Part shown: positions 1-64,000 of the stretch, piece after piece
How the letters are laid out: each line of letters opens with the position of its first letter
Position numbering within the stretch: position 1 is the stretch's first letter
Source of the DNA: Escherichia coli
GTDB lineage: Bacteria > Pseudomonadota > Gammaproteobacteria > Enterobacterales > Enterobacteriaceae
Assembly (NCBI RefSeq): GCF_003334385.1
Contig: NZ_QOWN01000006.1
Length of the DNA stretch: 64,000 bases
Direction: 5' to 3' (one strand)
Made by a program: the position numbers and the translations under genes
The notes under the pieces: generated by a model
Told to the model about the DNA's origin: nothing
Database searches by the model: none
What the model saw: only the letters and a program-made list of their open reading frames with translations

Positions 1-1
1 G

Positions 2-442
2 TTCGGTGATTTGCTGGCAGTGACGCCAGAAGATCTCATCTCTATTGCGATTGGCGTGGTCATCGTGGTGGCTATTTTGTTCTGGCAATGGCGCAATTTG
101 CTGTCAATGACGATAAGCCCGGATCTGGCGTTTGTTGATGGTGTGAAATTACAGCGAGTGAAATTGTTGTTGATGCTGGTGACGGCATTGACGATTGGTG
201 TAGCGATGAAATTTGTCGGTGCGTTGATTATTACTTCGTTGCTGATTATTCCTGCTGCTACTGCGCGTCGCTTTGCCCGCACGCCGGAACAGATGGCTGG
301 TGTCGCTGTTTTGGTGGGGATGGTGGCAGTGACTGGCGGTTTAACCTTTTCCGCGGTTTACGATACGCCGGCGGGTCCGTCGGTGGTGCTATGTGCGGCA
401 CTGTTATTTATTCTCAGTATGATGAAAAAGCAGGCCAGCTAA
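2..442 (+). CDS. znuB: Zinc ABC transporter permease ZnuB, C-terminal part (5' end outside window)
   Basis: Open frame runs to the window edge; hydrophobic membrane-protein translation; position directly beside ruvB as in E. coli. Confidence 0.8.
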
Positions 443-454
443 TCTATCGCTGAA

Positions 455-1602
<1,148 letters not shown>

Positions 1603-1607
1603 TTACC

Positions 1608-2219
1608 TCATAACGCGGCGCGTAGGGCTTCGCGAATTAAAGTTTCACTGCTGGCGTCAGGGCGAGCGATTTTGCTCACCATGCGGCTTGCTTCTTGTGG
1701 TTTATAGCCCAGCGCCACCAGCGCGGCAACCGCTTCTTGTTCAGCATCGTCGGTCGCCGGGCTGGCAGGAGACGTGAGTACCAGGTCGGCGGCTGGCGTA
1801 AAGAGATCGCCATGCAAACCTTTAAATCGGTCTTTCATTTCAACAATCAAGCGTTCGGCGGTTTTTTTGCCAATACCCGGCAGTTTCACCAGTGCCCCCA
1901 CTTCTTCACGCTCAACGGCATTAACGAACTGCTGCGCTGACATTCCGGAGAGGATCGCCAGCGCCAACTTCGGGCCGACGCCGTTGGTTTTGATCAACTC
2001 TTTGAACAATGTGCGCTCTTGTTTATTGTTAAAACCGTACAGCAGTTGCGCGTCTTCACGCACCACAAAGTGGGTGAAAACGATCGCTTCCTGACCCGCT
2101 TCAGGGAGTTCATAAAAACAGGTCATCGGCATATGCACTTCATAGCCTACGCCGCCCACTTCAATTAACACCAGCGGGGGTTGTTTTTCAATGATGATGC
2201 CTCTGAGTCTGCCTATCAC
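1608..2219 (-). CDS. ruvA: Holliday junction DNA-binding protein RuvA
   Basis: 203-aa ORF beginning [12 protein letters not shown]; 8-nt gap to ruvB indicates an operon. Confidence 0.97.
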
Positions 2220-2270
2220 ATGACGCTCCTGCGTAATGAATCAAAGATAATGCTGTATGATAAAAAAATG

Positions 2271-2286
2271 CTGGATAGATATCCAG
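2271..2286. promoter_or_regulatory. LexA (SOS) box upstream of ruvAB
   Basis: ctggatagatatccag fits CTG-N10-CAG and sits about 50 bp upstream of the ruvA start. Confidence 0.6.
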
Positions 2287-2493
2287 CGAAGGATGAAGAA
2301 AACTTGCGAGGTGTCTCGATGAACTGAAAAATGGCACAGTATAATTTATTCTACAGGTTATATTGGAAGCAAATATTTTAATATTACATATTCAGTGAAG
2401 AAATGCGTAATAAAAATATACATTGCGCCTCCTGAAAAAATAAATTTTTTATGCTATTACGTATATTTGTATCTATTTCAATGGAATGACAAC

Positions 2494-3096
2494 GTGAATA
2501 TTAATTACCCTGCTGAATATGAAATTGGAGATATCGTCTTTACATGTATAGGTGCTGCCTTATTTGGTCAAATATCAGCTGCATCAAATTGCTGGAGTAA
2601 TCACGTCGGGATCATTATCGGTCATAACGGTGAAGACTTCCTGGTTGCAGAAAGCCGGGTTCCCCTTTCAACCATCACCACGCTATCTCGTTTTATTAAA
2701 CGTTCGTCTAATCAACGCTATGCTATAAAGCGATTAGACGCTGGGCTGACAGAACGACAAAAACAACGAATTGTTGAACAGGTTCCCTCCCGGCTACGCA
2801 AACTTTACCACACCGGTTTTAAATACGAATCTTCGCGCCAGTTCTGTTCAAAATTTGTTTTTGATATTTATAAAGAAGCGCTATGTATTCCGGTGGGTGA
2901 AATAGAGACGTTTGGAGAATTGTTAAATAGCAATCCGAATGCAAAACTCACTTTCTGGAAATTCTGGTTCCTGGGTTCTATTCCGTGGGAGCGTAAAACC
3001 GTCACGCCAGCCAGTTTGTGGCATCATCCGGGTTTGGTGTTGATTCATGCGGAGGGAGTGGAAACGCCTCAGTCGGAACTGACCGAGGCGGTATAA
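2494..3096 (+). CDS. yebB: Uncharacterized protein YebB (GTG start)
   Basis: Six-frame ORF 2395..3096; start moved to in-frame GTG at 2494 to give the 200-aa length I recall for YebB. Confidence 0.8.
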
Positions 3097-3097
3097 C

Positions 3098-3619
3098 TTA
3101 ACGCAGTCGCCCTCTCGCCAGGTTCAGCCGCGATTCGCTCATCTGCATCGCATTCTGACTAACGTGGCAGTGGGTGATAGCAATCGCCAGCGCATCGGCG
3201 GCATCCGCCTGTGGATTAGCGGGCAGTTTCAGCAAGGTGCGGACCATATGCTGCACCTGGCTTTTTTCGGCACTGCCAATACCTACCACCGTTTGCTTTA
3301 CCTGACGTGCCGCGTATTCAAATACTGGCAACTCCTGATTCACCGCCGCCACAATCGCCACGCCGCGCGCCTGGCCCAGTTTCAGGGCTGAGTCAGCGTT
3401 CTTTGCCATAAAGACTTGTTCAATGGCGAAATAATCAGGCTGGAACTGGGTGATGATTTCCGTCACGCCCGCATAGATGAGTTTCAGACGAGACGGTAAA
3501 TCATCCACTTTGGTGCGGATGCATCCGCTACCCAGGTAGGACAGTTGCCTACCTACCTGGCGGATGACGCCGTAGCCGGTCACGCGCGAACCCGGATCAA
3601 TGCCGAGAATAATAGCCAT
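3098..3619 (-). CDS. ruvC: Crossover junction endodeoxyribonuclease RuvC
   Basis: Translation [18 protein letters not shown] recognised as RuvC; 173 aa from the second Met. Confidence 0.95.
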
Positions 3620-3653
3620 CACGCGTCTCCGTTTTGCTGTTTAGCAGGCCTCA

Positions 3654-4394
3654 TCAGAGAGTCGCTGCGACCTCATCAGAGATTTCACCGTTATGGTAAA
3701 CTTCCTGCACGTCGTCGCAATCTTCCAGCATATCGATCAGACGCATCAGTTTCGGTGCGGTTTCTGCATCCATATCAGCTTTGGTAGACGGGATCATGGA
3801 AACTTCCGCGCTGTCTGCTTTCAGACCTGCCGCTTCCAGAGCGTCGCGCACTTTACCCATTTCTTCCCATGCAGTGTAGACATCAATCGCGCCGTCATCA
3901 TAGGTCACAACGTCTTCAGCACCTGCTTCCAGTGCTGCTTCCATGATGGTGTCTTCATCGCCTTTCTCGAAGGAGATCACGCCTTTTTTGCTGAACAGAT
4001 AGGCAACGGAACCATCAGTACCGAGGTTACCGCCACATTTGCTAAATGCATGACGCACTTCAGCAACGGTACGGTTGCGGTTGTCAGACAGACATTCAAT
4101 CATGATTGCCGTGCCGCCAGGACCGTAACCTTCGTAGATGATGGTTTCCATGTTTGCATCATCATCACCGCCCACACCACGTGCAATTGCGCGGTTCAGT
4201 GTGTCACGGGTCATGTTGTTAGACAGTGCTTTATCCACCGCCGCACGCAGACGCGGGTTAGCGTCCGGATCGCCACCGCCCAGCTTAGCCGCGGTTACCA
4301 GCTCACGAATGATTTTAGTGAAGATTTTACCGCGCTTAGCATCCTGCGCAGCTTTACGATGTCTGGTGTTGGCCCATTTACTATGACCTGCCAT
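3654..4394 (-). CDS. yebC: YebC/PmpR-family transcriptional regulator
   Basis: 246-aa ORF beginning [23 protein letters not shown], upstream of ruvC on the same strand. Confidence 0.95.
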
Positions 4395-4422
4395 AAAAAT
4401 ATCTCCAGATAGCCCTGCCTGT

Positions 4423-4875
4423 TCAGGCAGCGTTAATTACAAACTGTTCAATCGCCTGCCGGTTGCTCCAGGACTTAGTGAGCGCCGCCGCAGCAGGCGC
4501 ATCAAGCCACTTGTAAGCCAGATGTTCAGTGAAAACGATCTGCCGCTCGTGCGGAAGCGCAAGACAGAACCATGATTCCGTATTACGCGTCACGCCCGGC
4601 GCATAGCGATGACGTAAATGTGAAAAAATTTCAAACTCTACCGTGCGCTGACAGTCAATTAAGGTCAGTTGTTCAGCGACAACATCAATGGTGACCTCTT
4701 CCTTTACTTCGCGCATGGCAGCTTGCGGCGCGGTTTCACCCTCTTCCACGCTGCCGGTTACCGACTGCCAGAAATCGGGATCGTCACGCCGCTGCAACAT
4801 CAGCACCCGTTTCGTATCTTGTGCGTAGATGACCACTAAGATCGAAACGGGACGCTTATACACTTTATCCTTCAC
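4423..4875 (-). CDS. nudB: Dihydroneopterin triphosphate pyrophosphatase NudB (GTG start)
   Basis: Translation from in-frame GTG ([15 protein letters not shown]..., 150 aa) matches NudB; Nudix box present. Confidence 0.9.
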
Positions 4876-4992
4876 GCTGCCTCTTCGTTGACTGCCTTCG
4901 CTCATCCCATTCACATAGTTATCTATGCTCATGGGAGTTCACTCAGTTGCCGCCTCGATGCAACGCGAATGATTTCGTGTATTTGAGTCATA

Positions 4993-6765
4993 TCAGTTAT
5001 TCTCAGCCTTCTTCACAACCTGAATGCTCAGCTCAGCCAGTGCAGTCGGGTTAGCAAAGCTCGGTGCTTCAGTCATCAGACACGCTGCCGCCGTGGTTTT
5101 CGGGAAGGCGATAACGTCACGGATATTGTCGGTGCCGGTCAGCAGCATGGTCAGACGGTCAAGACCGAATGCCAGACCTGCGTGCGGCGGAGTACCGTAT
5201 TTCAGAGCGTCGAGCAGGAAGCCGAATTTCTCGCGCTGTTCCTCTTCGTTGATACCCAGAATACCAAACACCGTCTGCTGCATATCACCATTATGGATAC
5301 GTACTGAACCACCGCCCACTTCGTAACCATTGATGACCATATCGTAAGCGTTCGCCACCGCATTTTCCGGTGCAGCTTTCAGTTCTGCAGCCGTCATATC
5401 TTTCGGTGAGGTGAACGGATGGTGCATTGCCGTCAGGCCGCCTTCACCGTCGTCTTCAAACATCGGGAAGTCGATAACCCACAGCGGTGCCCATTTGCTT
5501 TCGTCGGTCAGACCAAGGTCTTTACCCACTTTCAGGCGCAGTGCACCCATCGCGTCGGCAACAATTTTCTTGTTGTCGGCACCGAAGAAAATCATATCGC
5601 CATCTTGCGCGGCAGTACGATCCAGGATGTCTTCGATGATTTCTGCATTAAGGAACTTCGCTACCGGGCTGTTGATACCTTCCAGACCTTTCGCGCGTTC
5701 GTTAACTTTGATGTAAGCCAGACCTTTCGCGCCGTAGATTTTAACGAAGTTACCGTATTCGTCGATCTGCTTACGGGTCAGCGATGCGCCGCCCGGAACG
5801 CGCAGAGCCGCTACGCGACCTTTCGGATCGTTCGCCGGACCTGCAAATACAGCAAACTCAACAGATTTCAGCAGATCAGCAACGTCAGTCAGTTCCATCG
5901 GGTTACGCAGATCCGGTTTATCAGAACCATAACGGCGTTCTGCTTCCGCAAAGGTCATTACCGGGAAATCGCCCAGATCCACACCCTTCACTTCCAGCCA
6001 CAGATGACGCACCAGCGCTTCCATCACTTCACGCACTTGCGGCGCGGTCATGAAAGAAGTTTCCACATCGATCTGAGTAAATTCAGGCTGACGGTCAGCA
6101 CGCAGGTCTTCGTCACGGAAGCATTTAACGATCTGATAGTAACGGTCAAAACCGGACATCATCAGCAGCTGTTTGAACAACTGCGGGGATTGCGGCAGTG
6201 CGTAGAATTTACCTTTGTGCACACGAGAAGGCACCAGGTAGTCACGCGCGCCTTCCGGCGTGGCTTTGGTCAGCATCGGAGTTTCGATGTCGAGGAAGCC
6301 GTGGTCATCCATAAAACGGCGCACCAGGCTGGTGATTTTAGCGCGGGTTTTCAGGCGCTGAGCCATTTCCGGACGACGCAGGTCGAGGTAGCGGTATTTC
6401 AGACGCGCTTCTTCGGTGTTGACGTGGTTAGAGTCAAGCGGCAGAACATCTGCGCGGTTGATGATAGTCAGCGAGGACGCCAGCACTTCGATTTCGCCGG
6501 TCGCCATATCGCGGTTAATATTTTTTTCGTCACGCGCACGTACGGTGCCCGTGACCTGAATGCAGAACTCATTACGCAGTTCAGAGGCCAGCTTTAACGC
6601 GTCCGCACGATCCGGATCGAAAAATACCTGCACGATACCTTCGCGGTCGCGCATATCGATGAAGATCAGGCTACCAAGATCACGACGACGGTTGACCCAA
6701 CCACACAGAGTCACCTGCTGCCCCACGTGGGACAAACGGAGCTGTCCACAATATTCTGTACGCAT
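4993..6765 (-). CDS. aspS: Aspartate--tRNA ligase
   Basis: 590-aa ORF with class II aminoacyl-tRNA synthetase motifs; recognised as AspS. Confidence 0.97.
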
Positions 6766-7074
6766 GAGATATCCCTTAACTTAGCTGCCGGCGGATGCCC
6801 CCTGCTGCGCAGGTGACCAAGTCGCAGCGTTAGCTGTATGTCACAACTGAATGAAAAAAGGCGGCTATTATACTGGAAATTCTGCCGCACCGTAAGAGCC
6901 TGGCCCGCGCTGGAACGCCTCGTTACCACTTTATATCGGGCCTGAAATCAGACTCTACGCCAGTTTGCTATAAAGGTGTTGCCCGAACTCATAAAAATTA
7001 ACAAAATTTGTCGTTCCGCCATCGGCTAATCGCATTAAGGTGTGAGGCACGATTTTGTTTTTTCAGGAGTCATT

Positions 7075-7641
7075 ATGCTTGAACTTAATGCTAAAACCAC
7101 TGCGCTGGTGGTGATCGATTTACAAGAAGGCATCTTACCTTTTGCCGGTGGTCCACATACTGCCGATGAGGTAGTTAATCGCGCCGGGAAGCTGGCGGCG
7201 AAATTTCGCGCCAGCGGTCAGCCCGTGTTTCTGGTGCGCGTTGGCTGGTCTGCCGATTACGCTGAAGCATTAAAACAGCCGGTCGATGCGCCCTCACCGG
7301 CTAAAGTGTTGCCCGAAAATTGGTGGCAACATCCTGCTGCATTAGGTGCAACCGACAGCGATATCGAAATCATCAAACGTCAATGGGGTGCGTTTTACGG
7401 TACGGATCTGGAGTTGCAATTACGCCGCCGAGGTATCGATACAATAGTGTTATGTGGGATCTCGACCAATATCGGTGTTGAATCCACCGCCCGCAATGCC
7501 TGGGAACTTGGCTTTAATCTGGTGATTGCCGAAGACGCCTGTAGTGCCGCCAGCGCCGAGCAGCACAATAACAGTATCAACCATATCTACCCGCGCATCG
7601 CCCGTGTGCGTAGCGTGGAAGAGATCCTCAACGCGTTATGA
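7075..7641 (+). CDS. yecD: Isochorismatase-family hydrolase YecD
   Basis: ATG at 7075 preceded by aggag; 188-aa product [17 protein letters not shown]; stop overlaps the yecE start. Confidence 0.9.
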
Positions 7642-8456
7642 TTTACATCGGTCTACCGCAATGGTCGCATCCTAAATGGGTGCGGTTGGGGATCACCAGC
7701 CTTGAAGAGTATGCCCGCCACTTTAACTGCGTGGAGGGCAACACCACGCTTTACGCCCTGCCGAAACCCGAGGTTGTCCTGCGCTGGCGTGAGCAGACCA
7801 CAGATGACTTCCGCTTCTGTTTTAAGTTTCCGGCGACCATTTCGCATCAGGCAGCATTACGGCATTGCGATGATTTAGTGACTGAATTTTTGACCCGCAT
7901 GTCACCGTTGGCTCCGCGCATTGGGCAATACTGGCTGCAACTGCCTGCCACATTCGGCCCACGGGAGCTGCCTGCGCTTTGGCATTTTCTCGATTCTCTT
8001 CCTGGCGAATTTAATTATGGCGTGGAAGTCCGCCATCCACAGTTTTTCGCCAAAGGAGAAGAGGAACAAACGCTTAATCGCGGTTTACATCAGCGCGGCG
8101 TTAATCGGGTGATTTTAGACAGCCGCCCGGTTCATGCAGCACGTCCACACAGTGAAGCTATTCGCGACGCTCAACGAAAAAAACCTAAAGTTCCGGTACA
8201 TGCTGTACTGACGGCGACAAATCCGCTGATCCGTTTTATCGGTAGTGATGATATGACGCAAAACCGGGAATTATTTCAGGTCTGGTTACAAAAATTAGCG
8301 CAGTGGCATCAGACCACTACGCCTTATCTTTTTTTACATACGCCAGACATTGCCCAGGCACCGGAACTGGTACATACCCTGTGGGAAGACTTACGTAAAA
8401 CGCTTCCAGAGATCGGAGCAGTTCCGGCTATTCCACAGCAATCTTCTCTTTTCTGA
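7638..8456 (+). CDS. yecE: DUF72-family protein YecE
   Basis: 272-aa ORF; start overlaps the yecD stop (ATGA). Confidence 0.9.
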
Positions 8457-8508
8457 ATTTGCCACCTATCATAGACAGGTGCCATCGGCCATTTTAAAGG
8501 GAGTTTGT

Positions 8509-10656
<2,148 letters not shown>

Positions 10657-10670
10657 AGGTCTGGTATTAC

Positions 10671-10770
10671 TGCCGGATGCGGCGTGAACGCCTTATCCGG
10701 CCTACAAAACCTTGCTAATTCAATATATTGCAGGGACTATGTAGGCCTGATAAGCATAGCGCATCAGGCA
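10671..10770. repeat. RIP-type element: two inverted REPs flanking an IHF-like site
   Basis: tgccggatgcggcgtgaacgccttatccggcctaca ... aattcaatatattgca ... tgtaggcctgataagcatagcgcatcaggca. Confidence 0.75.
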
Positions 10771-10791
10771 GCTTTACGTTTGCATAACCTC

Positions 10792-10811
10792 AGCGCCCGT
10801 TTCCGGGCGCT
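10792..10811. terminator. GC-rich hairpin in the cmoB/torZ convergent gap; possible terminator
   Basis: agcgcccg-tttc-cgggcgct inverted repeat; no strong U-tract on either strand. Confidence 0.3.
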
Positions 10812-10820
10812 ATTCACGTC

Positions 10821-13250
10821 TTACGCCTGAACAGCTGGCTGATCAAACGCCGTTAACTTCGGTGCATTGCCCGTATATTTTTCGATATACACCAACGCTG
10901 AGTTACCGGCACAGGCATTTGCCAGCTGCGAGCTGGGGATATCCGCCGTTAACACGTTCGCACTGCCGTTTTTACACAAGCCATTTTCCAGATCTGGCCA
11001 TGCACCTTCATGCACGCATACCACGCCTTTTTTGATCCCGTCAGTCACCACCGCGCCTGTCAAAATCTGACCACGTTTGTTCCAGACACGCACCAGATCG
11101 CCATTCGCAATACCAAAGCGTGCAGCATCTTCGGTGTGAATAGTGATTGGTTCACGATCGGCGATCGCATATTTTTTACGCAGTTCCGCATAGTTAAGCT
11201 GACTGTGTAAACGGTGTGCCGGATGTGCGGTCAGAAGCTGTAACTGCTTCTCGTCGGCGGTACCTTTCCATTCATCAGGAGCCAGCCAGGTTGGGTGTGC
11301 CGGGCAATCCTTATAGCCAAATTTTTCCAACGTTTTTGAATAGATTTCAATTTTGCCGCTTGGCGTACCCAGCGCATTTTTCACCGGATCGGCGCGGAAA
11401 TCACCATAACGAACGTACTGTTCGTTCTTCTCGCTGCGGCGCATTTCGATCAGTTTATTTTGCTGCCAGAAGGCATTAAACATTGGCATAGTGACGCGTT
11501 GCGCACGGGCACCTTTCTGAGCGGCATCATAGAAAAATTTCAGCCACGCCATTTCATCTTTACCTTCGGTATAGATCTCTTTTCCGCCAGGTTTGAGTAA
11601 TTCCGCAAGATCGGCAAACACGTCAAAATCGTTACGCGCTTCAAATTGCGGAGCAACAGCCTGCTTCATCGGCACAATATGCTGGTTGCTGTAATCACCG
11701 GTCATCGTCAAGTCATTGCGCTCAAACGATGTGGTGATCGGTAATACGATATCTGCGTGTTTGGCTGCTGCGGTCCAGTAGCATTCAGAAACGACGATCA
11801 TCTCCGGTTTCTGCCATGCTTTAATCAGACGATTAGTATCCTGGTGATGGGTAAAGTTACCGCCACCCGCCCACCAGATCATTTTGATATTCGGATACGT
11901 TTGTTCTTTACCGTTATGCTGATATTTGCCGCCAGGATTTTCCAGCGCATCGACGATACGGGCAACAGGAATCGCCGTCATTCCGCCATCATCAGCGGCC
12001 TCGCTGGCATGTCCGGCAATCGCCGCAGACATTTCCGGCAGCACGCCGCCAACACGCGTCGGGTTGCCACCGTTGGAGTAATGATAAGAGAAACCAAAAC
12101 CGCCGCCCGGTGTACCAATCTGCCCTAACATCGCCGCCAGCGTCACCAGCATCCAGTGTTTCTGTTCACCATATTGCTGGCGCTGAATTCCCCAGCCTGC
12201 CATCAGCATTGTGCGATTCGCCGCCATCAGTTCAGCGAGTTTGACTATCTGCGCTTCCGGTACGCCAGTAATTTCCGCCGCCCAGACCGCGCTCTTCGGC
12301 GTATTATCGCTCTTACCTGTCAGATACTCTTCAAACTGCGGATACCCGGTAGTGTATTTTTCAAGGAACACTTTATCGTGTTTGCCTTGTGTCATCAGGG
12401 TATGCGCAATCCCTAACATCAGTGCCACGTCGGTGCCCATATTCGGCGCGATCCAGGTGGCATTATCGTCAAAGAATTCGATGGTTTCGGAGCGGATAGG
12501 ATCAATGGCAATCACTGGTTTGCCAGATTTTTTCAGCTGATGGAAGTATTCCAGCCCTTGCTCATCGGTACTGCTCCAGGCAATTTTTAAGGTATTCAGC
12601 GGGTTCATTCCCCACAGCACCACAACCTGGCTGTTTTCCAGAATCAGCGGCCAAGAGGTCTGCTGTTCATACACCTCTACAGAACCGACCACATGCGGCA
12701 TGATCACCTGTGCTGCCCCGGTTGAATAATCGCCGCTATGCCCGGAATAACCGCCCGCCAGGTTCATATAACGTTGCAGTAAGGTTTGCGCTTTATGCAA
12801 CACGCCAGAAGAGCGCCAGCCGTAAGATCCGGCAAAAATGGCCGATGGTCCGTTAGCTTTACGAATACGATCATGTTGCTCATGAATCAGTTTTAATGCC
12901 TGTTCCCAGCTCACCTGTACATAGGTATCTTCGCCACGACCTTTCGCCGGTTGCAGTGGATTATCGAGATAGCTTTTTCTCACCATCGGATGCTGAATAC
13001 GCGCCGTGGTGTGTACCTGATCCGCCGCCGTAGACTGTAAGGAATTCGGTATGGTTTTCGCCAGCGCGCCTGTTGAAGAAACAATCTTGCCGTCCTTCAC
13101 TTCTACGTTCATCGCTCCCCAACGTCCCGCGGTGAGGATTTTACCGCCCTTCTCTTCTGCCCATGCGGGGAGCGGTGCTGCCGATGTCACCACCAGCGCT
13201 CCAGCGGCAATACCGCTGTGTTTAATAAATTCACGTCTTGTTAATGTCAT
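10821..13250 (-). CDS. torZ: Trimethylamine-N-oxide reductase 2, molybdopterin catalytic subunit TorZ
   Basis: Start set at ATG 13250 ([17 protein letters not shown], Tat-type signal), about 809 aa; recognised as TorZ/BisZ. Confidence 0.93.
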
Positions 13251-13274
13251 AACTTCCTCCCTGATCAACGAGGA

Positions 13275-14375
13275 TCACTGTTTCTCGGTAATATCTTTGG
13301 CGTTGTACTGGAAATACCGCGTTAAAATGTCCAGTTCGTTTTCGCTCATGCTGGTTCGTGCCCCCATTCCTTTGGCAATGGACGGCCACGCATTGACTGT
13401 GTAATGGTCGGCGGCAATAGGGGCATGACAACCAGCGCAATAGGTATCGTCAAGTTTTTCAGCGTATTGCCATAGCGGTTTACGGTCCGCTAATGCGGGA
13501 TCGGTAAGCGCACCCTGTAAAGACGCCTGACGCCATTGATTGCCGTATTCGTCAGCCTGCCATTCCCCGTTTACAGTGAGCGCCTTGATACCTTCTTCAC
13601 TTAATGTGGCTAGCGCCAGCCGTTGACCTGCCGCCAGGTAGAGCGTGTTTTCACTGCCCTGCATTTGATAACCCTGCAACAGAACGATCGGCTGTTTGCC
13701 ACTGGCATCAACGACGGTGAGATCGGTTCCAGGATTCACGGTAGCCAGCTCGCCTATGTGAGAAGTTTTGAAAGGATAAATATGTGCGCCATTAGTAACT
13801 GAAGTAGCGGCCTGACTTTCCAGCTCATGCGCCGCGTTGTCATCCATTTTTATTTCTGGCGGAAAATGGGCAATGCCTTTATGACAATCGATACAGGTTT
13901 CGCTGTCCTTTTGTGCTTTGTTATGCATTTTCTGCGCAGATTCACTTTGCGAGGCAATATCCATGGCATCAAAAGAATGGCAACTACGGCACGTTGCAGA
14001 GTCAGTGGCTTTTAATTCTTTCCATACTGTTTCGGCCATTTCCTGGCGATGAGCTTCGAACTTATCGTCACTGTCTATTTTGTCGCTAACAAATTCATGA
14101 TAAATATCTTTAGATGCCTTTAATTTAGCAAATAAATAATCCATCCCTGACTTTGGAATATGGCAATCGGCACATTCCGCACGTATCCCTTTCTGGTTCG
14201 AAAAGTGGACAGTTCCCTGATATTCCTCAAAAGGTTTACTCATCGAGTGGCAGGAAAGGCAAAATGCTGTATCCGACGTTTTATGTAAGGCTTTTTGCGC
14301 CAGCAATAACCCGCCGCCACCAACCACAACCGCTATCAGCAAAAACAATAACCCAATGCGTTTTTTCCCTCGCAT
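13275..14375 (-). CDS. torY: NapC/NirT-family multihaem c-type cytochrome TorY
   Basis: 366-aa ORF with an N-terminal membrane anchor and several CxxCH haem motifs; immediately upstream of torZ. Confidence 0.93.
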
Positions 14376-14685
14376 AGATTCCTCTAATTAAATTACTGGA
14401 CACCGAAATCATTGTATAATTAAATATACAACGAATTAACCGCTTGCATAATTAGGCACAACACTGCCTGAAACAATCGATAAAGAATATGATTTATTAC
14501 AATGTAATCATTAATTGCTAAGGAATAACCCAGTTGCTATTTAGAATATATATTTATCAGTTTTAGTAATTTAAATCCCATAATTAATGTGAATATATAC
14601 AATATTTTTAGCACAACGCTATGCGCACTGTCACCCGCTCAACAGATCACGGTTATCGTTCGTTTTTTATACTGTTCAGGGATAA

Positions 14686-14719
14686 AAAAAGGCCCCTGTT
14701 GAAATTGCAGGGGCCTGGT
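14686..14719 (-). terminator. Rho-independent terminator downstream of cutC
   Basis: Minus strand reads ggcccctgcaatttcaacaggggcc followed by ttttttt. Confidence 0.7.
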
Positions 14720-14762
14720 ACGAGCAAGCATCATATTGGGCGACATGATGCAACGGTAAAAA

Positions 14763-15518
<756 letters not shown>

Positions 15519-15522
15519 TTAA

Positions 15523-16089
15523 TTACGCCGACTGCTCGCTGGCAACGATCTCTTCAATGGACCACGGATGAAACTTAATAGTTGTTTTGCCATCGGTGAC
15601 CGCCAGCGTCGGATTCGGTAATCGCTCATGCTCACCTTTTGGCGAACTGGTTTTCACTGAGATCCCCGGTAGGCTGAGTCCTTCATCAGAAAGCAATGCC
15701 AGCGCACGGGCATTCAGCGTTTCTGGATCACCCGGCAGAACGATTTCAATATGTTCCCAACCTTCGTGTGGGTAACGTTTTTCCCCGGGCCACGGTAGCT
15801 CCACAATAGAAAACTGCCAGTGCGCAACCTGTACCGGTTCATGCAATTTAAACAGACAAATCGGTCTGCCATTGATCATATTTTCTGACAAAAGCTCGCC
15901 ACACTGTTCAAACCCGCGACGCCAGCGTTCAGCAGTGGCGTTTTGATGGCAACGCAAAGAAATGTGATCGGCAGTCAGCGGAGTGATATTCAACCCCAGA
16001 CGGCGGGAAAGTTCATCTAATGCGTGGATAAATCGCGGTAAATCCGATGCAATATCCTGCAGCTCGTCGATAGATTGCCAGTTCGCCAT
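15523..16089 (-). CDS. yecM: Uncharacterized protein YecM
   Basis: Translation MANWQSIDELQDIASDLPRF, about 188 aa; divergent from argS. Confidence 0.88.
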   Translation of the reverse strand: MANWQSIDELQDIASDLPRFIHALDELSRRLGLNITPLTADHISLRCHQNATAERWRRGFEQCGELLSENMINGRPICLFKLHEPVQVAHWQFSIVELPWPGEKRYPHEGWEHIEIVLPGDPETLNARALALLSDEGLSLPGISVKTSSPKGEHERLPNPTLAVTDGKTTIKFHPWSIEEIVASEQSA

Positions 16090-16304
16090 AATCACTCTTC
16101 GTCTTTCAGTAAAAGCGTTAATTTACCCTGTTGCCCTGTGCCAACCAACCGCTGATTTCACGCCGCTTCTGATGCAATAGTGAAAACGGCAATACGCCAC
16201 GCGCACGTTGCTGACGAAAACAGCCATTTGCAGTATACTCCCGCCCTAATTTCTTTAACTGGTGCGGGCAATTTTTGCTCGCTTCATCAATGTAAGGTAT
16301 TCCG

Positions 16305-18038
16305 GTGAATATTCAGGCTCTTCTCTCAGAAAAAGTCCGTCAGGCCATGATTGCGGCAGGCGCGCCTGCGGATTGCGAACCGCAGGTTCGTCAGTCAGCA
16401 AAAGTTCAGTTCGGCGACTATCAGGCTAACGGCATGATGGCAGTTGCTAAAAAACTGGGTATGGCACCGCGACAATTAGCAGAGCAGGTGCTGACTCATC
16501 TGGATCTTAACGGTATCGCCAGCAAAGTTGAGATCGCCGGTCCAGGCTTTATCAACATTTTCCTTGATCCGGCATTCCTGGCTGAACATGTTCAGCAGGC
16601 GCTGGCGTCCGATCGTCTCGGTGTTGCTACGCCAGAAAAACAGACCATTGTGGTTGACTACTCTGCGCCAAACGTGGCGAAAGAGATGCATGTCGGTCAC
16701 CTGCGCTCTACCATTATTGGTGACGCAGCAGTGCGTACTCTGGAGTTCCTCGGTCACAAAGTGATTCGCGCAAACCACGTCGGCGACTGGGGCACTCAGT
16801 TCGGTATGCTGATTGCATGGCTGGAAAAGCAGCAGCAGGAAAACGCCGGTGAAATGGAGCTGGCTGACCTTGAAGGTTTCTACCGCGATGCGAAAAAGCA
16901 TTACGATGAAGATGAAGAGTTCGCCGAGCGCGCACGTAACTACGTGGTAAAACTGCAAAGCGGTGACGAATATTTCCGCGAGATGTGGCGCAAACTGGTC
17001 GACATCACCATGACGCAGAACCAGATCACCTACGATCGTCTCAACGTGACGCTGACCCGTGATGACGTGATGGGCGAAAGCCTCTACAACCCGATGCTGC
17101 CAGGAATTGTGGCGGATCTCAAAGCCAAAGGTCTGGCAGTAGAAAGCGAAGGGGCGACCGTCGTATTCCTTGATGAGTTTAAAAACAAGGAAGGCGAACC
17201 GATGGGCGTGATCATTCAGAAGAAAGATGGCGGCTATCTCTACACCACCACTGATATCGCCTGTGCGAAATATCGTTATGAAACACTGCATGCCGATCGC
17301 GTGCTGTATTACATCGACTCCCGTCAGCATCAACACCTGATGCAGGCATGGGCGATCGTCCGTAAAGCAGGCTATGTACCGGAATCCGTACCGCTGGAAC
17401 ACCACATGTTCGGCATGATGCTGGGTAAAGACGGCAAACCGTTCAAAACCCGCGCGGGTGGTACAGTGAAACTGGCCGATCTGCTGGATGAAGCCCTGGA
17501 ACGTGCACGCCGTCTGGTGGCAGAAAAGAACCCGGATATGCCAGCCGACGAGCTGGAAAAACTGGCTAACGCGGTTGGTATTGGTGCGGTGAAATATGCG
17601 GATCTCTCCAAAAACCGCACCACGGACTACATCTTCGACTGGGACAACATGCTGGCGTTTGAGGGTAATACCGCGCCATACATGCAGTATGCATACACGC
17701 GTGTATTGTCCGTGTTCCGTAAAGCAGAAATTGACGAAGAGCAACTGGCTGCAGCTCCGGTTATCATCCGTGAAGATCGTGAAGCGCAACTGGCAGCTCG
17801 CCTGCTGCAGTTTGAAGAAACCCTCACCGTGGTTGCCCGTGAAGGCACGCCGCATGTAATGTGTGCTTACCTGTACGATCTGGCCGGTCTGTTCTCTGGC
17901 TTCTACGAGCACTGCCCGATCCTCAGCGCAGAAAACGAAGAAGTGCGTAACAGCCGTCTAAAACTGGCACAACTGACGGCGAAGACGCTGAAGCTGGGTC
18001 TGGATACGCTGGGTATTGAGACTGTAGAGCGTATGTAA
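16305..18038 (+). CDS. argS: Arginine--tRNA ligase
   Basis: 577-aa ORF with class I HIGH-type motif (HVGH) and a KMSK-like motif; recognised as ArgS. Confidence 0.97.
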
Positions 18039-18057
18039 TCGATTTTTCGTGAGAGTG

Positions 18058-18092
18058 AAGCCTGATCAGGGTTAGCCGATCAGGCTTTTTTA
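18058..18092 (+). terminator. Rho-independent terminator of argS
   Basis: gcctgatcagg-gttagcc-gatcaggc hairpin followed by ttttttatt. Confidence 0.85.
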
Positions 18093-18214
18093 TTGCCATC
18101 TAAATGTATTCTGAAAATGGACATGCCATTGTTTTCTCACTGTTGGATAAGAGGCCAGAAGCGTAATATCCGGCCCCAGGGAAACGATAACGGTTGAATT
18201 TAAGGAATACCGCA

Positions 18215-18703
18215 GTGTTTAAATTTCTTGTATTAACATTAGGCATTATCTCTTGCCAGGCTTACGCAGAAGATACGGTTATAGTAAACGACCATGACAT
18301 TTCAGCCATCAAAGATTGTTGGCAAAAAAATTCAGATGATGATACTGACGTTAACGTGATCAAATCATGCCTGCGACAAGAATACAATCTCGTCGATGCG
18401 CAATTAAATAAAGCCTATGGTGAAGCTTATCGTTATATAGAACAAGTGCCACGCACAGGTGTAAAAAAACCTGATACCGAACAACTTAACTTGCTTAAAA
18501 AATCACAGCGAGCCTGGCTGGATTTTAGGGACAAAGAATGTGAATTAATCCTTTCAAATGAGGACGTTCAGGATTTAAGTGACCCTTATTCTGAATCAGA
18601 ATGGCTCTCATGTATGATCATACAGACCAATACGCGAACTCGCCAGTTGCAGCTATACCGTAACTCTGAAGATTTTTATCCAAGCCCTTTGACAAGAGGA
18701 TAA
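18215..18703 (+). CDS. yecT: Uncharacterized secreted protein YecT (GTG start)
   Basis: GTG at 18215 preceded by aagga; product MFKFLVLTLGIISCQAYA has a signal peptide; about 162 aa. Confidence 0.8.
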   Translation: MFKFLVLTLGIISCQAYAEDTVIVNDHDISAIKDCWQKNSDDDTDVNVIKSCLRQEYNLVDAQLNKAYGEAYRYIEQVPRTGVKKPDTEQLNLLKKSQRAWLDFRDKECELILSNEDVQDLSDPYSESEWLSCMIIQTNTRTRQLQLYRNSEDFYPSPLTRG

Positions 18704-18822
18704 TTCACATCTTTTTGGCATGTTTTGTTGCAAGCTATTCCTGATAAATAATTGCAACAAGACATCGAGCCTTTTTCACTGAGTTATTAAACATACTCGC
18801 GAGCGCGTAATTTTTTTGTCCT

Positions 18823-19215
18823 TCAGCGATAATTCACAATCACTTCATTACGTTGTACCTTTAGCGGTGGAATTAACCGCCCACCGCCTGGCACTTCCCA
18901 GATAAATCGCAACGGTTCTGCTGCCGCTATACCGGAAAAGGCCACGGTGGTTCCGCTCTGCCCCTCTAATTCGACACAACGAGATTGCGAACACAAGCGA
19001 ACCCGCAGTCCTGAAGGTGTCGGGCCGATAAGCTGATAACGCCACGCTACCAGCGTCATCAATCCTGAAGCAGGTTGTCGCGTAGAAAGAGGCGCAGACG
19101 ACATCGACTCACCGCGATGATTTAGCGTAATTCCTACACTACTTGCCTGCCACATCCCCTCCCCGGCGGCTTGCACCAGCAGCGGAAACAATAATATTGC
19201 TAATAAGGTTCTCAT
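18823..19215 (-). CDS. flhE: Flagellar protein FlhE
   Basis: 130-aa ORF with signal peptide, directly downstream of flhA. Confidence 0.93.
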   Translation of the reverse strand: MRTLLAILLFPLLVQAAGEGMWQASSVGITLNHRGESMSSAPLSTRQPASGLMTLVAWRYQLIGPTPSGLRVRLCSQSRCVELEGQSGTTVAFSGIAAAEPLRFIWEVPGGGRLIPPLKVQRNEVIVNYR

Positions 19216-21293
19216 TATTTGCCGCCAATTGTCGCCGTCATGCGGATATGTCGGTTATCAGACAGTTCCAGATTCGACAGGACCACTAACTGCGGCAAGC
19301 TGCGGCGCAGGAAGCGAGACAATAATGGTCGCAGCGCGTGGTTCACCAACAATACTGGCGGCGCACCCAGCATCTCCTGACGGGATAGCGCTTCCTGAGT
19401 TTGCGCCAGTAAACGATCCGCCAGCCCTGGCTCCAGTCCTCCCCCGCCCTGCAGCGCCTGTAGTAACAAACGTTCCAGCGGTGTATCGAGGCCAATAACA
19501 TGGACTTCATCTTTGCCAGGAAACCACTGCTGGGTAATCGCCCGTCCCAACGCCACGCGCACGACGGCGGTTAATTCATGTGGATCGCTTTGGATGGGCG
19601 CATGTTCCGCCAGCGTTTCGAGAATGGTGCGCATATCGCGAATCGGTACTTTTTCATCGAGGAGATTTTGCAGCACTTTATGCAGTGTGGTGAGCGTGAC
19701 GACGCCAGGAACGAGATCTTCCGTCAGCTTTGGCATCTCCTGGGCGACGCGATCCAACAGCTGTTGCGCCTCCTGACGACCAAACAGCTCTGCGGCATGC
19801 TGGCTAATGAGGTGGTTAAGATGCGTTGCTACCACCGTGCTGGCCTCAACCACTGTGTACCCCTGAATCTGCGCCTGTTCTTTTAGCGCACTTTCAATCC
19901 AGATAGCATTCAGGCCAAATGCCGGATCGACGGTCGCCTCACCAGGTAACGTCCCGGCAGCGGTTCCAGGGTTAATCGCCAGCCAGCGCCCCGGATAAGC
20001 ATCACCACTGCCAATCTCCACGCCTTTCATCAAAATGCGATAGCGGGCAGGTTGCAGATCCATATTGTCGCGAATGTGCACCACTGGCGGCAGAAATCCC
20101 ATCTCCTGGGCAAATTTCTTGCGGATACTGCGTATACGGCCCAACAACTCACCATCCTGCTGGAAATCGACCATCGGGATCAGTCGATAACCCACTTCCA
20201 TTCCCAGAGAATCTTCCAGTTGTACATCGTTCCACGTCGCTTCGACAACGGTATTATTCTCTGCCATTTTTACCGGTTTGGGTTCGGCAGGCGCTTTTTG
20301 TTCGCGTCCGCGTATCCACCAGGCCAGCCCGAGCAATCCGGCAGTGAACAGCAAAAATACCAGGTTCGGCATTCCAGGCACCAGGCCGAGTAAACCGAGC
20401 ACGGCGGCGCTTAACAACATAACGCTTGGGTTACTGAAAAGCTGATTCACCATCTGCTCGCCAACATCCTGATCGGTGCTGACACGCGTAACGATGACCC
20501 CCGCGGCGGTAGAAATCACCAGCGCCGGAATTTGTGCCACCAGACCGTCGCCAATGGTCAATAGCGTATAACTTTCCGCCGCGTGTCCCATGCTCATGCC
20601 ATGTTGCAGCACGCCGACCAGCAACCCGCCGACAATGTTAATGACCATGATGAGGATCCCGGCGATGGCATCGCCGCGAACAAACTTACTTGCCCCGTCC
20701 ATTGAGCCGTAAAAATCGGCTTCCTGAGTCACTTCGGAGCGGCGTTTTTTCGCCTCATCTTCACCAATCAATCCGGCGTTAAGGTCGGCGTCAATCGCCA
20801 TCTGCTTACCCGGCATACCATCGAGAACAAAGCGCGCACCCACTTCTGCGATACGCCCGGCACCTTTGGTAATGACCATAAAGTTGATGATCACGAGAAT
20901 GACAAACACCACGATACCGATAGCGAAATTGCCACCAACGAGGAAGTGACCGAACGCTTCGACCACCTTCCCTGCCGCCGCCGCGCCGGTATGCCCTTCC
21001 ATTAAAATGATACGGGTTGAAGCCACGTTAAGTGCCAGACGCAACAGCGTGGTAAACAACAGAATGGTCGGAAACGCAGCAAACTCAAGCGTGCGCTGGG
21101 TAAACATCGCCACCAGCAACACCATGATCGACAAGGCAATATTGAAGGTAAACAACAGGTCGAGTATGAATGCGGGCAGTGGCAGCACCATCATCGACAA
21201 GATCAACAGGATCAAAATCGGTCCGGCAAGGATCTGCCATTGTGTCGATTTCAGGTTTGCGGGCAGGCGCAGCATCGCGGCCAGATTACTCAT
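19215..21293 (-). CDS. flhA: Flagellar export apparatus protein FlhA
   Basis: Start set at ATG 21293 (MSNLAAMLRLPANLKSTQWQ), 692 aa; recognised as FlhA. Confidence 0.96.
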   Translation of the reverse strand: MSNLAAMLRLPANLKSTQWQILAGPILILLILSMMVLPLPAFILDLLFTFNIALSIMVLLVAMFTQRTLEFAAFPTILLFTTLLRLALNVASTRIILMEGHTGAAAAGKVVEAFGHFLVGGNFAIGIVVFVILVIINFMVITKGAGRIAEVGARFVLDGMPGKQMAIDADLNAGLIGEDEAKKRRSEVTQEADFYGSMDGASKFVRGDAIAGILIMVINIVGGLLVGVLQHGMSMGHAAESYTLLTIGDGLVAQIPALVISTAAGVIVTRVSTDQDVGEQMVNQLFSNPSVMLLSAAVLGLLGLVPGMPNLVFLLFTAGLLGLAWWIRGREQKAPAEPKPVKMAENNTVVEATWNDVQLEDSLGMEVGYRLIPMVDFQQDGELLGRIRSIRKKFAQEMGFLPPVVHIRDNMDLQPARYRILMKGVEIGSGDAYPGRWLAINPGTAAGTLPGEATVDPAFGLNAIWIESALKEQAQIQGYTVVEASTVVATHLNHLISQHAAELFGRQEAQQLLDRVAQEMPKLTEDLVPGVVTLTTLHKVLQNLLDEKVPIRDMRTILETLAEHAPIQSDPHELTAVVRVALGRAITQQWFPGKDEVHVIGLDTPLERLLLQALQGGGGLEPGLADRLLAQTQEALSRQEMLGAPPVLLVNHALRPLLSRFLRRSLPQLVVLSNLELSDNRHIRMTATIGGK

Positions 21294-22434
21294 GGGTCGG
21301 TTTCTCGTTAATAAAATCCAGGGCTTCCGGCACCGGAAGATGAGTAGGTTGTACAGGGCGCTGTCCACCAGCCAGACGCCAGCGTTTCAGTTGCCAGACC
21401 CAGGCCAGCACTTCCGCCACCGCGGCGTACAGTTGACCCGGGATTTGTTGACCAATCTCCGCATGTCGATACAGCGCTCGCGCCAGCGGCGGCGCTTCAA
21501 GCGTCGGGACGTTATTTTCAGCGCCAATTTCACGAATGCGCAGCGCGACCAGCCCTGCACCTTTAGCGACCACTTTCGGTGCGCTCATTTTGTTTTCGTC
21601 ATACTGCAACGCTACCGAATAGTGGGTCGGGTTATTGACAATGACATCCGCTTTCGGCACATCGGCCATCATCCGACGCCGTGCAGCAGCTCGCTGCATC
21701 TGACGGATCCGCCCTTTAACATGAGGGTCACCTTCGCTTTGTTTGAACTCATCACGAATATCCTGCCGTGACATACGCAGCTTTTTCAGGTGGCTGAATA
21801 TTTGGAAAAAGACGTCAAATCCCACCATTGGAATGACACCAAGCACCACCAGCAGTGCGCATAGCCCTACCAAATCCATCGCATTACCCATGGCGGTAAT
21901 CGGAGACTCGGCCATCAAGCGCATCATCTGCGGCCAGTGATGCCAGAGAAAAAACCCCGTCACGCTGCCAACCAGGATGGTTTTCAAAATTGCTTTAAGC
22001 AACTCCGCGCCAGTCTGAGCCGAGAACATCCGTTTAATGCCCGGTAGCGGGTTGAGTTTGGAAAACTTCGGCTGCAAGGATTTGCCGCTAAATACCAGCC
22101 CTCCCAGCATGACCGGAGAAATGAGCGCCACCAGCACCACGCCGCTAATCAGCGGCAGCAGCGCCAGCATGGCTTCTCTGATCAGCAGAATAATCTGCCC
22201 GAGGATCAGATTCGGGTCATTGATAATACTGTGATCAAAATGCAGCCCAGCGGAGAGCATGCCCGACAATCGACGGGCCAGCGACACCCCGCCAAACCAG
22301 ATAACACTAACGCCCACCAGCAAAATCAGCAGTGAGGTCAGTTCACGGGAACGCGGGATTTGCCCCTCTTCCCGCGCTTTTTCTAGTCGGTGAGGTGTGG
22401 GGGCTTCTGTTTTGTCGTCGCTCTCGTCAGACAC
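21286..22434 (-). CDS. flhB: Flagellar export apparatus protein FlhB
   Basis: 382-aa ORF beginning MSDESDDKTEAPTPHRLEKAREEGQIPRS; overlaps the flhA start by 8 nt. Confidence 0.96.
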   Translation of the reverse strand: MSDESDDKTEAPTPHRLEKAREEGQIPRSRELTSLLILLVGVSVIWFGGVSLARRLSGMLSAGLHFDHSIINDPNLILGQIILLIREAMLALLPLISGVVLVALISPVMLGGLVFSGKSLQPKFSKLNPLPGIKRMFSAQTGAELLKAILKTILVGSVTGFFLWHHWPQMMRLMAESPITAMGNAMDLVGLCALLVVLGVIPMVGFDVFFQIFSHLKKLRMSRQDIRDEFKQSEGDPHVKGRIRQMQRAAARRRMMADVPKADVIVNNPTHYSVALQYDENKMSAPKVVAKGAGLVALRIREIGAENNVPTLEAPPLARALYRHAEIGQQIPGQLYAAVAEVLAWVWQLKRWRLAGGQRPVQPTHLPVPEALDFINEKPTHE

Positions 22435-22563
22435 GTCGCCAATCCTGGAAAGAGTATTAAGCGTGAATGATGCCAGAGCGCAAAGCGTTCAATGGTTTGA
22501 GTAAGGGGCAAAACAGGCGGGATTTAGGGCTTTTGCTGCCACACATCAAGCATAGTGTGCGTT

Positions 22564-22628
22564 TGTCGGATGCGGCGTCATCGCCTTATCAGACCGCCTG
22601 ATATGACGTGGTCACGCCACATCAGGCA
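22564..22628. repeat. REP-like palindromic element downstream of cheZ
   Basis: tgtcggatgcggcgtcatcgccttatcagacc followed by an imperfect palindrome. Confidence 0.6.
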
Positions 22629-22635
22629 ATACAAA

Positions 22636-23280
22636 TCAAAATCCAAGACTATCCAACAAATCGTCCACCTGATCCTGACTGGCTACCACACCGGCTTTGC
22701 TGGTATCGACCTGAGGTCCATTAAGCAAACTCTGGTTTTCACGTTTTGGACGCGACTCCTGTTCCGGGATGTTTTCCAACAGCACCATCAGCAACTGGCG
22801 TTCGATCTCCTGAATGACATCCATCATCCGCTTAATGACCTGCCCGGTGAGATCCTGAAAATCCTGCGCCATCATGATTTCCAGCAGTTGCGCGTTAGTA
22901 AAGCTGGTATGCGCGGGTACATCTGCCAGAAATTGTCGTGTATCTGTTACCAGTTCACGGGCGTCGGCAAGGTCAATCGGATCGGCAAACCAGTCATCCC
23001 AACGTTGGGTTAACGCTTTTGCTGATTTCTCCATTTGATCCTGATGCGGTTGTGACGCCTCAACACTGTTCAGCGCCCGCTCCGCAGCCTGGGCGGTCAT
23101 CTGCACAACATAGTACAAACGATCGCGCGCATCGGGGATGGCTTCCGCCGCTTCGGCAATGGCCTGATCCAGCCCCAGTTCCCGCAAACTGTCGCGCAGC
23201 ATACGCGTCAGGCTGCCGATGCGCGCAATGATATCGCCAGCTGAATGCTCGTCAGCAGGTTTGATTGATGGTTGCATCAT
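22636..23280 (-). CDS. cheZ: Chemotaxis phosphatase CheZ
   Basis: Start set at ATG 23280 ([24 protein letters not shown]), 214 aa. Confidence 0.95.
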
Positions 23281-23290
23281 AGTCGCATCC

Positions 23291-24744
<1,454 letters not shown>

Positions 24745-24746
24745 CG

Positions 24747-25607
24747 TTAATCCTTACTTAGCGCATACACCGTCTGACCACGCAGCGTGAAGCGGCGCTC
24801 AAGGTGGCTAAAGTTTTCAGAGTGACCCGCAAACAGCAATCCGTCGGGTTTAAGGAGCGGAACAAAGCGGCGCAAAATCTCCTGCTGGGTAGTTTGATCG
24901 AAGTAGATCATGACGTTACGACAGAAGATCGCATCAAACGGCCCCGGCACGGTGTACTGTTTCGCCAGTAGATTCAGCGGGGCAAAATCAACATAGTTCG
25001 CCAGCTCCTGACGCACGCGTACCAGCCCTTCATGCGGCCCCGTCCCTCGCATGAAATACCGTTGCAGTTGCTGCGGCGTCAGGTTTTTCAACTCTTCATG
25101 GCGATAGATACCGCTTCTGGCTTTTTCCAGCACTTCGGTGTCGATATCACTGGCAAACACTTTCCAGCGTCCGGGCGCGGTGCCCAATGTGTCAGCCAGC
25201 GTCATCGCAATGCTGTACGGCTCTTCGCCGGTCGAAGCCGCCGCGCTCCATACGCGATACTCGCCAGAACGGCGACGTGCGTGATCCGCGAGCAGAGGGA
25301 AATGATGTGCCTCACGGAAAAATGCCGTCAGATTCGTGGTCAGCGAATTGATAAACGCCTGCCACTCACCGCTGTGCTGATTAGATTCCAGCAAGTTCAG
25401 ATAATGACCGAAATCCGTCAGTCCCAGCGAACGCAAACGACGAACCAGTCGGTTGTAAACCATGTCGCGTTTATGGTCAGCCAGAACGATCCCGGCTCGT
25501 TGATAGATCAATTGACTTATCCGCCGAAAATGCGCGTCGGAAAGCGCCAGGCGCTCGGTCATCTGTAACAATAAAGACGTTTGCCCACAGGGCAGAGATG
25601 AAGTCAT
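24747..25607 (-). CDS. cheR: Chemotaxis methyltransferase CheR
   Basis: 286-aa ORF; 2-nt gap to cheB. Confidence 0.96.
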
Positions 25608-25625
25608 AGCGCCTTCTCAATCACT

Positions 25626-27227
25626 TCAGGATACCACTGGCGCAATTTGTAACTGCACCGACTCATGTCGTGCTACTTCATGTTCTTCAAGGGTAAATAC
25701 CGCCACACGCGACGAAAGATGGTCGGCCTGATTCGCCAGTTGTTCCGTTGCCACCGCCGCTTCTTCTACCAGCGAGGCGTTCTGCTGAGTCACCTGATCC
25801 ATCTGGCTGACAGCCTGTGCAACCTGCTCAATCCCCCGCTGTTGTTCTTCCGACGCAGAGGCAATTTCTCCCATAATGTCGTTCACGCGGGTCACCGAAC
25901 TGACAATATCGATCATGGTCGCGGCGGCGTTATTCACCAGTTTCGAACCCTGCTGGACACGATTGACTGACTCTTCGATCAGCCCTTTGATCTCTTTTGC
26001 TGCCTGCGCGCTACGGCTGGCAAGATTGCGCACTTCACCTGCCACTACCGCAAAACCACGCCCCTGCTCTCCGGCGCGAGCCGCTTCCACTGCCGCATTC
26101 AGGGCCAGAATATTGGTCTGGAAAGCAATTCCGTCGATAACGCTGATAATGTCGCCAATTTTTTGCGAGCTGGTGGCGATCTCCTGCATGGTGTGAGTCA
26201 TGGTACTGACCTGAACACCGCCCGCCTGCGCCGTTGTCGCGGCATTTTTTGCCAGTTCCGACGCCTGTCGTGCGTTATCGGCGTTTTGCCCTACCGTGGC
26301 GGTTAATTGCTCCATACTGGCGGCCGTTTGTGCCAGCGATGCCGCCTGCTGTTCGGTACGACTTGAGAGATCGTTATTGCCTGCGACAATCTCCGCGATA
26401 CCAATGTGCATCTCCTGGCTTCCCTTACGCACATCACTTACCGTCCCACGCAAAGCCTGCTGCATGGTCTTCAGACTGGCAAAAATGGCGGTGATCTCAT
26501 TACGACCATATACCGCAATCGGACGCGCCAGATTACCCGCAGCAATGCTGTCAAAATGGCTACCGATAATGGCCAGTGGTTGAACAATCATCTTGCGCGT
26601 CCACCACAGCGCACTGCTGATGTAGATCGCCGCAACAATAATCATGCTGATAAACACCAGTGCCGAAATCTGATAGTTACGCTGGCTTTGCGCACTGGCG
26701 GCTTCCAGCACATGGTTGATCTCCAGCTGCCAGGCCTCAAAGTTAACGTCAAACGCATTCTGTGATCCCTGCACCGGCGCAGTGAGGAAATCCGAAAGTT
26801 GATTACTTTCAAGCCAGGTCGCCTGATGTTCGAGATCGTTGTGCCAGCGGGCAAAACTTTTCTCCGTCTCTTTTTGCAATCCCCTGACGTGCTCGTTGCC
26901 CGCAGTCATCGCCATAAAACTTTTAAACAGCGTGGTGGATTGCGTCAGACTGGCGCGCGCCGTCGTCATCAACGTTTTAATGTCATCCGCCGGATAGCTA
27001 AGTGCCGTCAGAGTGCCCGCTTTGTTCAGCGCGGTACTGGCCTGTAACATTACCGCCCGAGTTTGCGCTAATGCCGCACGTTGCTGATTGCTCTGCTCGA
27101 CCTGATTCAGTCGTTGCAAATCGTCGCGAAATGCCCAAAAAGACATGCCGTTACTGCCAATCTGCAAGATCCCGCAGAGAATCAAAATTAAAAACAGCGT
27201 GGTCGAAATTCGAATACGATTAAACAT
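25626..27227 (-). CDS. tap: Methyl-accepting chemotaxis protein Tap (dipeptide sensor)
   Basis: About 533 aa from ATG 27227 (MFNRIRISTTLFLIL); shares the conserved MCP signalling domain with the adjacent tar. Confidence 0.93.
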   Translation of the reverse strand: MFNRIRISTTLFLILILCGILQIGSNGMSFWAFRDDLQRLNQVEQSNQQRAALAQTRAVMLQASTALNKAGTLTALSYPADDIKTLMTTARASLTQSTTLFKSFMAMTAGNEHVRGLQKETEKSFARWHNDLEHQATWLESNQLSDFLTAPVQGSQNAFDVNFEAWQLEINHVLEAASAQSQRNYQISALVFISMIIVAAIYISSALWWTRKMIVQPLAIIGSHFDSIAAGNLARPIAVYGRNEITAIFASLKTMQQALRGTVSDVRKGSQEMHIGIAEIVAGNNDLSSRTEQQAASLAQTAASMEQLTATVGQNADNARQASELAKNAATTAQAGGVQVSTMTHTMQEIATSSQKIGDIISVIDGIAFQTNILALNAAVEAARAGEQGRGFAVVAGEVRNLASRSAQAAKEIKGLIEESVNRVQQGSKLVNNAAATMIDIVSSVTRVNDIMGEIASASEEQQRGIEQVAQAVSQMDQVTQQNASLVEEAAVATEQLANQADHLSSRVAVFTLEEHEVARHESVQLQIAPVVS

Positions 27228-27272
27228 CAACGCTCCCCATCAGGCGGCAATGACCGCGTTAGTAAATACTCG

Positions 27273-28934
27273 TCAAAATGTTTCCCAGTTTGGATCTTGT
27301 TCAGCAATTCGCAGTCGTGGCTGAGCCGGTGGTTGCTCACTGGCAGGACGGGATGGTGTTTGCGGTTTATTGGTGAGTGGGCTGGCTGCCAGACGGAACG
27401 CGGAAACTGCTTGCGTTAAACGACTCGCCTGTTCTTCCAGCGCAGCGGCGGCGGCAGCTGATTCCTGCACCAGCGATGCGTTCTGTTGCGTGACGCGATC
27501 CATTTCCGAAACCGCCAATGCGACTTGATCGATGCCACGGCTCTGTTCATCCGATGCCGATGCAATCTCGCCCATAATGTCAGTCACGCGAGTGACAGCA
27601 TTGACGATATTGTTCATTGTTTCCCCGGCGCTTTCGACCAGCACCGAACCGGTATCAACGCGTGAGACGGAGTCTTCAATGAGGGCTTTGATCTCTTTTG
27701 CCGCCTGGGCGCTGCGACTGGCAAGATTACGCACTTCACCCGCCACCACGGCAAAACCACGGCCCTGTTCACCCGCACGCGCGGCTTCAACCGCGGCATT
27801 CAGCGCGAGGATATTAGTCTGGAAGGCAATACCGTCGATAACGCTGATAATGTCGGCAATTTTCTTCGAACTATCGGCGATCTCATGCATCGTTTTCACT
27901 ACGCCATCCACCACTTTGCCGCCGTGCTGGGCGGTGTCGGAGGCACTTTGCGCCAGTTGCGAGGCCTGGCGGGCGTTATCGGCGTTTTGCTTCACTGTCG
28001 CGGTGAGCTGCTCCATGCTGGCGGCAGTTTCTTCCAGCGCGGATGCCTGCTGTTCAGTACGGGAGGAAAGATCGGTGTTGCCCGCCGCAATTTCACGGGT
28101 ACCGGCATAGATGGCATCTGAACCTTCGCGGACATGAGTGACGGTGTCAGTCAAAGAGCGTTGCATATGTGAAACGCTCTGCGCCAGGTCGCCCATTTCA
28201 CTGCGCCCGTCAATGGTCAGGGTATTCGCCAGGTTACCACCGGCGATTTCGCGAATGTGAGCAATAATTTTTGCCAGCGGAGTAAGCAACATACGGCGAA
28301 TGCCGTACCACGCCACCAGCAGAATCAATACCACCACCAGCGCGATAACCGCCAGTTGCCACTGGGCAAATCGGTAATCATCTGCGTTGTCAGTGACGAT
28401 ATCGCGATACAGTTTTTCACTGCTGAGGGCGTACTGAGCAAACGCTTCGCCCATTGCATTTTGCATTCCCTGGGTTGGCTGAGCGAAATAAGCTCCAGTA
28501 TTGCCATAATCTAGATAATCAATCAGTTCAGTTAACGCTGTGTAATAGTTTTTATATTTTTCATCAATATTACGACTGGTAGCGACCATTTCAGGTAACG
28601 GTGCCATGCTTTTGAATTTTTTATAATGCGTCGCTGCCTGCGCCAATGTTTTCCTGGCGCTATCGAGCAATTCAACTTTGGCGTTACTTTGTTGATTGGA
28701 GGAATCCATCATCATCCGTACCGCTGAACGACTCAGGTTAATGCGCGTTTGCAGCATTAAATCCCAGGTTGACGTCAGCTCGCCCTGCTGTTCCCGTAAT
28801 TGATTGGAAACCACAAAGCTCTTCTGGCTATGGTGAAGGGAAGAAAAAAACAGACTGCCGGAAATAAGCTGTAACAGTGCGAATACCCCCAGCACCATTA
28901 CCAACAGCGTGACTACGCGGATACGGTTAATCAT
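27273..28934 (-). CDS. tar: Methyl-accepting chemotaxis protein Tar (aspartate sensor)
   Basis: Start set at ATG 28934 ([22 protein letters not shown]), 553 aa; C-terminal NWETF pentapeptide present. Confidence 0.95.
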
Positions 28935-28965
28935 AAGGCACCTTCCTGAAAACAAGTTGATCTCG

Positions 28966-28992
28966 TTATCGGCAAGGAGGGGGGAAACTTTA
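28966..28992 (-). promoter_or_regulatory. Sigma-28 promoter of the tar-tap-cheRBYZ operon
   Basis: Minus strand reads TAAAGTTT, 11-nt spacer, GCCGATAA, about 30 bp upstream of the tar ATG. Confidence 0.85.
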
Positions 28993-29023
28993 TTGCTGAT
29001 GCCACCCGCCGCGAAATTGAAAT

Positions 29024-29052
29024 AAAAAACCCGATGCGCAGATCATCGGGTT
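29024..29052 (-). terminator. Rho-independent terminator downstream of cheW
   Basis: Minus strand: cccgatg-atctgcg-catcggg hairpin followed by ttttttatttc. Confidence 0.7.
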
Positions 29053-29078
29053 CATTTCAATTGAGGAAATCGGGAGAA

Positions 29079-29582
29079 TTACGCCACTTCTGACGCCGCG
29101 CTATCTAACAGCGCCATCTCTTCGCTGTTCAGCAGTTTTTCGATGTTCACCAGAATCAACATCCGGTCGCCCAGTGCGCCCAGTCCAGTGAGATATTCTG
29201 TTGAAAGCGTCACGGCAAATTCCGGTGCCGGACGAATTTGCTCCGCCGTCAATGAAAGCACGTCTGAGACGCCGTCAACCACGATGCCGACCACCCGCTG
29301 TCCGAGATTCAGGACGATAACTACCGTGTTGTCGTTATAGTCCACATCCACCTGGCTGAACTTAATTCGTAAGTCAACAATCGGCACAATAACGCCGCGC
29401 AGATTCGTGACGCCTTTGATAAACGCTGGCGTGTTCGCAATCCGTGTTACCTGATCGTAGCCACGGATCTCCTGCACTTTCAGGATATCAATACCGTACT
29501 CTTCATCACCAAGGGTAAATACCAGAAATTCCTGGCCTGACGGCTCGCTGGCCAGCTTTGTTACATTCGTCATACCGGTCAT
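29079..29582 (-). CDS. cheW: Chemotaxis coupling protein CheW
   Basis: 167-aa ORF beginning [32 protein letters not shown]. Confidence 0.97.
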
Positions 29583-29602
29583 ATTGTTACCTTTTTACTC
29601 AT

Positions 29603-32494
<2,892 letters not shown>

Positions 32495-46420: not shown

Positions 46421-47086
46421 TTAATGCAGGCAGCACTGCTTAAATTTCTTACCACTACCGCACGGGCAAGGATCGTTACGCCCCGGTTTCTCTTCTGCTT
46501 TGATCGGTTGCTGAACAGCTTTTTCCTGCGGATGCGCCATCCAGTACGCATGTAGATCAAGCGCCGCCAGTCGAATGGCATCTACGCTCTCTTCAAACGC
46601 TTCTGGCGACATCTTTTCTACCCGCTCGAAGTTTTCCTCAGTACCGTGCAGCGCAATCGCCTCCAGCGCTGGTTTTAACGAATCGGGCAACGTTGACCAG
46701 TCAGAAAGTGCCACGCCCCGCATATAGCCAAAGCACCACTCCTCAACAATCGTCAGCTCGCTGCCATCAACTTCTCGCAAGCCGAATAACGGCTCAAACT
46801 GCTCCGGGAATTCGTTCAGACGCTCTGCGGTATCGGCCATATGTTGAAAAGCCAGATTCATAAAGCGCGTCATCTCTTTCTCTGACGCCCAGCGCGGCAC
46901 ATAGTCAGCCCCACCCCACACGGCAACCAGCCACTGTTCCGGTTCAATCTCTTGCGGAGAACTCAACACCGCCGTCAATAAACCGTCCAGCTCCGCCACA
47001 TCAAGGATGGCGTGGTCAGTGTTGTATTTGGTCAGAATATCGTCCAGCCATTCCAACTCACTTTCGTTTAACGGTCCCGTTTTCAT
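46421..47086 (-). CDS. yecA: UPF0149-family protein YecA with C-terminal SEC-C zinc motif
   Basis: 221-aa ORF ending [15 protein letters not shown]. Confidence 0.9.
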
Positions 47087-47212
47087 ACGCTTTTCCTTGT
47101 GGATCTCAACTCGCCAGCACCTATCTTACATGCCGGTCCGTATCAGAGATACTTTTTGAGTGGCTTTGCTGGTGATTAAAAATTAAGGAGGGTGTAACGA
47201 CAAGTTGCAGGC

Positions 47213-47237
47213 ACAAAAAAACCACCCGAAGGTGGTT
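47213..47237 (-). terminator. Rho-independent terminator of the tRNA operon
   Basis: Minus strand: accaccttcgggtggt hairpin followed by ttttttt. Confidence 0.85.
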
Positions 47238-47281
47238 TCACGACACTGCTTATTGCTTTGATTTTATTCTTATCTTTCCCA

Positions 47282-47368
47282 TGGTACCCGGAGCGGGACT
47301 TGAACCCGCACAGCGCGAACGCCGAGGGATTTTAAATCCCTTGTGTCTACCGATTCCACCATCCGGGC
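47282..47368 (-). tRNA. leuZ: tRNA-Leu (anticodon UAA)
   Basis: 87-nt reverse-complement match to the leuZ sequence I recall (GCCCGGATGGTGGAATCGGTAGACACAAGGGATTTAAAATCCC...CCA). Confidence 0.93.
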
Positions 47369-47380
47369 TCGGGAAGAAAG

Positions 47381-47454
47381 TGGAGGCGCGTTCCGGAGTC
47401 GAACCGGACTAGACGGATTTGCAATCCGCTACATAACCGCTTTGTTAACGCGCC
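47381..47454 (-). tRNA. cysT: tRNA-Cys (anticodon GCA)
   Basis: 74-nt reverse-complement match (GGCGCGTTAACAAAGCGGTTATGTAGCGGATTGCAAATCCG...CCA). Confidence 0.93.
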
Positions 47455-47508
47455 AAATTCTTCAGGCCTTTCAGCCAGACATCCGCTTGACGCCGATGTC
47501 TTTTAAAC

Positions 47509-47584
<76 letters not shown>

Positions 47585-47735
47585 ATTCATCAAGCAATCA
47601 GTTAATCACTTGATTTTATTATCGTCTGGCAATCAGTGCCGCCGTTCGATGCGTTGCATTCTACTTACCTGGCGCGATGAGTCAACGATATTTTTCACCA
47701 CTTTTGATCGTTTGCTGAAAATTACGCCGAAACGA

Positions 47736-48284
47736 TCACTGATCAAGCAAATCTGCACGCGCAGCGCTCAAATATTGCAACATTGACCACAGAGTCAGTA
47801 CCGCAGCCACAAAGAAAAGTGCAATACCGGCGTACTCAACCCAAATGTTCGGACGCCACAGCAGCCATGCCAACGCCACCATCTGGGCAGTGGTTTTCAC
47901 TTTCCCAATCCAGGAGACGGCCACGCTACTGCGTTTACCCAACTCCGCCATCCATTCGCGTAGCGCAGAAATAATAATTTCACGGGCGATCATCGTTGCC
48001 GCCGGTAATGTCACCCACCAGCTGTGATAATGCTCGGTTACCAGCACCATGGCGATAGCCACGAGAACTTTATCTGCCACAGGGTCAAGGAAAGCACCAA
48101 ACCGGGTACTCTGGTTCCAGCGGCGTGCCAGAAAACCATCGAACCAGTCAGTCACCGCCGCGACGCAGAAAATGAGCGCGGCGGCAAACGGCGACCAGGT
48201 GACAGGCAGATAAAAGACCAATACAAAGAATGGGATAAGGATGACACGGAACAGTGTAAGCAACGTAGGGATATTAAATTGCAT
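47736..48284 (-). CDS. pgsA: CDP-diacylglycerol--glycerol-3-phosphate 3-phosphatidyltransferase PgsA
   Basis: 182-aa membrane protein with CDP-alcohol phosphatidyltransferase motif (DWFDGFLAR...G...DPVADK). Confidence 0.96.
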
Positions 48285-48340
48285 AATGACGGGTAACTAT
48301 CTGTTGTCAGTAAGATTACCCCTATGTTGCTACAGAGACA

Positions 48341-50173
48341 TCAATGTTTCAACGACCAGAAGATCTTTTCTGCCAGACCTTGCGAAATACCCGGCACTTT
48401 TGCAATTTCCTCGACGCTGGCGTTACGTAAACCTTGCAAACCGCCCATATATTTCAACAACATTTGCCGACGTTTTGGCCCGACGCCTTCAATGGTTTCC
48501 AGGGAACTGGTATTTTTGACCTTCGCCCGTTTTTTACGGTGCCCGCCAATCGCGTGATCATGTGATTCATCGCGAATATGCTGGATAACATGCAGCGCGG
48601 GTGAATCTGGCGGCAAACTAAATCCCTCACCTTCCGGCTCAAAGAACAGCGTTTCCAGTCCAGCCTTACGATCTGCTCCTTTGGCAACGCCAAGTAGCAG
48701 CGGATGATTTTTATCCCATGAGACATCCAGTTCGGCGAAGACATTTTTCGCCTGCGCAAGCTGGCCTTTGCCGCCGTCGATAAGGATCACATCCGGGATC
48801 TTACTGTCGTCAATGGCTTTACCATAACGCCGACGCAGCACCTGATTCATCGCCGCATAATCATCGCCCGGCGTGATGCCTGTAATGTTATAGCGCCGAT
48901 ACTCCGCACGCAGCGGGCCGTTAGCATCAAACACCACACAGGAAGCGACGGTTTGTTCGCCCATGGTATGGCTGATGTCAAAGCACTCCATCCGCTTCAC
49001 TTCCGGCAATTTCAACACGCTGGCAAGCGCGGTCAGTCGCTGGTGAACGGTAGATTGCTGCGAAAGTTTGCTGGTTAAGGCCGTCGCCGCATTGGTGCGC
49101 GCGAGTTTCAGATAACGCGCCCTATCGCCGCGAGGTTTGGTTTGAACATTAATCTTGCGTCCCGCCAGTTCTGAAAGGGAATCGGCGAGCAGCGTTTTAT
49201 CGCTAAGATTAAAATCGAGCAGGATCTCACCCGGTAAGGTGCGCATCTGGCTGCCTTGTAAATAGAACTGGCCTACGAAGGTTTCTACCACCTCGCTCAG
49301 TTCCGTACCGCCAGGCACTTTCGGGAAATAGCTGCGGCTGCCGAGCACTTTGCCCTGACGAATGAACAATACGTGGACACAAGCCATGCCCGCATCGAAC
49401 GCCACACCAATAACGTCGAGGTCGTCGCCGGTATTGGAAACGAATTGTTTTTCGGTGACGCGTCGCACCGCCTGAATTTGGTCGCGAATACGTGCAGCTT
49501 CTTCAAACTCCAGATTCTGGCTGGCAGTTTCCATACGACTAATGAGTTGCGTAAGCACCTGATCATCTTTGCCAGACAAAAACAGGCGCACATACTCGAC
49601 CTGCTGAGCGTATTCTTCTTCACTCACCAGTCCTTCAACGCACGGTCCCAGACAGCGCCCTATCTGGTATTGCAGACACGGACGCGAGCGATTGCGATAA
49701 ACACTATTTTCGCACTGGCGAATGGGGAAAATCTTTTGCAGTAGCGCCAGTGTTTCACGTACGGCATAGCCATTCGGGAACGGGCCGAAATATTCACCTT
49801 TGGCATGCTTCGCACCACGATGCATCGCCAGACGCGGGTGGGTATCACCACTCAGGAAGATAAAAGGATATGATTTATCATCGCGTAGCAAAACGTTGTA
49901 ACGCGGCTGATAGAGTTTGATGTAGTTGTGTTCCAGCAACAGCGCTTCGGTTTCTGTGTGAGTAACCGTTACATCAATTTGCTGGATCTGGGCGACCAGC
50001 GCTTCGGTTTTGCGCGAAGCGAGGTTGCTACGGAAATAGCTGGAAAGCCGTTTTTTCAGGTCTTTCGCTTTGCCGACATAGATAACCGTACCACCAGCAT
50101 CGTACATGCGATAAACGCCTGGCTGGCTGGTTACGGTTTTTAAAAACGCTTTTGCGTCAAACTGATCACTCAC
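48341..50173 (-). CDS. uvrC: Excinuclease ABC subunit C UvrC
   Basis: 610-aa ORF with N-terminal GIY-YIG domain ([18 protein letters not shown]). Confidence 0.97.
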
Positions 50174-50826
50174 TGACTTGATAATGTCTCCGCATTACAC
50201 AGACCATGGCGAATTGCCAGGTGAGTCAGCTCAACATCGCCATGAATGTTTAGTTTACTGAACATACGATAGCGGTAGCTGTTCACCGTTTTCGGACTGA
50301 GATTGAGCTGTTCTGAGATCTCATTGACCTTCTGGCCCTTGGTGATCATCAGCATAATCTGCAATTCACGTTCAGACAAACTGGCAAATGGGCTTTCTGT
50401 TTTTTCTGGTTCGATCTGGCTTAACGCCATTTGTTGAGCGATGTCAGAAGCAATGTAACGCTGCCCTGAATAGACAGAACGAATCGCACTCACGACTTCC
50501 TGCGGAGCCGCGCCTTTGCTGAGGTAGCCCGCAGCACCGGCCTGCATGACTTTCGCTGGTAAAGGGTTTTCTGTATGGACGGTAAGCATGATGATTTTGA
50601 CATCAGCTGTGGAACGCGCGATTTTACGCGTCGCCTCAAGACCGCCAATGCCCGGCATACTCATGTCCATTAGCACCACGTCAACGGCATTTGTCCGGCA
50701 CCACTTAACGGCGTCTTCACCGCACGATGCCTCACCGACGACTTTTATACCCTTTATATCTTCCAGAATGCGTCGTATCCCTGCGCGCACCAGTTCGTGG
50801 TCATCAACAAGTAGAACGTTGATCAA
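50170..50826 (-). CDS. uvrY: Response regulator UvrY (partner of BarA)
   Basis: 218-aa receiver plus LuxR-type HTH; stop overlaps the uvrC start by 4 nt. Confidence 0.97.
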
Positions 50827-51284
50827 AGGAATATCTCCAGAAATAGGGATAACGCTACTGATAGTTAGTCATTCGTATATTAGCGGTTTTTATTGCAACT
50901 TTGAAACGTTAAAAATGGTGGGTATTCGATTTTTCTCTCGTTTTTGTCAATTCGATTGTCCACAGTTATGGTCACGCCCGTCACCAACGGCTTACCGGAT
51001 CGTTTCACAGTAAGCCCTGCGACGAAATGTGACAAAAATTACCTTTATTCAGCAAAAATGAAAATCAGCCCGCTGAATATGTAACATTAATTAACCCGAA
51101 CAATACGGGCAAAAAACATTCATGATAAAAATATTTATTGGTCATTATATTAACGCATTTAATAGCACCGTTGACGATACGCTCAAAAAACAACCACTGC
51201 TATTTTTAGCAAAGCTTATGGTATACTCCGCCGCCTTAACATTTTTCACCGCAAATTTTCATTGCAACATGACGAGGAAAATAA

Positions 51285-51509
51285 ATGAGTACGCCTGATT
51301 TTTCTACTGCCGAGAATAATCAAGAACTGGCAAATGAAGTCTCCTGCCTGAAAGCGATGCTGACGCTGATGCTGCAGGCGATGGGACAAGCTGACGCGGG
51401 CCGCGTGATGTTAAAGATGGAAAAACAGCTTGCGCTGATCGAAGACGAAACCCAGGCTGCAGTATTTTCCAAAACGGTTAAGCAAATTAAACAAGCCTAC
51501 CGTCAGTAA
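51285..51509 (+). CDS. yecF: Uncharacterized protein YecF
   Basis: 74-aa ORF beginning [28 protein letters not shown]. Confidence 0.85.
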
Positions 51510-51512
51510 TAT

Positions 51513-51548
51513 AAAACCGGCTGATAGCGTGCCTTTCAGCCGGTTTTT
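51513..51548. terminator. Bidirectional rho-independent terminator between yecF and sdiA
   Basis: aaaaccggctga-tagcgtgccttt-tcagccggttttt. Confidence 0.75.
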
Positions 51549-51576
51549 GCATCTGGCACGCAGGACAGAAAAGAGA

Positions 51577-52299
51577 TCAAATTAAGCCAGTAGCGGCCGC
51601 GTAACAGGCAACCTGGGTCTTATTCGGTGCATTGATTTTTTTCTGCATGTTTTTCTGATGGAAATTGACCGTATTCTCAGAGATTGACAAAATCATCGCT
51701 ATCTCTGCTGATGTCTTCCCTTCCGCCGTCCATTTCAAAATTTCTTTTTCGCGCTTGCTGAAATTCATCTCTGGCGTCATCACTATTTCATCATTTAAAC
51801 GCATCAGAGCCATCAGACTTTCGCGCACCAGTAACTGCATTTTTAATTGCAGTTCATCACTAAGAATGGGTATTTCGCGCGCGCTGCTACGGGAAAAGGA
51901 CAAAAAGCCCAGCGCCCGGTTTGGCAGCATTAAATACTGAGTGACACCGCGGCGTAAACCATGTGCGCGCGCGGCTTCCCATAACGGCTGTGCTTCGCTG
52001 AATAAGTCATCATTCCACATTAAATGGCCCTGACTAAAGTTTTCAGGGTTCAGCACCGGATCAATTGCGAGAAAGTTTTTTGCCTGATAATAACTAACCC
52101 ACGCCTCAGGGTAATTGGTGTAGAAAGCCACTTTAGGTCGCGTGAATGGTACCGGGTGGCGAACACATAACGAATAGTAATCGTACTCTAGCTGCTGAGC
52201 CTGAAGCTCTATTTCATGGTAGACCTCTTCTGCGGCCTCCATCCTCTGAAAACGCAACAGCATCGTGCGACGCCAGCTGAAAAAATCCGTATCCTGCAT
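51577..52299 (-). CDS. sdiA: LuxR-family acyl-homoserine-lactone receptor SdiA
   Basis: 240 aa from ATG 52299 (MQDTDFFSWRRTMLLRFQRMEAAEEV); C-terminal LuxR HTH. Confidence 0.95.
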   Translation of the reverse strand: MQDTDFFSWRRTMLLRFQRMEAAEEVYHEIELQAQQLEYDYYSLCVRHPVPFTRPKVAFYTNYPEAWVSYYQAKNFLAIDPVLNPENFSQGHLMWNDDLFSEAQPLWEAARAHGLRRGVTQYLMLPNRALGFLSFSRSSAREIPILSDELQLKMQLLVRESLMALMRLNDEIVMTPEMNFSKREKEILKWTAEGKTSAEIAMILSISENTVNFHQKNMQKKINAPNKTQVACYAAATGLI

Positions 52300-52528
52300 A
52301 GTAAACCGCAACGCCCCTGAGAGTGAGTATCATTTATAATGATAATTCAAACTATCACATAAATAAGATTTATATATAATTTATATTATTCAGGCAATGA
52401 ATTACTTTTGCAAGCCATCGCATTCTCTTATGTTATTAATGAGTTATGCTGATTTGTTAAGCTGTTTTATCACGCTTGAAATGGCGTCCCGCCCCGACAG
52501 ATGAATCGTCGGGGCTGATTTTTTCTTA

Positions 52529-53281
52529 TTATTGCAGCAGAAACTTCTCGAGGAACTGGCGGGTGCGAGGCTGCTGGGGATCGGCAAATAACGCTTTTGC
52601 TGCCCCCTGCTCGACTATCCGCCCCTGGTCCATAAAAATCGCCCGGTCCGCAACATCCCGGGCAAAGCTCATTTCGTGCGTTACAATCACCATCGTGCGC
52701 TTTTCCTGCGCCAGCTGACGGATGGTGTTCAGGACTTCGCCCACCAGCTCTGGATCCAGCGCCGACGTTGGCTCGTCAAACAAAATCACCTCAGGACGCA
52801 TTGCCAGCGCACGTGCAATCGCAACACGTTGCTGTTGACCGCCAGACAAACGACGTGGATAGCTGGTTTCTTTACCGGCCAGCCCAACTTTCGCCAACAG
52901 CTCGCGAGCGCGCGCCGTGGCCTCTTCTTTCGGTTCGCCTTTGACGATCACCGGCCCTTCAATAATGTTTTCCAGCACCGTACGATGCGGAAACAAATTA
53001 AAGTTCTGGAAGACAAACCCGACGTGCTGACGCAACTGGCGAATCAGCGATTTTTGCTGACTTAATGAACGTGCAGTATCAATAGTGATATCGCTAACGG
53101 TGATAGTTCCCGCTTCCGGTTGTTCCAGCAGATTTATGCTGCGTAGCAACGTGGTTTTGCCGGAACCACTCGGACCGATAATTGCCACCACTTCGCCAGG
53201 CTTTACCTCAAGGTCGATACCGTGCAGCACCGTCTGACCGTGAAATTTTTTCACCAGGTTCTTAACTTCAATGGCACTCAT
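52529..53281 (-). CDS. tcyN: L-cystine ABC transporter ATP-binding protein TcyN (YecC)
   Basis: 250-aa ORF with Walker A GPSGSGKTT and ABC signature LSGGQQQR. Confidence 0.93.
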   Translation of the reverse strand: MSAIEVKNLVKKFHGQTVLHGIDLEVKPGEVVAIIGPSGSGKTTLLRSINLLEQPEAGTITVSDITIDTARSLSQQKSLIRQLRQHVGFVFQNFNLFPHRTVLENIIEGPVIVKGEPKEEATARARELLAKVGLAGKETSYPRRLSGGQQQRVAIARALAMRPEVILFDEPTSALDPELVGEVLNTIRQLAQEKRTMVIVTHEMSFARDVADRAIFMDQGRIVEQGAAKALFADPQQPRTRQFLEKFLLQ

Positions 53282-53946
53282 TTTGGTTCTCTCTCCTGGC
53301 GATTAAGTTGATTCTCAAAATGGTTCTGCAACGTCGATAATACTGTCGCCATGATCCAGTAGATGAGCGAAGCCGCCAGGTACATGGTGAACACCTCCAG
53401 CGTGCGCGAGGTAATCAACTGCGCCTGACGGAACAGCTCCGGCACCTGAATTGTCGCGGCCAGCGACGTATCTTTTACCAGGCTGATAAAGCTGTTCGAC
53501 AGCGGCGGCAACGCCACCCGCGCCGCCTGTGGCAAAATCGCGCGACGCATAGTCTGCCATGGCGTCATACCAATACTGGCAGCTGCTTCCCACTGACCTT
53601 TATCAATAGAAGAAATGGCGGCGCGCAGCGTTTCGGCAGCATAGGCGGCAGTGTTGAGCGACAGACCAATCATTGCTGACGGAATGGGATCTAATTCGAT
53701 ACCAAACTGCGGCAGGCCGTAATAGATCATAAACAGTTGTGCGATGAGCGGTGTACCACGAAAAATAGAGATATAAAAACGCGCCAGCCAGCGCACGGGC
53801 CAGATTGGCGACAGGCGCATCAGCGCGAGAATAAACCCGAGCAGTAAGCCAAAAAACATGCCGCCGATACTGAGTTGCAGCGTATACCCAGCCCCTTTCA
53901 GCAGGAACGGCAAGGAATCAATAACCAGTTGTATACTTTCTTGCAT
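53278..53946 (-). CDS. tcyL: L-cystine ABC transporter permease TcyL (YecS)
   Basis: 222-aa membrane protein; stop overlaps the tcyN start. Confidence 0.93.
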   Translation of the reverse strand: MQESIQLVIDSLPFLLKGAGYTLQLSIGGMFFGLLLGFILALMRLSPIWPVRWLARFYISIFRGTPLIAQLFMIYYGLPQFGIELDPIPSAMIGLSLNTAAYAAETLRAAISSIDKGQWEAAASIGMTPWQTMRRAILPQAARVALPPLSNSFISLVKDTSLAATIQVPELFRQAQLITSRTLEVFTMYLAASLIYWIMATVLSTLQNHFENQLNRQEREPK

Positions 53947-53960
53947 GAGCGTTCCCGGAG

Positions 53961-55852
<1,892 letters not shown>

Positions 55853-55939
55853 ATTCACCCCGAATGTTGTTATGTCTGTTTGCAGTGTAGAGCCATTGTT
55901 TGTAAACACAAAAACAACTCCGCTACATCTTATTCTTAT

Positions 55940-56491
55940 TTAATATATATCAGAAGAAGGCAGGCTGGAGGATTTCTGCACAAGTCCGGTACAGGTTTGG
56001 CGCTGATAGTGTTGATACTTCCGTAACGCGATGCGGTAATTGTTGGTGCTGGTGGTGGGCAGCCACGGGGCGAGGATTTCATCAAGGAAACCGTCCTGCA
56101 GCTGTTCGAGGGAAATATTTTGCTCGTGTAGATGATTCCCCAAACGGCGCAAACGAACGACATATTCACGCACCGTACCTGGGCTCATTTCAGTTTGCTC
56201 AAAAAGAAATTGCTTAAAGCCGATAATATCGAAAAAATCACTCTGCGTTTTGCAGTGTAAATCACCGCAAAATCGGCACAATGCCGCCCATGATTGTTGT
56301 TCCACTTGCCAGCCATTTTCATCAAGCAGCGTGTCCAGGCGGGAAATCTCGATTTTATTCACTATTTTGCCGTCGCGAACTAAGGTAATGCGATCGAGTA
56401 ATTTACGGCAATGCGCACAATGGGTCTGGCTGTGTTTAAAGTCTTTAAGATAGCGGCTTAATGGCCGTCTTTTCAGGTGCTGCACCATCAT
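55940..56491 (-). CDS. fliZ: Flagellar regulatory protein FliZ
   Basis: 183 aa from ATG 56491 (MMVQHLKRRPLSRYLKDFKHSQTHCAHCRK); downstream of fliA. Confidence 0.93.
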   Translation of the reverse strand: MMVQHLKRRPLSRYLKDFKHSQTHCAHCRKLLDRITLVRDGKIVNKIEISRLDTLLDENGWQVEQQSWAALCRFCGDLHCKTQSDFFDIIGFKQFLFEQTEMSPGTVREYVVRLRRLGNHLHEQNISLEQLQDGFLDEILAPWLPTTSTNNYRIALRKYQHYQRQTCTGLVQKSSSLPSSDIY

Positions 56492-56536
56492 TAAGAACTC
56501 CTGGTAGTCAAAGTTAAAGTGCGGCATTTACTGACG

Positions 56537-57256
56537 TTATAACTTACCCAGTTTAGTGCGTAACCGTTTAATGGCCTGGCTGTGTAACTGACTGACCCGC
56601 GATTCCCCGACCTCCAGCACCGCGCCAATCTCTTTGAGATTCAGCTCTTCCTGGTAATAGAGGGTTAATACCAGTTTTTCGCGCTCCGGCAGCGTTTCGA
56701 TAGCTTCCATCACCCGCTGGCGCAGATTACTGTCCAGCAGTTGTTGTAGCGGGTTTTCTCGCTGATGATCATCAGTAACCAGTTCGATGCTATCGCCGTG
56801 CTCTTCGCGCCACTCATCGTAGGAGAAGAGCTGGCTGTTATTGGTGTCGAGCAACATTTGGCGATAATCGGCAATATCGATCCCTAAACGTTCCGCTACC
56901 TCAGTTTCCGTGGCGTTGCGGCCAAGTTCCTGCTCCAGTTGCCCTATTGCCTGTGCCACTTCACGCGCGTTGCGTCGCACGCTGCGCGGCACCCAGTCAC
57001 GGCTGCGAAGTTCATCCAGCATAGCGCCACGGATACGCTGCACTGCGTAAGTTGTAAATGCCGTTCCTTGTAGGGCGTCATAGCGTTCGACGGCATTAAG
57101 TAACCCAATGCCGCCCGCCTGTAGCAGATCGTCAAGTTCCACGCTCGCGGGCAGTCGAACCTGCAGGCGCAATGCTTCGTGACGCACCAGCGGGACATAA
57201 CGCTGCCACAGCGAGTGTTTATCCATTACACCTTCAGCGGTATAGAGTGAATTCAC
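56537..57256 (-). CDS. fliA: Flagellar sigma factor sigma-28 FliA
   Basis: 239-aa ORF with sigma-70 region 2/4 signatures; recognised as FliA. Confidence 0.97.
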   Translation of the reverse strand: MNSLYTAEGVMDKHSLWQRYVPLVRHEALRLQVRLPASVELDDLLQAGGIGLLNAVERYDALQGTAFTTYAVQRIRGAMLDELRSRDWVPRSVRRNAREVAQAIGQLEQELGRNATETEVAERLGIDIADYRQMLLDTNNSQLFSYDEWREEHGDSIELVTDDHQRENPLQQLLDSNLRQRVMEAIETLPEREKLVLTLYYQEELNLKEIGAVLEVGESRVSQLHSQAIKRLRTKLGKL

Positions 57257-57281
57257 GATAAACAGCCCTGCGTTATATGAG

Positions 57282-57289
57282 TTATCGGC
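57282..57289 (-). promoter_or_regulatory. GCCGATAA sigma-28-type -10 element upstream of fliA
   Basis: Minus strand reads gccgataa about 25 bp upstream of the fliA ATG; no good -35 match found. Confidence 0.45.
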
Positions 57290-57379
57290 ATGATTATCCG
57301 TTTCTGCAGGGTTTTTAATCGGACGATTAGTGGGTGAAATGAGGGGTTATTTGGGGGTTACCGGTAAATTGCGGACAGA

Positions 57380-57402
57380 AAAAACCCCGCCGGTGGCGGG
57401 GA
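57380..57402 (-). terminator. Rho-independent terminator of fliC
   Basis: Minus strand: ccccgcc-accg-gcgggg hairpin followed by ttttttc. Confidence 0.8.
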
Positions 57403-57431
57403 AGCACGTTGCTGACAAATTACCATTCATG

Positions 57432-57524
<93 letters not shown>

Positions 57525-57575
57525 CATCAGGCAATTTGGCGTTGCCGTCAGTCTCAGTTAATCAGGTTAGGACGA

Positions 57576-59288
57576 TTAACCCTGCAGCAGAGACAGAACC
57601 TGCTGCGGTACCTGGTTAGCTTTTGCCAGCACGGAGTTACCTGCCTGCTGAATAATCTGCGCTTTCGACATGTTGGACACTTCGGTCGCATAGTCGGCGT
57701 CCTGAATACGGGACTGCGCTTCGGACAGGTTGGTAGTGGTGTTGTTCAGGTTGGTGACTGCGGAATCCAGACGGTTCTGCACGGCACCCAGGGAAGAACG
57801 GAATTTGTCTACGGATGCGATAGCATCGTCCAGCGCTTTCAGCGGATCCGTGGTCGCTTCAGATTTACCTGTAGCTTCAGTGGTCAGAGAGCCGTCAGCC
57901 GCTTTATACAGAGCCGCGCCGTCATCATCCAGAATATTGCCGTTAGCAAATTCGTGATAAGTTTCTGTGACAGTCTTGTTGGCCGCAGTCGTCAGTTCAC
58001 CCTCAGCACCAATATTTACGGTCGCTCCACCTGTAGTAGCAGTTACTGCACCATCAGCGGCAACGTCATAAGACTGTGCGCCGTTAGCTACGGTATAAGC
58101 CTGACCGGTTAACGCAGTGTTCATATCTTCGGCGGATACCGTCGCGCCCTTAATATCCACATTGTTGCTAACCTGGGTGAAGTCAACGGTCATGCCGCTG
58201 CCGAAGGTAATCTTCGCATCAACTGCATCATGACCATTCGCACCGTTGAAAATACCGTCCAACGTTGCCGCGGCTGGGCCGCCGGCCTGGTTTTTCGTCA
58301 GGTTACCGTCAGCACCAATGTATAAAGCATCGCCATTAGTATCCGTCAGGGTACCATCGCTGGCAATTTTAACTTCCTGAGCGCTACCACCGATGGAGAT
58401 CTGAGCCGTGTTATCGCCGTTTGCTGCATAGGCTTTCAGAACATCAGCAACTTTAGTTGAGCCCGCAGTACCATCACCATTAGTAAGTGCGGTTGCGTCA
58501 AATGAATAAGACTTGCTGGTTGCGTTGTAGGTATATGCAGTAGAAGCCGCTACGCCTAACCCATTGTTTGTGCCAGCATAACCGCTAATAGTGCTGCCGC
58601 CACTAACGCTAGCCAGCACATCGGTAGCTGTTGCTGCATTAAAGGTAGTAACAGTAGATTTAGTCCAGGTGCTATTGCCACTGACAACTGCACTTTGGGA
58701 GAAGCCCGCAGCGGTCAGATCTGCTTCAGTGGCTTTTGCATTATCAACAGCGCCTTTACCGTTGACGTTGAAGCTGGTCAGCTTCAGTGTAGAAGAGTCG
58801 ATTTTTTTCAGGTCAATCGTGATGGTTTCACCATCATTTGCGCCCACCTGAATTTTCATTGAACCGTCTTTGGACAACACATTCACGCCATTGAACTGGG
58901 TCTGACCAGATACGCGGTCAATTTCATCAAGACGAGATTTGATTTCGTCCTGGATGGAGTCCAAGTCAGAATCGGAGTTAGTACCGGTAGTGGCCTGAAC
59001 CGTCAGTTCACGGATACGCTGTAAGTTGTTGTTGATTTCGGACAGCGCGCCTTCGGTGGTCTGCGCAACGGAAATACCGTCGTTGGCGTTACGTGCAGCC
59101 TGAGTCAGGCCTTTAATGTTAGAAGTAAAACGGTTAGCAATCGCCTGACCCGCGGCGTCATCCTTCGCGCTGTTAATACGCAAGCCAGAAGACAGACGCT
59201 CGATAGAACTCGACAGCGCAGACTGGTTCTTGTTGATATTATTTTGAGTGATCAGCGAGAGGCTGTTGGTATTAATGACTTGTGCCAT
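57576..59288 (-). CDS. fliC: Flagellin FliC, 570 aa, central domain unlike the K-12 allele
   Basis: Conserved N-terminus MAQVINTNSLSLITQNNINKNQSAL and C-terminus ...QVPQQVLSLLQG; central ~300 aa rich in T/A/G/S/N/D and different from the K-12 sequence I recall. Confidence 0.96.
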   Translation of the reverse strand: MAQVINTNSLSLITQNNINKNQSALSSSIERLSSGLRINSAKDDAAGQAIANRFTSNIKGLTQAARNANDGISVAQTTEGALSEINNNLQRIRELTVQATTGTNSDSDLDSIQDEIKSRLDEIDRVSGQTQFNGVNVLSKDGSMKIQVGANDGETITIDLKKIDSSTLKLTSFNVNGKGAVDNAKATEADLTAAGFSQSAVVSGNSTWTKSTVTTFNAATATDVLASVSGGSTISGYAGTNNGLGVAASTAYTYNATSKSYSFDATALTNGDGTAGSTKVADVLKAYAANGDNTAQISIGGSAQEVKIASDGTLTDTNGDALYIGADGNLTKNQAGGPAAATLDGIFNGANGHDAVDAKITFGSGMTVDFTQVSNNVDIKGATVSAEDMNTALTGQAYTVANGAQSYDVAADGAVTATTGGATVNIGAEGELTTAANKTVTETYHEFANGNILDDDGAALYKAADGSLTTEATGKSEATTDPLKALDDAIASVDKFRSSLGAVQNRLDSAVTNLNNTTTNLSEAQSRIQDADYATEVSNMSKAQIIQQAGNSVLAKANQVPQQVLSLLQG

Positions 59289-59364
59289 GATTCGTTATCC
59301 TATATTGCAAGTCGTTGATTACGTATTGGGTTTCCACCCGTCGGCTCAATCGCCGTCAACCCTG

Positions 59365-59391
59365 TTATCGTCTGTCGTAAAACAACCTTTA
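59365..59391 (-). promoter_or_regulatory. Sigma-28 promoter of fliC
   Basis: Minus strand reads TAAAGGTT, 11-nt spacer, GACGATAA. Confidence 0.8.
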
Positions 59392-59483
59392 GAATTTTTT
59401 TCACAAACAGCCATTTTTTGTTAGTCGCCGAAATACTCTTTTCTCTGCCCCTTATTCCCGCTATTAAAAAAAACAATTAAACG

Positions 59484-59510
59484 TAAACTTTGCGCAATTC
59501 AGGCCGATAA
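59484..59510 (+). promoter_or_regulatory. Sigma-28 promoter of fliDST
   Basis: Plus strand reads TAAACTTT, 11-nt spacer, GCCGATAA, about 45 bp upstream of the fliD ATG. Confidence 0.85.

Positions 59511-64000: not shown

Follow-up and report, generated by a model that had tools for sequence, protein, structure and literature searches.

The palindrome at 2288-2269 is almost certainly the LexA operator of the Escherichia coli ruvAB operon. This operator is a textbook feature, already known, and is no discovery on our part. It was examined within a stretch of 64,000 nucleotides of E. coli DNA (the window), in which positions 1500-3700 show 100% identity to genomes of E. coli K-12 and find a match in each of the 5,426 complete E. 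coli genomes that were searched. Over that region, the K-12 annotation gives the gene order ruvB-ruvA-yobI-yebB-ruvC, and places nudB and aspS beyond yebC (Table 1). An initial annotation of the sequence had put a LexA box at 2268-2289, about 50 bp upstream of ruvA, and both statements proved accurate. The string that it quoted (ctggatagatatccag) is found at 2271-2286 on the plus strand, and the span contains the full 20-mer (2269-2288). Counted to the ruvA start codon, the CTG-N10-CAG core is 51 nt away and the 20-mer 49 nt, in agreement with the stated distance of about 50 bp. Its larger claim, that ruvAB belongs to the SOS regulon through this box, is upheld by an identical published motif, by overlap with the promoter, by half-sites conserved in 84/84 loci, and by lexA3-dependent induction. 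An Rfam scan of 1500-5200 matched no RNA family. Elsewhere in the window, the convergent znuB/ruvB intergenic region (~460-600) contains two REP-like palindromic units (…gtcggatgcggcgcgagcgccttatccgacctac… and …gccggatgcggcgcgagcgaccaatccgacttac…).

Table 1. Genes and sequence elements at the ruvAB locus, in window coordinates
Feature	Position	Strand	Basis and remarks
ruvB	589-1599	(-)	336 aa; second in the operon, separated from ruvA by 8 nt
ruvA	1608-2219	(-)	203 aa; GTG start at 2219; first gene of the regulated operon
Shine-Dalgarno AGGAG	2226-2230	(-)	6 nt before the ruvA GTG; kept as AGGAGC in relatives
-10 hexamer TATCAT	2257-2262	(-)	consensus scan; 17-nt spacer from the -35 hexamer
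T7 run	2262-2268	(-)	directly after the palindrome; 3' half of the promoter spacer; candidate U-tract
LexA (SOS) box, 20-mer CGCTGGATATCTATCCAGCA	2269-2288	(-)	sequence, PWM, published motif, conservation
Hairpin palindrome GCTGGAT-ATCT-ATCCAGC	2270-2287	(-)	terminator scan; putative, terminator-like with the T7 run
CTG-N10-CAG core CTGGATAGATATCCAG	2271-2286	strand-neutral	core of an SOS box
-35 hexamer TGGATA of the ruvAB promoter	2280-2285	(-)	consensus scan; inside the LexA box; invariant in relatives
yobI	2358-2423	(-)	K-12 annotation
yebB	2494-3096	(+)	K-12 annotation
ruvC	3098-3619	(-)	K-12 annotation
yebC	3654-4394	(-)	K-12 annotation

The two arms of the box (GCTGGATA and TATCCAGC) flank a central TC and make up an 8+8 inverted repeat. 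The box differs from the consensus TACTG(TA)5CAGTA at 8 of 20 positions, and the differences are symmetric: the ends read CG..CA, each half-site has G/C as its fourth base, and the center has C/T. Consequently, we regard it as an operator of middle strength, under which much basal expression persists. A window-wide scan for the consensus TACTGTATATATATACAGTA with three or fewer mismatches gave no match, and since the ruvA box exceeds three mismatches to that consensus, a weight matrix was chosen. This matrix was a symmetrised PWM derived from 17 other E. coli sites (Table 4 of PMC3009722), with ruvA left out. On the leave-one-out matrix, the ruvA box scored 18.4 bits, within the range of the 17 training sites (13.4-28.7 bits), and ranked first among 63,981 window positions. 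The same score was reached in 1/300 shuffles of the window and in 1/5000 shuffles of the ruvA-yebB intergenic region.

These scores bear on whether the site could be a chance AT-rich palindrome in AT-rich intergenic DNA, with no regulatory function. The bare pattern CTG-N10-CAG is common, with 25 occurrences in the window compared with 12.9 in dinucleotide shuffles, and is therefore weak evidence by itself. We ascribe the surplus to the use of CTG/CAG as codons, a feature lost on dinucleotide shuffling. The ruvA-yebB intergenic region is also only 31% G+C, a setting in which such palindromes might arise. However, the top rank on the matrix and the rarity of equal scores among the intergenic shuffles are hard to reconcile with chance, as are a site that stays invariant in 84 related loci while its flanks diverge and the lexA dependence of ruvAB induction (PMC11228462). 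The probability of a chance origin is negligible, and that reading is effectively refuted by the conservation and the published expression data.

No LexA-like site was found in the regions upstream of ruvC, yebC, and nudB, where the best matrix scores were -6.2, 0.9, and 0.95 bits, respectively. The initial annotation had likewise seen no such box upstream of ruvC. In this window, then, it is ruvAB and not ruvC that belongs to the SOS regulon, and the biology of the SOS response is unchanged. Several other candidates were scored and rejected. Another CTG-N10-CAG lies at 2324-2339 (minus strand CTGTGCCATTTTTCAG / ACTGTGCCATTTTTCAGT), 19 nt beyond the stop codon of yobI and 38 bp upstream of the true box. 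It reached 6.6 bits, lower than any known LexA site and lower than the average best score among the shuffles (11.7). Its CTG is absent in another Escherichia locus (L010), the pattern is unconserved within the genus, and it is probably a product of chance. A half-site abutting the box at 2251-2270 (8.7 bits) has a CAG that is not conserved in relatives. The second-best score in the window, 15.8 bits, belongs to 14585-14604 (TATTGTATATATTCACATTA) in the AT-rich cutC-torY intergenic region, approximately 210 bp upstream of torY, where TTG/CAT replaces CTG/CAG; this is probably not a LexA site. Scorers at 33521 and 36516 (11-12 bits) were in the chance range or without the invariant triplets.

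Conservation was assessed in a scan of RuvA relatives, with one genome per species, that listed 80 Enterobacteriaceae loci of 502 relatives, and in six extra loci from Pectobacterium, Serratia, Providencia, Erwinia, Dickeya, and Pantoea that were reached via RuvA homologues. Among the Enterobacteriaceae loci listed, CTGGAT-N4-ATCCAG was present upstream of ruvA in all those with upstream DNA (78/78), and it was present in the six from other Enterobacterales (6/6). The half-sites CTGGAT/ATCCAG were without variation in all 84 of the other Enterobacterales ruvA loci examined. The motif stands 47-52 nt before the ruvA GTG in 76/78 Enterobacteriaceae loci; a leader insertion lengthens this distance to 175 nt in the remaining two. 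The four central bases were variable (ATCT, AAAT, ATTT, AAAC, ATGT, GTTT, ATTC, ATGC), and in the alignment the sequence flanking the block of box and promoter diverges freely among relatives. Invariant half-sites around a variable center are what a dimer contacting the outer bases would be expected to give. By itself, though, a conserved palindrome cannot tell protein binding from hairpin formation.

Between 2100 and 3800, the only sigma-70-like site detected was TGGATA-17-TATCAT on the ruvA strand, and the LexA box spans its -35 hexamer and the first half of its 17-nt spacer. An operator over the -35 hexamer and spacer is the usual layout for repression by promoter occlusion. The -10 pattern TATNAT is kept across the Enterobacteriaceae alignment, and we infer a ruvAB transcription start near 2250. 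In a genomic-SELEX study of the RpoD holoenzyme, the hexamers listed for ruvAB are these same ones, TGGATA-17-TATCAT (PMC3946193), and the RpoS holoenzyme was found by genomic SELEX to bind the ruvA-yebB spacer as well (PMC5493296). The genomic-SELEX tables give that spacer (2220-2494) as binding both RpoD and RpoS holoenzymes and flag it as H-NS-associated. After UV, the ruvA promoter showed biphasic activity, and a promoter predictor made no sigma-70 call for it (PMC5999292). The biphasic kinetics and the lack of predicted sigma-70 use therefore argue for further inputs on the ruvA promoter, and the SELEX results (RpoD, RpoS, H-NS) and the biphasic UV response each suggest inputs beyond LexA.

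The LexA motif given for ruvA among UV-induced genes in Table 4 of PMC3009722, the 25-mer TTCGCTGGATATCTATCCAGCATTT, matches the window sequence. The ruvAB SOS box goes back to Shinagawa et al. 1988 and Benson et al. 1988, as cited in PMC4080785; this review describes SOS boxes at the ruvAB promoter and induction via LexA derepression, cites primary literature in which LexA binding at the ruvAB box is reported, and notes that ruvC is not regulated in this way. The initial annotation had proposed to compare ruvA induction by DNA damage between a lexA(Ind-) strain and the wild type, and published work has already given a positive answer. In RNA-seq with AZT, ruvA rose 2.0-fold and ruvB 2.8-fold, and in lexA3 (non-cleavable LexA), the two were 1.9-fold and 2.6-fold lower (PMC11228462). 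Both genes were also induced by ciprofloxacin, with log2 fold changes of ~1.0-1.6 (PMC11002266). In Salmonella, ruvA was absent among nalidixate-induced loci and was put on the SOS list by hand (PMC8072944). The heterology index of the ruvA box is 7.6 (PMC11228462), below the cut-off of 15. What marks an SOS box was thus found together at this site: the core, a matrix score and heterology index in range, overlap with the promoter, and conservation at orthologous promoters. Damage induction of ruvAB is weak, about 2-fold, and the operator is weak and leaky, on a promoter with other inputs.

In our reading, a LexA dimer binds CTGGAT and ATCCAG, half-sites that span the -35 hexamer TGGATA together with the first half of the spacer, so bound LexA would compete with RNA polymerase, presumably by steric exclusion. 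Upon DNA damage, RecA-stimulated self-cleavage of LexA then clears the promoter and lets ruvAB transcription go up modestly, about 2- to 3-fold. A site of the form CTGGAT-N4-ATCCAG is not known to us for any other regulator. It is very improbable that the palindrome is the operator of a non-LexA regulator whose site resembles an SOS box. Such a regulator might account for half-sites whose fourth base is G/C where the consensus has T/A, and for UV kinetics of the ruvA promoter that are atypical for SOS genes (PMC5999292). However, CTGG/CCAG half-sites also occur in the accepted LexA sites of cho, recN, dinI, uvrD, uvrB, and dinB (PMC3009722), and expression depends on LexA cleavage (PMC11228462).

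LexA binding is compatible with an additional role for the same DNA. The palindrome and its T7 run may act as an intrinsic terminator on RNA arriving from upstream, a possibility that we rate somewhat below an even chance. Such a terminator would stop transcription of yebC-ruvC in most Enterobacterales and, in E. coli, that of yobI or of other RNAs reading through, and would thereby shield ruvAB from upstream transcription. The terminator scan flagged GCTGGATATCTATCCAGC followed by ATTTTTTTAT on the ruvA strand, and as RNA, the E. coli palindrome folds at -10.6 kcal/mol (fold z = -6.4). The ruvC stop lies 0-12 nt before the palindrome in 54/85 loci, where the arrangement is that of a terminator, with a G+C-containing hairpin and a U-tract ~10 nt past the stop. 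In these ruvC-adjacent loci, the palindrome is nearly always GGCTGGAT-N4-ATCCAGCC, an 8-bp stem of -12.6 kcal/mol, followed by T6-7. The outer GG..CC lowers the LexA score (14.9 compared with 18.4 bits) and strengthens the stem. The full 8-bp palindrome occurs in 52/54 ruvC-adjacent loci and 13/31 non-adjacent loci, and a T-run of at least five in 54/54 and 28/31 (82/85 overall), counts that are uncorrected for phylogeny. The T-run is nearly invariant even though it lies outside the 20-bp LexA site.

Tentatively, and with rather more doubt than confidence, we propose a three-in-one element of ~45 bp in most Enterobacterales, comprising a yebC-ruvC terminator (GGCTGGAT-N4-ATCCAGCC + U7), the LexA operator, and the ruvAB -35 hexamer and spacer. 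Such an element would explain why the outer bases are G/C instead of the T/A of the LexA consensus, why a T-run beyond the LexA site does not vary, and how the adjacent ruvC (in the non-SOS yebC-ruvC unit) and ruvAB are separately controlled. Judged by gene arrangement, E. coli is the unusual case, as ruvC abuts the box in most relatives. As part of the three-in-one proposal, and held no more firmly than the whole, the outer stem pair in E. coli may have decayed to CG..CA, with yebB and yobI inserted between ruvC and the box. We found no description of an overlap between a ruvC terminator and a LexA box in the literature searched. If the proposal is true, a single palindrome would serve as operator in DNA and as terminator in RNA, a compact case and a modest curiosity.

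There are reasons for caution about a terminator. An E. coli Term-seq supplement puts the ruvC 3' end at window position 3050, within yebB in antisense, and lists no 3' end at yobI or ruvA; another Term-seq compilation has no entry for ruvC, yobI, or ruvA. For species in which ruvC is adjacent to the element, a search of such datasets turned up no mapped 3' ends. In E. coli, the upstream neighbor of the element is the tiny yobI. The stem is invariant, hence without compensatory changes, and for this reason covariation cannot support it. Conservation of the T-run may come from its place in the promoter spacer beside the -10 hexamer. The association with ruvC adjacency is drawn from counts that ignore phylogeny, and GG..CC may be the ancestral state where no insertion happened. 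The ruvC end given by the published Term-seq falls ~45 nt beyond the ruvC stop codon, in antisense to yebB; the two genes converge, with their stops 1 nt apart. At position 3073 (+), the Term-seq supplement sequence has C and the window has T, changing a yebB codon between Pro and Ser.

The gap between ruvC and the operator (window 2289-3097; compared across loci L002-L087) is an insertion hot spot. It has received yebB in Escherichia (with yobI), Pseudocitrobacter, and some Citrobacter, Kluyvera, Klebsiella, and Superficieibacter, and other cargo in Kosakonia (~1.9 kb) and Dickeya (a NicO-family gene). Among the loci compared, yobI is detectable in Escherichia only. Despite these insertions, the box, T-run, and -10 hexamer remain with ruvA in every case. 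In Pectobacterium atrosepticum (L082, 1290-1436), ruvC is directly followed by a truncated box (GGCTGGATATTCATCC, with TAGT next to it); 127 nt further downstream comes an intact one (TGCTGGATATTCATCCAGCC + T6). It looks as if ~110 bp had been inserted into the palindrome with partial duplication.

For annotation, the value of this case is that a reader with sequence alone can pick out a real SOS operator. Set beside known systems, the box shows no difference from the E. coli K-12 ruvAB SOS box: CGCTGGATATCTATCCAGCA is identical and stands at the same position upstream of ruvA in the same organism. The cho LexA box (CACTGGATAGATAACCAGCA) shares with it CTG-N10-CAG, an AT-rich center, and the half-sites CTGGAT on the left and CCAG on the right, and the heterology indices are alike (7.5 for cho and 7.6 for ruvA; PMC11228462). 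Among gammaproteobacterial SOS boxes, cho is grouped with others of middle strength, to which the ruvA box is akin. The two differ in that the ruvA box has full 8+8 symmetry and a T7 run behind it, whereas the cho box is asymmetric. The element resembles canonical intrinsic (Rho-independent) terminators in its G+C-containing stem of 7-8 bp, its 4-nt loop, the U-tract of 6-7 that immediately follows, and, in most relatives, its location ~10 nt beyond a stop codon. In contrast to such terminators, the putative stem here is also a protein operator with a -35 hexamer, and its stability in E. coli (-10.6 kcal/mol) is moderate.

Follow-up and report, generated by a model that had tools for sequence, protein, structure and literature searches.

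The repeat between cmoB and torZ of Escherichia coli is very probably a single-copy BIME-1 element that is transcribed and varies among strains

The convergent genes cmoB and torZ of Escherichia coli are separated by a pair of inverted REP sequences, which raises the question of what kind of element this is and whether it does anything for the genes on either side. The stretch of DNA analysed here, 64,000 nt of one E. coli contig (hereafter the window), had previously been read from its letters, and that original prediction described a RIP element made of two inverted REPs around an IHF-like core. We find that the repeat belongs to an already known, ordinary and long-described class, of which it is a typical copy. 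It is very probably a single-copy BIME-1 (RIP/RIB), in which a Y-type and a Z1-type REP stand head-to-head around a 35-nt L linker with weaker conserved flanks, giving a unit of ~130 nt that is transcribed, strain-variable and presumably non-autonomous. The features of the locus, in window coordinates, are as follows.

9685-10656, plus strand: cmoB coding sequence with the stop codon TAA at 10654-10656, from the list of open reading frames and from RefSeq, which annotates the gene on identical DNA of MG1655 and other strains
10657-10671, plus strand: spacer of 15 nt from the cmoB stop codon to the first REP, a poor match to the conserved left-flank motif of the family
10672-10705, minus strand: Y-type REP, 34 nt, reading GTAGGCCGGATAAGGCGTTCACGCCGCATCCGGC on the minus strand (an "iREP" on the plus strand)
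10706-10740, plus strand: L linker, 35 nt, AAAACCTTGCTAATTCAATATATTGCAGGGACTAT, with a match to Rfam RF02751 at 10706-10748
10718-10730, plus strand: IHF-type core ATTCAATATATTG, agreeing with 8 of the 9 specified positions of WATCAANNNNTTR
10741-10770, plus strand: Z1-type REP GTAGGCCTGATAAGCATAGCGCATCAGGCA, the short form of 30 nt, with a GTAG head
10741-10751, minus strand: exact copy of the natural IS621 bridge-RNA target ATCAGGCCTAC, target sequence as given in PMC11208160
10771-10791, plus strand: right flanking motif GCTTTACGTTTGCATAACCTC, 21 nt, homologous to the right flank ATTTTGCGTTTGTCATCAGTCTC of the family
10792-10811, plus strand: separate GC-rich hairpin AGCGCCCG-TTTC-CGGGCGCT, followed by ATTC up to 10815
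10821-13250, minus strand: torZ coding sequence, convergent with cmoB, from the RefSeq annotation and the list of open reading frames

The RefSeq annotation bears out the prediction that cmoB and torZ are convergent neighbours, and the repeat lies outside both genes, between their stop codons, as a single unit with no tandem iteration. The 1,001 bases around it are 100% identical to K-12 MG1655 and many other strains. No repeat feature is annotated at this locus in the MG1655 RefSeq table; GenBank U00096 presumably does annotate elements of the RIP kind. The two REP heads, GTAGGCCKGATAAG without mismatch at 10692-10705 (minus strand) and 10741-10754 (plus strand), face each other across the linker. 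In the Y REP a GTAG head precedes a stem that is interrupted by an AA/GC mismatch and capped by a 4-nt loop, and an inverted-repeat search gave 10672-10685 and 10688-10701 as the arms of this hairpin. The same search paired the left REP with the right one, with 93% complementarity between 10692-10706 and 10740-10754 and 92% between 10670-10681 and 10760-10771. Folded as RNA, the Y REP formed a hairpin of -21.3 kcal/mol (z -4.6) and the Z1 REP one of -12.8 kcal/mol (z -3.3), both relative to shuffled controls, and the whole region folded well below such controls on either strand. The predicted extent of 10671-10770 captures the REP-L-REP core, which spans 10672-10770, but stops short of the full element, as family homology on the right continues to ~10791 and the unit gained or lost as an indel is ~130 nt long.

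BIME-1/RIP elements have been known since the early 1990s and number dozens per E. coli genome. The name BIME-1 belongs to the nomenclature of Gilson, Bachellier and Hofnung, while the name RIP is said to come from Oppenheim et al. in 1993 and RIB from Boccard and Prentki in the same year. As defined in PMC3333891, a BIME-1 has one z1 and one y REP, occurs singly and carries a long, well-conserved L linker that frequently includes an IHF site; PMC2817692 agrees with this definition and, for the binding of IHF to the inter-REP sequence, refers to Boccard and Prentki (1993). The cmoB-torZ repeat has inverse REPs whose GTAG/CTAC heads face the linker, and its 34-nt and 30-nt arms match both consensus arms, with >90% column identity across 113 copies. 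Its linker is 35 nt long, in line with the ~35 nt of the conserved L, it occurs once at this site, and it sits in extragenic DNA at the 3´ end of a transcription unit. For the names Y and Z1 of the two consensus arms we rely on PMC3333891 and on the consensus sequences of these REP types. The anatomy, the 113-copy alignment, the matches to RF02751 and the definition in PMC3333891 all agree with the proposed RIP element. Alignment to the REP consensus, on which the original prediction had staked itself, placed both arms on the Y/Z1 consensus and the linker on L. We saw no substantive difference from other BIME-1 copies, with which the cmoB copy shares the inverse Y/Z1 pair, the single occurrence, the L linker with its putative IHF-type site, the extragenic 3´ position and the outer flanks. 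Conservation is poor in its left outer flank, probably owing to the cmoB stop codon next to it.

The IHF-like core quoted in the original prediction, aattcaatatattgca, is located at 10717-10732, but it is not an exact consensus match. The cmoB copy is one mismatch away from the textbook sequence WATCAANNNNTTR, as counted above over the specified positions, and the family consensus deviates from it identically. An AAAA tract lies 8 nt upstream of ATTCAATATATTG. The L linker presumably resembles the phage lambda H´ IHF site, with which it would have in common an A-tract ~8 nt before the core and the ending ...TTGCA. Binding of IHF to the L linker is a property of the BIME-1 family (PMC3333891, PMC2817692), and by extension from this family literature the linker of the cmoB copy would be bound and bent by IHF on the DNA. 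In the IHF ChIP literature, REP or RIP sequences are unmentioned in the text of Prieto 2012, and the cmoB-torZ locus is unmentioned in Kasho 2021.

The linker is also covered by an Rfam family, RF02751 (ES036/CssrF), to which the cmoB copy scored 45.5 bits and a second copy downstream of fliC 38.1 bits against a gathering score of 37.6; these two RIP copies were the only matches above that score in the window. Both are thus members by score of a family listed as an sRNA, but the 43-nt RF02751 consensus consists of the L linker and the first bases of the Z1 REP, so that the model matches the linker of a DNA repeat. Membership in RF02751 is therefore a statement about likeness at the level of sequence and says nothing on RNA function. 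Elsewhere in the window the Rfam scan returned the MicL sRNA inside cutC (14684-14991, minus strand), C0465 RNA (28982-29059, plus strand) and three tRNA genes (47285-47584, minus strand).

The second copy lies in the 3´ UTR of fliC, and two further features need to be listed.

57434-57533, fliC 3´ UTR: second BIME-1/RIP, with Y at 57434-57467, L at 57468-57503 (36 nt) and Z1 at 57504-57533
~57378-57572, minus strand: orthologue of the FliX sRNA (fliC 3´ UTR), containing the whole second RIP; fliX is annotated in MG1655

The original prediction had proposed that an element of the same architecture is present in the fliC 3´ UTR. The alignment supported this, with Y-L-Z1 in both copies, 87% identity over the aligned region and near-identical REPs, and the second copy falls within the annotated FliX sRNA. 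Its predicted coordinates of 57432-57524, however, need correcting to those listed above, as they omitted 9 nt of the right REP. Like the cmoB copy, the fliC copy is contained in a 3´ UTR that ends at a separate hairpin further downstream. The two differ in orientation relative to the gene that reads into them, with fliC entering through Z1 and cmoB through Y. They also differ in what is known of the RNA: FliX is a documented Hfq-associated regulator, and its shorter form includes one REP sequence downstream of fliC (PMC10578931), whereas nothing comparable was found for cmoB. An intrinsic terminator at ~57380-57402, with the minus-strand sequence ccccgccaccggcggggtttttt, closes the FliX orthologue in the window. 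The alignment with MG1655 stops within fliC (~57855 onward), while the fliA-fliC region is 98.1% identical; judged by sequence, the fliC of the window is a different flagellin (H-antigen) allele from that of K-12.

The other REP clusters in the window provide a contrast. The original prediction had set apart those at 455-597 and 22564-22628 as simpler arrays. They are indeed distinct from the RIP, and neither has an L linker, but "simpler" does not describe them well. The cluster at 461-593 is a BIME-2-like array of Y, a 15-nt linker, Z2, an 11-nt linker and Y, and that at 22564-22628 is a degenerate REP pair lacking both heads. BIME-2 elements combine y and z2 REPs with short linkers in tandem arrays (PMC3333891). 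Arrays of this BIME-2/REP325 type, such as that at 461-593 with its linker of 15 nt, resemble the cmoB copy in being alternating, extragenic and transcribed REPs, but they carry Z2 instead of Z1, have short linkers and tandem structure, lack the L motif and the IHF site, and belong to the class enriched for gyrase cleavage. The cmoB-torZ repeat, with its short-form Z1, its 35-nt L and no tandem repeat, is not a BIME-2.

Within the 64-kb window the linker core TGCTAATTCAATATATTGCA has only two occurrences, one at cmoB-torZ and one downstream of fliC, and a 20-nt version of it, TGCNAATTCAATANATTGCA, likewise has 2 exact copies, the one on the fliC side at 57475-57494. When the exact linker core was searched for in one genome per bacterial species, at least 141 matches at a minimum of 120 loci were obtained. 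Among the 141 matches listed, 114 were preceded by a Y iREP and followed by a Z1 REP, in constant polarity relative to the core, and 15 lacked both REPs; these 15 came from unrelated taxa, in a number close to the chance expectation. Carriers among the matches listed included, as a lower bound, E. coli, E. albertii, E. whittamii, two other Escherichia species and Pseudocitrobacter. From 113 copies a consensus of 136 columns was derived, ...TGCGCTTTGTTCAT / GCCGGATGCGGCGTGAACGCCTTATCCGGCCTAC / AAAATCGTGCAAATTCAATATATTGCAGAAACCAT / GTAGGCCTGATAAGCGTAGCGCATCAGGCA / ATTTTGCGTTTGTCATCAGT, to which the cmoB copy is 80% identical overall and >90% identical in the REPs and the L core, although conservation within the exact 18-base L-core pattern used to collect the copies is partly built in by that selection. 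No such selection acted on the REPs to either side, on linker length or on polarity. The linker measured 35 nt, the mode, in 86 of 116 family copies. Family homology extends beyond the REPs by ~30 nt on the left and ~24 nt on the right, and the cmoB copy has kept the right part and little of the left. A survey of head-to-head REP pairs in 1.07 Mb of DNA found one group with linkers of 33-36 nt (mode 35), all with the L motif, and another with linkers of 7-25 nt unrelated to L.

The family also has a characteristic gene context. At least one gene reads into 67 of the 68 copies that could be evaluated; 33 of these 68 lie between convergent genes, as at cmoB-torZ, and none between divergent genes. 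Orientation relative to the reading gene shows no bias (49 vs 51), which argues for strand-independent functions, such as protein binding to the DNA or generic RNA hairpins, rather than for a strand-specific RNA gene. Among complete E. coli genomes, every one of the 5,426 searched had many matching places, with a median of at least ~39 per genome.

The position of the repeat between two stop codons makes the end of the cmoAB transcript a central question. In the Term-seq data of PMC7815308 (supplementary file 1), a plus-strand RNA 3´ end was mapped in two conditions to MG1655 position 1954572, in a sequence context identical to the one here; this is window position 10815, 4 nt past the hairpin at 10792-10811 and 45 nt past the repeat. 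No RNA 3´ end was called near the cmoB stop codon or at either REP in the Term-seq lists of that study. An end past the repeat means that the cmoAB mRNA reads through it, so that the repeat is internal to the 159-nt cmoAB 3´ UTR and is not its terminator. The hairpin at 10792-10811 lies outside the repeat and is kept in strains that lack it. A promoter and terminator scan of the cmoB-torZ intergenic region found nothing, and this hairpin was missed by the terminator scan because of its poor T-tail in this strain. Stem-loops can define steady-state transcript ends although termination occurs further downstream (PMC6061677), and the cmoAB end at the 10792-10811 hairpin fits this picture. We also noted that supplementary file 2 of PMC7815308 (Adams et al. 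2021) reports Rho-dependent termination antisense to torZ in a region at 1954822, which corresponds to window position ~11065, ~250 nt beyond the cmoAB 3´ end. While the discovery value of the locus is small, one modest use is this placement of the repeat as part of the cmoAB 3´ UTR and not as a terminator.

Several other explanations for the repeat were weighed against these data. An accidental arrangement of palindromes without any family relationship can be dismissed, given more than 100 near-identical copies across several Escherichia species and Pseudocitrobacter, the presence of matching places in each E. coli genome searched, and 2 copies of the 20-nt linker core in the window where dinucleotide-preserving shuffles gave an expectation of 0.15. 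The location between two convergent stop codons, together with very stable hairpins on both strands, would suit a bidirectional terminator shared by the cmoAB and torYZ operons, and transcription attenuation by REP/BIME sequences is reported in work cited in PMC6061677. The mapped 3´ end of cmoAB, however, lies at a different hairpin with no end called at the REPs, neither REP is followed by a U-tract, the scan of the intergenic region for intrinsic terminators was empty, and strains without the repeat retain the 10792-10811 hairpin with a better T-tract. We therefore consider a terminator role very unlikely. The convergent arrangement could also make the repeat a strong DNA gyrase site whose main role is to relieve positive supercoils between the operons, and gyrase does bind and cleave REPs with a preference for the Y type (PMC6379681). 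Yet the cmoB-torZ element contains a single Y REP and is not iterated in tandem, and in the same study gyrase cleavage sites were slightly under-represented at IHF sites and the genome-wide enrichment of cleavage was reported for the BIME-2 arrays (Y/Z2, tandem), not for BIME-1, which makes gyrase recruitment less likely. We judge this main role improbable, and the gyrase assay suggested with the original prediction suits the sister class BIME-2 better than BIME-1 (PMC6379681).

Two readings concern RNA made from the locus itself, and one the translation of cmoB. That the linker is an independent small RNA gene (Rfam ES036/CssrF) might be suggested by the scores of both window copies above the RF02751 gathering score and by the location of the sibling copy within FliX, a validated Hfq-binding sRNA. 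The 43-nt model, however, covers just the L linker and the Z1 head, the scan gave no promoter-like site in the intergenic region, FliX is a fliC 3´ UTR transcript and not driven by a promoter in the repeat, and copies of the family are transcribed in both orientations with no bias, unlike a strand-specific RNA gene, so that we give such a gene hardly any credence. By analogy with FliX, the ~160-nt cmoAB 3´ UTR, comprising Y-L-Z1 and the terminal hairpin, might instead be released as a stable, chaperone-bound regulatory RNA, which seems scarcely more than a speculative prospect; were it so, carrying or lacking the 130-nt unit would set strains apart in a trans-acting regulator, or in the level of CmoB and hence in tRNA cmo5U modification. 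It is unlikely, too, that ribosomes terminating on cmoB are stalled by the first REP, 15 nt past the stop codon, and that less CmoB is made as a result. REPs near a stop codon reportedly impede terminating ribosomes, as described by Liang, Rudd and Deutscher in 2015, with ~15 nt said to be the edge of the effective range. The spacer from the stop codon to the foot of the hairpin is exactly 15 nt, which places cmoB at that edge and makes the spacing borderline. An effect of this kind would in any case be compatible with a BIME-1 in the 3´ UTR and not exclusive of it.

With the repeat taken as a transcribed single-copy BIME-1, what it may do at this site would follow from its family. On the RNA, the two REP hairpins, or a long hairpin between Y and Z1, could act as barriers to 3´ exonucleases for cmoAB, and the REP hairpins may serve as modest transcription attenuators for the same operon. 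Against an effect on cmoAB mRNA stability, the stable 3´ end was mapped to the hairpin downstream and not to a REP. The element would have originated and spread as a non-autonomous unit handled by a REP-associated Y1 transposase (TnpA-REP/RAYT), and the repeat is best pictured as a mildly domesticated selfish sequence that the host tolerates, at a place where its insertion is harmless. TnpA-REP requires a GTAG on the 5´ side of the hairpin and a stem that contains an unpaired mismatch (PMC3333891). Such substrate features are present here, with a GTAG head on both REPs and the AA/GC mismatch in the Y stem. Doublets of REPs mobilised by RAYTs, known as REPINs, are reportedly described by Bertels and Rainey (2011), Nunvar (2010) and Ton-Hoang (2012). 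The cmoB copy resembles them as an inverted REP doublet that acts as a unit, is present in some strains and absent from others, and carries a GTAG head next to a mismatched stem; it differs in that its mobility is putative.

The original prediction had described the repeat as fixed intergenic punctuation. This did not hold across complete E. coli genomes. The surrounding 1,001 nt were present over at least 80% of their length in 4,982 of 5,426 genomes, whereas the repeat region was intact, meaning at least 80% of a 251-nt region in one piece, in only 3,885 (~72%). The whole ~130-nt unit was absent from ~1,100 of the 5,426 genomes (~20%), a figure that combines the difference between the 251-nt and the 1,001-nt counts with a sample taken at even spacing along the ranking. 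A 63-nt query across the empty junction recovered 613 empty alleles, which is an undercount because megablast cannot seed on the second sub-allele. Several hundred genomes carried IS621 or another insertion within the repeat, so that it was absent or interrupted in about a quarter of strains. The empty alleles lack the unit in its entirety, flanks as well as Y, L and Z1, and the locus is correspondingly ~130 nt shorter; as in REPINs, the entire doublet is present or absent as one piece between genomes. Immediately after the cmoB stop codon these alleles read AGATT, or AAATTT in the second sub-allele (sub-alleles TAAAGATTAGCG... and TAAAAATTTAGCG...; natural empty allele sequence TAAAGATTAGCGCCC...), and the downstream hairpin is followed by TTTTC or TTTTT, compared with ATTC in the window. 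Absence from about one fifth of strains indicates that any host function of the repeat at cmoB-torZ is dispensable. A second modest use of the locus is thus as an example of intergenic "punctuation" that turns out to be a strain-variable insertion/deletion unit. A separate species, Escherichia sp. E1V33, in which cmoB has diverged, carries an orthologue of the repeat between the same flanks, with three substitutions across the 100-nt core, suggesting that the unit is old at this site or has been exchanged.

Part of the variation stems from IS621, an IS110-family element with a bridge-RNA recombinase. A break at 10744 was seen in ~7% of complete E. coli genomes, as estimated from even sampling of the ranking, and on this basis IS621 occupies its target in the Z1 REP in several percent of them. 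In NZ_AP027889.1 and NZ_CM168016.1, IS621 is inserted in the Z1 REP with the junction ...ATGTAG-IS621-(AG)GCCTGATAAGC. The sequence ATCAGGCCTAC is the natural IS621 bridge-RNA target (PMC11208160), and the Z1 head at cmoB-torZ is a landing site used by this element. A third modest use of the locus is therefore as a convenient natural example of REP-targeted insertion, with a REP head as the natural landing site of IS621. Other RIP copies also carry IS621 and match the same junction query, so that this query is uninformative for cmoB-torZ. In NZ_CP182331.1, an IS1 family element is located within the 1-kb cmoB-torZ region.

Some observations fall outside the locus. At 34738-34745 the window lacks the IS1H found upstream of flhDC in MG1655 (NC_000913.3 1978503-1979270), and the flanks join at the target duplication, so that the window differs from the MG1655 reference despite its identity to it at cmoB-torZ. 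Complete RIPs were present in tiny contigs of three non-enteric assemblies, Desulfosporosinus sp. OT (262 nt), Methylobacterium frigidaeris (261 nt) and Alkalicoccobacillus porphyridii (720 nt), and these enterobacterial sequences are probably E. coli contamination. Finally, in Escherichia sp. MOD1-EC7003 as many as seven Y-L-Z1 units follow one another in tandem arrays, at periods of 107-230 nt, unlike the single occurrence by which BIME-1 is described in the literature (PMC3333891).

Follow-up and report, generated by a model that had tools for sequence, protein, structure and literature searches.

The cheW-tar junction of Escherichia coli: an intrinsic terminator and a sigma-28 promoter at the boundary between two adjacent chemotaxis operons

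The motAB-cheAW (mocha) and tar-tap-cheRBYZ (meche) genes of Escherichia coli are described in the literature as two operons. This organization, the FliA (sigma-28)-dependent promoter of tar and the 3' terminus downstream of cheW are already known and are textbook material. The junction analyzed here, located within a 64,000-nt stretch of E. coli DNA (the window), contains the same elements. Its tar promoter does not differ in sequence from the described meche promoter, which belongs to FliA class 3, and its terminator has the hairpin, U-tract and 3' end of the mocha terminator, which in other E. coli lineages has a T4 and not a T6 tract. A comparable arrangement exists at flgBCDEFGHIJ and flgKL, which, like the units on either side of the cheW-tar junction, are adjacent flagellar units, the downstream one having its own FliA class 3 promoter. 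At flgJ-flgK, co-transcription by read-through has been shown by RT-PCR, whereas cheW-tar has a canonical terminator and a mapped 3' end. In addition, both units at cheW-tar are class 3, unlike flgBCDEFGHIJ and flgKL. The Rfam family RF00116 (C0465) has also been placed at this junction, on the strand opposite to the cheW terminator and the tar promoter.

The region around the junction is E. coli K-12-like. Window positions 24243-34743 differ from positions 1968000-1978500 of MG1655 (NC_000913.3) at 3 of 10,501 positions, none of them inside the cheW-tar gap, which is identical to that of MG1655; the MG1655 coordinate is the window coordinate plus 1,943,757. The gene order on the minus strand is flhDC, motA, motB, cheA, cheW, tar, tap, cheR, cheB. 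The last gene of mocha, cheW (29079-29582, minus strand; 167 aa), was defined from the list of open reading frames and from the RefSeq annotation of MG1655, whose sequence is identical here, and has its TAA stop codon at 29081-29079. The first gene of meche, tar (27273-28934, minus strand), was defined from the same list and the MG1655 annotation. Its ATG at 28934 gives the 553-aa Tar protein, and the mechanically generated frame begins at an upstream TTG at 28955. The intergenic region is thus the 144 nt from 29078 to 28935 on the minus strand, flanked in RefSeq by cheW and tar, with no annotated feature between them. An earlier reading of this DNA, made from the sequence alone (the sequence-only reading), had assigned the genes and coordinates on the minus strand in the same way, and was correct according to both the sequence and the RefSeq annotation. 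Among 5426 complete E. coli genomes, 5384 contained a match of 95-100% identity to a 601-nt query spanning the junction, and the E. coli records listed carry tar and cheW annotations at the matched position. Elsewhere the window departs from MG1655. The fliD promoter (59484-59510, plus strand) reads ...CAGGCCGATAA in the window and ...CAGACCGATAA in the published MG1655 motif, indicating that the fliC/fliD region is not that of MG1655, although the DNA around cheW-tar is nearly identical.

The tar promoter (28966-28992, minus strand) consists of a -35 element TAAAGTTT (28992-28985), an 11-nt spacer (cccccctcctt) and a -10 element GCCGATAA (28973-28966). This arrangement, TAAAGTTT-N11-GCCGATAA, has no mismatches to the sigma-28 consensus and is the sole perfect site in the window. 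There were five sites with three or fewer mismatches in the 64 kb, compared to 0.58 expected, and none of 100 shuffled sequences reached five. The other four sites are the motA site inside flhC (33552-33578), the fliC site (59365-59391), the fliD site and a site in the interior of otsA (36784-36810). All five are in a published list of FliA sites, as the motA, fliC, fliD and tar promoters and an otsA-internal bound site (PMC4183435). The intragenic otsA site, on the plus strand, reads TGAAATTGCACCAGATCGAGCCGATAA and has three mismatches; FliA binding there scored low in ChIP (FAT 2), and a delta-fliA strain showed no change in expression (Fitzgerald et al. 2014, PMC4183435).

Published data connect the perfect site to the downstream operon. 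Fitzgerald et al. (2014, PMC4183435) reported a FliA ChIP-seq peak with a FAT score of 57 and the motif TAAAGTTTCCCCCCTCCTTGCCGATAAC, assigned to tar-tap-cheRBYZ, and this 28-mer is identical to window positions 28992-28965 on the minus strand. In the same study, normalized expression of tar-tap-cheRBYZ dropped from 251 in motile MG1655 to 0 in the delta-fliA strain. The sequence-only reading had proposed a textbook sigma-28 promoter for tar-tap-cheRBYZ at 28992-28966; the position is exact, and the ChIP-seq and expression data bear out the assignment. For well-characterized flagellar promoters, start sites lie 18-22 bp downstream of the center of the motif (follow-up FliA paper). By this distance rule, the predicted start of the tar transcript falls at 28957-28960, a range that includes the position of about 28958 expected by the earlier reading. 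The predicted 5' UTR (28935-28960, minus strand) would be about 23-26 nt long, with the Shine-Dalgarno sequence AGGAAGG at 28947-28941. The SMRT-Cappable-seq and Cappable-seq supplements contain no mapped tar 5' end and no full-length transcript for the locus.

Upstream of the promoter, between it and cheW, is a sequence with the features of an intrinsic terminator: past the stop codon, a G+C-rich stem-loop leads directly into a U-rich tract. A terminator scan identified a hairpin at 29053-29027 on the minus strand (GAACCCGAUG-aucugcg-CAUCGGGUUU) that has a 7-nt loop and 10 pairs, including five G-C pairs; the sequence after it is TTTATTTCAA. The core of the stem is CCCGAUG/CAUCGGG. The hairpin begins about 26 nt past the cheW stop codon and has a folding energy of -14.3 kcal/mol (z = -4.6), with none of 200 shuffled sequences as stable. 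Outer arms formed by an A-tract and the U-tract (AAUUGAAAU/AUUUCAAUU) extend it to 29062-29016, and the extended structure has a folding energy of -17.3 kcal/mol (z = -4.1). The U-tract itself, U6AU3 (UUUUUUAUUU), is at 29020-29029, and 27 nt separate its end at 29020 from the -35 element at 28992. Folding of the whole 144-nt region gave z = -2.2, driven by the terminator hairpin.

The position of the hairpin corresponds to a mapped 3' end. A 'Primary' 3' terminus of cheW has been reported on the minus strand at MG1655 positions 1972775-1972784, with 1972776 dominant (PMC10687069, Supplementary Data 3). The dominant position corresponds to window position 29019, the base immediately after the U6AU3 tract. 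The TRS fold sequence given for this terminus, UUUCCUCAAUUGAAAUGAACCCGAUGAUCUGCGCAUCGGGUUUUUUAUUUCA (PMC10687069), is window 29069-29018 on the minus strand, and a companion table lists a cheW 3' UTR of 61 nt (PMC10687069). Neither a cheW nor a tar entry was found in the eLife 2021 3'-end supplement. The sequence-only reading had placed the end of the motAB-cheAW transcript at a hairpin and U-tract at 29052-29024. The scan agrees with these limits to within 1-4 nt and the published 3' end at 29019 confirms the assignment. The reading had also put the promoter 30 bp further on, which is close: the distance is 31 nt when counted from 29024 and 27 nt from the end of the U-tract.

We conclude with high confidence that two neighboring FliA class 3 transcription units of the E. 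coli chemotaxis region meet at this junction. Transcripts starting at the sigma-28 promoter inside flhC traverse motA, motB, cheA and cheW and stop at the Rho-independent terminator 26-60 nt past the cheW stop codon, where a G+C-rich hairpin of 7-10 bp is followed by U6AU3, giving a 3' end at about 29019. The perfect-consensus promoter 27 bases further on recruits FliA-RNA polymerase, and transcription of tar-tap-cheRBYZ is predicted to begin about 24 nt before the tar start codon. It is plausible that the terminator also keeps polymerases coming from motA from occluding the tar promoter 27 nt downstream.

Related genomes were used to examine whether the two elements behave as parts of separate units. 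We compared 80 loci from Enterobacteriaceae, found by a CheW scan and restricted to one genome per species. The promoter comparison was limited to the 19 loci in which the first receptor gene after cheW starts inside the fetched DNA. Upstream of the receptor gene, all 19 have a sigma-28 motif that departs from the consensus at no more than one position, always with GCCGATAA intact and 11 nt between the two elements. The distance from the end of the motif to the ATG is 31 nt in 17 of the 19, and the sequences of the promoter spacers are unrelated between loci. A terminator-like hairpin with a T-tract was found within 110 nt of the cheW stop codon in 48 of 79 loci. Dinucleotide shuffling of the post-cheW regions gave 9.4 ± 2.8 positive loci (maximum 16), compared to the 48 observed, and 7% of control windows from coding sequence on the same strand were positive. 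The hairpins are not homologous between genera. With these simple criteria no hairpin was found in 31 of the 79 loci, many of which have REP-like palindromes without a T-tract.

The DNA between the two elements varies widely in length and content. The distance from cheW to the receptor gene is shortest in Escherichia (145 nt), is 238-375 nt in Salmonella diarizonae, Cedecea, Atlantibacter and Kosakonia, and reaches 1.6-1.9 kb or more at the upper end. In Citrobacter and Enterobacter, a convergent gene for a DctA/GltP-like dicarboxylate/amino-acid symporter lies between cheW and the tar orthologue (minus strand of the fetched loci, 3080-4339 in L005 and 3109-4473 in L020; scores below the NCBIfam curated cut-offs). 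The location of an acidic amino-acid-type transporter gene beside the gene for the aspartate receptor is a curious neighborhood. Downstream of cheW, Salmonella arizonae and several further genera have open reading frames of about 190 aa with signal-peptide-like N-termini. Those at 3369-5287 on the plus strand of L053 have a weak match to a fimbrial chaperone family, and similar loci are L025, L034, L049, L056, L073 and L077. These sequences suggest that a fimbrial-type cluster has been inserted at the junction in S. arizonae and these other genera. The promoter stays with tar, a terminator-like hairpin stays with cheW, and unrelated genes can be inserted between them, which is the behavior expected of two independent transcription units. 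The comparison is a clean illustration of operon boundaries as separable modules; the junction itself has little significance beyond confirming the annotation.

The main alternative is that the hairpin is a weak or partial terminator, or a structure that stabilizes or processes the mRNA, and that the region is effectively one long operon with an internal promoter, in which read-through from the motA promoter accounts for much of the expression of tar-tap-cheRBYZ. We consider this unlikely. It could draw some support from the T4 tract in some E. coli lineages, including O157:H7, which could terminate less well. However, the hairpin and U-tract have the canonical features of an intrinsic terminator, and the tar promoter has a perfect consensus and strong FliA occupancy (FAT score 57). 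The published 3'-end data also argue against it. The value of R at the cheW terminus is 0.96, where R = L/(L+D) sets the 3'-end reads of a ±3-nt interval against those of the following 67 nt, so that few 3' ends fall in the 67 nt downstream of the U-tract; its authors describe R as essentially 1 minus read-through (PMC10687069). Together with the quality of the terminator, this value is consistent with efficient termination, although some read-through into tar may occur, R being a ratio of 3'-end reads and not a termination efficiency. Furthermore, convergent or unrelated genes separate the two units in related genera, and therefore read-through cannot be required.

The sequence-only reading had gone further, taking the spacing between terminator and promoter to imply limited read-through and independent dosing of the two operons. 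The first inference is invalid, since it is the terminator, and not the spacing, that bears on read-through; support for limited read-through itself is indirect. The second is overstated. The two operons do have separate promoters, and the arrangement allows separate promoter strengths, but both are FliA class 3 operons and a strong correlation between cheA and cheY levels has been reported in single cells. The two are thus not independently regulated in the strong sense. An antitermination mechanism involving MotR, S10 and NusB has also been suggested to increase mRNA abundance in both operons.

Variation at the junction within Escherichia was analyzed in an alignment of seq­uences from seven sources representing about four lineages (four E. 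coli alleles, one E. whittamii sequence and two from further Escherichia lineages). Little or no change is seen among the seven in the -35 and -10 elements, the core stem (CCCGAU/AUCGGG) or the tar 5' UTR; the variable parts are the hairpin loop, the spacer of the promoter and the DNA separating the terminator from the promoter. On the minus strand, 99.1% of hairpin cells are paired, and one outer pair shows compensatory change (G-C, G-U, A-U). Covariation support for the hairpin is weak and at most suggestive, and with only seven sequences pairing is not above that of column shuffles (254/500). The run of T after the stem (window 29024-29029) is polymorphic, O157:H7 FRIK2069 and JX21CE8 (L082 and L083) having GGGTTTTATTT (T4) in place of GGGTTTTTTATTT (T6). 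The O157-type intergenic allele was present at ≥99% identity in 332 of 5380 complete E. coli genomes, and T4 alleles of the O157:H7 type thus make up at least about 6% of complete genomes. In E. coli ETEC4079, an IS200C element (L085, 1593-2300), with tnpA oriented as cheW and tar, is inserted directly after GGGTTTTTTATT, at about window position 29021, leaving both terminator and promoter intact. A second genome, H32, also has a split match at the junction.

It is conceivable, and in our estimation quite unlikely, that the T6/T4 tract and IS200 variants tune read-through from the motA promoter into tar-tap-cheRBYZ between E. coli lineages or, less likely still, that C0465 exists as an antisense RNA interfering with the tar promoter. 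If such tuning occurred, lineages with different variants of the junction would differ in their ratio of receptor and CheRBYZ to CheA/CheW. The polymorphism in T-tract length would matter only if the stoichiometry of the chemotaxis proteins were measurably altered.

The antisense RNA itself is the subject of a further alternative, in which C0465 is a genuine small RNA made from the plus strand, antisense to the tar promoter and the 3' end of cheW, with the hairpin acting bidirectionally and serving as its terminator. The plus strand has a full-length match to RF00116, a legacy sRNA candidate derived from an array, at 28982-29059 (111.6 bits, compared to a gathering score of 40). This match takes in the cheW terminator hairpin as well as the sequence complementary to the tar -35 element and to part of its spacer. 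The hairpin also folds on the plus strand (-14.7 kcal/mol, z = -3.8), and the terminator scan lists it there with the tail CATTTCAATT. Nonetheless, we consider a genuine C0465 RNA very unlikely. RF00116 necessarily matches here because the model was built from this E. coli/Shigella sequence, and the match is confined to Escherichia loci. The family is based on an array screen from 2002, and C0465 is missing from the present RefSeq record of MG1655, where MotR and AsflhD are annotated nearby. Published overexpression of C0465 left biofilm formation, swimming, swarming and fimbriae unchanged. At the scan threshold, the plus strand has no sigma-70-like promoter preceding position 28982, and the 78-nt plus-strand RNA taken as a whole is no more stably folded than shuffled sequences (z = -0.35). 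Helix pairing among the Escherichia sequences, a small sample, is 89.8% on the plus strand compared to 99.1% on the minus strand, the lower value arising because G-U pairs become A-C. Most likely, the match reflects the palindromic terminator and the flanking promoter DNA, and not an independent gene.

Finally, the view that the tar promoter is a chance match to the consensus and that tar is transcribed from elsewhere has in its favor only the general caveat that a consensus match is not proof of function, and is effectively refuted by the zero-mismatch 16-base consensus (where even sites with up to three mismatches are expected less than once per 64 kb), by the FliA ChIP-seq and delta-fliA RNA-seq data (PMC4183435), and by the retention of the motif near the ATG in all 19 related loci while the spacer varies.

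We also considered and rejected other candidate features in the gap. A 21-codon open reading frame at 29055-28990 on the minus strand, running across the terminator into the -35 element, is a chance frame. It has no Shine-Dalgarno sequence and is not conserved: in E. whittamii a stop cuts it short at 12 codons, and in the T4 allele the frame is shifted. A sigma-70-like site on the plus strand at 29017-29046 (TTGAAA-18-GATCAT, 9 of 12 matches) is attributable to chance, one such site being found and 1.7 expected. The weak minus-strand Rfam matches, to C0465 (21 bits) and to a Betaproteobacteria toxic sRNA (19.8 bits), are far below the gathering scores, with E values of about 0.5-0.9.

At the other end of the upstream operon, the sigma-28-dependent small RNA MotR of the current MG1655 annotation (1977208-1977302) corresponds to window 33451-33545 on the minus strand. 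MotR is located in the motA 5' UTR, where it overlaps the 3' end of flhC and lies directly downstream of the motA sigma-28 promoter at 33552-33578. A motR terminus at 1977208 is present in the published 3'-end table.

Follow-up and report, generated by a model that had tools for sequence, protein, structure and literature searches.

A fliC-H32 flagellin gene within a long diverged block of an otherwise near-K-12 Escherichia coli chromosome

We analysed a 64,000-nucleotide stretch of Escherichia coli DNA (the window) and found that the reading frame at 57576-59288 is an intact chromosomal fliC encoding a known H-antigen flagellin. With strong confidence we read it as a chromosomal fliC-H32 that would lie inside a long recombined block, about 2% diverged from K-12, on a chromosome that is otherwise nearly that of K-12. 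A preliminary description of the same DNA had recognized conserved flagellin ends around a non-K-12 surface domain, and thus a different H antigen, and this core reading is borne out by Pfam, BLASTP and segment identities. Our analysis adds to it the allele name, H32, and shows where the divergence from K-12 sets in and on what scale. The features discussed below are collected in Table 1.

Table 1. Positions of fliC, its segments, its expression signals and the diverged block in the window
Feature	Position	Strand	Basis or remark
fliC coding sequence	57576..59288	-	570 aa + stop, H32 genotype; ORF, Pfam, protein identity
Codons 1-175, conserved N-terminal D0/D1 (polymerisation and export)	58764..59288	-	Identities to H48, H6 and H30
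Codons 176-478, hypervariable surface (H-antigen) region	57855..58763	-	Identities to H48, H6 and H30 centres
Codons 479-570 + stop, conserved C-terminal D1/D0	57576..57854	-	100% aa identity to K-12 FliC
fliC sigma-28 (class 3) promoter, TAAAGGTTGTTTTACGACAGACGATAA	59365..59391	-	Matches TAAA-N15-GNCGATAA; identical to K-12
Intrinsic terminator, end of fliC transcript and 3'UTR	57385..57401	-	Strong; all-GC stem of 7 bp, then a T run
~2% diverged block carrying fliC	51019..64000	.	Left edge in the uvrY-yecU spacer; right edge beyond the window

The gene is a single open reading frame in the ORF list, running on the minus strand from an ATG at 59288 to a TAA at 57576-57578, and its 570-aa product contains the peptide quoted in the preliminary description, NGKGAVDNAKATEADLTAAGFSQSAVVSGNSTWTKST. 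Pfam placed Flagellin_N (PF00669) at aa 5-140 (E 1.4e-46) and Flagellin_C (PF00700) at aa 483-568 (E 5e-32), which identify the product as a member of the flagellin family, and the enterobacterial FliC family (PF12445) at aa 347-473 (E 2e-31). In flagellin, export and polymerisation depend on the N- and C-terminal helices (D0/D1), which build the core of the filament, and the centre of some 300 residues makes up the surface-exposed outer domains that define the H antigen. The gene order, fliA (56537-57256, minus strand), fliC and fliD (59554-60960, plus strand), is that of K-12 MG1655. The gene lies at the fliC locus, between fliA-fliZ on its own strand and the divergent fliD-fliS-fliT operon, and a search for a second flagellin gene across the window found none.

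Compared with the FliC of MG1655 (b1923), which is of type H48 and has 498 aa, the window protein is 72 residues longer. BLASTP aligned no more than its two ends, aa 1-195 at 86% identity and aa 452-570 at 80%, and there was no significant match to MG1655 FliC between aa 195 and 452 of the window protein. When the protein was compared segment by segment, aa 1-175 were 92% identical to K-12 H48 FliC and the C-terminal 92 residues (aa 479-570) were 100% identical; a local BLASTP of the window centre against the H48 centre alone returned no significant similarity (E 0.49). At the nucleotide level, identity to K-12 within codons 1-175 went from 100% at the 5' end down to 87% towards the centre, codons 479-570 and the stop were ~95% identical, and no K-12 counterpart was aligned to window DNA 57855-58832 (codons 153-478). 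These values agree with the preliminary description, which had claimed about 175 N-terminal and 100 C-terminal conserved residues flanking a non-K-12 centre of about 300 aa, and which had put the K-12 flagellin at about 498 aa. It had named near-identity to H48 over the full length as the finding that would overturn it; such identity to b1923 is absent and only the ends align, at 570 versus 498 aa, so we rejected K-12 H48 as the identity of the window flagellin. What the two genes share is the locus, the sigma-28 promoter and the conserved ends, whereas they differ in length and in the central domain. PDB 8CXM has the same length of 498 aa and may represent the K-12 H48 flagellin.

To name the allele, we compared fliC at the nucleotide level with 5,426 complete E. 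coli genomes. In 67 of them (about 1.2%), the whole gene was present at 99% identity or more, with 99.8-99.9% in the best matches listed. For the stretch 57855-58832, 67 genomes reached at least 99% identity, the two listed among them 100%, and a further 155 stood at 93%; none of the 5,426 was intermediate between these two groups. The window FliC equals that of strain MB06232 residue for residue, with one synonymous DNA change at nt 325, and is 100% identical to RefSeq WP_001507509.1, the FliC of both MB06232 and E. coli 1303. Strain 1303 is O70:H32, ST10 and phylogroup A, as typed with SerotypeFinder v1.0 (PMC5422975; PMC4384141; PMC5985307). Because the protein is identical to the FliC of this strain, which was typed in silico, we assign the window allele to fliC-H32. 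The exact protein is UniProt Q9AL29, and was found on at least 1000 contigs in a large protein collection. The preliminary description had left the H-antigen allele unidentified; its statement that the type is not that of K-12 stands, and the allele can now be given a name.

Among other types, the closest is the sister allele H30, found at the same locus in strain CT29 and in genomes named 'ST540' and 'ST38'. Its flagellin also has 570 aa and is 96% identical to the window protein, with 21 substitutions and no indel; amino-acid identity is 99.4% in codons 1-175 and 93.4% in the centre. The ~93% allele was found in the genome named 'strain ST540', and ST540 isolates have been typed as H30 both in silico and serologically (PMC9774513, PMC3893481). 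Hu and Reeves count H30 and H32 among the few pairs of H antigens that resemble each other (PMC7018530). Although this similarity and the equal lengths might suggest that the window allele is itself H30, we consider this highly improbable. The window FliC matches completely the FliC of 1303, which SerotypeFinder called uniquely H32. It differs from the allele of the ST540- and ST38-type genomes, a separate serotype, in 96 codons distributed along the entire gene (75 changes synonymous, 21 non-synonymous), and the complete genomes fall into the two separate groups described above. Because these synonymous and non-synonymous differences span the whole gene, we regard H30 and H32, judging from their sequences, as old sister alleles and not recent variants. 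In one further genome, NZ_CP109924.1, which is labelled O125ac:K+:H10, the fliC centre was 100% identical to the H30-type allele and not to H10; either a second flagellin locus is expressed in that strain, or its label and gene disagree.

The window was also compared with strain 1303 beyond the flagellin itself. The two share the 570-aa protein, the locus and an equal divergence step against K-12, and their DNA is 99.8% identical over the gene and the surrounding 25 kb. They differ at 55 nucleotides in these 25 kb, 16 of them in 57374-57654 (the fliC 3' end and 3'UTR) and 28 in 62032-63836 (amyA-yedD). In addition, tcyL is frameshifted in 1303 and intact in the window. Because the nucleotide differences are clustered, the H32 lineage may contain additional small mosaic patches.

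The central domain was also compared with flagellins of solved structure. The best matches to the window FliC were 7SQJ and 7SN7, which aligned end to end (E 6e-171). Both represent the flagellin of EPEC O127:H6, in which the D0/D1 core is sheathed by the outer domains D2, D3 and D4 (PMC8931119). The D0/D1 ends of the two proteins are 95-96% identical (96% for codons 1-175). With the ends removed, the window centre was colinear with the H6 centre over all 303 aa, at 31.9% identity and E 3e-15; about two-thirds of the central residues differ, however, and the H32 protein is 22 residues longer. A global alignment had given ~35% identity of the centre to both H6 and H48, a value that we rejected as an artefact of forcing Thr/Ala/Gly-rich sequences into alignment, and local BLASTP of the centres alone splits the two (E 3e-15 for H6 versus 0.49 for H48). 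Because the centre matches H6 along its full length and does not match H48, the H32 surface region would belong to the H6-like three-domain (D2-D3-D4) class and not to the class of K-12 H48. Flagellins of the H6, H7 and Achromobacter type carry such an outer-domain sheath. The H6 outer domains build theirs by tetramerisation, with a seam, and the H32 outer domains might do so too.

We then turned to the surroundings of the gene. Over window positions 1-51,018 there were only 14 single-base differences from MG1655 (0.03%). The first 34,745 positions held 10 mismatches, and the sole structural difference there was the lack of IS1H upstream of flhD. With so few differences in 51 kb, the source strain is thus extremely closely related to K-12 apart from the fliC block. 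The amino-acid changes found in positions 1-51,018 (K-12 to window) were YebB P194S, TorZ H605R, TorY V29A and G98D, CheA K484E and UspC H62Q. From 51,019 to the end of the window, both to the left and to the right of fliC, the number of differences from MG1655 rose to 10-25 per kb (about 2%), and in strain 1303 the step against K-12 was found at the identical place. The first cluster of differences at the block edge lies in and just upstream of yecU (51122-51298) and includes a 1-nt deletion compensated by a 1-nt insertion two bases apart; the adjoining yecF matches K-12 at 100%.

Besides fliC, 63 K-12 genes were compared, and all were present in the window. Direct translation of 61 of them showed between 0 and 4 amino-acid changes per protein and no internal stops; for the other two, yecU and fliT, the DNA alignments were gapped or partial (361/366 nt for fliT), and they were left out of the amino-acid comparison. 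The differences within the block are overwhelmingly synonymous, as in fliD, which has 26 nucleotide changes and no amino-acid change, and this is why the region looked K-12-like to a reader working at the protein level. The claim of the preliminary description that the rest of the window is K-12-like as protein therefore holds for the 61 genes, but at the nucleotide level the step at 51,019 shows that fliC is no isolated patch in a K-12 background. It had also proposed checking whether K-12 identity falls only within the fliC centre, and the flanks show that it does not.

The extent of the block was followed in MB06232, the closest complete genome (100.0%, rounded, over 25 kb). There, fliE-R, dcm, hprRS and asnT are likewise ~2% diverged from K-12, and at shiA, nac and cobUST identity to K-12 is still 97.9-98.0%, to at least cobU at K-12 position 2,065,764. 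Because the divergence persists to cobU, the block is at least 70 kb long in MB06232 and its right edge lies farther out. MB06232 also carries a yersiniabactin island at asnT, in which irp2 is interrupted by a TnAs1/tet(A) transposon.

Homologous recombination is the usual route to H-type differences among E. coli clones. Because a block of ~2% divergence sits in an otherwise near-identical clonal frame, we infer that fliC-H32 lies in a large segment that was replaced by homologous recombination in one of two lineages, that of the window or that of K-12. Serotype replacement by recombination at fliC has been well described (PMC7018530). A much smaller event, in which only the fliC centre was exchanged as an intragenic patch in a K-12 background, would account for the collapse of K-12 identity inside the centre, and H-type switching with intragenic ends within the conserved regions has been described (PMC7018530). 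However, the flanking DNA (51,019-64,000) carries 10-25 differences per kb on both sides of fliC, as against 14 in the whole of the preceding 51 kb, the step is the same in strain 1303, and the divergence extends over at least 70 kb in MB06232. The small patch is thus almost certainly not what happened, and exchange of a large block remains our reading.

We also considered which lineage was the recipient. The window lineage could hold the ancestral haplotype of the shared clonal frame, with K-12 being the recombinant that imported H48 together with its flanks. In line with this idea, the K-12 fliD-yedD haplotype was found at 99% identity or more in 379 genomes, those sampled at 100% were laboratory K-12 derivatives, and the next level was 98.9%; moreover, H48 falls in a flagellin cluster of its own (PMC7018530). 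The window haplotype of fliD-yedD is likewise restricted, however, being found at 99% or more in 178 genomes, so that neither direction is favoured by this comparison. Both haplotypes are restricted to lineages, and elsewhere in the species identities grade continuously from 97 to 99%. We regard import into K-12 as a serious possibility that falls somewhat short of an even chance.

Whatever its direction, the large-block reading raises the question of how far the exchange reached. The O-antigen region lies some 100 kb away. H32 could be the marker of one very large exchange (at least 70 kb) in a K-12-like ST10 frame that perhaps extended to the O-antigen region, a suggestion that we put forward tentatively and think rather doubtful. 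If it is true, a single large exchange switched the H and O antigens together.

Next, we examined the signals through which fliC would be expressed. Its promoter can be written as TAAA-N15-GACGATAA and conforms in sequence to a class 3 sigma-28 promoter; we take 59365-59391 to be this promoter from the established consensus. The sigma-28 pattern TAAA-N15-GNCGATAA had 3 matches in the window, compared with 0.03 expected. The region between fliC and fliD differs from K-12 at two positions only. One of them lies in the fliD sigma-28 promoter (59484-59510, plus strand), where the -10 element is GCCGATAA, a perfect consensus, compared with ACCGATAA in K-12. On the other side of the gene, K-12 annotates fliX (the FliX sRNA) at the position homologous to the window fliC 3'UTR. 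About nine positions of this region differ from K-12, and the terminator stem is kept in K-12 and in one H30 strain. An Rfam scan of 50,000-64,000 gave a single borderline match, to the sRNA ES036/CssrF at 57470-57511 on the plus strand (38.1 bits, with a threshold of 37.6). This candidate, which overlaps a REP-like palindrome in the 3'UTR and runs opposite to fliC, was taken for a repeat element rather than a gene.

Among the flagellar and chemotaxis genes of the window, flhDC, motAB, the che genes, flhBAE, fliA, fliZ and fliDS are all intact, and each differs from K-12 by 0-4 amino acids. Because the promoter is identical to that of K-12 and fliA, fliZ, fliD, fliS, fliT and flhDC appear intact, the window fliC should be expressed as a class 3 flagellar gene. 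The empty target site (CATAAATG) of the MG1655 IS1H was found at 34738-34745, and in the window the flhDC regulatory region is uninterrupted by that element.

From the gene and its setting, the source strain would be predicted to be motile and to react serologically as H32. Its motility is not to be assumed, however, because MB06232, the nearest complete genome, carries a deletion from fliF to fliM. In that genome the deletion (35294-36907 of its fetched locus, outside the window) fuses a truncated fliF to a truncated fliM, and the fusion should abolish flagella. The basal-body genes fliE-R and the flg genes of the source strain fall outside the window. It could thus be that the intact fliC is not the expressed H antigen, either since the strain is non-motile or since a second, dominant flagellin locus exists elsewhere; such alternative loci (flkA, flmA) occur in some E. 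coli (PMC5422975). We think this unlikely, given that every flagellar and chemotaxis gene inside the window is intact and almost identical to its K-12 counterpart, that no second flagellin gene occurs within the window, and that nearly all complete genomes have a single fliC-like place. H32 expressed from fliC remains our expectation for the strain.

For annotation, the results mean that the source strain is an H32 E. coli whose backbone is almost that of K-12 and which is probably related to 1303 and other ST10 strains. They also show that similarity to K-12 at the protein level masks a sharp recombination boundary at ~51 kb. The H32 allele is already known and catalogued, and its presence here is ordinary serotype variation, a textbook case of antigen-gene replacement via homologous recombination that carries little weight beyond typing and poses no new question. 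As a separate suggestion, about as doubtful as the joint exchange of H and O antigens considered above, H32 filaments may carry an H6-like outer-domain sheath affecting swimming behaviour.
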